A program made the position numbers and the translations under genes. Of a DNA stretch of 64,000 nucleotides, positions 1 through 64,000 are shown piece by piece; within the stretch, counting starts at the first letter, position 1, and each line of letters opens with the position of its first letter. Source of the stretch: Octopus vulgaris (lineage: Eukaryota); assembly GCA_951406725.2 (NCBI GenBank), contig OX597815.1, positions 118,358,001-118,422,000 of the forward strand. The letters are read 5' to 3'. The notes beneath the pieces are model-generated. The model saw only the letters and a program-made list of their open reading frames with translations. It did no database searches and was not told the origin of the DNA.

Positions 1-332
1 TCAGACTCCTAACATAACTTCCTACATACGCAAGGTATAAACAGTCAGACAGACAGCTAGCTAGCTAGATAGATAGATAGATGGTACTCCGTCGGTTACG
101 ACGACGAGGGTTCCAGTTGATCCGTGAAATTAACGCGCAAGTGGCCGAACACTCCACAGATTCAGCGTGGCACAAGATATGATAAGGCTGGCCCTTTGAA
201 ATACAGGTACTAATCATTTTTGCCAAGTGAGTGAACTGGAGCAACGTGAAATAAAGTGTCTTGCTCAAGGACACAACACGTCACCAGGACTTGAACTCAC
301 GACCTTAAGACCGTAAGCCACGTCCCTTCAAG

Positions 333-333
<1 letters not shown>

Positions 334-396
<63 letters not shown>

Positions 397-401
397 CATA
401 T

Positions 402-469
<68 letters not shown>
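334..469. repeat. (TA)n/(TG)n microsatellite, representative of dozens of TA, CA, TACA, GA, GATA and ATT tracts
   Basis: Direct reading. Other large tracts: 1971-2092, 2667-2800, 3274-3438, 3626-3835, 10507-10605, 11001-11220, 13645-13936, 52416-52520, 55861-56078, 58168-58445. Confidence 0.98.
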
Positions 470-1265
470 CCTTCCTACAGGGAAGATGAAATTTTTTGTT
501 TGCCGCCCGCAAACAGCTTTGCCAGTATATACACAGTGAAGCTTTACTATAGCGTCGTATATTAGCAACTACTATTTCCAGTAAATATTGGTGCATTGTT
601 GTACCACTATTCAATCATCATCATCATGAGCAGCAGCAGCAGTAGCATTTAGCGTCCGTTGCTCCATGCTAGCATAGGTGGGACCGTACCACAAGAGCCG
701 GCCAGGTCGAAGCTTGCACCAGACTTCTGTGGCTGTTTTAGCAGCTGGATGCTCTTCCTAATACCAACCACTAGACTTAGTGCTTTTTATGCGGCACAAG
801 CACAGACGAGGTCAGTTTTGGCAAGGTTTTTACAGCCGGATGCCCTTCCGAACACCAACCGCTTTTCAGTGTGGACAGGGTGCTTTTAAGTGGCACTTGT
901 ACTGACAGGGTCACCAAGTACTTGCAAGACAGAAAATTTTAAGTTGGGAGGAGGCATTGGAAGAGGTGATGATGAAAAGGTTATAGTGAGACAGATATAG
1001 GTGTCTTGTTGAAGAGGAAATACAAGGTTACTCGGCTGGAGAAGAAAGATTAGGGATGAAGACAGAAACAGGTGTGCTACCGCAAAGAAAATACACGCTT
1101 GCCCAACCTGTGGGAAGTGCAGGAGAAGGGGAGAGGGAGAGGCGGGGAGACCGCAGGATGGAGATGGTGGCAAAGTGCCGGGCATGCTCACAAGGAACGG
1201 GGATCAGAGTATATTTATATACACACACACACGCACATATGCACACACACACACACACACACACA

Positions 1266-1970
1266 TTAGGTTGTTTCACATGAAATGTCGACTGGAAAAA
1301 GGCCATTTTTGCATTAAATCATAACTTGTGATGAGAAATTGATACTCTTTGACAACAGCAGGAGAATAGAACAGTGATTAGATGCAGGAGAGCCACCTAA
1401 ACACTACCCAATTCCACCATTGCACCCTAAAAAGTTAGTGGTCACTGTATGGTAGTCTGCGAAAGGAGTTATTCATTATTCATTTTTGCAACAAGGAAAA
1501 ACGGTAACAGCAACATCGTATTGTTAAGATTGTATGCATGAGAATTTGAAAAAGAAGCAATCCCAGACTAGTGAATAGAGATGGCTCAATTTTGCTCCAC
1601 GATAATGCACATCTTCACACTCCACAAGCTACGGTCCAAAAGCCGCAAAGCCTGAATTATGAGATTTTGCAACAGCCTCCCTATTCCCCTGATATCTCTT
1701 TTACTGATCATTACTTATTTAAGCATTTTGAGCTTTTCATAAGCAATAAAACATTCTTAAATAGAGAAGAGGTAATTGAAGCATTCGGATAGTTTATCCC
1801 AGCAAAAGATGATTCTTTTGCTTTTAGAAGGAATATATGACAGAGGAACGTTGGATAAACAACATAACTGAACATGGAACATACTTTGATTAAATAAATC
1901 TGTTCTCTAACACTTCTGAAACATTTCATTATTACCTTTCAAATACGACATTTCATGTGAAACAACCTAA
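1266..1970 (+). mobile_element. Internally deleted mariner transposon
   Basis: Perfect 25-bp TIRs ttaggttgtttcacatgaaatgtcg (1266-1290 / 1946-1970), TA on the right flank. Decayed transposase motifs TCDEK, LHPKK, LLHDNA, PPYSPD...DHYLF with stops. Confidence 0.93.
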
Positions 1971-2502
1971 TATATACACGTATACATACATACATACATA
2001 CATACATACATACATACATACATACATACATACATACATACATACATACATACATGCATGCATGCATACATACATACATGCATACATACATACTTCTTCT
2101 ACTTGATGAGTATAAGTTATCATTGTTCTTTTATACCTACCCCAGACTGCTCGAAGCTTACAAACTTCCTACGCTTAGAGCTTACAATTACATATCGATA
2201 ATATATATATATATATATACAAGATAAGAAAATGGAGAAATACATCTAAATCAAATATCAATTACCAGATAATACTCAATCACATACTTTATTAAAACAC
2301 CATATAAGAGACTGTAGGGTTAAACATAAAAAAGCAGAACAAATCAGTGTACATAAAGGAATGTACATAAAACAGTGTACATAAAAGAGTAATGTTGTAT
2401 AATAAGTAGAATATATATAAAAAAGAGAATATAAATATAAGTAAATCTAAATATAGGTATAGATTACATCTTACAGCTGTTTCGGCCATATATATATATT
2501 AT

Positions 2503-2543
<41 letters not shown>

Positions 2544-2664
2544 AATAATTAAATACATATGTGTGTGTATGTATGTGCTTATACTTGTGTTTGTGTGTAG
2601 CGTGTTTCCCTCAACATCATTGTTGATTACTTTATCCTTATGTACTGATCAGACCATTACACTA

Positions 2665-2770
<106 letters not shown>

Positions 2771-3438
2771 TGTATGTATGTATGTATGCATGCATGTATA
2801 CGTTGGCTTCTTTCAGCTTGCATCAATCAATTCACTCAGAATGTTTTGTTCGGCCCGAGGCTATAGTAAAAAAATTGCCTAAGGTGCCTCGAAGTAGGTC
2901 TAAATTTGAAACCATGTAGTTGGAAAGCAAACTTCTTATCAAACACCTACACTACGCCGATAACAAAAACAAAACTTTATTTTAAAATCTTCACACGAAA
3001 ATTAAAAATAATCTCAAAGTTTGACACCCTGAGAACAGATGCCTTATAAATAATGTAATATGCAAATTCAGAACTATCACTTGCATCTTCTTTTATATAC
3101 ACAGGTGCAAGTGTGGTTGTGAGTTTAACAAACTCGCTTCACCAGCAATCACGTAATTTCGGGTTCAGTCCCATTGCAAAGCATTTTGGCCAAATTTATT
3201 TTATTACAGTCTTGGGCTAAACAGTGTTTTTGAGTGAATTTAATTGACGGAAACTGTATGGAAATCCGTCGAGTACATACATATACATATACATACATGC
3301 ATACATACATACATACATACATACATACATACATACATACATACATACATACATACATACATACATACATACACACACACATATATATATATACATACAT
3401 ATATATACACACACTATATATATATATATATATATATT

Positions 3439-3543
3439 TATCAAACTAAAATTATTGAACAAACAAATGCAAGGTCATCCGCATATCATGAAATGATATG
3501 CGGATGACCTTGCATTTGTTTGTTCAATAATTTTAGTTTGATA
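3439..3543. repeat. Perfect 51-bp-arm palindrome with GAA loop
   Basis: 3439-3489 is the exact reverse complement of 3493-3543. Confidence 0.95.
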
Positions 3544-3624
3544 TTTTTGTCTCTTTCAATAGAGCACTTCTATAGCAGTCCTATTAATCTTTTTGTTCCT
3601 GACAAGAAACAATCACTGTATTAT

Positions 3625-3672
<48 letters not shown>

Positions 3673-4809
3673 CGTAAACACACACATACATATATATATG
3701 TGTGTATGTATGTATATACATGCATATATACATACATATATGTGTGTGTATACATACATACATACAAACACACATACATACATACATACATACATACATA
3801 CATACATACGTACATACATACATATATACATATGTAAGTGACACTATTTTTGTGTTTGACCATCACTACCACTTGACAACTGTGTTGGTTTGTTTACGTC
3901 TCTTGTAAGTGAGCAATTCGGCAAAAAAGAAAAATGAAAACGATACAGAAATTGCCAAACTTAAAACTATGCACTGGACTTGATTTGTTCGACTCAACAC
4001 TTCAAGCAGTGCTCCAACGTGGCCACAGACCAATAACTGAGACAAATATGAGAGTAAAAGCATTTGACGAAAGAAAAAAAAATGTTGGGCAGTGATTAAT
4101 ATTAACGAGATTTTCTGCAATTAATCTTGTTGAAATTTAAAGAAAACTTATTGAACATGTGAATGATTCAATCTTCGTAAGCTTATGTCGTGCCCAGGAC
4201 TCGTTCAATGTTTGTTTTCATAGTAGAGAATGAACCTTTTTTCTTTCTTTATTTTCTTTGCGTAATTGGATTAATTAGATTTGTGTAGGTGTTCAGTTCA
4301 GATAAATACACAGTATCTTGTAATGCTATTTGACACTTGCTTAATTAAGGTTTTTAACGGATTACTTTCATAGTTTGATAGTAATAAAGTGTTAGTTTGG
4401 TCACTACATACACATTCCGATATTTAATATATCTCTGAAACAATAATTACATATAATACAGGGTCACATTTAAACAATGTAGCGGGTTGAAAAATCTTCG
4501 ATCAGCTGGGGTTATCCAAGCAATCAGTAGACAAAAACTCCCACTAAAACTGATTAAAATCTAAAAAATGATAACCAAGAGAGAAAGAGATAATTCCAAT
4601 ACGATGGAATTTTTGGAACTATATGGACAATAGAAACTGAAATGAGTTTTAGTAGAGGCATTTTCCTTGTCTTTGTTACCCTACCATGTGACCTTCGGGC
4701 CAGTTCCACTGCGTGGCACCTTTAGCAAGTGTTTTCTAGTATAGCTTCAGACAGAACAAAGCATCGTGAGTAGATTTGGTAAATAGAAACTGAAAGAAAC
4801 TCGCCGTGT

Positions 4810-4872
<63 letters not shown>

Positions 4873-5275
4873 TGTGCGTGTGGGTGTGTGTGCGTGCATG
4901 CGTATGCGTTGTGTGTTTCTTTTTGTCCTCCATCATCGCTTGACAACTTAACAGTTCTGCAAAAGAGACCATTGGAATAAGTACCAGGATCAAGAATAAG
5001 TACTGAGTTCTATTTGTTCGACTAAAACCCTAAGGGCAGTGCTCCAGCATGACCGCAGTCTTATGACTGAAACGAGTAAATGATAAAAGATACAAGATCC
5101 GAGAGCAGGATTTTGTCTACTAATTGCTCAGATAAATCAGTTGACTAAATTTTTCACCTAGCTATATATTATATATATGAGACCCTGTTACCTTCGTATT
5201 TATTATGTAGAATGCTCTCCTACCTGAGGCACGTTCTCTCAACCAAACTGTTAATGCCAATAAAGTACAGCTATG

Positions 5276-5678
5276 GGCGGCGAACTGGCAGAATCGTTAG
5301 CACGAGGGGCGAAATGCTTAGCGGTATTTCGTCTGTCGTTACGTTCTGAGTTCAAATTCCGCCGAGGTCGACTTTGCCTTTCACCTTTCGGGGTCGATTA
5401 AATAAGTACCAGTTACGCACTGAGGTCGGTATAATCGGCTTAATCCGTTTGTCTGTCCTTGTTTGTCCTCTCTGTGTTTAGCTCCTTGTGGGTAGTAAAG
5501 AAATAGGTATTTCGTTCTGAGTTCAAATTCCGCCGAGGTCGACTTTGCCTTTCATTCTTTCGGGGGTCAATTAAATAAGTACTAGTTACGTACTGGGGTA
5601 GATGTAATCGGCTTAATCCCTATGTCTGTCCTTGTTTGCACCCTCTATGTTTGGTTTCCTATAGGCAATATAGAAATA
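5276..5678 (+). mobile_element. tRNA-derived SINE family A, internally duplicated, with 17-bp TSD
   Basis: Head ggcggcgaactggcagaatcgttagc, B-box gagttcaaattcc, core gcctttca.ctttcggggtcgat..aagtaccag. TSD aataaagtacagctatg at 5259-5275 and 5679-5695. Confidence 0.9.
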
Positions 5679-6820
5679 AATAAAGTACAGCTATGCTTCT
5701 GGTAATATATATATAACTTGTCTTCATTTCAATAACACAATTCCTAATCTTCATGATTCACAACACCTTCTTGACTATCTTAATAACTGTATGCATTTTC
5801 CATAGACGTTTAACATATTTCTCATTTACTTAATAATGAAGTACTTATTGCGTTGTTAGTAATGTGACAGGATGAGATGTGAAAGGATAATGCTGATCAT
5901 GAGATTTCTAGCATATTAAGCTTTCTAAACAATGTCTTTCTTCTCCTTGCAATTTCAATAAAGTGTCTTGCGAGCAGTATTTACATATCGACAGTATTAG
6001 GCTTTGTGTCTTTTGTTCAAACTGTTACCTACGCACATTCTGCCCCGAAGTGATAAGCCATTATATTATATATATATATATGCTTCTCACACTTTATTTC
6101 ATACATTCCATTTTATTGAGTCAACCTATGTATTTAAATACAATCATTAACTAATCACTTTTATGAGGTACGTTGGCAGTACTTCATCTCTATCTTATTC
6201 AACAAGTGTTATTTATAAAAAAGGAATGGTTCACACAGTCGCCTCCTTCGAAGCACGCCCTTACTCCATCGACATTTGCTGAGTTAATAAATAGCAGCCT
6301 TTTCAAAAGCTAGTATTTATGACATTATGGAGCAGATTTTGCCGTCGTAGTCATCGCTGTCGTTGTCCTTGGTTAACCCTGTCTGAGTTGATCTATGATC
6401 AAGAGCATTTCACTCGCGACTACCCTGTTCTTCTCTTAGATACCACTTATTATCTAATGTATTACTTCCTTCTCAACAGAGCAAAGTTCAATATGAGAGA
6501 GATTTCGTAAGAATTTTCGCAGGTCGAGCGACCGAGTAGGGGTTCCATCATACGATTTGAAGACAAATGTTGATTGATTCAGTATTCGGTTTCTGATTTT
6601 AAATGGTCGCGGGATGACAAAGTAATCCAGTCGTCAACCTCGTTATGGTCATCGTCGCCGCCACCACCGTTTGTTTTGTAGTTGGATGTTGATTGATTTA
6701 GTGCCCACTTCTTTTCCTTTTTCCATACGAATGACAGCAGAATGACTAAATTGATTCACACACACACACACACAGATGCTTGTGTGTGTGTGTGTGTACA
6801 TGCATTTATATATATATATA

Positions 6821-7232
6821 GGATATTTTCGGTTTGAACGGCAGTTTTTAACAATTTCTAGGTAACTAATAATTTTAAACTTCGTATACTGGTAGAATGT
6901 GTTAATAAAACATCTTTTTCTCTTGGTTTTATTGAGAAAATTCTATAGTTTGTAAGATATTTGTTGTTTTTTTTCTTCAATTTCGACAATTTCAACCAAT
7001 CACTGACGTCTGTTGAGGTAAACAACATTCGGTGCCGTATGAATATGTCCCTCGTTTAAGAAACAGATTGGGTTTATTTACATTTGTGAAGAAAAAAAAG
7101 ATACCCTTCCCCCACCCTTAACCCTAACCCTAAAATAGATTGAAATGCAATAGATCGATACTAGGGTCATAATTATGGGTGACAATTTCATATGACACCG
7201 CTAGAAAAAACTGCCGTTCAAACCGAAAAGCT

Positions 7233-7234
<2 letters not shown>
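6821..7234. mobile_element. MITE with ~29-bp TIRs inserted in (TA)n, carrying internal CCCTAA repeats
   Basis: Left ggatattttcggtttgaacggcagttttt versus right-end reverse complement ggagcttttcggtttgaacggcagttttt (2 mismatches). TA runs on both sides. Confidence 0.85.
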
Positions 7235-7285
<51 letters not shown>

Positions 7286-7287
7286 AA

Positions 7288-7508
7288 AATATAAAATGGG
7301 ACAAGAACGCAAAACATCCAGACAGTTAAGTGATACAAAAAAGGGGACCAGCCGAAATTGCAAAGATAATCTGGAACTCGACTGAGGAAAGAAAACTCCG
7401 AATGACCCGTCCTTGTTTTATTTGTATCGTCTATCTGGATGTTTTGCTGTCCCCTTTTTTGTATCACCTAACTGCCTGGATGTTTTCGGTTCTTGTCCCA
7501 TTTTGTAT

Positions 7509-7512
<4 letters not shown>
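7288..7512. mobile_element. Short inverted-repeat element (~61-bp arms) between (TA)n and (CA)n
   Basis: Arms 7288-7348 and 7449-7509 with about 5 mismatches. The spacer contains a degenerate CTGAGGA...ctccGAA. Confidence 0.75.
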
Positions 7513-7567
<55 letters not shown>

Positions 7568-8924
7568 TTACCACCATTCATTGGGATTTTTTTGTTAAAC
7601 ACCGAAGAGGTGCATTAACAAGATTATAAAATGTTTTAAAAAACAATTATGTAATCCTGGCTGTCAGTTACAGAAATTAATGTACGCTATATAAAGCATA
7701 AACTAAAATATATGCTTTCTGAATCTTATTAATACTATAACGTTGCTCGTAATTCTGCACACTAACGTAGCCTATGGTTTGATGGCCCGCATTGTACCGT
7801 ATTGGAAATAGTAATGGAGTGTGGGACCTTCTACTGAGCTCGAACTTTGGCTGTGTCGCACTTCATAACTGATATATTTACAAATTCCCCCCCCACACAC
7901 ACACACACATGGAGTCTATGCGAGTGCCTTTATGTTATCACCGTTCCACATCCGGTGTTGGTTTGTTTTCGTCCACCTAAACAAATACTTCGGTAAAAGT
8001 GACCGATAGAAGTGGTACCAAACTCGTGAACTAAAATAGATGCATAAATAAATAAAATGTACTGGCGAATTCGTTTTGAGCGAGTAAACGGCTCAAGGCA
8101 ATATACCAACATGGCTGCGGCCCAATAACTTTAAACTAATGAAAGAATTTAAGAATCTATATGAAATAAAGACAATAGATTTTTTAAATCAGGCCATCCA
8201 GCCTGATAGATTTAATCTATGATTAATAGCCACGGCCAAATTTCACTTTCTGTTATCGCTATCATGATAGACTTTACTCTGTTTTTCACCTGTTGTATGC
8301 CACGGGACACACGCTCGCACACACGCGCACGCACACACACATACATACATGTGTGTTTTGTGTGTGCGTGTGTGTGTGACGCACGTTGCTTCACGATTCG
8401 TTGGCGTGACAGTTTTATCTTTCTCAACAAACATTGTTGTACACAGCATTCTGCGACCTTCTGTAACTCTATATGCGGTTACTTATCAAACAAACTCCGC
8501 GGGATTGGTGGATCTCTATCGTGCGAAGATGAGAATTCGGTTGTTCGGCCAAATCGAATTACCTGTTCTTGTATTAACGAGCAAGAGGTTATGCGTTCTA
8601 CAGACACGTGTACCCTTAACGTGATTTGTAATCAAAATCAGTCTGACTACATGTAAGAAGACTGTAGTGGCCGGTTGAAGAAACAATCCATCCAGTGGGC
8701 TTCTATGCAGTTTCCGTTCACCCATTTTCATTCACAAGGTATGGGGCGACCGAGACTATGGAAAATGACATCTGGTCAAATGCTACAAAGTGGGATCGAA
8801 CACGTCCCTTATCGGCTGCAAAGCGAACTTCTTAACCCACCTCCACACCCATTGTATCAAGATTTGTAAAATAATTCAAGATCGAAATGTATGTACGCAT
8901 GCATTTATATATGTTTGTGTCTGT

Positions 8925-8983
8925 GGCTGGCTGGGTGGCTGGCTGGCTGGGTGGCTGGATGACTGGTTGGCTGGTTGGCTGGT

Positions 8984-9026
<43 letters not shown>

Positions 9027-9092
9027 ATGGATGGATGGATGGATGGATGGATGGGTGGATGGATGGATGGATGGATGGATGGATGGATGGAT
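8925..9092. repeat. Compound (GGCT)n-(GGAT)n microsatellite
   Basis: Direct reading. Confidence 0.95.
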
Positions 9093-10319
9093 GACCCGCT
9101 TACTCTTAATGCTACTGGTAAAATGTTATCCAGTACAACCTGTCGCTTAGCGAAATCCTCGGTGACTAAACCTATAACGTTACTAAGCCTGCTTAGTAAA
9201 GAGAGTGACTTTCATTGGACACCCAATAGGATGAAAAGCAAAATCTAACCAAGAATGGATGAACAAAGTAGAGTCAATAGCCATCCAACAGCTGAGAGTG
9301 GAGAGCCTTAGTCACCATTTAGACAGCTCTTTCGGAAAAGGAAATTCCGAAATAGCACCCACTTCATTGCAAAGCCGTAGATATTGCTCTTCCTTGCTTC
9401 TGAACTACTTAACTCTGTCGGTGAGAGTTTTAGCGGCGTTGCGCATGATGTTATTGACGTCAAATTTCAGCGCATCGTTGGCAGCCGTTCTCTTTGACAT
9501 CTAAAGTAAAATCATTTATCAGATGATCATACTCCTCTACGAGTTGACAGCCACCATGTATGTAAGTATGATTGTCTGCACGTATGCATGTTTGGATGTA
9601 TGCATGGATGCATACATGTTTGTATATACGTTCTGGGTATGGCTTTCAACGGCATCCGGTAGTGGGACTCTGATTTAGGAGTTCCAGGGTTTCGAGGAGT
9701 GTGGAACCATCTCTTAGTCACAGTTGTTCCCAAGTCTACTCTGAGCCGGAGTAGTAGCATCTATCAGGGTCTCAACTATTGATTAACCAGCATATGAACG
9801 ACGGGATGTACAAAATACACTGGTTGGTATCAGAGGACGCAGTAAGCCCGCTGGGAGTGAGGGATCCCTGGTCTGTGTTAAGGCATCCTTCTAGAAGAAG
9901 ACTGACTCCGACATAAAACCCGTAGCCCTACTGAGCCAGACATCTTGCACTTCACTTGTCTCTAGCTTCTTGGCATTGCCAGTGAGAGTCGTTGTGGTAC
10001 TACGCAAGCCGTGCCCGACTTAAAACTCTTGCACGGGCATAGCTGACACTGAACTGTCAGCAATGGTCATGCTCATCTAACGAGCAGACGGCCGTAATTA
10101 TATACGTATGTATGTATGTTCACCAGTGCATCATTAGGCCATGCGCTTCATACATATCATATGCCAGTGCATCATATATGTTGTGGTTTTAGAAAATTTT
10201 CTGTTTTAAACAAACTGCAAGGAACACATCCGAAAATAATGGGGAAAAAGCCGTCATGAGAAAGTTAAAAGCAGAATAAAGTCGCATTTTTATGCATCTG
10301 TATGTGTACTTGTACATTT

Positions 10320-10374
<55 letters not shown>

Positions 10375-10558
10375 TGCATACATACATATACATATGTGTA
10401 TTCAGTTTCTTTCAATATTTCTTGCCAATAAAGAACCGGTTTCTAACCTAGATCCAAGGCTTCTTCATTGGAATTTCAACATTAACAACGGGGTAGTTTT
10501 GTTTCTATGTATGTATGTATGTATGTATGTATGTATGTATGTATGTATGTATGTGTGT

Positions 10559-10604
<46 letters not shown>

Positions 10605-11182
10605 CTGTATAGGCGTAGGAGTATCAGTGCTTTGGTGGTTTGTTTCTGTCCCTCTAACTTAACGGTTCGGCCAAAGTATCAGACGTTAAAAAATAAGCAC
10701 TAGTGTTAATTTGTCCGACTAAACTCTAGATGACGTTGCTCCAGCATGGCCGCAGTCTAGTGACTAAAACAGTCAAATAAATAACTGAAATGTTTATTTG
10801 AGATACATAAACATGCATCAAATATGCTGGCATTTTAGCTATAACAAAAGATGAATGACCTTAAAGAGAAAACGACTACGAACGTCAACAATTATGTCAT
10901 GTGTCAAAGCAAAAAATACCTGACTATGCGACAATAACCACTTCAAAGCATTTCTGAAGTAGATATGACCATACTACACAATTGTGTATATAGGTATATT
11001 CATACATACATACATACATACATACATACAAACATACATACATACATACAAACATACAAACATACATACATACATACATACAAACATACAAACATACATA
11101 CATACATACAAACATTCAAACATACATACATACATACAAACATACAAACATACAAACATACATACATACATACATACATACA

Positions 11183-11214
<32 letters not shown>

Positions 11215-11372
11215 CATACATGTGTGGGTATGTAGATGCGTGTGTGTTTATAGACGCACACACGCGCGCGCACATTATGTGAATATACGTTTATGTAGAC
11301 ATTGAACATACTGATAGCAATATTCCAGTTAGTGTAACTCATTTAACCTATGTATGTACAATAATGCATATA

Positions 11373-11408
<36 letters not shown>

Positions 11409-11631
11409 AATATATATGTATACATATACATATACCAACACACACACACACTCACACACATTCACATGTATATAATAAAAATAATGGACACGAAAGATAG
11501 AGTATACTGGAAGCTTTGTTTATAACAGCGATTTTTCCGACACACCCTGAACCGCTCTCTCCTTGGTGGGAAACTATACAGTGAATTACAGTACACCCCA
11601 CGCACAAAGTCATAGGATACTGTCGCACAGT

Positions 11632-13370
11632 TCTTGAGGCAGTAGAGTCTCAGTTCTTTTAGCCTCTCCCAGTAGCTCATTTGTTTCAGCGAGTCAATCT
11701 TCTTTGTGTAGTGGCGCTGGATTGCCTCCAAGTTCCACCACCAATTTGACACTCTACGGCGACCACAGTTGGAAGCAGTAACCCAGGCGACTGAAAACAA
11801 AAGTTCTCAATAGGAATAGCAAAGTATCCTTATTTCTGGTTCTGAATGATCTAAGAATCCATCAAGCTGCTCACCACACAACGTTGCCATCTTGGTAATA
11901 ATATGCACATGAAATGTTGCATCATTTACCCATGTTACGCACCGATTCTAACTCTGGGATTGCACTACCCTTGGTCCGGTGTATTCCAACTATAGTCCGT
12001 TTATGGGCCGATAGAAGAATGCTTGAAACTTCTCAGTATTGAACTGCCTAACATTTTTGCTAGCGCATTTGTATATTGCATGCAAGTCGTTTTGTAGTTT
12101 TAATGTGTCGTTGACCTTGTGATATGTTTGTACCATTAGCGTAGCTGGTGGGAGTGGTTGACTGTACAGCTGGGTGTATCTCTGAGAGAGCCACCACAAA
12201 CAGTAGTAGTTCCAGTATAGTTTCTTGAGAGACTCTGCTGCGGATTGATGTCTCCCCAGAGAGAGCACCATTGGCTGCGACTGTCTGACTTCTATCTTTA
12301 AAAAGTCATGCAGGCACCCTCTCAGTTTTCCTGCGATACCAAGGTCGTGTAGTTTTATGATCAGCTTTGTCAAAGGCCTTGACAGAGTCGAGATATATCA
12401 CATCTTGATATGAGTGATTGAGCTACTGTTTCACAACCGAGTTGTAATGTTGCAGTAGCTATGTGGTGTAGCTCTTCCCCGAGTAGAAACCATGTTGTGT
12501 GTTTGTGAATAAGTTATTCTCTTCCAGGAATCAGTCTCCATCTGACAGTGTGGTCCATGACTTTGCTAACTTGTGAAGTCAGACAGGTAGGCCTGTAAGT
12601 TTTAGCATCTGCTCCACTTCCTCTTTTGTGAACAAGGCATGTGATACTTTCTTTTTAACACTTTACGAAGTTTACCACATGCACGGAAACTCTGAAAAAG
12701 TATCTGCAGTGGTTTTGCGAGAGCTTTCTTGCATGTGTTTAGAACAGCTGGAAATCCATTTGGGCCCGTTGCTGAGTTGGAGTTCATCTCATCAATGACT
12801 TATATCACATCTTCCTCTTTTATGTCTATGTAATTGATGGTTGCCTCTTTCCCATCTAGGTCAGCAATGTTAAAAAACTCTTTAGGTTCACTTATTTGCA
12901 TGTTTCTCAGTGGAGAGGCAAAGATACTCTGGAATTGTTTATTTAGCACTTCAATTATCCTATTAAGGTTTGTAGTTAACGAGCCGTCTTCCTCTGACAG
13001 TGGTCCTATCTTGTAGTGCATTGAGGCAGATTATTTCGCAATAGAAGGCTTTTGAATTCATTTTTATGTTTCCACTGCCCCGTTTCTTTTCCTACCTTTT
13101 CCTTTTCATGAGAGAGTTTGAGTTTATTTTCAATCTCTAGAAGCGCCTATTTCAGGAGCGATTTTTCGCTGTCATTAGGTTATCTCCTTAAGAGATTGGA
13201 GATCTTTATTCCCCGTCTCATAAGGACTCTCCTCTCGCGGGGAATGATGTTTTTGTATGTAGTGACTCTCTTCTCTGGGATAAATTTAACGCATATGGCT
13301 CTCATTATTGACATGAATTATTTCTGTTTCATATTACTGAATAGTAGGGACTCCGTATTTCGTTACGCAG
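11632..13370 (-). mobile_element. Decayed CR1-like LINE ORF2 (reverse transcriptase) fragment
   Basis: Fragments SATGPNGFPAVL...KPLQILFQS, YRPTCLTSQVSKVMD, QHGF, DVIYLDSVKA, LQNDLHAIYK...QFNTEKFQ and LEAIQRHYTKKI...SYWERLKELRLY. Many frameshifts. Confidence 0.88.
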
Positions 13371-13388
13371 CCATAATGTACGACAAAG

Positions 13389-13453
13389 TATATTAAACGC
13401 TGTATAAGTCAATATTGTATTCCACAGTATTGACTTATAAAGCGTTTAATATA
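13389..13453. repeat. 30-bp-arm hairpin, 5-nt loop
   Basis: tatattaaacgctgtataagtcaatattgt / acagtattgacttataaagcgtttaatata, 2 mismatches. Confidence 0.9.
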
Positions 13454-13640
13454 GCAGGAGCAGCTTTTTTGGTTTTGTTTTTGTTTGTTGTTTGTTTTGT
13501 TTTTTAGATTTTCGTGTTCCTTCCTTTTTCGATTTGACCATCTCTATGAACCTGGGTATCTTCGTTCATGGTTGCTTTTTATTGCCTTCCTTATTGGGTT
13601 TTCCGCATGAAGTTTCAGTATTGGAACTGTTCTATGTGTC

Positions 13641-13685
<45 letters not shown>

Positions 13686-13698
13686 TGTGTGTGTATGC

Positions 13699-13748
<50 letters not shown>

Positions 13749-13876
13749 CATATGAGTGTGTGTATGCATATAGACACACACACACACACACACATATATA
13801 TACATATGCGTATGTGTATAGAGTGCACACATGCGAGAGAGAAAGAATGAGAGTAAGAGCTGGATGGAGTGATAGG

Positions 13877-13937
<61 letters not shown>

Positions 13938-14819
13938 GTACAAGCTACGAATGTGCATGTGTTCTGCCGTGTGTGTATTTATGTTTCAGTTTGTGTGTGT
14001 GAAAGTTTTCACCACAAAATTCGCGGTGAAAATTTTTGTATCTGATCAATTAATTTTTTTATACCCACCATTGCTTTTTTTCCTTCAAGAAGGAATCAGA
14101 ATATGGAAATTGATATTCTGCAAGTTGCCGAGTTTACGTTTGGTGGTTATGTGAATAGTCTGACTTTGTACTCTACCTGATATTCCCGTTTCTTACAAGT
14201 TTCAGTTACTATTTTGGTGAAAGATTTGCCTGTAGCACTACGGTGTCCAAAATTATAATTAATTAAACCCAGAATCCCCTTGAAGTACTATCTTATGTAC
14301 TTTATGTTGTTTTTTTTTATCTCCAAATAATACTCAAATAACCTGTCTGCACTAGTGGCATAGCTAGTGCATGTGCCGCCCGGGGCAACTCTTAGCTCTC
14401 CCATCCCTTCCTGGACGATACAGTCTATACAGGTTTATGTAACAGATCCAAAGGGGCCACCACCACACCCATAGAAGTGTCGCCTGGATCGGACAACCTC
14501 CTTACCATCCACCGTGAACATTACTGCAGGTAATGCATCTTCAGATTCCAAGATGCGAATATATACGGATACAGTTGCTGTCTGAGAGAAAACTTGGCCA
14601 ATAGTGTTTAATTCATACAAATGAAAATACAATCCGCGTGGATAACTTCTCGAACAAATTCAAGAAGCAAAACTTATAAATCACTTCTAAGGTATCCAAA
14701 TTACACCAGAAGCCCCACATCAATAGAATCGCCGAAAAGGCACACCAAATGTACTCAAAGAAAACTTGTAGGAAACCAAGAAAGGAAAAAATGTGTGGCA
14801 ACATCGACTAAATTGTTGT

Positions 14820-15985
14820 ATTAAAAACGTAAACTCGGTTACTCGCCGAGTATGCATTTGTAGTCTGGATCTTAGGAGCCTTTGACAAGATTGACCATGG
14901 AGTTATCTGTCATAGGATTTTAGTATAACAGGAAAGCTCAATGTATGATTCTTTAACTTTTATGTGATAGGAATTAATCTGTTACTGCAAACAGTCTCCT
15001 CTCTGCCGAGTCACCTGTAATAAGTAGTGTAACACAAGGTACGGTTCTAGGACCACTATTATTTATCATCATCCTATTAGGCATAAGCTAACAGAAACTC
15101 TCAGACAATCTAATGAGTAACGCCGATGATACAAAAGTATCAATTGCTATCTAAACTGCAAAAGTTGCTCTCACACTCCAGAATGAGTTAAATCTTCATT
15201 ATGGAATTGACACGCACAATACAAATTATTTTACACCAGCTAACCCCACAATTGATAGCTCTAATAAAATACGGGTCTTAAGAGTAATTATACCAAATTA
15301 TGCATCATTCATCAGGCACATCACCAGTTTGGCGTCTAAATGTAGCCATCTCATAGGGAGTGACCTGAAAACCTTCATAGTAGAACCAGTAGTAATGCTG
15401 ACTCTATGGAAAACCTTTTAGTAGACTGGATAATTGTTCACAGCTTTAGTGTGCAAACACACCTTGATTCATACAAGAAACTGAAGGGTTAAAAAGAACG
15501 TTCACCAGTAAAATAATATCAGTTAAATGACTTGATTACTGGCAACGTCTAAACTCTCTTGAACGAAGTAGAGCGAGGTACGTATGGAAGATCCTGGAAT
15601 ATCATTTGGCATTAAAGGAAACTTTAATGCAAGACCTGGTGGAATATCATTTGGAATTAAAGAATGGCATTTGGCTTTAGATGCAAGACCTAGTGGAATA
15701 TCACTTGGCATTAAAGAAAACTTTAATGCAAGAACTGGTAGATGCTGTCAGCTTCCACATATACCAGCTTCAAAATCACGAGCAAGGACACTACACTGTA
15801 ACAATCTGGCATTTAGATGTTCTCAAGTGTTCAACTGCCTACCTAAAGAAGTCAGAAACATAAAAGGGATTTCTATCGAAATATTCAAGAAAGCATTGAA
15901 TGAACTTCAGACCAAAATACCGAGCCCGCCAACTATACAAGGGTCCACTCAAGGAAAATCAGCTGCTACTAAATCATAGATCAAC
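14820..15985 (+). mobile_element. Second decayed CR1-like LINE ORF2 fragment (RT to C-terminus), opposite orientation
   Basis: AFDKIDHG, SSVTQGTVLGPLLFII, ADDTK, RLDNCSQL and FNCLPKEVRNIKGISIEIFKKAL. Confidence 0.85.
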
Positions 15986-16274
15986 GTCTGGTCATAAAAC
16001 TTAACAAAACCAAAATAAAGAAATGGTAACAGATAAATGAACAAAAGAGAAAATAAGGTGGTGCTCCAGCATAGCCGCAGTCCTTTAACTGAAACCACTG
16101 AAAGAATAAAAGAATATTTATTTATATTTATTCTTTTCAATTTGTTTCACATTCTACTTTTGAAATAGACAGTCTGTCCCAACACGTGATATCTCTACCT
16201 ACTGTCTGCCTACTATAATTTTGTTTTCTTCTTTTAACCCTCACATCGACTCACTCTTTTTTCTCTCTCTTTCT

Positions 16275-16314
<40 letters not shown>

Positions 16315-16699
16315 TTTCTGTCTCTTACTCTCTCAGTATGTACACCTATGGTTTTCACCGCCTTTATCACTCCCACTTTGAAATCTTAAAAGTTCCCGCA
16401 TTCACCTGATTTACAGGACAATAAAACTGGCAGTCACCCTACTCCCCAAATCTTACCTTACTGCAAAGAAATACAATTAAGAAATGTCTCTTATTTGAAT
16501 AACCTCGGATCAGTTTTAAAAAAAGAAACCAGCACTGGTCCTGTGGGAATCATTAATGAAATACATGTATCATTTCAAATTCTCTCAAGTCCTTGCACTT
16601 ACATTTTGGCTCTTTGCACTTTAAAGAGAAACATATGACGATAATTTCGCATATATATATGTATGTATGTAAGTATGTATGTGTGAAGTACATGGTTCG

Positions 16700-16799
<100 letters not shown>

Positions 16800-17052
16800 A
16801 GCAAGCAGGGAAGTCCATGCCTTCAACATGAATTTTCTCACATGACTAAACACACCACTTTTAGAGTTTGAAAAGCGGTCACACCACCAGGTCAAACGAA
16901 GTTTTTGTACATGTGTGTAATTTTGCGTCTGTGTTTCGCCCCCACCATTGCTTGGCAACCGATGTTGGTGTGTTTATGTCCCTGTAACTCATCAGTTACA
17001 GGGACGTAAATGCTTCTGCATATATATATATATATATATTTGCCCTCCAAAT

Positions 17053-17115
<63 letters not shown>

Positions 17116-17231
17116 GCAGAAGCAATAGAGTGACTAAAGGTCCGAGAGTTTCGTGCGTTGGCACTTATCATGTGCCATCAGACAAAAGAAACATCCCTGT
17201 GTGTGTATGTGTTTGTGTGTGTATGTATGAT

Positions 17232-17293
<62 letters not shown>

Positions 17294-17309
17294 TTTGTTT
17301 CTACAGTGC

Positions 17310-18518
17310 ATGAGGTGTATTTGAGAACGCTTAATTATCAGTGTATTCCTCTCTTCAAAACAATTAAAAGGTTTTAATTTCATTCAGATCCGTCATGACA
17401 AACGAAATGCTAATACAAGAAATGAAAATACATGCTGTCATGTGTGTGGAACGCAGCAATTTAGAAATTACTGACTGTCTTGTAAATATTGCAAGAACTT
17501 TTCTATGCAAGGTCCCGATGGAATTGAACCTCTGGAGGGAATAATACAACTGTATCCAAGCGATAAGCAAAAGGACATTCCAAATGTCCTAGACATTACA
17601 AGAACACAATTCATCTACTGGTTTCAAAACATTATCGCTGTGCATCCTGGAAAATCCTTGAGGGTCATCGACAAGGAACTTCAGGTGTCGGAGTGAACTA
17701 TCAGAACTGTAGCGCACGAGGACATTCGAAACAAATATATATTAAGAAGAGGTCAATTCATGTCTGCGAACATATAGGAAAACCGTTTGATTCGTCCTTA
17801 GCAGTTACTCAACAAAGTTAAATGTTTTTGCGAACATAGCATGCTTCAGTTCATTAATGGGGAAAAACTCCGAGCAAAAACAAAAGTCTAATAGGAAGAA
17901 TGATAAGTGGTTACGTGAAAAATCCTTTTGATGTCTCCAGAAGAATTCACACTAGGTTTCTAGTAACTGTGATAGTTTAATGATGGTCATGTCATACCAT
18001 CTCACATCTTTCGATGGGGTCTTAGAATTAATGCTGCTGAATACGTTGTGGTGTGGAGAATAAAGTATGCTGAGGAAAGCCATGTGCATTTCAACAAGAC
18101 TCAGTACCTTCTCACAAACTCCACATAATCCAAGAATGAACGTCAGACACGCTTTACAATCATGTAACAGCAAATTAATTGCCTCCAGACTTGTCAAATT
18201 TTAAAAAATCTCGTGGATTACAACGTTTGAGGCGTTGTTGAAAGGGAGACATCGACATCTCACAACACCATAGCTTCACTGAATGCTGTCGTTTTCGATG
18301 TGTTCCGAAATGAATAAGGACCATTTAGTGCAGGTATGTCAACAATTCTGATCCCTCACTGAAGGTGTCATCAAAGATGAAGGCGGGTACATAGAAAAAT
18401 ATTATTGGAAAGCTTATCAAGAACATACGCACAATTTTCTGTTTTAGATGCATTTGGTTTTTGCTGGATTTCAGTGGTTTTGTTATGTTACTAAATGTGT
18501 TATCAAATACCTCTCGCA
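17310..18518 (+). mobile_element. Decayed Tc1/mariner-superfamily element, probably maT (DD37D)-like
   Basis: Degenerate TIRs (gtatttgagaac / gttatcaaatac). Fragments KSLRVIDKELQVSE*TIRTVAHEDI, RRGQFMS and DYNV*GVVERET, resembling the SPDxNPLDYxVW region. Confidence 0.65.
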
Positions 18519-18562
18519 TCCTATATGTATGTGTATGTATGCATATATACATACACTCACAC

Positions 18563-18593
<31 letters not shown>

Positions 18594-18639
18594 TGTATGT
18601 ATGTATGTATGTATGTATGTATGTATGTATGTATGTATG

Positions 18640-18882
18640 TATCTGTCGGGCATGTGGAAGAGAGGGTAATTCTGCAGGAGGACTTAAACGACATGCAAAG
18701 GTACATGAAGCCCAGTTACAACTACATCCGGCTATTACCAGTAATGGTTTTAGTTGCCAATATTGTACAAGACATTGTAGATCTTTAGCTGGGCTAAAAA
18801 GTCACATTCGATCACAACACCAATAACAGTTAAGCTTCGTGCAATGGCCTTACTCGATAACGAGGGGGCAGCCATAATAATG
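18640..18882 (+). mobile_element. 3' end of an RTE-like LINE with C-terminal C2H2 fingers, inside (TGTA)n
   Basis: CRACGR...LKRHAKVH and CQYCTRHCRSLAGLKSHIRSQH*, then a short UTR running into the microsatellite. Confidence 0.6.
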
Positions 18883-19504
18883 TATGTATGTATGTATGTA
18901 TGTATGTATGTATGTATGTATGTATGTATGTATGTATGTATGTACATTGTGCTTAGATGACTAGCTGATCATGCCAACGCCCCAATGGAAGTCATTGTAA
19001 AGTACTGTATTTGTGACAAATATTTTGGACATGAGTGTAGACTATAGCAAATCAAAGTGGGCGGCTTTAAGAAAATGTAGAGCAAACTAGAATACAAAAA
19101 TAGAATGATAATGCAAAAAATGTATATTTGTAACGTTGCCTTAATATAAAAATGGGCTAACTGGCATATATATATATACTAACTGACACATTTATATATA
19201 CATATTTGGAAAAAGAAAAAGAATGACTTTACTAGTAGTTCTAATAAGTTTAATTTTTAAATTTCTTAATAATAAAGATTTTAGTTCATAGATCTAGTAA
19301 GTTCTTTGTTAACTTGGGTGTGGAGATTTTTTAAAGAATTCCTTGTTAACGTTTTTGGAAAACTTTCTCGCATTCGTTGTTAAACAGATCTGAGGATTTG
19401 GGGTTTGTGATTCTATATATGTGGTTTGGGTGTATTGGGGTGGGGTTTGTTAATCACTGGCATATTATATATACACACACACACACACACACACGTATAT
19501 ATAT

Positions 19505-20310
19505 TGTGTCATCCCATAAATGATGCGGTGTTTTCCATTGCATGAACTAAAAGTCGGAGGGGGGCGGGATAAACTACCTGCATCAACTTGCTATAAAAGC
19601 AGGTAGTAATTTTACCTTGATTGTCTTGTTCTTAAAACAAATTTTGAAGAGTGCAGTTCGATTTTAACAGTTACTTTTTCAAAGCTATAATGGAAGTGAC
19701 AAAGGAGCATATTCGGCATATTTTGCTTTATGAATTCAATAAAAGCAACAACGCAACGGAAAGTGCGAGGAATATTAATGCAGTATAAGAGGAGGGGATG
19801 GAACAATAAGCGTAAGCCAGTGTCGATGGTGGTTCCAGAAATTCCGAGCCGGAAACTACAACCTAGAAAACGAGCCTCTTCCTGGAAGATCCGTTGAGAT
19901 CGACGAGGACGTCCTGCTAACCCTGGTGGAATAAAATCCCATCGCAACTGTTGAGGAACTAGCAGAGAAGCTTGGATTTGGTCATTCAGACATTCAACAC
20001 ATGCGTGTCATCGGAAAAGTCAGTAGATTGAGTCAATAGATTTCTCACAAACTTTCTGAGTCTAATCGAGCGCAGAGAGTGAACGTGTGCTCTTCTTTGC
20101 TGTCACGTCTCACGAATGAACCTTTTTTGGACGGAATAGTGACTGGTGGCCAGAAATGGTTTCTCTATAAAAATGAGAAGCGCCGAAGACAGTGGGTAGG
20201 GAAAGGAGAAACACTGGCACCCCAGGCTAAAGAAGGTCTTCACCCACGTAAGGTGTTGTTATCTGTTTGGTGGGATATGAAAAGATTAGTCTACTTTTAA
20301 CTTTTAAACA
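19505..20310 (+). mobile_element. 5' half of a mariner transposon (decayed transposase)
   Basis: ATG at 19690: MEVTKEHIRHILLYEFNK..., WFQKFRAGN, IVTGGQKWFLY, LHPRKVLLSVWWD. Stops and frameshifts; truncated before the HDNA and YSPD motifs. Confidence 0.9.
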
Positions 20311-21146
20311 ATGGAAAGTTGGATTCCAAGAATGGTCCCTATACTTGAAGGTGATCCGGATCGAAAAGTGGAGTTTTGAGGGTGGTACTTGACAAGATGT
20401 ATAGAAGATGCACACTTTCCAACAAACATCATCTGGAGGTACGTGGTTACATTTAAATTAAAGTTATAAATACAAAGTTAAAAAGGTAAAAATAGCAACT
20501 GCTGAAAAAGTTGTTTTGCTAGAATTGTTTGCCTATTTATGGATTTTTAGCAGTGGTGAAAATATACGTATTTATGCTAAATTGGTCTTATCCGTTTTGC
20601 AACTATTTTTATTATTATTGACCCTCTTTAAGGCGGCGATATGGTGGAATCGTTAGCACGCTTGGCAAAATGTTTCTAGGCATTTCGTCCGTCTTAATGT
20701 TCTGAGTTCAATTATCGCGAGGTCGAATTTGCCTCTTGTCCTTTTGGAGTCAATAAAAAAAAGTACCAGTCAAGCACTGGAATTAATGAAACCGACTTAC
20801 CCCTTCTCTAAAAAATTGCTGACCTTATACCAAAATTTGAAACCATTTATTATTAATCCCCTTTAAGGCGGTGAGCTGGCAGAATTTCCTCCGTGTTTAC
20901 ATTCTGAGTTCTAATTTTTGTAGTACAGCTTCACATTTGACACTTATTTTCACTGCACGACAATACACACAGCTTGTTTCTTAATGAATCTTAAAAGCGA
21001 AAACGGTCACTGGCAAGCTTCGCAGTAGAAGCCAGGCTCAGTCCAGCACCTGGTTTCCAAGTTTAGTGCTTGAGCCTGATGCTAGCAACTCTATTCGTAA
21101 AAGTACTTTCGTTACAAAGACTTGTCGCCAAGATAAATATTTAAAC

Positions 21147-21210
21147 CACCTGATGAATGACTGTGACTTGAAAATTTAAAGAAATTAACAGCCATGAAAC
21201 GATCGTAGTG
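21147..21210 (+). ncRNA. Minimal type-I hammerhead ribozyme motif (Penelope-type)
   Basis: cac-CUGAUGA-augacugu...acagccau-GAAA-cgaucg-UA-gug. Intact core, 7/8-bp stem II, palindromic stem III, GUA cleavage triplet, 3-bp stem I. Confidence 0.65.
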
Positions 21211-21432
21211 ATATATTAATTATATTTTTTTAATAATTTTGTTATATATTTAAATAATATAAATTAAATAATCTTATGTATTGGCTTAAGTTTTTCATTG
21301 TATGAATTGCTTAATAGTGGTTTTGTCTCTAATTTAATATAATATAATATTTTACTATAAAATTGGATTCAATCCTAAATCTGATTTTTCCCTGTAAGTT
21401 TGGATTTATTCCCTAATAATTATTATATATAT

Positions 21433-21465
<33 letters not shown>

Positions 21466-21622
21466 CTCTATTATATTGACACGGGCGTGGCTGTTAAGAG
21501 TCCGTTTCTCAACCGTGTGGTTTCAAATTCAGTCCCACTGCGCGGCACTTTTCGTATGTTTCTTCTACTATAGCTACAGACCGACCAATTTGGTAGACGG
21601 AAATGTGTGGAGAGATCCATCA

Positions 21623-21702
<80 letters not shown>

Positions 21703-22045
21703 TTGTGGGTCTGTATCCATACCGCTTGACAATCGGTGAGGGTTTGTTTATGTATCTGTAACTTATCGGCTCGGTTTACCGATAGAATAAGCCCCAACTT
21801 TGGAAAGAATAAGCACTTGGATCGATTTTGTTTTCAATTAAGCCTTTTGAGGCAGTACCGTGACATAACCGCAGTTAAATGACTCAAACAAGTGAAAGAA
21901 AAACGAATGTATTTGGCAAAAGTGGATATTGCTACACCGTACGTGTGCGAGATACTTTTGATTGTTACATTTTGACGATCCCTATCAAAACAGCTTTCCA
22001 TTTAGTAATCATTAGTCTCCGCATAAATGTGTAAGTTCGCCTGCG

Positions 22046-22245
22046 GGAGGCGCAATAGCCCAGTGGTTAGGGCAGCGCACTCGCGGTCGTAAGAACGTGC
22101 TTTCGATTCCCAGACCGAGCATTGTGTTTTTTGAGCAAAACTACCTAAGCTCTACGAGGCTCCGGTGGTGGGCGTGGGCGGGGGTGAACCCCGCTGTACT
22201 CTTTCACCACAACTTTCTCTCACTCTTTCTTCCTACTTCTGCCAC
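22046..22245 (+). mobile_element. tRNA-derived SINE family C (tRNA-Arg-like head)
   Basis: ggaggcgcaatagcccagtggttagggcagcgcactcgcggtcg...ttcgattccc with A and B boxes. Body ctgtactctttcaccac shared with 55318-55550 and 63590-63878. Confidence 0.8.
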
Positions 22246-22489
22246 AAAGCAGAGGAACCATGGTGTAGCCCACTATGGGGTGGTAAACTTTCAGACCCTA
22301 GTCTAGATTGCGAATCCTCTGTACTCCAGGATGGTTCAGCTCTCCACCCGTTAAAAAGCCACCGTTTACGGAATGAGGCTAACAACGTAGCTTTCGCGCC
22401 CGTGCAACCGTCGGTCTATCACGTGTGGTGGGTGGATCTTCAAGTTGCCACACGCATTCTTAGTAGCTTAGAGATTATTCTTTGTGGCT

Positions 22490-22890
22490 AATGGCGTGAG
22501 TCCTGATTGGAAGAAGAAGAAGCTCGTCTGCTAGTTCTGTTTGATCTACTAACCACGTAGAAGTTCCCTTTTTAACCAATGCAAGAATATGAGTGCTATG
22601 CAGGTGATCTCTGTGCAGCTTGTGATAATGTAAAGTGGAGTGTTTTGTATTCCTTATAGTTTGTGGATATCGAGAACAAAGGAAGGGCCAGTGCTATCTC
22701 TTTATTTATTGTTCTCCGTTGTTTTTCAGATGTGGTGCCTAGGTACTTCAAATATGTCGGTAAAACAAGCCGAGTGATTCACAAGCGACTATGCGTATTG
22801 CAGAGTGATGATTGGTTGTGTGTTTGCTGCTAAGAAGCGAATCAAGGATTTTTGAAGGCGCATATTTAAACCTGCTGTATTGCGAGCCAA
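22490..22890 (-). mobile_element. Degenerate RTE-like LINE fragment
   Basis: Minus-strand LKYLGTT motif (post-RT FKYLG-like). Heavily decayed. Confidence 0.4.
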
Positions 22891-23559
22891 GCTTATAAAT
22901 AATATAGGAATGCGGTGCCTCAACATGGCTTCAGTCTAATGACTGAAACAAGTAAAAGATAATAAAAGATAGATGGAAAAGACGTGCAGCTATATTTGAG
23001 GAATAGTAAGGTGTAAACATGATGTCATCTACGCGTGGTGCTGGGATGTCGTGTGGTGGTTCGGACTTCATCTTCCTGTCATCGCCCATTCTGCATGTTT
23101 ACTTATCTATTATTCCCAGATGAACATTTATTGTGAACAAAGGCATTCTTGCAGTGACCATCCCATTTCACACACCCTTCTATTATGACCCCAGTATTTG
23201 TATTCATTCTATCGGTGTCTTCTGCCGAACCGTTAAGTTACGTGAACATAATCAATCCAACACCGGCTGTAAAGCGGTGGGAGGAACAAGCGCGCGCACA
23301 CACACACACACACACATACGATAGGCTTCAAAGCAGTTTCCGTTTACCAAATCCACTCAGTAGGCATTGGTCAGCTCGAGTGTATAGTGGAAGATACTTG
23401 CCCAAGGTGCGGTGCAGTGCGACTTAACTCGAAACCACGTTGTATAGCGAGCTTCTTATCTACGTAATCGTGTCTGTGTCTATATTTTCCAGGTTCAAGC
23501 TTTAAGGTTTTAGCTTAAAAGCAAAACAAGCAAAATTACAAGACGACGGATGGAAGCAT

Positions 23560-25100
23560 TCCTTATTAGCTAGCTCAACGTGGGGAATGAAAGCTCTCCT
23601 TTCCCGAACTTGTATACGTCTCATTCCGAGCGTTATCCGCCTAGTTACGGCGCACATAATTACTCGAGAGCATCCCGTCGGGATTTTGAGAAAGCAGGAG
23701 TTATTACGGCTGTTATTCTTTTGTTATTAGACTGAATAGGAAGAATAGTATTTAAGATGGCGTTGTGTTTATTTTAAAGATTTTTATGTATAAAAGCAAC
23801 TGTGTGGTATTTCTAGTTTGTTGTAGAAAAACTGGAGGTCATGACGGGATAGGCAAAATTTATGATGGATGCTAGGTATTGTTCCACAGGTTGGTGGTGG
23901 TGTTCTTTATTTTATCAAGTATTTCAAATGTGTTCGGATATCGTTTTGATCTCCACTATCTTATATGATGTGAATGTTGGAGGTTTTGTACACAGCAACA
24001 TTTCTGCCTTTTGCGTCTATGTGGTATGTTTATTTTGTAGACTACAGACTCTTAAACTGGGAGTAGTCCCTCTTGGGAAAGAGAGCTGTGAGCTCACAAG
24101 AGGGCGTTGGTGTTTAGAGTCGTCGCGATTTTTCTTAGAAATGAAATATTAAAAACTAAGTCCAATATATATATTCTTAACACATTTTTTTTTTAATCGG
24201 TGAAGGTTAGAAGACGAATAGGACATTTTTGTTATCAGTGAACAAGAAACACGACTAATGAGGTGTCAATGTCCAATATAATTTCGTTAAAGAAGTTCTC
24301 GCTTTCTTTCCCAATTTCTATAAGAAAGATCACTTATCCACGTAAATAACTTGAGAAAAAACCCACATGGTTTTTACATCAATAAATAATTTTGACCTTT
24401 TTTGTTTAGTAAAATAAGGGACCAGGGTGTTTGTTGTAAACCATCGTTTAATGAAAGGGAGAGACGAGATATAAAAGGCAGGTAACCACTATTGTAAAGC
24501 GTGAAAGTTGTATCTGATAGTTTTAAAAATTTGTTGAGAAGGGAACCAAATTTCAAGGCAGTCAATATGTTGAACCGTGCGTCAGTCTGAAAACGGTGAC
24601 AGTAGGTAACAAATGTAACTTACGTAAGAAACTGCAAGTTTCGTGGAAGCGGAGTCAGGTATAAGTTTGAAAAAAGGCTGAGAGGATGCAACAGTTTATT
24701 TTTTCGAGAAATGACATTATGTATGTTCTTGTATTCTACATACGCCTTGTATCATGACAATGATTCATTAGCCAGCATTGTTTCTTAGACATGTAAAAAA
24801 AGGAGAGAGAGAGAGAGAGAAAGGTAATTGTTTCCAACCCAATGTTGAGGAATGTAATTAAATATTTTACTTATGTTGATTGTTGTTAGGATTCTTTTGA
24901 TTTTGTTAAGCTGTCATGTATTCATTGTGTAGGTAATGACCTGACGTTCAAAGTGGAATGTATAAACGATATCAGAAAGGAATTTTTTCTAGGATTTTTG
25001 AGGGCATGCATAGAAAAGTTATAATAACCATGTAAGAGAAACTACCTATCGCTCCAGCAGCGAAGTTTACAGGATTTGAAAGTGTTTGTGAGTTTGGAGG
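23560..25100 (-). mobile_element. Highly decayed Penelope-like element ORF relic (N-terminal part)
   Basis: Minus-strand fragments in the expected order: GLSF, IDAKGRNVAV (ADKG-like), FIHK (KIHK-like), LPIQSN (RPIVS-like). No intact ORF. Confidence 0.4.
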
Positions 25101-25979
25101 AAATAAAGCCGAGAGAACTGAGGAAGATTTTTGAGCTAAAAAATCCGCGAGGCTGGGTTAAAAAGCTTGCTTCCCATCCTTGTGGATTTGGATTCAGGTC
25201 ATTGAGCAACACCTTAGGCAAGTGTTTTCCACTATAGCCCAGGGCCGACCAACGCTTTGTAAATGGATTCCATAGAGAGAAACTGAAAGAAGCCCATCAT
25301 GTAATATATATGTGGGTATTTATTATACATCACTTTATGGTTGTAAATAAGCATCAGTCACACAAGTGAGATTCATTTCTAGTCGGCCACGCAAAACATC
25401 TCTGATCAGGGGGTTAATATTACCTTGCTTGGAAATAGGTGAGGGTTGGAGGGCATCTGGTTGTAGAAAATCTATCTCAACAAATTCCGTCTGACTCATG
25501 CAAGCATAGAAAAGTTGTTTTGAATTAATAATGCATTATCCAGGAGCTTTGAGGTTTTGATGACGTGATTGTTTATTTTTAGAATGACTTTGTACGGTAG
25601 GTGTGAAAGACTGGATCTGGCTGGTGTAAACATAAAACATATAGAATATTTAGGTCAGATATGGCCAGTTTAAATAACCTCTAATTTCTGTCAACTTTTC
25701 CTTGGAGGAGTGTCTGGAAAGTATTCTTTTACAGTATTCTTTTAGTTGATTTTACTAAAAGATGCAAGAGTTGCTAATGCAGACCAATACCAATCTGGAG
25801 TCGGTCTGATCATAATATTGGTATACCTGAAAATCTCAACTTTGTTGCATATATCATTTTGTTGAGGTTGTTAAAATTTGTATTAAATGTGAAAACACCA
25901 CATTGAAGTCAACTTCGTGTATGTGAAATCATACTAGAAATGATTTTAGAATTCATAAATTCACAAACATTAATGCAAG

Positions 25980-28900
25980 AAACAAAAATATAATCTATGA
26001 AATTTATTCATAAAAATAGATGTTACATTAAATTTGTCTACTTGTAACAGTAAAATGGAATGAGATTCATCAAAAAAAAAAAAAAACAGGAAAAAAATAA
26101 AGTAACTAAAATATTAAAATGAAAATTGTAGAATACAGTTTGTACATGTTTTAATTTTCTACAATAACTGGTCTAAATACATGTGGCTATTTGAGGAAAG
26201 AAGGAAAAAAAAAATTGACAAACTATCATTCATGCCATATATACAAGTATGATTTTAAAAAAACATTCATAAAAAGGCCAGATTAAACTGAAAGACTATG
26301 ATTGGAAGAATGCTGCAGAAAAGTGCAAATGATTGGAAGAATGTAGAGTTACAAAACAATACATATGGATATTTATCAAAATATGAATGTATCTAAAATG
26401 GTTAGAAAGTTTTATACTCCATGTTAGAAAATATAAAGTATTTCACAAAAATAGATATTTTCTTTCATTAAAAAAAAAAATTATTGCTTATTTAAAGTGG
26501 AATGAAATATAGTTAAAAGGAAAAACAGAAGAGCAACTTAGTTGATGCTAAGTTGGTTTTTGGCACGATTTCATTCTTGAACTGTTTGTTTCTCTTTAGC
26601 ATGAATTTATATATCCATGTTTTATTATTGTTAATTCACTACTGAAGAGAAAGATTAAAGTGAGGGAAAAAAAAAAAAAAAATCAACTCTGTAAGTAGTA
26701 GTTATGTAACTGCAAGCATTACTGTATCTAATAACATGATCTAGTTGTTTAGTAGGAGACCAGCTTCAACTATGTAACAATTAGTAACAAGAGGATTTAC
26801 CTAATTATCAGACTGGGAATATGGAAGGCAAGTTAATAATTGCTTACTGGCATGAATGAGAATCAGCAGTTGTATGTAGGAATCCTTGTAGTAGTATGTT
26901 ACGAAACACTGAAGAATCACACAATATCGAAAATACAGTATATAAATAAATTTAACTTATGGGTCTCTTGCATATCGCAAAAACTAATATAAAATTAGAG
27001 AGTGGATGTAACTATAAATTTAAAAAAAAAGGAAGGTTTCAATTCTTGAATATTAATTATTTATATGAATATGTGGACCAATTTCCTCAAGGCACCAACA
27101 GTTGCGAATAATTACATTCGAATTTGGCAAAATAATAAAAGAAATTTATGAAGGTGTAGAACCCTAAATAGTATTTAGAATAAGTTATAAATTCAATATC
27201 TGTTTCAGTAAATGTTGAGTCTTAGATAATTCAACTGCATATGATTAAGTTTTACTGCTTTTCTTGAATTGTAAAAGTTTAAACTACATGTCTAGTCACT
27301 TCCCTGTAATGGAACATTATGACTTCGGAAATAAATATAACAATAGTTTTTTAACATGCCTCGAATCATAATAATAATGATTTCAAATTTTGCCACTAGG
27401 GCAGCCATTTTGGGGGAGAGGATAAGTCGATTACATCAACCCCAGTGTTTCACTGGTACTTAATTTATCAACACTGAAAGGACGAAAGGCAAAGTTGACC
27501 TCGGTGGAATTTGAACTCAGAATGTAGCAACGGACAAAATGCTGCTAAGCATTTCGTCCAGCATGCTAACAATTCTGCCAGCTCACTGCCATAATAATAG
27601 TAACAATAATCCTTTCTACTATAGGCACAAGGCCCGAAATTTGAGAGGAAGGATAGTTGATTACATCGACCCCAGTGTTTCACTGGTACTTAATTTATTG
27701 ATCCCAGAAGGATGAAAGGCAAAGTCAACTTCGGCAGAATTTGAACTCAGATCATCAAGGCAGATGAAATACAACCAAGTAATTCGCCTGGCGTGCTAAC
27801 AATTCTGCCAGCTCGCCACCTTTATAATAGTAACAATATTAAAAATATTTACTGTCACATAAGATGATGCAATAATGCTGGAGAGAAACACCTTAGTAGG
27901 AAAGTTAAATAAAATGTATATATATATATATATACACATAAACACAGTGAAATATTTACTGTGAAAATGAAAAACAGAAACACCCAACATTGTAATAACT
28001 AGAACGTATTACGGAAGGATATAATGTAAGTCACAAGACTAAAGTTTGTTAAAGTGTTAATCAAACTGCATTCACCTAGAACTCCATAGATATTTTATCA
28101 ATCAGTACTGGAAAGATTAAAAGTAAATGCAATCTTTCGAAAGGTGATCAACAAAGAAAAGAGAGAAATGTATTAAAATTGGTACAATGAACCATTGTCT
28201 GCAATCTGTTATATCACATTATTTATTTTATTTTTCTAAACATCATTTATAATTAGTTATATTTATATCAAGGTATTTCAGGTGAGCATATTGCTATATC
28301 TATAAATCTAAAATGAATTATTAGGAAGACATCAAATGTTCAGGTTATGGAGGGTGGAGTTGTTGTTGTTAAATAAAAAAGGAGTAAAAGCACTTTGTGA
28401 TTTTTTTTCTTTTTTAGGTTAGCAAATCATATCAAGTAACTACAAAAAAAAAAAAAAAAATTTCCACTTAGAAAGTGCATTTAATGTCTATAGATAAAAA
28501 TTAGTCTATATATGGCAGTATTTATACACATTGCTATGAAAATATCAAGGCATTCAAGGAACATTAAAAGATTTCATTTGTTAAAAACATAGTGAATTTG
28601 GGTGGGTGGTTTTCATACTATAGATTAAAAATTTAAAGACAAAATTACAAAAAAGTGTCTTATGTATGAAATCTATAATAGAACTATGTATGTCACTATG
28701 TTTACTCACAGCTAAATTCAACTAGCTCTAGGATATAAAATATTAGAAGTTCAACAGAGTGACCCTAGTAAAAATGACTTGGTAGCATTTGACTGTGAAT
28801 GCAAATGGCAAAGATAATCTCATGAAAAAAGAAAGCAGTCACTCTTATGAATTTTCTGTTGGTACAGAAAATATGCTCCGAAATCACTTACATGTATAAA

Positions 28901-30049
28901 AATCATAAAATTCTCACGAAATGCTAAAAAGATGGTTAAATATCACAGATCTGTGTGGTGTGTTTATGTGTGTGTGTGTTTATAACTTTCTGCCTTGTTA
29001 CAGTTAATTACAAACTGCATTCATTAATGTTCCAATTCATTCACCTTAAGATTAATTTGAAAAAGGAAAAAACTTCATTAGCACTAATTACATTCATAGG
29101 ATTCTTCAGATATCTGAAAAAAAAATGTTATAACTGCAAAAATAAATAAAGAATTCCAAGTAAAAATGTCACTAATATTTACAAATTTTAATTCACATGT
29201 TCTTGTAAGGTTTGTTTGATTAACTACTTCCAAGACATCCACAAATTGTTTCTTTTTTTTTTTGTAATGCAGTTGAGGAGAGAGTATATATGTGAACTAG
29301 TTATTTTCTGATGATTGCATAGGTTAAATGGCACTAGTAATCATGATAAAGGTGAAAGTAAAAAATAAGTCTCTTAAATAGATATGAACTATTATTAAGG
29401 CAAGTTAGGTTAACAGTAACAGGTAACAGGGCATACCATGGGTGGATTAGGATTTAAACATTGGAAACAAATTAATCCAGTACTATATTCTATCAGCCAT
29501 TTCACCTCTCAATACTGTAGTTTCTAATTTAGCTACAAAGCTAGCAGTTTTGAGAAGAGCAGGGCAGTCAATACCATCAACCTTAGTATTTGACTGATAC
29601 TTTATTTTATTTACTCTGGAAGGATACAAAAGCCAGACTGATCTTGGAATATGAATCCAAAATGTAAAGAGTTAGAAGAAATACAAAACATTTTGTCCAA
29701 TGCTCTAATGGTTCTGCCAAGGTGTGTTTACAAAGGTAGTTAAATGTTACCATCAAACATTTTACACCGGTTGAAATATTGTGATTTATTTAGCATGGAC
29801 TGACAGAAAATAGGAAAAGTTATAATGAAGTATTAGTAAGGCATACTCTTATACATTTAAGGTGCTGAGAGTCCCCCATCCCACCTGTTCTATTACAAAC
29901 CTATAAATGTATCTAATTCGTACTGAAAATATACATTTTTATTTTTTTGTTAATCAGCCACTAACCAGGGACATAATGGAATGATAATCCCTAGATGTAA
30001 TCGAAATAAACATTTGGATAGGATTATAAGTAACCTAAGAGCTGTTGAT
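25980..30049 (-). other. Probable long (~4 kb) innexin 3' UTR
   Basis: AT-rich, microsatellite-poor sequence downstream of the stop. Candidate AATAAA at 26008-26003 followed by a U/GU-rich tract. Other AATAAA sites exist, so the end is uncertain. Confidence 0.4.
27378..27822 (-). mobile_element. SINE family A, tandem pair within the putative innexin 3' UTR
   Basis: Two head-to-tail reverse copies of the 5276 family. Confidence 0.85.
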
Positions 30050-30958
30050 CTACGACTTTAGAGGCTGTTTTGATGGATCTTTTGAAATGTCATCTTTGTC
30101 TAGAGTATCTTTGTAAGTGTTATTAAGATCTGGAGAGCCTGCTTTCCGACCACTTTTGTTCTTGTATAAATGCCATAATTCTTTCACTAAGTCAACTAGA
30201 ACCAAGTCTGTGGAGTTCTTAGAAACAAGGCGTAATACAAAAAATCCGTCATCTCGCAGATAGTCTGTTGTAAAACGATGCACCAGTTTCTTGTCTTCAC
30301 TTGTGAATATATCCTCTGAAGACTTCAAATATTTAGCGATATAATTAACATGAGACTGACGGAAAATTGTGCGATAAATCCATAACAATAAATTGCCACA
30401 TGTAACTATAGAAATAAAGACTAACCAAAACCAAAGAAAAATGAAGATTTTTTCATTAAATAGATTAACAGGAAGAACACACTGGACAGTGAAACGTTGA
30501 ATGTTCTGTAACTGCCTTATCTCAAAATCACAGAGAGTCACACGAGGGAATCTGACGGATTCTTTCCAAGGAACCTTATTACGTACCATTTCAAGAACTT
30601 CATAACCATATACTGAAAACTGGTTAGACATAAAGGCATTCAATAAGAAAAACTGTCCAATGACATTTGCAGCATACAGAGCTTTCACACAAACATAGAA
30701 TCCAACCAAAAATGTCCCTTCTCTTTTTGAACACATCAGACAGCAAACTTTTGTCATTTTCTGCCTCATTCGTACAACATAATTCATTTTATATTCGCGG
30801 TAGGTTTCCAGCCAGCGATCCATGTAAAACGCTATGTGTTCAATAGTTTTCTGACGGTCTTCAGGGGATCCAAGTTGAGTTTGTTCAGCCAAGTCAACAA
30901 CTCGCTCTAAATTAACACCAGATACACTGCTTAACAACCTCCAGATTATGTTAGGAAA
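30050..30958 (-). CDS. inx: Innexin, last coding exon (end of TM2 to C-terminus, 302 aa + TAG)
   Basis: Acceptor tttcattttcAG at 30960-30959, then FPNIIWRLLSSVSG... Innexin motifs FPRVTLCDF, VQCVLPVNLFNEKIFIFLWFW and YLRDDGFFVLRLV. Stop TAG at 30052-30050. The ORF-track TTG start at 30937 is not the true start. Confidence 0.96.
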   Translation of the reverse strand, partial: FPNIIWRLLSSVSGVNLERVVDLAEQTQLGSPEDRQKTIEHIAFYMDRWLETYREYKMNYVVRMRQKMTKVCCLMCSKREGTFLVGFYVCVKALYAANVIGQFFLLNAFMSNQFSVYGYEVLEMVRNKVPWKESVRFPRVTLCDFEIRQLQNIQRFTVQCVLPVNLFNEKIFIFLWFWLVFISIVTCGNLLLWIYRTIFRQSHVNYIAKYLKSSEDIFTSEDKKLVHRFTTDYLRDDGFFVLRLVSKNSTDLVLVDLVKELWHLYKNKSGRKAGSPDLNNTYKDTLDKDDISKDPSKQPLKS

Positions 30959-31927
30959 CTGAAAATGAAAAGAATATACATATATTAAGAAACTGAAAAC
31001 TTGGAAAGCATAAATGTGTAAGAAAAAAAAAAATGGTGAAAGACAACTTCAGTTTCCCCCAAATTACTTACAAGACAATTTTAGAAGTATGATTCCAAGT
31101 TAGAATAAAAAAAAAACAAAAACAGACATCTATCACAAGCCTAAGGCCAAAATTTTTTGAAGGAGTGGGATACTTCATTAAAACTAGCCCGGTACTTGAA
31201 TGGTGTTTTAACCTCCATCCCAGAAGGATAGAGGTTAAAATTGACTGTGAATTCAGAATGTAAAAGGAACATAAATATCAATTTGGTGCCTGAAAACATT
31301 AAAACTCATAAAAAAATGTTTTTTAAAAGCATCGATGATTTGGTAATCAATGCAGAAACATGGGCCAATGAGGTGACTCATCTGTGGTCACTCAACTTGT
31401 CATAAGTAGCAGCTAAATTTCCTTCTAATAACACCTCACCAACTCAGGAAAGAACACAATGAATAATATGGATCTAGTTTTATTCTAGATAGCAAAAATG
31501 GGATGATAGCCACAGCTAGAATCCTTGTAATAATAGGACAGCTTGATTAGGGCTGCTCTGGATCTAAACAATAACAACTGCAGGTACAAAGAAATAAATT
31601 CATAAAGGAAGAGAGTCAGGTGAGGAAATATGGATATCGAAACAGAATGTAAGAAATATTATTCTGGCTTGAATTTGAATCTTGTATATTGAGAAAATAG
31701 GACTTAAAAGCATTACGTAAAGATTCTAAATAAATTTGCATTTTTCTTTATTTAAAAAATTTTTTTGAAATAAATAACACGAAATTGAATGAAATTTTGA
31801 CTTGTAATTTCATAATTCTACTTCCTTTGTAAGTGGCTTCAGGAGAAGGATGAACATCTAGTTTTACTTCGAACAATATGAAACAGTTTCCTTGTGTCTA
31901 TAAATCAACAGTGAGACAACTATTTAA

Positions 31928-32122
31928 CCCTTTAGCATTCAGATTACCCTGCCAAATGTTCTGCTTATTTATTCACATTGTTTTGAACTAATCATGCATT
32001 ATTTTGTAGCTCTGAGATTTTGATGATGTGAATATATTTTTAGAATGATATCGTAGGGTAGTTTAAACATAAAACAGGTAGAATATTTTGAGTCTGAAAT
32101 GGCTGGTTTGAATGCTAAAGGG
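31928..32122. mobile_element. piggyBac-type MITE (TTAA target duplication)
   Basis: ttaa-ccctttagcattca ... tgaatgctaaaggg-ttaa. Related copies at about 25520-25680, 34950-35075, 37098-37322, 38991-39215 and 41298-41485. Confidence 0.85.
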
Positions 32123-32504
32123 TTAATTACTATTTTTATATTGTCTGTCTTGTAAAATATTATTTCAGTTTATTACTGTTTTGTGCCATATTTACCAGGT
32201 TTAAGTACTTGAGTTCAGCCTGAAGTACGAACTGTAGGTCTGAGTCAAAGCCATCATCACTTAAAACATCCACTTTTCTATATACACATGGGTTGGATGG
32301 AATTTTTGAGGCAGATTTTCTACAGCAGTATGCCCTTTCTGTCATAACCCACACCTGTTTTCAAGTGAAGTAATATTTCCCCATGACCAGACACGTTTTC
32401 ATGGAAGTTTCATAATAAGAAGCACTGCTAGTGTAACAGCAACACTCATTTGTGACTATCATGCCATGTCAAGGAGACATCAAATTCAAAAATTTGATGA
32501 CTGA

Positions 32505-32935
32505 CACCCATGCTAGTGGAGCACTAAGAGCACCATCTGAGCGTGATCGCTGCCAGAGCAGCTGACTTCTGTGCCGGTGGAACATAAAAAGCATCATTGA
32601 AATGTGATCATTACCAGTGTTGCCTTACTGGCACGTGAATAACATTCGAGCAAAGTCATTGCCAGTGCCACTGGACTGGCTCCTGTGCAGGAGGTATGTA
32701 TAAAACACCACCTGCGTGTGGCCGTTGCCAGTACCGCCTGACTGGCCCTTGTGCTGGTGGCACGTAAAAGCACCCACTACACTCTCAGAGTGGTTGGCAT
32801 TAGGAAGGGCATCCAGCTGTACAAACACAGCCAGATCAGATTGGAGCCTGGTGCAGCCATCTGGTATGCCAGTCCTCAATCAAATCATCCAACCCATGCT
32901 AGCATGGAAAGCGGACGTTAAACGATGATGATGTT
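32505..32935 (+). mobile_element. SINE-like family D copy (innexin intron 2)
   Basis: Internal gtgccggtggcacgtaaaaagcacc-type repeats, core ggaagggcatccagctgta, tail ccatgctagcatggaaagcggacgttaaacgatgatg. Confidence 0.85.
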
Positions 32936-33352
32936 ATATATATATATATATATACATACACACATACTGGTTTCTTTCGGTTTCTGTCAACCAGTTCCAT
33001 TCACAAGGCTATAGAAGATGCTTGCCCAAGGTGCAATGCAGTGGAACTGAACCTAAAATCATGTGGTTCGGAAGCAAATTTGTTATCACACAGTCACACC
33101 TACACCTGTGGCATGCATAAATATGGCAGGCAATGTTCAAACTGTTTGAAACAAGATAGATGAAGTTGAAGTTAGATATTGTTTTATTCAAATTACGATG
33201 AACGTAAACAAATAAACGAAGTTTGCTTTAGATGTCTTAGAAAGTTAAAGAAGTGATTTTAAATTCTCAAACGCAGAATAATACTAATAACACAGCCTGA
33301 ACAGGATAAGGTACCCCTATTTTGCAGAAAAAAAAGTAAAACTATATCTTAC

Positions 33353-33701
33353 CTTAAAAAGAAATGCCATAAAAAGTAAAATCAAAGGGGTCCACTGATA
33401 GTAAGTAATTTCTGCATCGGAACGTGCAGTGATGTCTGTAGGTATGATGTCGTTCATTGATATGTAGTAGGTATTTGAAATCCAACAGTATGATTTCACA
33501 TACTCGACATAATGTCCAGGAAATTCAGCAGGAGCCCAACAATGAATTGGGTCTCCAACATACTGTGTTGTTGTGACTACGATAGCAAAGAGAACAAGTA
33601 GAAAAACTGTCCACAAATGATTGAGCCGATCGCCCCAGTCATCATTGGTGCTGCCTCGCAGTCTCGACCATGACATAAACCCACCAAGTATTGAGCCAAT
33701 C
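33353..33701 (-). CDS. inx: Innexin, internal coding exon (N-terminus, TM1, EL1, TM2), 349 nt
   Basis: Acceptor tctttccAG at 33703-33702. The exon opens with one G then IGSILGGFMSWSRLRGSTNDDWGDRLNH...QYVGDPIHCW...YCWISNTYY...YYQWTPLILLFMAFLFK. Donor GTAAGA at 33352. The phase-0 join gives ...FLFK|FPNIIWR, a typical innexin TM2 end. Confidence 0.95.
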
Positions 33702-34266
33702 CTGGAAAGAGAAATAGAAATAAAAATAGAAATATATTAAATATGAAAACTTGAAATAATAAAAGCCAAATTAGTTATGGTTATTGCCATAAATGATACA
33801 ATTTAGAACATGACCATTGTAAAGTACATATTTACTACTGGTATGTGAACCAACGAATTCCTTTAGTACACCATACACATTAAATTCATTTGTTGCAACT
33901 TCTGGTTTTCTATGCTAGCATGGATTTGGATGGCTACATATTTGAAATGATAATTTACATCTGGATGCTCTTCCTGTCACTAACCTATACTGGTTTTTTC
34001 AAGGGATTTTTTTTTTATCCCACTGGTTTCCAAAGCACAAGTAGCAAGCCAAAGTCATAATATCAATATTTACTTGTTTCAGTCATTTGACTGCGGCCAT
34101 GCTGGAGCACCACCTTTAGTCGAGCAAATCGACCCCAGGACTTATTCTTTTTAAGTCTAGTATTTATTCTATCGGTATCGTTTGCCGAACTGCTAAGTTA
34201 CAGGGATGAAAACACACCAGCATTGGTTGTCAAGCAATATTGGGCGGACAAACAGACACAAACATA

Positions 34267-34680
34267 TACCGCAAATCTTCGAGTATAGTCTGCCCTTGAG
34301 TATAATACACAGGGGATTTTTAGGGGACTGTACCTCCGAAACACCTAAACCATGAGTATATTACGCACTCTTTCTCTAACCTGAGTCATGCATAATTAAG
34401 CCAGCAGCACCTAGTCGAACAAACACTTACGCGCATGCATAATACAATAATGGTGATGTTCTCAACTGTTATATGGGAATATAAATATGTTTGCAAATTG
34501 TTTTTGTTATATGTTATTCTGTGTTCTGAATACTTTTATTTTAATAAATGTTGCTTACTGCAAGTTATGGATGATTTTTTTTATTACTTCATTGCCGGAC
34601 AGCAAATAGAGTTTTGGACATCGCTTAGAAAATATTTTTCATTTTTAACCTCGTATATAGTACGCACTAGGGATTTTTCC
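34267..34680. mobile_element. Truncated pogo/Tigger-like MITE nested in a SINE
   Basis: Starts ta-ccgcaaat with repeated (c/t)gagtata.t.cgcac-like subterminal motifs. Splits the SINE at 34069-34826 into two halves. Confidence 0.55.
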
Positions 34681-36781
34681 CCAGTCTACCAAATCCACTC
34701 ACAAGGCTTTGGTCGGCCCAAGAGTATAGTAGAAGACATTTGCCCAAGGTGCCATGCAGTGGTTCTGAACCCAGAACCATGTGATTCGTAAGCAAGCTAC
34801 TTACCACACAGCCACTCCTACACCTATGTACACAACATTTGCATAACATGCATATCTAAGTTTTGCATGATACATGCATATCTAACACAAGCATGCCAGC
34901 ATCTACAGCAATAATCATACAAAATACAAAACATCAACATTAAATATCTAGCCTTTTAAGTATTCTAATTACTGTTCGAACTTGAATTTGTAAAACTACC
35001 CAATCTACAAGATAATGCATGGTTACCTCAAATATGAATAAAATATGCATTATACTTGACAGAATAATTTGAATAATAAATAGAACATTACCAAATTGGG
35101 GTTAGTACTAACATTTAAGAGACCATTAGTAAAGTGAAGTCAGTACAAACATGGTTAATAGATCATAAGGTAGGTCAGAATATTGGAAGAGTGGTGGTTT
35201 TTGACTTGACTCCACCTGACTTCCCCCCCACAGTCAACAATACCCAAATCCACTGAATTAAATTTTCATTTTTCCACCATGTACGGGGGACAATATAGTC
35301 ATTTTAAACTGCTGCATTTTTCATAGTGTATTTATTTCTTGATAGCTCTCTACTACCTTATATATTAAATTATGTTAACACTGAACTATATTGTTCCAAA
35401 GAGTATCTTTAAATCATAAATCTATAAAGAATTCTATTTTCCTAAAGCAATAAATGTGCAATGGCAAAAGAGATCAGAATAAGACTGAAATGTGTTAAGA
35501 GTTGCCAGGAAAAAAAAAAAAAGAGATTAGTAATTAACTACCTTTGTAGTAGTATGGTTACAAAGTAACTTCCAAGACAAAACCCCTTATATGAGTGGGT
35601 GGGTGGAGGTAATATTGAGAGCACTGGTTTTATGCAAAGTGATGAGAGCTTAAAAAGGAAGACAGGGGAGATGCATGGGTACCCTGTTTGGAAGAGGAGG
35701 AGTATTGTGATGAAGATGTGTCAGAGTGTACCCACAAGTTACAGGAAGAGGAATAATGAGAAGTGGTACGACTTCATTTATTCCAACTTAACTAATATTG
35801 TAAAATGATTTTGGTATACTTATGAGTTTTCCATAAAAAAAGATGATTAAATTAAAAAAGAGAATAGTCATAAAAATTATCAATCTGACTAACAGATGTA
35901 AAAGAATAAAGTTTTCCCATGGAACAATAAAATTTATCTTAAAAATACCAATTGTGTGAAAACTTCCCCCCCCCCCCCCAAATCAGTCATAAAAATGCCA
36001 AAGCTGAAGGGTAGAACTAAAAGACTATTAATAATTAACTGCAAACATGAGAAAAAAATGGAATGAAATTGTTTTAGCTTTCCAGTGGGAACTACACTAT
36101 TATTGTTTCATATGAATGATCAATAAAAAAACAGAGAAGCTCAAGATATTGGAAGTGTTGATTTTGGTATTAAGAAAAGTGCTTTCTTACTTTCAGAGAC
36201 ATTTCTAATTGTACAGGTAAATATAGGGATTATTATTTTGGACATTGTACCTGTTACATAACTTCCAGACTTTTCACCATTATCACCTGATATATAATTT
36301 TTTTTTTTTTTTTACTATTTATAATTTTCCAGATACTTTTATCTGAACGCAATGCCTTCCTCTCACACAATACAATTACACCTACACAATCATATCACAC
36401 CCCTACTATCCCATGCCACAACACTCCTGTACTTACACACCACACATCCCATCCCACCATAGACACACCTCTCCCTGGTTAACTCTATTCACAGATAACT
36501 TCCTGTACATACACCACCTATGCCTTCCCTTCTAACTTCCCTCCTAACAAACTGCTTTCCTATCTGGCCCTGTCCCCACACCTCATGGCCAACTTACCTA
36601 ACCACTTTTTCTCATATTTATTCTGCTTTCCCTTATTTAAGTATTAAACTAATACATTTATTATAAACTTGTACCTCCAGTTTTTTTTTTTTTTTTCTGG
36701 CTCATTGTCTAAGTATAGGGATGATGCTCAATGAATGCTCAATGAAAGAAGAATATTGGAATTTGATGTTAGTTGAATTAA

Positions 36782-36999
36782 CCCTTTCGATACCAACTGG
36801 GCTGAAACCGCCTCTGGCTCTGTAGTACAAATGTTTTGTTTTCATAAGTTTTGAATTAAAAATCTTCCACAAAACTTTAGTCACAATTTATGCTCTTAAC
36901 CCTAGATTAATAACTAAATTATTTTACTAAATCCTTTGTTATATTTAAAATTAACTGAAAGAAACAGAGCATCTCAAAATAAATATAGTAACGAAAGGG
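36782..36999. mobile_element. Second piggyBac-type MITE family (TTAA target duplication)
   Basis: ttaa-ccctttcgatac ... gtaacgaaaggg-ttaa. Confidence 0.8.
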
Positions 37000-37691
37000 T
37001 TAAGACAGAACTAGGTTCAAATCAAAGAAAACACAGGAAGAAGTTATCAATACAGTCTTAAATAAAAAATTTCTCTAATCAGATAAGTACAAACTAACTT
37101 TTTGCATTTAAACTGGACATATCTGGCTAAAATATTCATGTTTTATGTACAAAGTGGCCAGATCTGGTCTCTCACACCAACCTTATCTATACATGTCATT
37201 CCAAAAAGTAACAGTTACTTTGTCAAAATCTCGAAGCTACAAGATAATGTATGGCTAATTCAAAACAATATGAATAAATTAGCATTATGTTTGACAGAAT
37301 AATGTGAATACTGAAGGGTTAAGTGAGAAACAATAATTTTGTATTAAGATCTTGCTGACATTTTCGTCTTTTTTATTTTCTTAATGTTATTAATTCTAAT
37401 ACCAAATAATATTTTGGAACCAGTAGGCATTACCCATTTGCTTATCTGTACACTTCTTTTACCTGTATATCATTTAATTGGTTGAAATATTATCAGATAT
37501 AGGATACAAGTGATAAGAAATACATATGGAAAGTATATTAGAAGAATATACACATGTCAAAAGAAATGTCTTGCTACTTCAACATCTCGAACTTCTGTTC
37601 CTTTATTGATCTTTCATAAAATATGCAATAATGGAATAGCTTCAACTAGGAAAGCTAAAATTTACATCTTTTCTCATTGTCTTCTATGCTT

Positions 37692-38010
37692 ATCATTGTT
37701 TAACGTCCGTTCTCCATGCTAGCATGGGCTGAACGGTTCGACCGGGGATCTGGGAAGCCAGAAGGCTGCACCAGGCTCCAGTCTGATCTGGCAGTGTTTC
37801 TACAGCTGGATGCCCTTCCTAACGCCAACCACTCCGTGAGTGTAGTGGGTGCTTTTTATATGCCACCAGCACAGGTGCCAGGCGAGGCTGGCAACGGCCA
37901 CGATCGGATTGGTGCTTTTTACGTGCCACCGGCACGGAAGCCAGTCTAGGCGGCGTTGGCATCGGCCACGTTCAGATGGTGTTTTTTACGTGCCACCGGC
38001 ACAGGAATCA
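37692..38010 (-). mobile_element. SINE-like family D copy (innexin intron 1), inverted relative to the 32505 copy
   Basis: Reverse complement of 32640-32930. Further copies at about 614-1000 and 39865-40060. Confidence 0.85.
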
Positions 38011-41000
38011 CAACTGCAGTTTCCATTGATTTTTGATGTTGGTGTCCTTGACTCAATGGATCTTGTATAAATCACAATTTGTAAAAAGCAAATTTTCTAT
38101 GTCAAGAAGGCCTCCTTGCTGCCAATTCTCACCTATTTCCAAGCAAAGTAATATTTCTCCACAGCCTGACAGGTTTTCATAAAAAAATGGTATGAAGGGC
38201 ACCACTTGTATGATAGTGAAGATCATTTACAAAAGCGAGCATATACATGTGTGTGTATACACACACATACATCTGTATGTATGCATGTGCACACACACTG
38301 TGGGCCTCTTTTTTCTTTTTTAGTTTCCACCTACCAAATTAAGATTTTGGTTGACATGGGGCTGTAGTAGAAGACACTTAGCTGCAATGCAGTGGAACAG
38401 TACTTGAAACCATGTGGTGGGAAGTGAGTAACCTTCTTAACCATATGCCTGTGTCAGTTATTAACCTCATATATACATTTTACTTTATCCTGCAATACAC
38501 CTTCTTTCATTCTGTCCAACATTTATTCAACATAATCACTAGAGCAAAGACTACAGGCTGCACCCATTTAACCAGGCTAAAAATAAGCAGCTCAGCTATT
38601 TCAATATAACTCAAATTATTAGCTGGAATGTACGCTCTAAACTATGGAAAATATATAGCAGTACACAACAAATATGTGAGAGAAAATGTAGCTGCACTGC
38701 ATCTCCTAATTTTTGTTTAGTAATCCTTCTGCTGAATTAGTGGAAATAAAAGTCAACGATTTTACTATTAAAACCTAAGTTCTGGACATTACTGGAAGAA
38801 AAAAAAATATTTTTAAGTTTGACAAATTGAAGTTACTTTGGGGGTCATTTGATCAACTAAATCACTTTGTAAAGAGTAACAAAATAAATTTAAACTGTGC
38901 ATTAACCATTTTGTGATCATATTTCTAATGAAATACTCTGCTTATACATTTCAAATTATTAAAAATATTCAAGAATTTGGAGGGGATAGCTTAACCCATT
39001 AGCATTCACATTATTAAATGTAATGCTTATCTATTCACAACTCCTGGTCCATTGTCATTTCCTCAGTGAAGCCCAGCATCTGAAGATTCTTTCTCACCAC
39101 TTCATCCCATATCTTCTTGGGTCTACCTACCTCTACTATAGGTTCCCTCCACAATTAGAGAGCTAACTAGTAAATTATTTGGGCCAGATGCAGCCAAGTT
39201 AAATGCTAATAGGTTCTCAGTTGGCACTTATTAAATAGTCATAAAAATAAGGCAGTTACATAAATAATTGCCAAAATGTGCTTTGTGGTTAAATACATTT
39301 TCAGTAATTACTAACCATACCAACACTGAAATGGAACTTTAGATCCACTGGCAGGATTTGAACTTGCGACCTTGAGGTCAGTAGTCTAGCATATTAATAA
39401 CTTGGCTTCCACAAGATTTTTTAAAGCTGTTTATTAAGTTTTCTGCAAGAAAGCCACTTTCTTGGCAAACAAACAAAATAATGGGAATAGCTCAGACAAC
39501 AAACTGTCAATTGAAAAAAATGGAACAAAAGACTAAATCTTGATTAGAATTAAGGTACCAGGGTGGGGCAGGGTAATGCGGTCAGCAGACATTCTTAAAT
39601 TCTACTAGGTTAGTCTGGCCTAGCCAGCTTTCAGGAATGGACAATAAAAAAAAAAAATACAACACACACACATGTACAGGTTTTAAGTACAAGTGTAAAA
39701 TATTTAATACTAGTATGTGAATATTTGAAAGCTGATGGACTAAACAATTGCTATTACCATCATTGTTTTCATGTCCATTTTTCCTGCTTGCATGGGTTAG
39801 ATATTTGTTGAGGCAGATTTTCAATAGCTGGATGCTCTTCTTGTCACAAACTAACCTGTTTCACCATCATCATTTTAATGTCGATTTTTCATGCTGGCAT
39901 GGGTTGGATGGTTTGACAGGAGCGTCACCAGGTTCCATAGCCTATTTTGACAGTTTCAACAGTTGGATGCCCTTCTTAATGCCAACGACTTTATAAGAGT
40001 GTACTAAGTGCTTTTGATGTAGCACCAGCAAGTGCTTTTTACATGGCCCCAGCACCAGTTTACAAACATATTTCTCCAAGTCTTTCAAACACAAACAGCA
40101 CAATGGCAGGACATGCTTTCAAGGAAAGCTGCAAATGGATGACACTATTTGTATGATGGTAACAGCAGTTAGTAATTAGCACAATATGTCAAAACAAACA
40201 CACACGATGTGCTTCTGTCAGTTGCTGTCAACCAAATTCACATACAAGTCTAGGGCCAGAGTAGAAAATACTTGCACAATGTGTCGTCATGCAGTAGGAT
40301 TGAACTTGTAACCACATGGTTGCAAAGAGAATTTCTCTACCACAAAGCCATGCCTGCACCTAATCAAGTACATTAATCATATTTTGTCTAACAAAAATAT
40401 ATCAAACAACTTGTTAACTGAAAATGTATCCCATACAAAGCAGTTAATTAGCAGAATTTAGTAACTTGGTTTCATAAGACTCCAGGTGTCCATGAAATAC
40501 AGATTACACATACTTTCACAGATGAAATTTACTCACTAAGCATTTAAAAAAATTAATTAGTTTTGATTGAAACAAAACCCTATTATAGTCAAAACCAGCA
40601 TAATCCTAATAGATTAGTATTAAAAGATTTGCCGATTAACCAAGATAGGATTTAAAAATTCAAACATATACAAAATAAGGAGCAAAACTCAACCATGTCA
40701 CTTAAATTCAAATGCAGAGTTAAAACATGGTGGTTTCCTATGGTTGTGTGGTTAAGATTACTTTGCAACCATGTGATTTAGGTTCAGTCCCAGTGTGACC
40801 CTGTCTTCTTCAATTAGCCAAGGCTGACCAATGCCTTGTGAATGAATTTGGTAAATGGAGGAGACTGTGAAAGCCTGTCATGTATATGTGCATATAGAGA
40901 GAGACCTTCAGAAAAAGTACCAGACTTAAAAAAGAAGAAATAAGTACTGGGGTGAATATGTTCAACTAAACTTTTCAAGGTGGTGCTCCAACATGGCCAT

Positions 41001-44000
41001 ACTCCAATGACTGAAACAAGTAAAAGATAAAAACTACAACCACCAATTTAGTACATCTCACATCCTCTCTGTTATATAGAGTATACAATTTCTCATTAAC
41101 ATCTAATAGGCAGCTGAAAGAAGCATACAATTTGGAGAATTCGCCATAATAAAAAGATCATATGACTCTCTAAAAGGTTAAAAGAGTTTAGCTGTCAGCA
41201 TGTGTTTTTGGACTAAGTTGTGGAAGACCATTTATATTGACAATGCTAGGATGCTAATCATGTTAATCTTTCAAGCCACAAGACTGACTTTTGCTCTTTA
41301 ACCCTTCAACATTCAGATTACTTTATCAAATGTAATGCTTATTTATTCCATGTTGCTTTGGATAAATCCTGCATTATCTCATATCTTTGCAATTTTTATT
41401 TTAACAATGTGATATGTTTTATTTTTTACAATGACATTGTAGTGTAGGTGTAAGAGGCCAGATCTATCCAGTTTTAATGCTAAAGAAGAATTTAAGTTTT
41501 TACTTTCATAACAAAAAAAAAAATGAAAATAGTCTATCTCATAACCCATTCACTTAAATGGGTAGGAGTCAAAAACATCAGCAAAGATAGAGTGCTACCA
41601 TCTGCAACAATTTATAAATCTAAACAAATATCAGTCATCAGCCTTGAAATAAATTTAACCATGAGAAAAAGTTTACTTTTCTTGTAAATAATTCAGTAAA
41701 TAGCACAACTCAATGTGCTGGATGGATTAACATACACATACACACAGACACAGATACATAAAAGGGAAGAAATTAAAACCTTTATTTCTTTCTTTTAAGG
41801 CATAGTTACTGATTTATAGACAGTTAAAAGCTGTTGACACACAAACACACAGACATAGATAGAGCGTAGGCTGAAAGATATGAAATCATAAAGGCCTGTG
41901 GTGACAAACTGGTTTGACAAGAAAACAGTAAACAAGCCCTGAATTAGTAACTATAAAAGTTGATACAGTAGTCAGTGTACAAATATATGAAGATTTTATA
42001 CCTCTACCAACAGACCACTATAGGTGTGTCTAAGAAAAGTAATATCAAAAAAATAAAAAAATAAAAAAAAGCTTTACAACCAGCAAATCTCATAAGTTTT
42101 CATGTTATATAAATGACTAAGAGTTTACAATGAGATATTAATAACAAGCCTATACTGATAGGACTGAATAATAATGTCCAATAAAAGAATAATTCCTTAA
42201 AGAAACACTCAGTAACTCTGGTGGCATGAAGCTGACAATTGATTCTGGACATTATCATCTCTGGGACATAGAATAGGGCAGTGTAGTAGCAGAAAATCAG
42301 GGAAAATATCTTGAGTTTTGAGTTCAGCTTTGTTTTTTCATCCTTTCAGTATCACTAAACATCAACCAAATACAGTGGGTAGAGATAATCAAGAAACCCT
42401 TACCCCTCAAAAAACCCTTACCCTTATACAGCCATGTGCCTGTATAATGCCTAAACAAAGATTTTCATTATCAGCTAAAATGACTAGGGCAGAGGTTGAA
42501 AGGGAACGTTTATATGTTGGAAGTCTGCATTGAAGCTAACTGCTGACAAAGTTGCATTGCAAAGCTAGAATTTCTGAACAGCAGAACTTTATTATTTCTA
42601 TAAAATATAATAAACCATTCATAAAGAAAAATATCAAAATTTAAGAGGGATTTTTAGAATAAGCTATCTGCATTATTAGCTAATTGATTTTGATTTTTAA
42701 TGCAAGACATAGAAGTTTTTATAAAATTTGTAATTAATTGAAAAGATGAATTTAATTGAGATAAAAATGTATTCCAGAATAATGATTTTCCCCTGAAGGT
42801 TTGTTCCGCTTGCAACATAAATGGTTGATGGACAAGTTCAACTACTTCATAGAAGAATAATTTAATGCCCAGAATTAGAAAGAATTAAAGCTGTAAAACC
42901 AAGTGCTCAGCATTCCTGTCTAAATTATCTCACCAATAGAAAAAAAAAAGTGTTCTGCCTGCATAGAATATATACAGCACTTTCTGCATCAGGTTTACAC
43001 ACAATAGCTGTAAATCATCCACATTAGTGATTCTCAACGAGTTTTTGCTTTTGGATCCCCCTTGATGCCCACTTTACTCCACTCAGATCCCTTTTTAGCT
43101 ATTTGACATTGGAAAAATCCCATTATGATTTTATAAATAAATATTATTTGAAAGTATGTATAGAAAATTGTTAAAATAATTTGTGTATTGTAAGAAGTGT
43201 AACCAATTTGTTGCACATCATTCTTAACGTGGACCACTAAGGGTCATGCAGACTCCTGGTTGAGAATCAATGATCAACATAATCAGAAAATCTAGTAAGG
43301 ACACACCATCTAGCCATGAGAGTGGCGTGGTTCACAGCAAGCACCAAACTTACAGACCCTGTTACATTATTCACTCAAATCTACAATCCTCTAAAACACT
43401 ATCTCTCCCAATAAGCTCAGACGAAAAAAGAAATACAAATAACAGCAACCCCAATAGTGTGTCACAAAAAACAGTCAAGTGTTCTGAGGGATCAACCCAT
43501 CTCTAATGTGCTCACCTCCAGAAACAGAATGGACAGTATGGCTCTCACCTAGGAAGAGGCATGGAATGCATGAAACAGGACTAAATGTGTCGCAAGTCAC
43601 CTTATTAACTTAAGTATGTAAAATATAAATCATAAAAGTGGATTATATACATTCAAAAATGCATAAATATATATTTACTATTGAGTAACAAAAGTGGCAA
43701 GTTTTATTGGTTTATTAACTATTTAAATTTCATACTTTATAAAAGCTTAAGACTTTTAGATTCAATCAATACTGCATGCATACTTCTTTACTAAAACTCT
43801 TTATCAAATTAAGAATATTTATCAGTATAGAATACCTCTACATCATTGATCAAATTTCCTTTTTACAGAATTTCTAGAGATCTTCCTATATTTTCCAAAC
43901 TCTTTTTGCTCCCAAATTAACAACTGTGAGCATCTAAGTAGGGAAGAGCAAACAACTTCAGACCAGATAGTGATACCAAGCCCATAGACCATTTTCACCC

Positions 44001-46231
44001 AACCACAATACTGTAGAGTGAGTCATTATTTCCCCTATTTCCAACATAAATTTTTATTCTTCAGCTATACTGAAAACATATAGCTCCATTCACTACAGAA
44101 GTAAAGTAGTCTATGACTGCTCTGAACCATGCGCCTTTGCCCGACTCTCTCTCAACCAGCACATGATAAATTCAAGATGGCACTATTTCTTCCATAACAG
44201 ACAGCAGCCTTAAATTAAACGCCTTTTCTAAAATTATCACAATAACTAATTTTTTCTTCCCAAGTTATCTAAAAACCTTTTCACTTTTCAGCAAATGAAG
44301 TCTTTTCTTATGAGAGTGCAAGAACTTGAAGTTTACTGGATGGCTATACCACCAACAGAAAAACAAAGATTCTAACAGGACACAAAGAACTAAGTTCCAC
44401 ACATTCCGGTCAAAAAGGAACTTCAGAGCTATTTACAATAATACTACTTCAACGTATGATAATCACGTATATTGTTTATAAAATTCTTACTTTCTGGCAT
44501 CGTATTTATATATCTTGCTGGAAAATATGACCTATGTTGTTCTTTGATTGAGAAGTTATATTATCTATAAAGGATATTGAGCTCACAGTTTAAAATGAAA
44601 AGATTATAGTGAAATTTGTACATTGATCCTATTCTAGTGTAAAATAGAATCTAAAACACAAATATTGAAAAGTTAAAATTAAAAAAATGAAAATTTAAAC
44701 TATTAACAAATAAAGTCATATACAAAGTTTACTTTATTCATCACTACTTATTAGTTCCCAATGTACATACATATATTGTTCAAGTGATATAATACTGTTG
44801 TGGTTTTAATAATGATTCTCATTGTTGTTATAGGGTTTCAAATATCTAACACGGATTTGTAACAATCAAGCGCGCGCACACACACACACACACATTATTA
44901 TATATATATATATATATACACACAGACATAAAAGCACAATAAATGTACAATGAACAAAACTCAGCCCTTGAATCGCTAACCTCTGCCGATAAACACTGAA
45001 AAATGCTTTTGTAGTTAAACACACACAGAGGCGTGTGTGTGTTTGTATTTTAAAAACAGCTATACTGCTCTATTTCAGATTACTAATTATAAAGAAGTTA
45101 ATTGCAAAATACATTTTACATATGTGTGAGTATACGTCTATCACCAATAGACATCTAAACGAACAGAGGAATTTGTTAAAAAAAAAAAAGATCAGGAAAC
45201 CTCCTTCAAAACCAAGTTTTGCAGTCGTTAATGTAGGAGACATAGGTTAAACAAAGGCAGGAATGATCACAACTGGAATGCATTTGCAGAATGTGTGACA
45301 GAGGGCTAAACAACTGAACGGTCTCCACATCACCACCCAACACACTACATTCACTAAGCTCTGTCGTCCCAACGAACCAAGCAACTGACCCTATTAAACT
45401 ATTGGAGACTTTGGAGGGATCGGTTTATTTTGCAAGGCCAGATTAATGGAAATAAATAAAATTATATGGCTTGAATGAGGAATAAGAAACATTATAAAGG
45501 CAATTTCAAGAGTGGCTTTTAAATAAAGGCTTAAACAGAAAAAGGCGGTAGATGCAGTCATAACAGAAAAGGGGAAAGAAAGTCAGCCTTAGTGTAGGGA
45601 GCTACAGTTTGCACCAACTGTAAGTCAATGGATAGCCAGTTTCTTACAATAATATTTTAGTTATTCTGTATATTAATTGCTGTCAGTTTGTGATAGTTTT
45701 ATACTATATTATGTCTGGAAAGTTAAGGATATATTTCAAGTGGATTAAAAAAACAAGTCACAAAGCAATCACGTTTTTTCCGGTCCAACTAATTTTTTAA
45801 AAAAGGCAAAATTATATCAAGTAGTTCAAAATTAGGCTACAAGCAATGAACAAAAAAATGTTCATACTTTCTTGCCTCTAGTTATTTTCTTTACAAACTA
45901 TTCTAGAACATACATTAAAAAGTATCTAAAACAGAACATCAAAAGAATATTGTTATATTGTTAAGATTTAGCAGGCAACCTCTGATTTATATATGTAAAC
46001 AATAAGTGTACAGATTAGCGCTATTTCATCTGTCTTTATATTCTAAGTTCAAATTCCGCCGAGGTCGACTTGGCTTTTCATCCTTTTGGAGTCGATAAAT
46101 TAAGTACCAGTTGTGTACTGGTCGATCTAATCGACTGGATCCCTCTCCCAAAATTTCGGGCCTTGTGCTTAGAGTAAAGAATAAGCGTACAGATTACCCA
46201 CATATATTAGTGTATATATATATATATATTA

Positions 46232-46268
<37 letters not shown>

Positions 46269-46938
46269 TATAGTGTCTAGATACGCAAGAAAAGCCGGTG
46301 AGTGGATAAGAACAGTCATTGAGTCAGGGTTTGAACCTACATGGTATTTTGGGCATTATTTCAACATAGGCTTATTTATGAGTGAAAAAAAAATCTGTCA
46401 AACCGACAGGATTAATATTCAAAGCGTCGACCTTTTTTCTGTTACATAATGTATGAAACTCTGCTCGAGGATTACGTGATTAAGGGTAAGAAAAAGTATC
46501 TGTGGAATATTCTGTTGCTTAAAGAGTGTTGATTCAACTGAGAATGTAAATCAGTTGATCACACAAACTAGAATAATCATCGTCGAAAGCGACGGAGATC
46601 TACTTCACACACACACACACACACACACACATTATGAATACAGAACGTGTCCATACAGAGTGATTTTGTAGGGAGAAAGAGATGTATGATAGGCAAGCAG
46701 CAGATAGAAAAGGGAGTTACAGCAAGGAAATATGAAAATTAACAATATACACAAACACCACATGTTCATGGAGGCAAAATAAAGGAAGAGTTCTCTTTCA
46801 CAAGAAAATTACCGGGAAAAGATGAATATTTTAAATTATGGCTATGAATAAATAAATGTTAGAAAAGGCAGCTTCTAATTTGAGCTGTATTGTCAGGCAA
46901 AGAAAGATTTTATCATAAAAATAATTCTAAAAACTTAC

Positions 46939-46955
46939 TCCTCGTCTGAACCCAT
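46939..46955 (-). CDS. Candidate first coding mini-exon of the innexin (ATG GGT TCA GAC GAG GA, giving MGSDEE-IGSILGG; 424 aa product)
   Basis: ATG followed by 14 nt and a perfect GTAAGT donor (46938-46933). Phase 2 matches the single leading G of the exon at 33701. Preceded by ttcttttctAG. No transcript evidence available. Confidence 0.45.
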
Positions 46956-47307
46956 AGCTAGAAAGAATTTTGAGGCACGGCTTGACTGTAAGGTGTTTAA
47001 ATACTGAGGACTGGTTACAATTTAATGGGAAAAACTTTTTACTTCTACCCACATATTATTGTACAGGTTATTTACTTTTCATGTCAAAAATGTGTATTGA
47101 AGCATGACAGGATATCAAATGTTTAGAAAGAGGAATGCCCGAACAATGAAAGAAAATAAAAAGGTATAATGAGTACATAGTTCATGAGAAACAACTTCAT
47201 GATCTGCTCAAAACTGAAGAGTCATTAATTTTAGAGGCGGTCAATGATATAACAACAAAAATAATTTTAACCGATATACAAACAAAAATAATCTTAAATG
47301 AACTTAC

Positions 47308-47870
47308 ATATCTGCTTTTTTAGCGCGGCTTCGGTAATGTGATTTTCCTTAAGTCAGAAATTAAAGGAACAAAAACAGAGGAATAAATAAATAATAATCA
47401 CGTGGAGGTTTATTTAAAAGGGACCAGTAAAGTTCACTTGCGGCAATTAATTGGTTATTTTAGGTGAGGGGCTGACAATAATCACAAAATTGTCGAGTTA
47501 TCAAGTTTTAAAAATAAGGGAGGTGTTTAGAGTGATTTGTGTTGTTTTTTTATCTTGCTGAACGAAATTGGGATTAATAAATTATTAAAATGTTATATTG
47601 TCTATATTAACACCAATGTTGTTTTAGTACACGAGGTCCTGTAAAATTTTAAGTGCAGGCGAAAAATATCTATTAGCTGCCTGAGAGTAGTAACTCCATA
47701 CTGATCGTGTCAAGTGAATGGTTAGAAAGAGGATTAACAACACTTAAATGTGGAGAAGGAGACATTGAAACATTCAGATGACAATCGGGCCAATGGCAGA
47801 GCAGCGTGTGTATGTGTGTGCGGAAATAAATCTGGTCGCTGGTACAGGGTAATTGTTTGTGTATGACTGA
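47308..47870 (-). other. Candidate 5' exon of the innexin ending in AT|gtaagt (split start codon AT-G, giving MIGSILGG; 419 aa product)
   Basis: ...gcagatAT then GTAAGT (47307-47302). AT plus the G at 33701 forms an in-frame ATG. The upstream limit is a guess from an Inr-like TCAGT at 47870-47866. Confidence 0.45.
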
Positions 47871-47910
47871 CTGTGACAGAGAGAGAGAGAGAGAGAGAAA
47901 GAGAGAAGAC
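47860..47910 (-). promoter_or_regulatory. Possible innexin core promoter (CT tract followed by Inr-like TCAGT)
   Basis: The minus strand reads (CT)n-gtcacagTCAGTcat. It lies in a repeat-poor, CpG-retaining zone upstream of both candidate first exons. Confidence 0.25.
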
Positions 47911-49400
47911 ATACACACACATAAAATAACAACACTTTCAATAGAGACAAAACGAAGTCTAGCTAATTTTTTTTTCTCTTTTAAAGAATGTCAAAGGTTT
48001 GGTGGTGACGTATTTAGTTATTTGTTCTTATGTATGTGTATATATGAAAACGAAAATACTTTTAATTTTTAAAAAGAAAATTAATGCAAGTATTTTAAGT
48101 TTTAAAATAGTTGTTTTTAAACAAGACTGCAGAAATAAGAGTGGTTTACAGATTAGGATCCGGAGACGACGGCACATGTTAGATTACAAAGAGAGAGAGA
48201 GAGGGGGGGAGTGTGGGCGAGGTGGTCTACTGAAACGCTAAGAGAAGTTATCGTGGTGGTGGGAGGGCTATGTGTAATTTAACTGTATGAATTTTCCTGA
48301 AAGGACTTCATACCAAAGTTTTTTTATCATCTTTTGTTAAAATGCAATATTATATTCTCTTGTATGCAAACACACACATATGGGGAGCGAGCTGATTTTC
48401 ATATGGTTGCTGAATCATGGAAAAAAAAAGTACAAGACGAACGTGTCTCTTTTGTTCTAAGCTTCCAGCAGCAGCATTCTCAAAGACTCTCCAGGAAACT
48501 CAAGGAAGATACCATACATTTAGCTATGGATGTTTCGCATATTTTCATTGTATAGATATACATTCCAATTTCATATTGGGAGGCCGTTTAAATTTACGGA
48601 TTGGAAATGACATTCACAGCGTTTTATTTTTTGCTAGCTTTTTGCATCAACGTTAGAAATATTCTCTCTCTCTCATTCTCTTTCTTCCTGTCTTTCTTTT
48701 TCTCTCTCGCTCTCTATTACTCACCGTCTTTCTCTTATTCTTTATCTATTTTGAATTTTCCCACTCTTTTTCCTCCTAACATTTACGTTAAGATTAAGCA
48801 AAAATGAAGGATTCCAACAGTTGACATTTTGTATTTACACAAATGCTAAAACAAAGTATTCTATATTCTTCTTCGTATTTTGTTTTACATACACCTTCTA
48901 TACACTAATACACATTCTGTTTCGGGACATCTGAACATGTGTTCTTAGTTAATTTTACCATTTCAAAGCCATAGCTAGATTTTCTCACATAATTCCTCAA
49001 TGCAGAATGGAAAGGGGATGTATCTAGTCATTCGAGTTTAATTTGACATTTTTGTTTTGTTCTACGTCTCATTGAAGCCGACAGTATTTATGACACAGAT
49101 TTCGACAGTCTAAACCGAAATAGAATCGCCTCTTGACATATTTTCTAATGAAAATATATGCAAAAATATTTCACTCGTATATTTAATGCAATAACTTAAC
49201 AGGAAACCTAAAAGTTTATTGTCTTATGAATGGAATACTCGGGAAGAAGTCATTGGCGGAAATATTAAGTTTGTTATTCTCGTATGATTCTACAACAAAT
49301 CTTTGGAGACCATGACAGTCAATTGGATTGTTAGTCACTAAATGAATTGTAGGAGAGTATTGTAGTTCGCTTGAAGCATTGTGTATTGTTTGTAAAGAAT

Positions 49401-49650
49401 AAAAAGTTTTGAAAGGTACAACAATGCACTATAATATAGACAATGGGCTATTTACCTGTTGTAATTTAGTCATCCATAGTCTGATATGATATTTCGGAAT
49501 AATATTCCTTCTTCAGATATTCTTAGATGCAGTCGCTGCTATAATCGGTTTTCTAACGCCGTTAGTCGCTGCTATGATCGGTTTTCTATAATATAGACAA
49601 CAGCCCATTGTCTATATTATAGTGCATTGTTGTACCATTGAAAACTTTTT
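49401..49650. mobile_element. Short inverted-repeat element (~49-bp arms) with a hammerhead core in the spacer
   Basis: aaaaagttttgaaaggtacaacaatgcactataatatagacaatgggct (49401-49449) versus agcccattgtctatattatagtgcattgttgtaccattgaaaacttttt (49602-49650). Internal 25-bp direct duplication agtcgctgctat(a/g)atcggttttcta. Confidence 0.8.
49479..49520 (-). ncRNA. Hammerhead ribozyme core, stem I degenerate
   Basis: The minus strand reads CUGAAGA-A-GGAAU-auu-AUUCC-GAAA-UAUCAUA-UC. Stem I has only 2 of 4 pairs (AUAU/AGAC). Confidence 0.5.
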
Positions 49651-49990
49651 TTTTAATGAATTGTACTTATTTTATGCGATCGGGAGTGATAAGACGTAAG
49701 TGGTCCTTTACGAGATTCGATCTCACAACATAACAAAGCTAAATAGTATCTGGTGCAGTATCCTACTATATCTGCCACGCTACGCCGCTCCGGGTGTTGC
49801 CTTAATCATTGTTTTAATATCATCCTTTTCATAGCTCTAATATAAATATGATGCTCACATAAGATGAACAACCAAATTAGTTAATATTTTATAGTAATTG
49901 TTTAGTGAATTCAGTTAAATAATTCGAAGTCATTAAGCAAGTTATAATATGGAGGAAACTTACACAAAAAGTTCAAAACATTGTTGTATC

Positions 49991-50385
49991 TCTTTTACTC
50001 TTTTACTTGTTTCAGTCATTTGACCGTGGTCATGCTTAAGCACAGGCTTTAGTCGAGCAAATTGACCCCAGGACTTATTCTTTGTAAGCCTAGATATTAT
50101 TCTATCGGTTTCTTTTGCCGAACCTCTAAGTCACAGGGACGTAAACTCACCAGCATCGGTTGTCAAGCGACGTTAGTGGGACAAACACAGACACACAAAC
50201 ATATACACACACATACATATATACATATATACCATGGGCTTCTTTCAGTTTCCGTCTACCAAATCCACTCACAAGTCGGCCCGATGCTATAGTAGAAGAC
50301 ACTTGCTCAAGGTGCCACGCAGTGGGACTGGACCCGGAACCATGTGGTTTGTAAGCAAGCTACTTACCACACAGCCACTCCTACG
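49991..50385 (-). mobile_element. SINE family B, full-length copy
   Basis: Colinear with 58730-59106. Other copies at about 3103-4050(+), 4680-5090(+), 21483-21900(+), 23170-23480(-), 34069-34826(-) and 40735-41030(+). Confidence 0.88.
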
Positions 50386-50847
50386 GGGATGGTCATTTTT
50401 TTTTCTCCAAATAACCACACGCACTATATACTCATTCTTTACTTCAGCCTTATTCTTATTGCTGTTTTAGTGTGATGGAGATCCATCGAAGAGGTCACAG
50501 AATGTGTGACGAAAGATTTCAGACAAAGGACACTAAAATAGGAATAAGGTTAAAGCTAAAGTGCAAAACGAGTATGTAATACGTGTGGTTCTATGGCAAA
50601 AAAAAGAAAAGAAAAGAAAAAAACCATCCCCGAATACAACAATATCTGTTTCAACACATGATTTCACATCAGGAATCTTGCAAAACAAAGGCACAAACGT
50701 TCTACAAACACTTTTCTCTTTTATTAATCAGGATCTTTTTCCCTCTTCATTACAAATGTGTCATTACAGCTATTGTGAAGCCGGATCTATTGAACACTTT
50801 TTTTTTTTGAAGGTATTCTTCGTTTAGTGCATAATTGGTTAATGGAC

Positions 50848-50850
<3 letters not shown>

Positions 50851-50887
<37 letters not shown>

Positions 50888-51098
50888 CTCTTTTTCCTTA
50901 TCTCTTTCTTTCTCTCTTTCTTTCTTCGTTCCTTTCTTCCTTCATTTCTTCCTTCCTTTCTTTCTTCCGTTCTTTCTTCCTTTCTTTCTTCCTTTCTTTC
51001 TTCTTTCTTTCTCCCTTTCTTTCTTCCTTTCTTTCTTCCTTTCTTTCTTCTTTCTTTCTTTCTTTCTTTCTTTTTTCTTTCTTTCTTTCTTTCTTTTT

Positions 51099-51129
<31 letters not shown>
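50851..51129. repeat. Polypyrimidine (CT)n/(TTTC)n tract
   Basis: About 280 bp, almost purely pyrimidine on the + strand. Confidence 0.95.
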
Positions 51130-52423
51130 AACAAACGGTTCCGATTTGTAGCACTACATCCTTCCTTCCGTATATGCTCTGTTTTCCCCTTTGTCAACGT
51201 TTAACTACAAACTCCCTTCAGCTGATGAAACATCTCTTCACGCCTCAATCACATTTCCCACTAAATCATTCATACCAGACATACACCACATGTTTGGAAG
51301 CAAATGAGTGCACCTCAATGTAGTTGCTAGAACTGCTAAAAGTAGCGACCAAATTACAACCTAACGTCTTAAAAAGAAAAAAATGCATACAAAAAGACGG
51401 GACGGTCACAATGGAACCCTCTTTGATTACAGATCCGCTCAATCGAAGTTGGCTTGTCTTCAACACTATACTTTCGTAAATTCATTAATAACACTCATCG
51501 AAAATCTTCATGGACTTCACAATCATTGAAAACCATTCAACTGAGTAATAAAGCTGGTCTTTCTCTTTAGAATGTCAAAACTAATTCAGCTCCGAATAGT
51601 CGCTCATCCTTTTAGGTGAATACCCCATTCTAGTCCAGATTACATAACTGGAGCGAAGCAATTGAACCAGATACACAAAAATCCTCGATTACGTTAAAAA
51701 TCTAATGGATAAGTATAATCTTTACAAAACGCTGCAATCACTAGCCCCAACGATGTTGTACTTTCTCTCTCCTCCGCTCTCTCAATGTTTGTTTGTGTGT
51801 GTGTGTGTGTTTCCTATTGTAGCTTCAATGGTTTGTTAATCTTTGGATCTGCAAAGTGAATACCATTTCAGTCTAAAAGTTAACTGATGCCCTCTCTTTC
51901 ATTGTCCCTACTGAATCTCAGCTTCTAAATCCTGTTCTAAACAACTCTAATCTTCAGACATGTCTCCGAACTGGCTCTCTCTGGAATCCATCCTTGCACT
52001 CCGTACGTTCCCTACTTTGATATCCTAAGTTTATGAATGTTTTCAAGCACTGTGAGTACTTCATATTTTTCTTGGACTAAAAACTACCAGAGTCTATCAC
52101 GGCTTTACAAGTCAACCTCTTCTTCAAGTATTATACTGGTTCCTATATTTGTTTAATTAGTGCTTGCAAACAGATCTGTTTTGATGTTTTGCATACATTT
52201 CTATTTCTTTTTTATTTTATATCTCTTCCATCAATCCTCCTATATAGATTGCTAATAATTTCTGTAGAGAAATACATATCTAATATACTCTTACAAGAAG
52301 AAGGATGACAATGATTTCGAAGCTTCGGTCCACTAACCTTGGTCGGAGACTAACAGTGTGAAAAATCGAAATCACTGTCACTGTTTTCTTGTAAAAGTAC
52401 AATGTGCGCGCGCGCGCACACAC

Positions 52424-52518
<95 letters not shown>

Positions 52519-52519
52519 T

Positions 52520-52902
52520 ACAAGCAGCCGAAATGGGCTCCTTTGAAGTATCTCCGTTTTCACGTTACCCGACAGGCTGCCAAGCTCAGAGATCAGATCC
52601 TGCCGCTATTCCTCCACACTGAGCGGTCACAGCTCCGGTACAACGGACATGTAACTGAAATGTCATAGGAGGGAATCGCAAGACGGATTCTTCAAGCCGA
52701 GCCAACCAGCAGGAAACTTAGGTCTAGACCAAGAATGAGTTGGCTGGAGAATATCTATAATTTCAGTTGGCCATGCTTGAGAGTTCAGCAGGAAAGTCTA
52801 GTGACGGTTGCTTCTAATGGGGGTTACTTCTTATAGAAGTGCCTGAGGTCTCTGTCTCTGAGCCTCTCAGGAATAGTGAGCGGAGAAGGTGGATGGATGG
52901 AT
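52520..52902 (+). mobile_element. 3' end of an RTE LINE
   Basis: IQAAEM..., TERSQLRYNGHVTEM, ARRILQAEPTSRKLRSRPRMSWLE. Ends in (GGAT)n. Confidence 0.8.
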
Positions 52903-53169
52903 ACCATTAAAATTAACCTACCACCACTATCCAATGACAATCTACCTTTTTGACTCCATAAGTCAATTATATTTAGATACTTTAATAATCTAAAACAAGA
53001 TGAAATCACGAGTTTATTGCTTCCGCAGTAACGTACTACTATTCACATTAATTTTCTTTTCCTTTTCCTTTATTGTGAACTATTTATTGATAAGCATTTA
53101 ATATTTTGTTGCCTCTTGGGTGGGTCATTTTGCCAATAACAAATAGATACACTGGTTCTATATCACTTC

Positions 53170-53470
53170 TTTTATTATTTTATTTATTTAACTTCTGATT
53201 TATTTGTGTCACGTCTCAGGTCCACCCCGCAGCTTAGAGACGCAATACCTTCCTCAACACATGAGCTGTTCTAAGTATTGCTGCCGACTGAATACTTCCA
53301 AAGAAGTTTGGTATCTGCCGCTTTTGATGCCAGAATATTGCTCTCTTTGAGATGGTCCCAAGTGCAACGATCACAATAGATACCACTCTCACCTTCGAGG
53401 CTCTATTGATTCTTTTTACTTCCAATCCTAGGTCTTGGAACTTCCAGACTTTCTCGTCCTCTGTCATCAC
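53170..53470 (-). mobile_element. 3' end of an RLE-endonuclease non-LTR retrotransposon (R4/Dong-like)
   Basis: EKVWKFQDLGLEVKRI...VVSIVIVALGTI...IQSAAILRTAHVLRKVL*. Abuts (TAA)n at its truncated 5' end and has a TAA-rich tail. Confidence 0.8.
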
Positions 53471-53471
53471 A

Positions 53472-53530
<59 letters not shown>

Positions 53531-53532
<2 letters not shown>

Positions 53533-54132
53533 GGCAGCGGCTGGCAGAGTCGCACGCCGGGCGAAATGCTTAACAGTATTTCGTCCGTCTTTACGTTCTG
53601 AGTTCAAATTCTTTCGGGGTCGAGGAAATAAGTACCAGTTGCGCACTGTGGTCGATGTAATCAACTGGCCCTCTTCCCCGCAAAATTTTCAAGGCCCTGT
53701 GCATAGAATAGACATAATAATAATTATTATCATTAAGGCGACGAGCTGGCAGAATCGTTAGCACGCCGGGCGAAATGCTTAGCGGTATTTCACCCGTCGC
53801 TACGTTCTGAGTTCAAATTCCGCCGAGGTCGACTTTGCCTTTCATCCTTTCGGGGTCGATAAATTAAGTACCAGTTACGCACTGGGGTCGATATAATCGA
53901 CTTAATCCGTTTGTCGGTCCTTGTTTGTCCCTTCTGTGTTTAGCCCCTTGTGGGTAGTAAAGAAATAGGTATCTCGTCCGTCTTTACGTACTGAGTTCAA
54001 ATTCTGCCGAAGTCGACTTTGCCTTTCATCCTTTCGGGGTCGTTAAATTAAGTACCAGTTGAACACTGGGGTTGATGTAGTCGACTCATCTCCTCCCCCA
54101 AAATTGCTACCCTTGTGGCAAAATTTGAAATC
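53531..54132 (+). mobile_element. SINE family A multimer in (ATT)n
   Basis: Three repeats of the head/core. Further copies at about 20630-20910(+), 29520-29720(-), 46020-46185(+), 59630-59790(+), 60640-60900, 61075-61260(-) and 62745-62910(-). Confidence 0.88.
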
Positions 54133-55863
54133 ATCATCATCATTATTATTGTTATTATTATTATTATTATTAGGCAACTGGTTAACCTTTTAACTTATTA
54201 ACTAATCGATTGTTTGATTAATCGCTCGGCCAGATCAACCAGGTTTATCAAAGTCCTTTCGTCACCATTCGCAACTTCATCAATCACATGCCCTTTGGTA
54301 CTCCAAGTCTACTTCAGCCTTATTCGTTTATGCTATATTATTTTCCTTACTATTATCTGTCTATCCTCTCCCAGTCGTTCCTTATTTTGTTTTTTCTTCT
54401 CTACTCCTTCTCCATCTCCTCCTTTCTCTCCCCACCTCTATGTTTGTGTACTTTTAGTAATTTGCAAAATTGTAGTCTCCTTTTTATCATAGAGCCTGTT
54501 CTGCATGATTTCTGGTGGCACGATAAAATATTTCAGCCTTTTGCCGTTTTATGTGATAAGCCTAATAGACAGCATCCGGTTTAATACCGCCGACTAGAGC
54601 TTGGATGGCATTATTCGTATTATCGCAAGAATTCGTATCAGTCATTCAGTTAAAGAACATAGCCTCACTTTGTAAATATATTCATTTTTATTATATTACG
54701 AGAAGTCATGAAAATGATTCGTAGTTCTGGCTGACAAAATGACAAATGCATTATCCGAAAAACTTCGAGGGAGATCTGGTGAAAGAGCTATTTCACCTCA
54801 AGAGGCTCATTTCTGAAAGTGGTCATCTCTTCCTTGATCATATTGAGTAAAGAAATGATTGGAGAACCCAGGGCAACGAACATTTCCACCTCTATAAATT
54901 CGAAAAGAAATGTACCAGAGAGGAGCCGATACTTTGTCAGTTTGTAATCCTTCACTCCTGCTACGATTTTTATGACTTACTTCCCCTTATTTTTTCAATG
55001 AAAGCTCAATGCGAGAATAGTCGTATAATTCAGTGTCTTCTTCGTAAATAAAATTTTGTTGAGCTTAGAATATCAAAAAAAACATAGATCTTAAACTGAA
55101 ATACTTAGGGATTGAAGTTGTGGTTACTGGCAACTTCTGTGGTACTTTTTTTTTTATCTGCCTCATGCTCAAACTAAACTTTAAAAAAAACACAACAAAA
55201 CAAATGATAAAAATAATAAATCGGATCGAACAATTTATTCAACTCTATCCAAAGCCCATTTCTCTCTAGTAATCTACAACATACGAAGCAATCAATGCGT
55301 GTGTGTGTGTGTGCGTGTGTACTCTTTCACCACAACTTTCTCTCACTCTTACTTCCTGTTTCTGTTGTACCTGTATTTCAAAGGGCCGGCCTTGTCACTC
55401 TCTGTGTCACGCTGAATATCCCCGAGAACTACGTTAAGGGTACACGTGTCTGTGGAGTGCTCAGCCACTTACACGTTAATTTCACGAGCAGGCTGTTCCG
55501 TTGATTCGGATCAACCGGAACCCTCGTCGTCGTAACCGACGGAGTGCTTCCTCTTATATATATAATGTGAGATAATATTTACACTTTAATGGTTTCAGTA
55601 TTAAAGTGAAACTATTAAAGTGAAAGTATTTGACATTACAATAGAGAGGTGTTGCTGTTTCACTTTTGACACGTAATACTGACATAGTGGAGAAGATATG
55701 ATATTGCCGTGGGCTCGCACTAGGCAAGAAGTTAAAAATATTTTGACCTATGACACTACATGGACCCCAAGTAAAGCATGTGTTAAATTTGAATGTAACT
55801 GGTTGCGTAGTTCTAAAGTTTTAGGATTCACACAGATAGGCAGACACAAATTCTCATCTTTAT

Positions 55864-55918
<55 letters not shown>

Positions 55919-55948
55919 CATACATACATACATACATACATACATACA

Positions 55949-55980
<32 letters not shown>

Positions 55981-56006
55981 CATACATACATACATACATA
56001 CATACA

Positions 56007-56082
<76 letters not shown>

Positions 56083-56374
56083 CAAGAATTTATCAAATAG
56101 TTAGCGTGAAAAACCTCATAAGAGAAAAAATCCACCAATTTTCTCTCTTAAATATATTTTTATTTATATTATATAGGGGGCATTACTATACATAAATGCC
56201 ACACGCTGTAAATCTTGAATTATGCTTGCACTGAGGATTAAAAAGTGCACTACTGCACTAATTATGAAATCACAGTGATATGCAGCTGAATTCTGTTTTT
56301 AAATGACTTGCTTAGAGAGTTGCATTCGGTACGATGTGCTTATTTATTTTGGTAGTTTTGACTTTAAGAGTCCC

Positions 56375-57132
56375 TATGAATTAGAAGCAGCTTGAGGTAT
56401 ATAAGCAAAATCGAACACACGTACACAAGATCCGTGTATTGTTAGTTCGTGGGTCGGTTGCATTTTTAGGAGTAAGATAATATATTCTCAATGTCCTGGT
56501 GTTAAAACACCTGAAAGTATGTCACAGGCAAGCGAAATAACTTACATTATGTTCCTTCTCAGAGCAGCAGACATCGATGTTTTGTCATTCTTGTGACTTT
56601 TCAATGCCGCATACCGAGCAAGGCCTGTTTCGAGAAGGGACCTTATGTGAGTTGTCTCGCTTGCGCATGACTTACTTTCAGGTGTTTTAACACCAGGCGC
56701 ATTCAGAACACATACTCTTACCCCTAAAGACGCAGCCGATCCACGAACTAACAACACACCTTATGTATGCGTGTTCGATTTTGTTTATATTCATCGAGCT
56801 GCTTCTAATCCATATTTGAATTTTTTCTGTGGCATGAAACGTTGGGACATACCAGCAGATGATTTTCAACCCATTTAGCTTATAGTCACATTCGGTGACA
56901 TAACTTGGAGAAGGTCTTGTTCGGTACACAGCAATGAAAAGTCACAATAATATCGAAACATCGATGTCTGTTGCTCCGAGGAAGAACCTGATGTACGCTG
57001 TCTTGTTTGCGTATGACATACTTACAGGTATTTTAACGCCAGTCACTTTGGGAAGATGTTCTCTTACGCCTAAAAAACGCAGTCGACCCACAAACTAACA
57101 ATACACACGCCTTGTGTATGTGTGTTCGATTT

Positions 57133-57141
<9 letters not shown>
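56375..57141. repeat. Three-armed foldback: one forward copy and two inverted copies of a ~190-230-bp unit
   Basis: 56632-56814 is the diverged reverse complement of 56375-56560. 56912-57141 is the diverged reverse complement of 56398-56626. Confidence 0.88.
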
Positions 57142-57181
<40 letters not shown>

Positions 57182-57199
57182 CTTTTTACTTATTCTTCA

Positions 57200-57700
57200 A
57201 ATAAAATATACGAGACAGACGAAAGATAGAAAGGATACTGGGAGGTAGCCGAGGATTTGGAAAGACTGTTAATATTTCCACGCAAAAAAAAAACGACAAA
57301 AAACTGGACTTGATTCTATGGAACACAGAACGGAGAATTTGAATTTTGCTAGAGCTGACAGTGCCATGGAAAGACAACATCGCTAATGCAGAGCAACAGA
57401 AGGAGAAGATGTATTAAGCGAAGAGTGCGGAGAAGAGGGATGGACTGTCGAGTATTATCACCTGGCTTCATTGAAAGGAAAATGACGACTTTATACAAAA
57501 GAGCGTTTTCTTTTTCGAGCTCAGAGCTGGGGAAAGTAATAAGGAGGATACAAGAGGCAGTCGAAAAAGCCAGTTTCTATATATGGCTGAAGCGAGAAGA
57601 CCTAAAATGGCTTGAAAGCCATAAAAGGCCGATTGGGAAACAGCGTCGCTAGGTGAGACTGGTTGACACTTATGCAGCATCGCTGATTGACAGGTGGGCC
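57200..57700 (+). mobile_element. 3' end of a HERO-like RLE non-LTR retrotransposon
   Basis: DLILWNTERRI*ILLELTVPWKDNIANAEQQKEKMY...IQEAVEKASFYIWLKRED, matching the PDxxxW...ELTVPWE...AERK..KY pattern. Confidence 0.75.
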
Positions 57701-58166
57701 AAGGTAGCAGTCTCGTTCATAGCGCCTCCGCTTCTTGGTTCGAAGGCTTGTACCACCAAAAGATCTGATCAGCTCTGACAGCTGGAACCGAAACTAACTG
57801 TTGGAAGGCAGGTTTAGAGATGGCGCGGGCTAAAATTACGTGCCCTTCCCCTCCATTGGTCAGTTGAAGCTCAGTCAGTGTCACGTGACAGCTGGTGCTG
57901 GCAGCTGGAGCCTACCGGGGAGTATTTAAAGGGAATTTTGGCAGGATGGTCAGTTGTCTGCTGACATTTGTTAAAGCTGCATCAAAGACACCAAAGAACA
58001 GAAGAAAAATGGAGAAAGAAGAAATGCACTCAACACCAGAGCTGAGGACACCTCCGAAAGTTCATCTAGTTCTATATAGTTATCGCTACTTTTCATTAAA
58101 AAAGCCTTTATTTTTTTTTGATATTCAATGTGCATTTTCGCTTTATTTTTTCTTCCTACTTTCCCC

Positions 58167-58198
<32 letters not shown>

Positions 58199-58213
58199 TT
58201 GTGTGTGTGTGTA

Positions 58214-58246
<33 letters not shown>

Positions 58247-58321
58247 GTATATGCCCCAGCCTGGCCACAGCTCGTGAGCTAAAACTAGATTAAATAAAAA
58301 AATAATATATGTATGTATGTA

Positions 58322-58382
<61 letters not shown>

Positions 58383-58408
58383 TATGTATGTATATATGTA
58401 TATATATG

Positions 58409-58447
<39 letters not shown>

Positions 58448-58729
58448 TCAGGCGGCTAAGAAGGGGAATGTTCCTTGTGTTGTGTCTTGTACTCTATTTT
58501 TTCGTTGTTTAAGAAAAATGTCCATTTCCTTGGTTTTGTGTTTATGCTTTCGTTTCTCATTGTGTTCGACGTTTTTTTGGGGGGGTGTCCTGTTCTCATA
58601 TATGCATGTATATATACATATAGATATACGTACGTACATATATGTATGTATATATGCATATGTTTTATTTATTATTTTGTTATTATATGTATGTATAGAT
58701 ATATGTATATATATATGTATGTTTTTAAT

Positions 58730-59106
58730 CTTTTACTTGTTTCAGTCATTTGACTGTGACCATGCTGGAGCACCGCCTTTAGTCAAGCAAATCGACCCCA
58801 GGACTTATTCTTTGGAAGCCTAGTACTTATTCTATCGGTCTCTTTTGCCGAACCGCTAAGTTACAGGGACGTAAACACACCAGCATCGGTTGTCAAGCAA
58901 TGTTGGGGGACAAACACAGACACACACACGTATACATATATACGACGGGCTTCTTTCAGTTTCCATCTACCAAATCCACTCACAAGGCTTCGGTCGGCCC
59001 GAGGCTATAGTAGAAAACACTTGACCAAGGTGCCACGCAGTGGGACTAAACTCGGAACCATGTGGTTTGTAAACAAGCTACTTACCACACAGCCACTCCT
59101 ACGCCT
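58730..59106 (-). mobile_element. tRNA-derived SINE family B, full-length copy
   Basis: Head ggcgtaggagtggctgtgtggtaag...ttagtcccactgcgtggcacc, central microsatellite, tail gctccagcatggtcacagtcaaatgactgaaacaagtaaaag. Confidence 0.9.
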
Positions 59107-62100
59107 ATATGTATATATATATATGTATATTACTTGAAATACCAACGCATATACGCATACATACATAAAAATATATGTGTGTGCGCATGTGTGTTTGTGC
59201 ATGTCAGACTTCTTTCAACTTTCGCTTAACAAATTCTTGCAGAAGGTTTTGCCCGGTCCAGGGTCTATAGAGGAAGAGACTTACCCAAGATGCCGTGCAG
59301 TGTGACTAAACCAATGACCACATAGTTGGGAAGCAAACGTCTTAACCATACAGCCACGTTATGGTTATACAAAAAAGAAATGGAAAAGTAGGTTAACATA
59401 AAGTGCAAAAGTGGCCAGCTGAAAAACAAACGAAGATTCTATTTTCTAATAATCTTTAATAATCGTAATATTTTGATTAGAAAATAGAAAAGTTGTGATT
59501 TTCATAGTATTTGTAAGAGCATTAGTTGTTAAATCAGGTGAAACGGATTCAATTGGGTTTTGGGTTTTGGGTTTTGAAGTTATGATACAATCTTGTTTCT
59601 TATTATATTTATAGAACTTTGGCTCTTGCCGGTAGAATCGTTAGCACGTCGGACAAAATGCTCATCACCATTTCTTCTGGGTTCAAATTCTGTCGAGATT
59701 GACTTTTGCCTTTCATCCTTTCGAGGTCGTTGAAATAAGTACCAGTTGAGCACTCCAGAATTTCAGGCCTTGTACCTATAAAAGAAAAGATTGTTGCTTA
59801 GCCTGTTAGAAATAGCAACCAAATTCTTCAGAATCACCCCCACCCATTGTCTTAAAAAAGAGAGCACATTGGACACTGAGTCATAGACAAAGAGATGGAA
59901 TGGTTATGTCTGGAGTATTTTGGTCATATGCCTGTGTAATTATAGTGACTAAAGGCTAAGCAACGAGTGTTGTGAAGTATTTCGCATTTTATCACGATAA
60001 GGCTGGTGGGTATTTGTTTAGAAAAATAATTAGAACACTTAAAACTCATTAAATAATATCGGCCCGTGTTCAAACTGTAATTCTGAAAGAACATATTGTT
60101 ATTGAGTAATTCTTAGTTTTTTGACACTTCCAATATTAGCTGCCTCAACAGTAACTTGGTGGGTGGACAAAATATTTGAACGATTTACAATTTGTAGCTC
60201 GGTAACTTTTTAGTTTTAGGTTGCAATTATTAATTTCGTTTAATCTCTCCTAATTCGATAAAGCAATAAAATAAGCTGCAGTAACATAGCAGTAATGCGT
60301 GTCTTTAGAATCACACCAGTGATAAATGAGTCTGGTGGCAAACCGATACAATAGTTTTATCAGTCAGGTAAAAACTGCAATCTGAAAAACCTGGCTGATG
60401 GTTACCAACGCCAATAATTAATTCAAAGAATTTTCTTTTTTTTTTCTTTCTTTTTGTCACATGGCACTTCTCACTTCTTAACTTGAAGGGAAGGGCAGTG
60501 CTCATAGTCCTTCACAGGGCCTCTAAGGCCAGAGGAAAGAAGAGAGGAATGAACTGGTCTAAAAACTTGCTAAAGGCGCCTAAGGACTAAGTAGGGTTGT
60601 TAAGCCAGGCGACGAATTAAGTCTGTCATCCGAGTAAGCCATGGTGGGATTTGAACTCAGAATTCAAAAAGCTGGAACAAATATTACAAGATGCTCTAAT
60701 CATTTTACCACTCTACCCTACTGAACTGGTGTTATAGTTATAAACCCCGAAAGGATGAATGGCAAAGTTGATCCTGCCAGAGTCGACTTTGCTCTTCATT
60801 CTTTCGGGGTTGATAAGATAAAGATTCAGTCAAGTACAGGTCTCAATGGTATTGATTCACTCCTCTCCTCAAAATTCTGGCTTTGAGCCTAAATTAGAAA
60901 CCATAACAAAAAGTATGTAACCTACCTACCTACCTACCTACCTACTTACCTGCCGATCTACCTATCTACATATATACCTACCTAGTTTCCTACCTACTTA
61001 CCTACCTACCAACCAGCCTACCTAGTTACCATGTCCGCAGACGAACACCATCAGCCACTTGTCCCCACACTGATTACAAATTTTGGCACCAGGCCAGCAA
61101 TTTTGGAGGAGGTGGTAAGTCGGTTGTATCGACCCCAGTGCTCAACTGGTCCTCATATGTCAACCTCGAAAGGATGAAAGGCAAAGTCGACCCCGACAGA
61201 ATTTGAACTCAGAAAGTAAAGACGGGCGAAATGCGCTAAGCATTTCGCCTGGCGTGCTAAACCAGAGTCCCCAACCAGTTAGTTAAATATTATGGTATTA
61301 ACGTATGTTAATTATAGAGTATATTTGATTGTTGCAGTCCCTAAGACTAGTAGAAGGAACAGGGGAAGTTATTCTCAGATCAAAGACCAGACCCGAATGC
61401 TAGCAACAGAATGGAATCCGCTAAATGCATACAAGACTCGTGCGGTGGTGATGAACCGAGCGACGGATTATGGCCACTAAATGCAGAAATTAATTCAAGC
61501 TTCTGTAATTCGAAAAATGAGTCACAAACTATCTACAGCGTGTCGACAGTGCAAATGACTGTGTTAATAAAATACCGGAGCTCTAGTGGCTCATATCCTG
61601 TAACAGGTACGAAAATATGTGCTCAAAGTCCGAAACACCCAACTGGAAGTAGATAACGTAGATTGTGATTGTTCGATTTGCTAGAAATATCAATCAAAGT
61701 GTCCTCAAATCACGACTATTGTCTTACAAAGAGGGATATCGGACGATCAAGTGGTAGAATTGTCTGAGAATCAAACTAGATGCCTTGCAGTATCTACTCC
61801 TGCTCTTTGCATTTTGACAGCAATGCTCGTGACAACACTGGTACTAAACTGTATCAGCCCAAGTCGGTGGCTTTTCCCTTGAAAAAAAAAAAAGACTTCA
61901 GTAGCGTGGAGTGGAGAGACATACTTAGAACATTGCTAGTCTTCTTCAAGAACATCTTGCACATACCTGTACATACTTGTGCACATGCATACTCAACATT
62001 GATCTGCGGAGTTCATACGAAGATAACCTAGTTTCTAAACTTGTTTAGAAAGCGCTTTACATATGGAAAGCTATTAATGTTTTATTTCCATTTTCTGTAT

Positions 62101-62429
62101 TCTTTAGAATAATTGCATTGCCAAATTGTGCTACTTGTCAACAATGAGAGGTACGTATATAAGTTGTTTTATATTTTTCAATTAGATTTTTTGCATACTG
62201 GTGGGGGCATTGAAATGTTCTTCCTGTCGAGTCCAGTGGTGTTTTAGTGAGAGGATTGGTGGAAGCAAGATCGTGACCCGAAACTTCCTTTCTTGACTCA
62301 TGTGACATGTGCATGTCATACCAATTAACACAACTCTACAATTTGTTTAATCCTGCAAAACAGGTTACATTTCGCACTTTTATTTATCTTAGAGTGTATT
62401 CACCGAAAATACCAAATTTGACAATTTAT

Positions 62430-63040
62430 GACTCACATAAACTTACAAGGTACCTCAATTTTGACTGTCCCTTTCTTGAGCCACTTTGGTATTCTTATTT
62501 TCATAGGACGCAAGTTGATTTCTTGGAACATTTTCCTCGCAAGAGATGCTGCCAAATATGGTAGTTGCAACATCATTGCTTGTTATATCTAGAATTGCTT
62601 TTAGGTTTTATTCTAACGCAAATTCGTATCAGCTTGCAATGCTCGCTCGCCATCACGAACTTACAAGGCATCTCAGCTTCGGCTGTTCCTTTCTTGAGGA
62701 ACTTCTCGGGAACCCAAATCGTAGCTTTGCATTTATGAGACGCACAAGGCCAGCAATTTCGGGAGATCGGGTAAATCGATTATATTGACTCTAGTGCTCA
62801 ACTAGTTCCTATTTTATCAGCCCCAAAATGGATGAAAGGCAAAGTTGACCTCAGCGGAATTTAAACTCAGAGGGTAAATACAGACGAAATGTCGCTAAGC
62901 ATTTTGCTCGGAACATTTTCCCTAGGAAAATATGTTCCTTGTAAGTCACTAATATTGTAGTTGCAACATCACTGCTTGCCTCAACTACTTTGGGTTTATT
63001 CAAACACAAGTTTTTATCAGCTTGCAATGCTTACTTGCCA
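62430..63040. repeat. Diverged tandem duplication (~220-bp period) with a SINE in the second copy
   Basis: 62432-62480 resembles 62652-62699, and 62523-62652 resembles 62909-63040. SINE A lies at 62745-62910. Confidence 0.7.
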
Positions 63041-63589
63041 GCTGTGGAGGTAATTAGTAACTTTTTCTGACAATGGAAAGCATTCTGATTTGTTGGATCT
63101 GCGCATCTCGTAAGACTGTATTCTACACGCCAGTCATTTTATGAAATTCCAGATAATTAACAACACTTTTGTTCAGGTTGGCGTGTTTTTAGGCGATAGT
63201 GAAATTTAAACTATGTGTCACCACATATTAAATGTATAGCTAGACCTATTTCTAGAATATACGTGTCTAAGGGTAGTTAACCACCAGAGAGAAAGAGAAA
63301 AGAATTTAAGTCACCACTCATGAGTGAGCAGCTTACATTGAGCTTATTTGGCAATATAGCATGATAACGTCTGTCATTGAAACAACAAATATTTCTAAAG
63401 AATCTGAAATAATAAGAGAGTGAGAGGGAGGGGGAGAGAAAGAGAAAGAGAAAAAGAACGAAGGATAAAAGATTTACGGATACATGGAGTGGAGTTCTCA
63501 TATAAAGAGCAATACATACATAATATATATATGTATGAGTGTGTGTGTATACACACAACTATATATATTCATATGCATACATATATATA

Positions 63590-63870
63590 TGTGGTTAGGG
63601 CAGCGGACTCGTGGTCGTAGGTTCGCGGTTTCGATTCCCAGACCGAGCGTTGTGAGAGTTTATTGAGCGAAAACACCTAAAACTTCCACGACGCTCCGGC
63701 AGGGGATGGTGATCCCTGCTGTACTCTTTCACCACTCTTTCTCCCACTCTTTCTTCTGTTGGCCTGCTCGCTTAGCTAGCGGGGTGGCGTCATTCAAAGG
63801 CTAAAACAATGCGAAGGCATTGTGACCAGCGATGTGTAACAACATCTGATGGTCTGGTCGGTCACGTGAT

Positions 63871-63878
<8 letters not shown>
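63590..63878 (+). mobile_element. SINE family C copy
   Basis: gtggttagggcagcggactcgtggtcgtaggttcgcggtttcgattcccagacc, colinear with the 22046 copy. Confidence 0.8.
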
Positions 63879-63915
<37 letters not shown>

Positions 63916-64000
63916 CATATATATATATAGACATATATATATGTATATATATACATACATACATACATCTTGCCTGGTTTTGCGAGCGAGCGGAGATTTA

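Follow-up and report, generated by a model that had tools for sequence, protein, structure and literature searches.

Hammerhead ribozymes have been published for the Hydra clade of Penelope-like elements, an octopus family with a hammerhead (Hydra-1_Obim) among them (Craig et al. 2021, PMC8557442). As that paper presents it, the clade encodes a reverse transcriptase (RT) followed by a GIY-YIG endonuclease (EN), with R..WK, DKT, CxCX5C and CxxC/CxH motifs, prefers (TA)n targets, and has, close to the 3' end, a type-I hammerhead whose stem II is flanked on either side by one additional base; the same paper and another also describe Penelope-like elements with inverted 5' arms and a 'tail' (PMC8557442, PMC11167929). 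The minimal hammerheads of metazoan Penelope-like elements have a long stem II, a short stem I, a palindromic stem III and a predicted dimeric form (Cervera and de la Pena 2014, PMC4209133), and those for which cutting is reported cut poorly, only as dimers or with help (PMC4209133, PMC11167929). A leader intron beside the ribozyme is known in D. virilis Penelope (PMC4209133, PMC2377424), where the intron ends at the 5' side of helix I (PMC4209133). Transcription of that element and of Chlamys-3_cRei starts at an initiator-type site inside the pLTR, the intron lies a few tens of bases downstream of the start, and most transcripts are spliced (Schostak et al. 2008, PMC2377424). Where these papers deal with introns, they stress retention in genomic copies and mention no spliced genomic ones; the reason for retention is stated as unexplained (PMC8557442), and an antisense template has been proposed to account for it (PMC3846280). 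Poseidon PAc of Anolis uses an uncut sense RNA template, AT-rich targets and two internal RT starts that define its tail (Frangieh et al. 2024, PMC11167929). Animal non-LTR retrozymes, short and non-coding with a type-I hammerhead, are related to Penelope-like elements (PMC7229834; bioRxiv 10.64898/2026.07.22.740005).

The 64,000-nt stretch of Octopus vulgaris DNA analysed here (the window) contains on its + strand an insert that is quite probably a 301-bp spliced copy of a Penelope-like pLTR, reverse transcribed from a spliced, uncut mRNA leader into (TA)n, with a hammerhead that is normal for its family and predicted to cut only as a dimer. The preliminary description had drawn an element beginning at 20920 and proposed a genome-wide search for other copies; the ribozyme core and stems are indeed kept in other copies, but the upstream flank is unique. 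Of 1362 first-look candidates from a genome search with 20900-21425, 40 were scored, and the best 39 other than the window copy itself are 96-99% identical and begin at 21121-21137, whereas the sole genomic match of 20900-21124 is itself; thus the true start is at ~21125, and the insert comprises 21125-21425 followed by (TA)n. Its first 12 nt (21125-21136) match the sequence before the splice donor in four long copies (L050, L051, L055 and L056) and are the last 12 nt of a short first (leader) exon at a 5'-truncated insertion end; that the bases ahead of the ribozyme might be the end of an ORF was rejected on the evidence of the long copies. A splice junction (21136/21137), at which a GT..AG intron of 0.70-0.83 kb is absent, leads into the second pLTR exon (21137-21352), which runs to an inner 3' end site (~21346-21352) recognized from the ends of inverted arms. 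A ~75-bp tail between the two 3' end sites follows (21353-21425), ending 56-61 nt before the ATG of the ORF in full elements. The (TA)n microsatellite (21424-21465) is the likely insertion target, (TA)n being found also at the 3' end of related loci. On their 5' side, 20 of 29 non-self loci have a partial inverted arm, which the window copy lacks; in 19 of the 20 the arm terminates at element position 222-228 and so misses the main end by ~75 bp. Short repeats at 5342-5652, 20620-20910, 21480-21900 and 27419-27838, which we take to be common octopus SINE-like elements, flank the insert, which sits ~8.6 kb past the stop codon of an innexin gene with a large exon at 30050-31048 (- strand; Pfam PF00876, E 8.8e-59).

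The ribozyme (21147-21210, + strand), a minimal type-I hammerhead judged from its sequence, a structural descriptor, covariation and a dimer fold, has the CUGANGA and GAAA boxes and the UH cleavage site in type-I order. Stem I is formed by CAC (21147-21149) and GUG (21208-21210), the CUGAUGA box occupies 21150-21156, stem II pairs 21157-21164 with 21188-21195 around a 23-nt loop, the GAAA box (21196-21199) leads into the 8-nt palindrome of stem III, ACGAUCGU (21199-21206), and the predicted cut falls after A21207. The preliminary description had listed the same parts, with matching coordinates for the two boxes and the cut, and its reading of the motif as a Penelope-type minimal hammerhead (type I) that would work as a dimer and lies in a non-coding insert at (TA)n stands. 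It had written out both strands of stem II but overlooked an A·C mismatch (21160/21192), which leaves 7 of 8 pairs. It had also called the motif near-intact; the motif is present, but its form is the norm for the family and not the product of decay, since 66 of 150 descriptor matches have an identical core and stem ends, and the same applies to the A-U pair closing stem II and the 3-bp stem I, which may nevertheless limit activity.

The motif would carry little weight by itself. A loose core pattern has 2 matches in the window versus 3.46 expected, which is not significant; the structural descriptor, composed after the motif had been seen, has one match in the window and also matches in 3 of 200 dinucleotide shuffles. 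An Rfam search, proposed earlier as a check, returned no hammerhead match at the gathering score or at E<=10, and the single-strand fold of 21130-21225 is no better than those of shuffles (z -0.27). The real support for the hammerhead is instead copy number, covariation and position in a Penelope-like repeat. The 150 descriptor matches across the fetched loci, which are non-independent and include some not tied to a Penelope-like element, were used to count covariation through the descriptor rather than by a formal test. The outer pair of stem II is U-A in one and C-G in the other of two variants of the window's own subfamily (A), and its closing pair is A-U in subfamily A and U-A in a sister subfamily (B); in other families stem I is unrelated in sequence yet paired. 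Eleven sequence types of the 8-nt stem III segment occur among the 150 matches. The descriptor fixed only the outer three pairs of stem III, leaving free the inner pair, which is impossible in a hairpin; it is Watson-Crick in 8 of the 11 types (A-U, U-A or C-G; G-U in one, unpaired in two) and in 146 of the 150 matches.

What had been taken for an independent non-autonomous element is instead the pLTR, or 5' leader, of an autonomous Hydra-clade family, the window sequence being 97-99% identical to the pLTR of this ORF-bearing family. One long copy (L068) has the order pLTR, ATG, RT, GIY-YIG, 3' UTR, intron, hammerhead, and carries a frameshift and stops. A protein search (127 candidates scored) led to intact frames of 821-852 codons in 10 of 11 fetched close relatives, which belong to subfamily B, with 87-89% protein identity to subfamily A; among the fetched loci no intact ORF was seen in subfamily A itself. 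The 838-aa protein of L103 is encoded by a single ORF with RT first and the GIY-YIG EN C-terminal, and contains YRDD (position 359), VVY (708), YIG (731), RIKWK (41, with K where published members have R), DKT (128), CTCRDKSNC (689; CxCX5C), CYLC (795; CxxC) and CRH (824; CxH), with just one cysteine between VVY and YIG and no CCHH. By-eye comparison shows it to match the Hydra alignment that has been published (PMC8557442), and its homologues, which include cephalopod ones, often carry PF26215. Pfam has no RT or EN match for this protein and a PDB sequence search with it found nothing, so the identity of the two domains rests on motifs and the published alignment. On these motifs and the by-eye alignment, the window copy is assigned as the pLTR of a Hydra-clade Penelope-like element. 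Naiad identity was rejected, the EN being C-terminal, as was Neptune identity, there being no CCHH and DKT rather than DKG. The family has the (TA)n target, pLTRs, inverted 5' arms and tail; together with the domain order, the protein motifs and the type-I hammerhead with its extra base on each side of stem II, these are shared with the Hydra clade as published.

Published Hydra members, in contrast, are mostly shorter than 3 kb, and no intron is mentioned in the parts of that paper describing them, whereas the present elements reach ~5-6.5 kb (~5 kb in L068; 6.3 kb between ribozymes in L103) and have a pLTR intron of 0.7-1.85 kb and an asparagine-rich stretch (PMC8557442). The family also differs from Hydra-1_Obim, whose hammerhead is distinct in sequence, with a stem III region of 9 nt (PMC8557442). 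The asparagine-rich stretch lies between RT and EN at ~490-600 of the L103 protein, and resembles the N-rich inserts of Adineta Penelope ORFs (PMC3846280). At least four further Hydra-like families with 43-49% protein identity are represented by L112-L117 and L120, several with open frames of 778-1091 codons and hammerheads of their own with a long stem II; inspection by eye of L112-L116 showed no obvious acceptor 13 nt before their ribozymes.

Long copies of both subfamilies, unlike the window copy, carry the 0.7-1.85 kb GT-AG intron, and their ribozyme exon starts after TTTTAG, 13 nt before the core. From the window copy the intron is cleanly absent, 12 nt that precede the GT donor being joined directly to the ribozyme exon at 21136/21137. 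The same joint occurs in assembled contigs of two public runs, where the 831 nt skipped have GT..AG ends without microhomology; spliced copies are present in the genome, so the contig joint is not proof of RNA splicing. The same comparison over the leader plus the ORF yielded no match. Exact matches genome-wide number 303 for the spliced junction, 93 for the intact acceptor and 21 for the intact donor, counts that include both arms of inverted insertions and differ from copy numbers. The donor variants ATAA, TTAA and AAAA each occur both spliced and unspliced.

A motif lying 23 nt below the cut has 566 matches, of which the first 100 (101 arms) served as a sample of subfamily A; the pick is unbiased in that the selecting motif lies only below the cut site. 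Among the 57 arms that reach the acceptor, 42 are spliced, 8 unspliced and 7 uncalled. All but one of the 42 spliced arms retain <=31 nt of exon 1, and 11 retain exactly 24 nt, beginning at the A of TCATTG, which we take to resemble the initiator (Inr) consensus; the unspliced arms extend at least 40-233 nt into the intron. In subfamily B, where the intron is 1853 nt, 30 arms (the first 30 of 860 matches) comprise 17 called spliced, each retaining <=23 nt, 6 more that are spliced by eye, 3 of them using a donor 4 nt further on, and 7 unspliced. The two subfamily B donors lie 4 nt apart (oriented positions 6721-6731 of L103; 1544-1554 of L051 in A); in subfamily A the first GT is gone and splicing uses the second, a fixed difference in donor between the subfamilies. 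One subfamily A insertion has, in both arms, a third donor ~1.1 kb upstream joined to the same AG. A two-intron model in which an upstream donor is joined to a middle exon was rejected, as no such junction was found; the only two matches were direct joins of the upstream donor to the acceptor, from one insertion.

Elements picked by their ORFs keep the intron in 15 of 15 pLTRs of 9 elements (2 of the 11 picked had no scored pLTR), and the difference between 0 of 9 such elements and 17 of 24 subfamily B arms spliced is significant (Fisher p 3e-4). The sorting by copy type is not absolute: the ORF-linked 3' pLTRs of L069 and L070 are spliced, and in L068 the 5' pLTR may be spliced too, as judged from just 7 nt. 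That splice state is sorted by copy length points to two pools of RNA. On a tree that includes 95 spliced and 23 unspliced arms (118 in all) and has a bootstrap that is not fully settled, spliced short copies are interspersed with intron-bearing ones; there are 18 state changes, at least 7 forced by well-supported branches, a single spliced clade is rejected (p-AU 2.5e-8), and two sets of identical sequences span both splice states. By this phylogeny spliced copies arose repeatedly.

That the missing stretch was lost by deletion of DNA, leaving the copy silent on its RNA template, is hardly credible: although splicing is known here from DNA alone and the contig joint may derive from spliced genomic copies, the ends are exactly GT..AG without microhomology, different GT donors (two in A, two in B) join one AG in each subfamily, and the tree has many independent origins. 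Quite improbable, too, is that the short spliced copies are a non-autonomous retrozyme-like or SINE-like family of one or few origins, served in trans by the enzyme of the Penelope-like element. Short copies do outnumber long ones and retain the ribozyme and both 3' end sites, and a 2026 preprint derives animal retrozymes from pLTRs (bioRxiv 10.64898/2026.07.22.740005). In addition, the window's own subclade has 15 spliced rows and no unspliced member in the sample, so that secondary spread from a spliced source is possible within it. However, the rejection of spliced monophyly and the identical sequences in both states argue against such a family, as do the presence of three donor variants in both states, 5' ends that are heterogeneous yet limited by one motif, and the fact that no head-to-tail array of the 301-bp unit occurs in 30 fetched loci. 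The lack of tandem arrays of units in those 30 loci, the ORF-bearing parent and the splice junction carried by the copies likewise distinguish the insert from animal retrozymes, with which it shares its short, non-coding form, type-I hammerhead and relation to Penelope-like elements; the candidate of an independent retrozyme was rejected for want of head-to-tail units and because the ORF-bearing parent is direct. The hundreds of precise spliced insertions, their repeated origins and the frequent presence of the junction in both head-to-head arms indicate that, in vivo, spliced sense RNA serves as a template for reverse transcription, and the element likely inserts from both spliced and unspliced RNA.

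A different question is whether the hammerhead cuts. The minimum free energy cofold of two copies is a double hammerhead (-20.0 kcal/mol), while in the monomer the active fold (-2.6 kcal/mol) loses to an inactive one (-6.8 kcal/mol); the window hammerhead is therefore predicted to cut only as a dimer, which fits the poor cutting of published minimal hammerheads. Of 101 arms, 75 extend past the cut site, 21 begin below it and 5 end within 2 nt of it, two of these being internal deletions by eye. The remaining 3 compare with ~2 expected from a hand estimate that assumes uniform ends in exon 2, the ends near inversion junctions being noisy, so there is no enrichment of copy 5' ends at the cut site, and cutting shows no sign of setting them. 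It is possible, though we doubt it, that the hammerhead is conserved but practically non-cleaving, as a fold, a protein-binding site or a passive passenger. The many arms that pass the cut site and the few that end at it would agree with this, as would a stem I of just 3 bp, the low activity reported for minimal hammerheads (PMC4209133) and the finding that cleavage is dispensable in vitro for another Penelope-like element (PMC11167929). Yet the core, C3-G8, the cleavage triplet (mostly UA; G17 was excluded by the design of the descriptor) and self-complementarity persist in families whose stems I and II are unrelated, and the anole ribozyme is described as cutting when protein is present (PMC11167929). 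Such a non-cleaving structure is compatible with a spliced-leader origin of the copy.

If the insert is a copy of a spliced leader, transcription may start in the upstream pLTR, at the initiator-like motif that precedes the donor by ~24-29 nt, a position placed from copy ends and the Inr consensus. The GT-AG intron ending 13 nt before CUGAUGA would then be removed, as its absence from the DNA of the copies attests, the GIY-YIG endonuclease would nick (TA)n, and RT would initiate at either of two internal sites that lie before the ORF, ~145 and ~218 nt below the cut; the outer one is 56-61 nt before the ATG, and a start at either would yield leader-only cDNAs. The window copy spans the cut site, which means that its template was uncut or re-ligated. 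Unspliced RNA, forming a pool of its own, would be the source of the long ORF-bearing copies. For Poseidon PAc, in vitro work has demonstrated that RT starts internally and that the template is uncut; that element shares with the octopus family its sense template, AT-rich target and two tail-defining starts. Its starts, however, are reported within the ORF, with the ribozyme extending over the start codon, whereas in the octopus family both would be upstream of the ATG and the tail is ~75 bp (PMC11167929). The two pLTRs of one element differ by 0-1 of 139 bases in six subfamily B elements, versus 1-15 between elements, and in L110 the 5' repeat extends 380 nt or more above the initiator. Both observations fit the ribozyme-made circle that has been proposed (PMC4209133), but also read-through of tandem copies. 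In a speculative extension, which we hold to be unlikely, the hammerhead would itself cause the retention of Penelope introns: a cut 71 nt below the acceptor would pre-empt splicing and give an unspliced, unit-length (circular) template, while spliced RNA would give leader-sized copies. Were this so, the family would document both routes as they operate naturally in vivo, and a purely antisense template would be ruled out.

The ribozyme, then, is ordinary for Penelope-like elements, and both it and the clade were already known; in its long stem II, short stem I, palindromic stem III and predicted dimer it resembles the metazoan minimal hammerheads, from which the present case differs in that the genome contains both splice forms as hundreds of fixed copies (PMC4209133). 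With D. virilis Penelope and Chlamys-3_cRei the family apparently shares the initiator-type start inside the pLTR and the intron a few tens of bases below it, the intron being 75 bp in D. virilis Penelope versus 0.7-1.85 kb here (PMC2377424). Because the acceptor precedes stem I by 10 nt in the octopus family, splicing leaves the core stems unchanged. The openly accessible literature searched, judged mostly from titles and abstracts, contained no report of spliced genomic copies of Penelope-like elements. The splice record is thus the useful part of this locus. Insertion from two templates may help explain why Penelope-like elements usually retain introns, and the young sister subfamily with intact ORFs makes both the splice model and the role of the ribozyme directly testable.

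Two minor observations concern related sequences. In the family with a 778-codon frame, the hammerhead (~4990-5070 of L113) apparently has CCGAAGA instead of CUGANGA, by eye in one copy. A tandem array of 38-bp units in ~100 or more copies (L124 from 1500; G000:C1:206238670 to at least 206243210) contains the upstream splice-donor region of the element, and is apparently a satellite born from the 3' UTR of a Penelope-like element.
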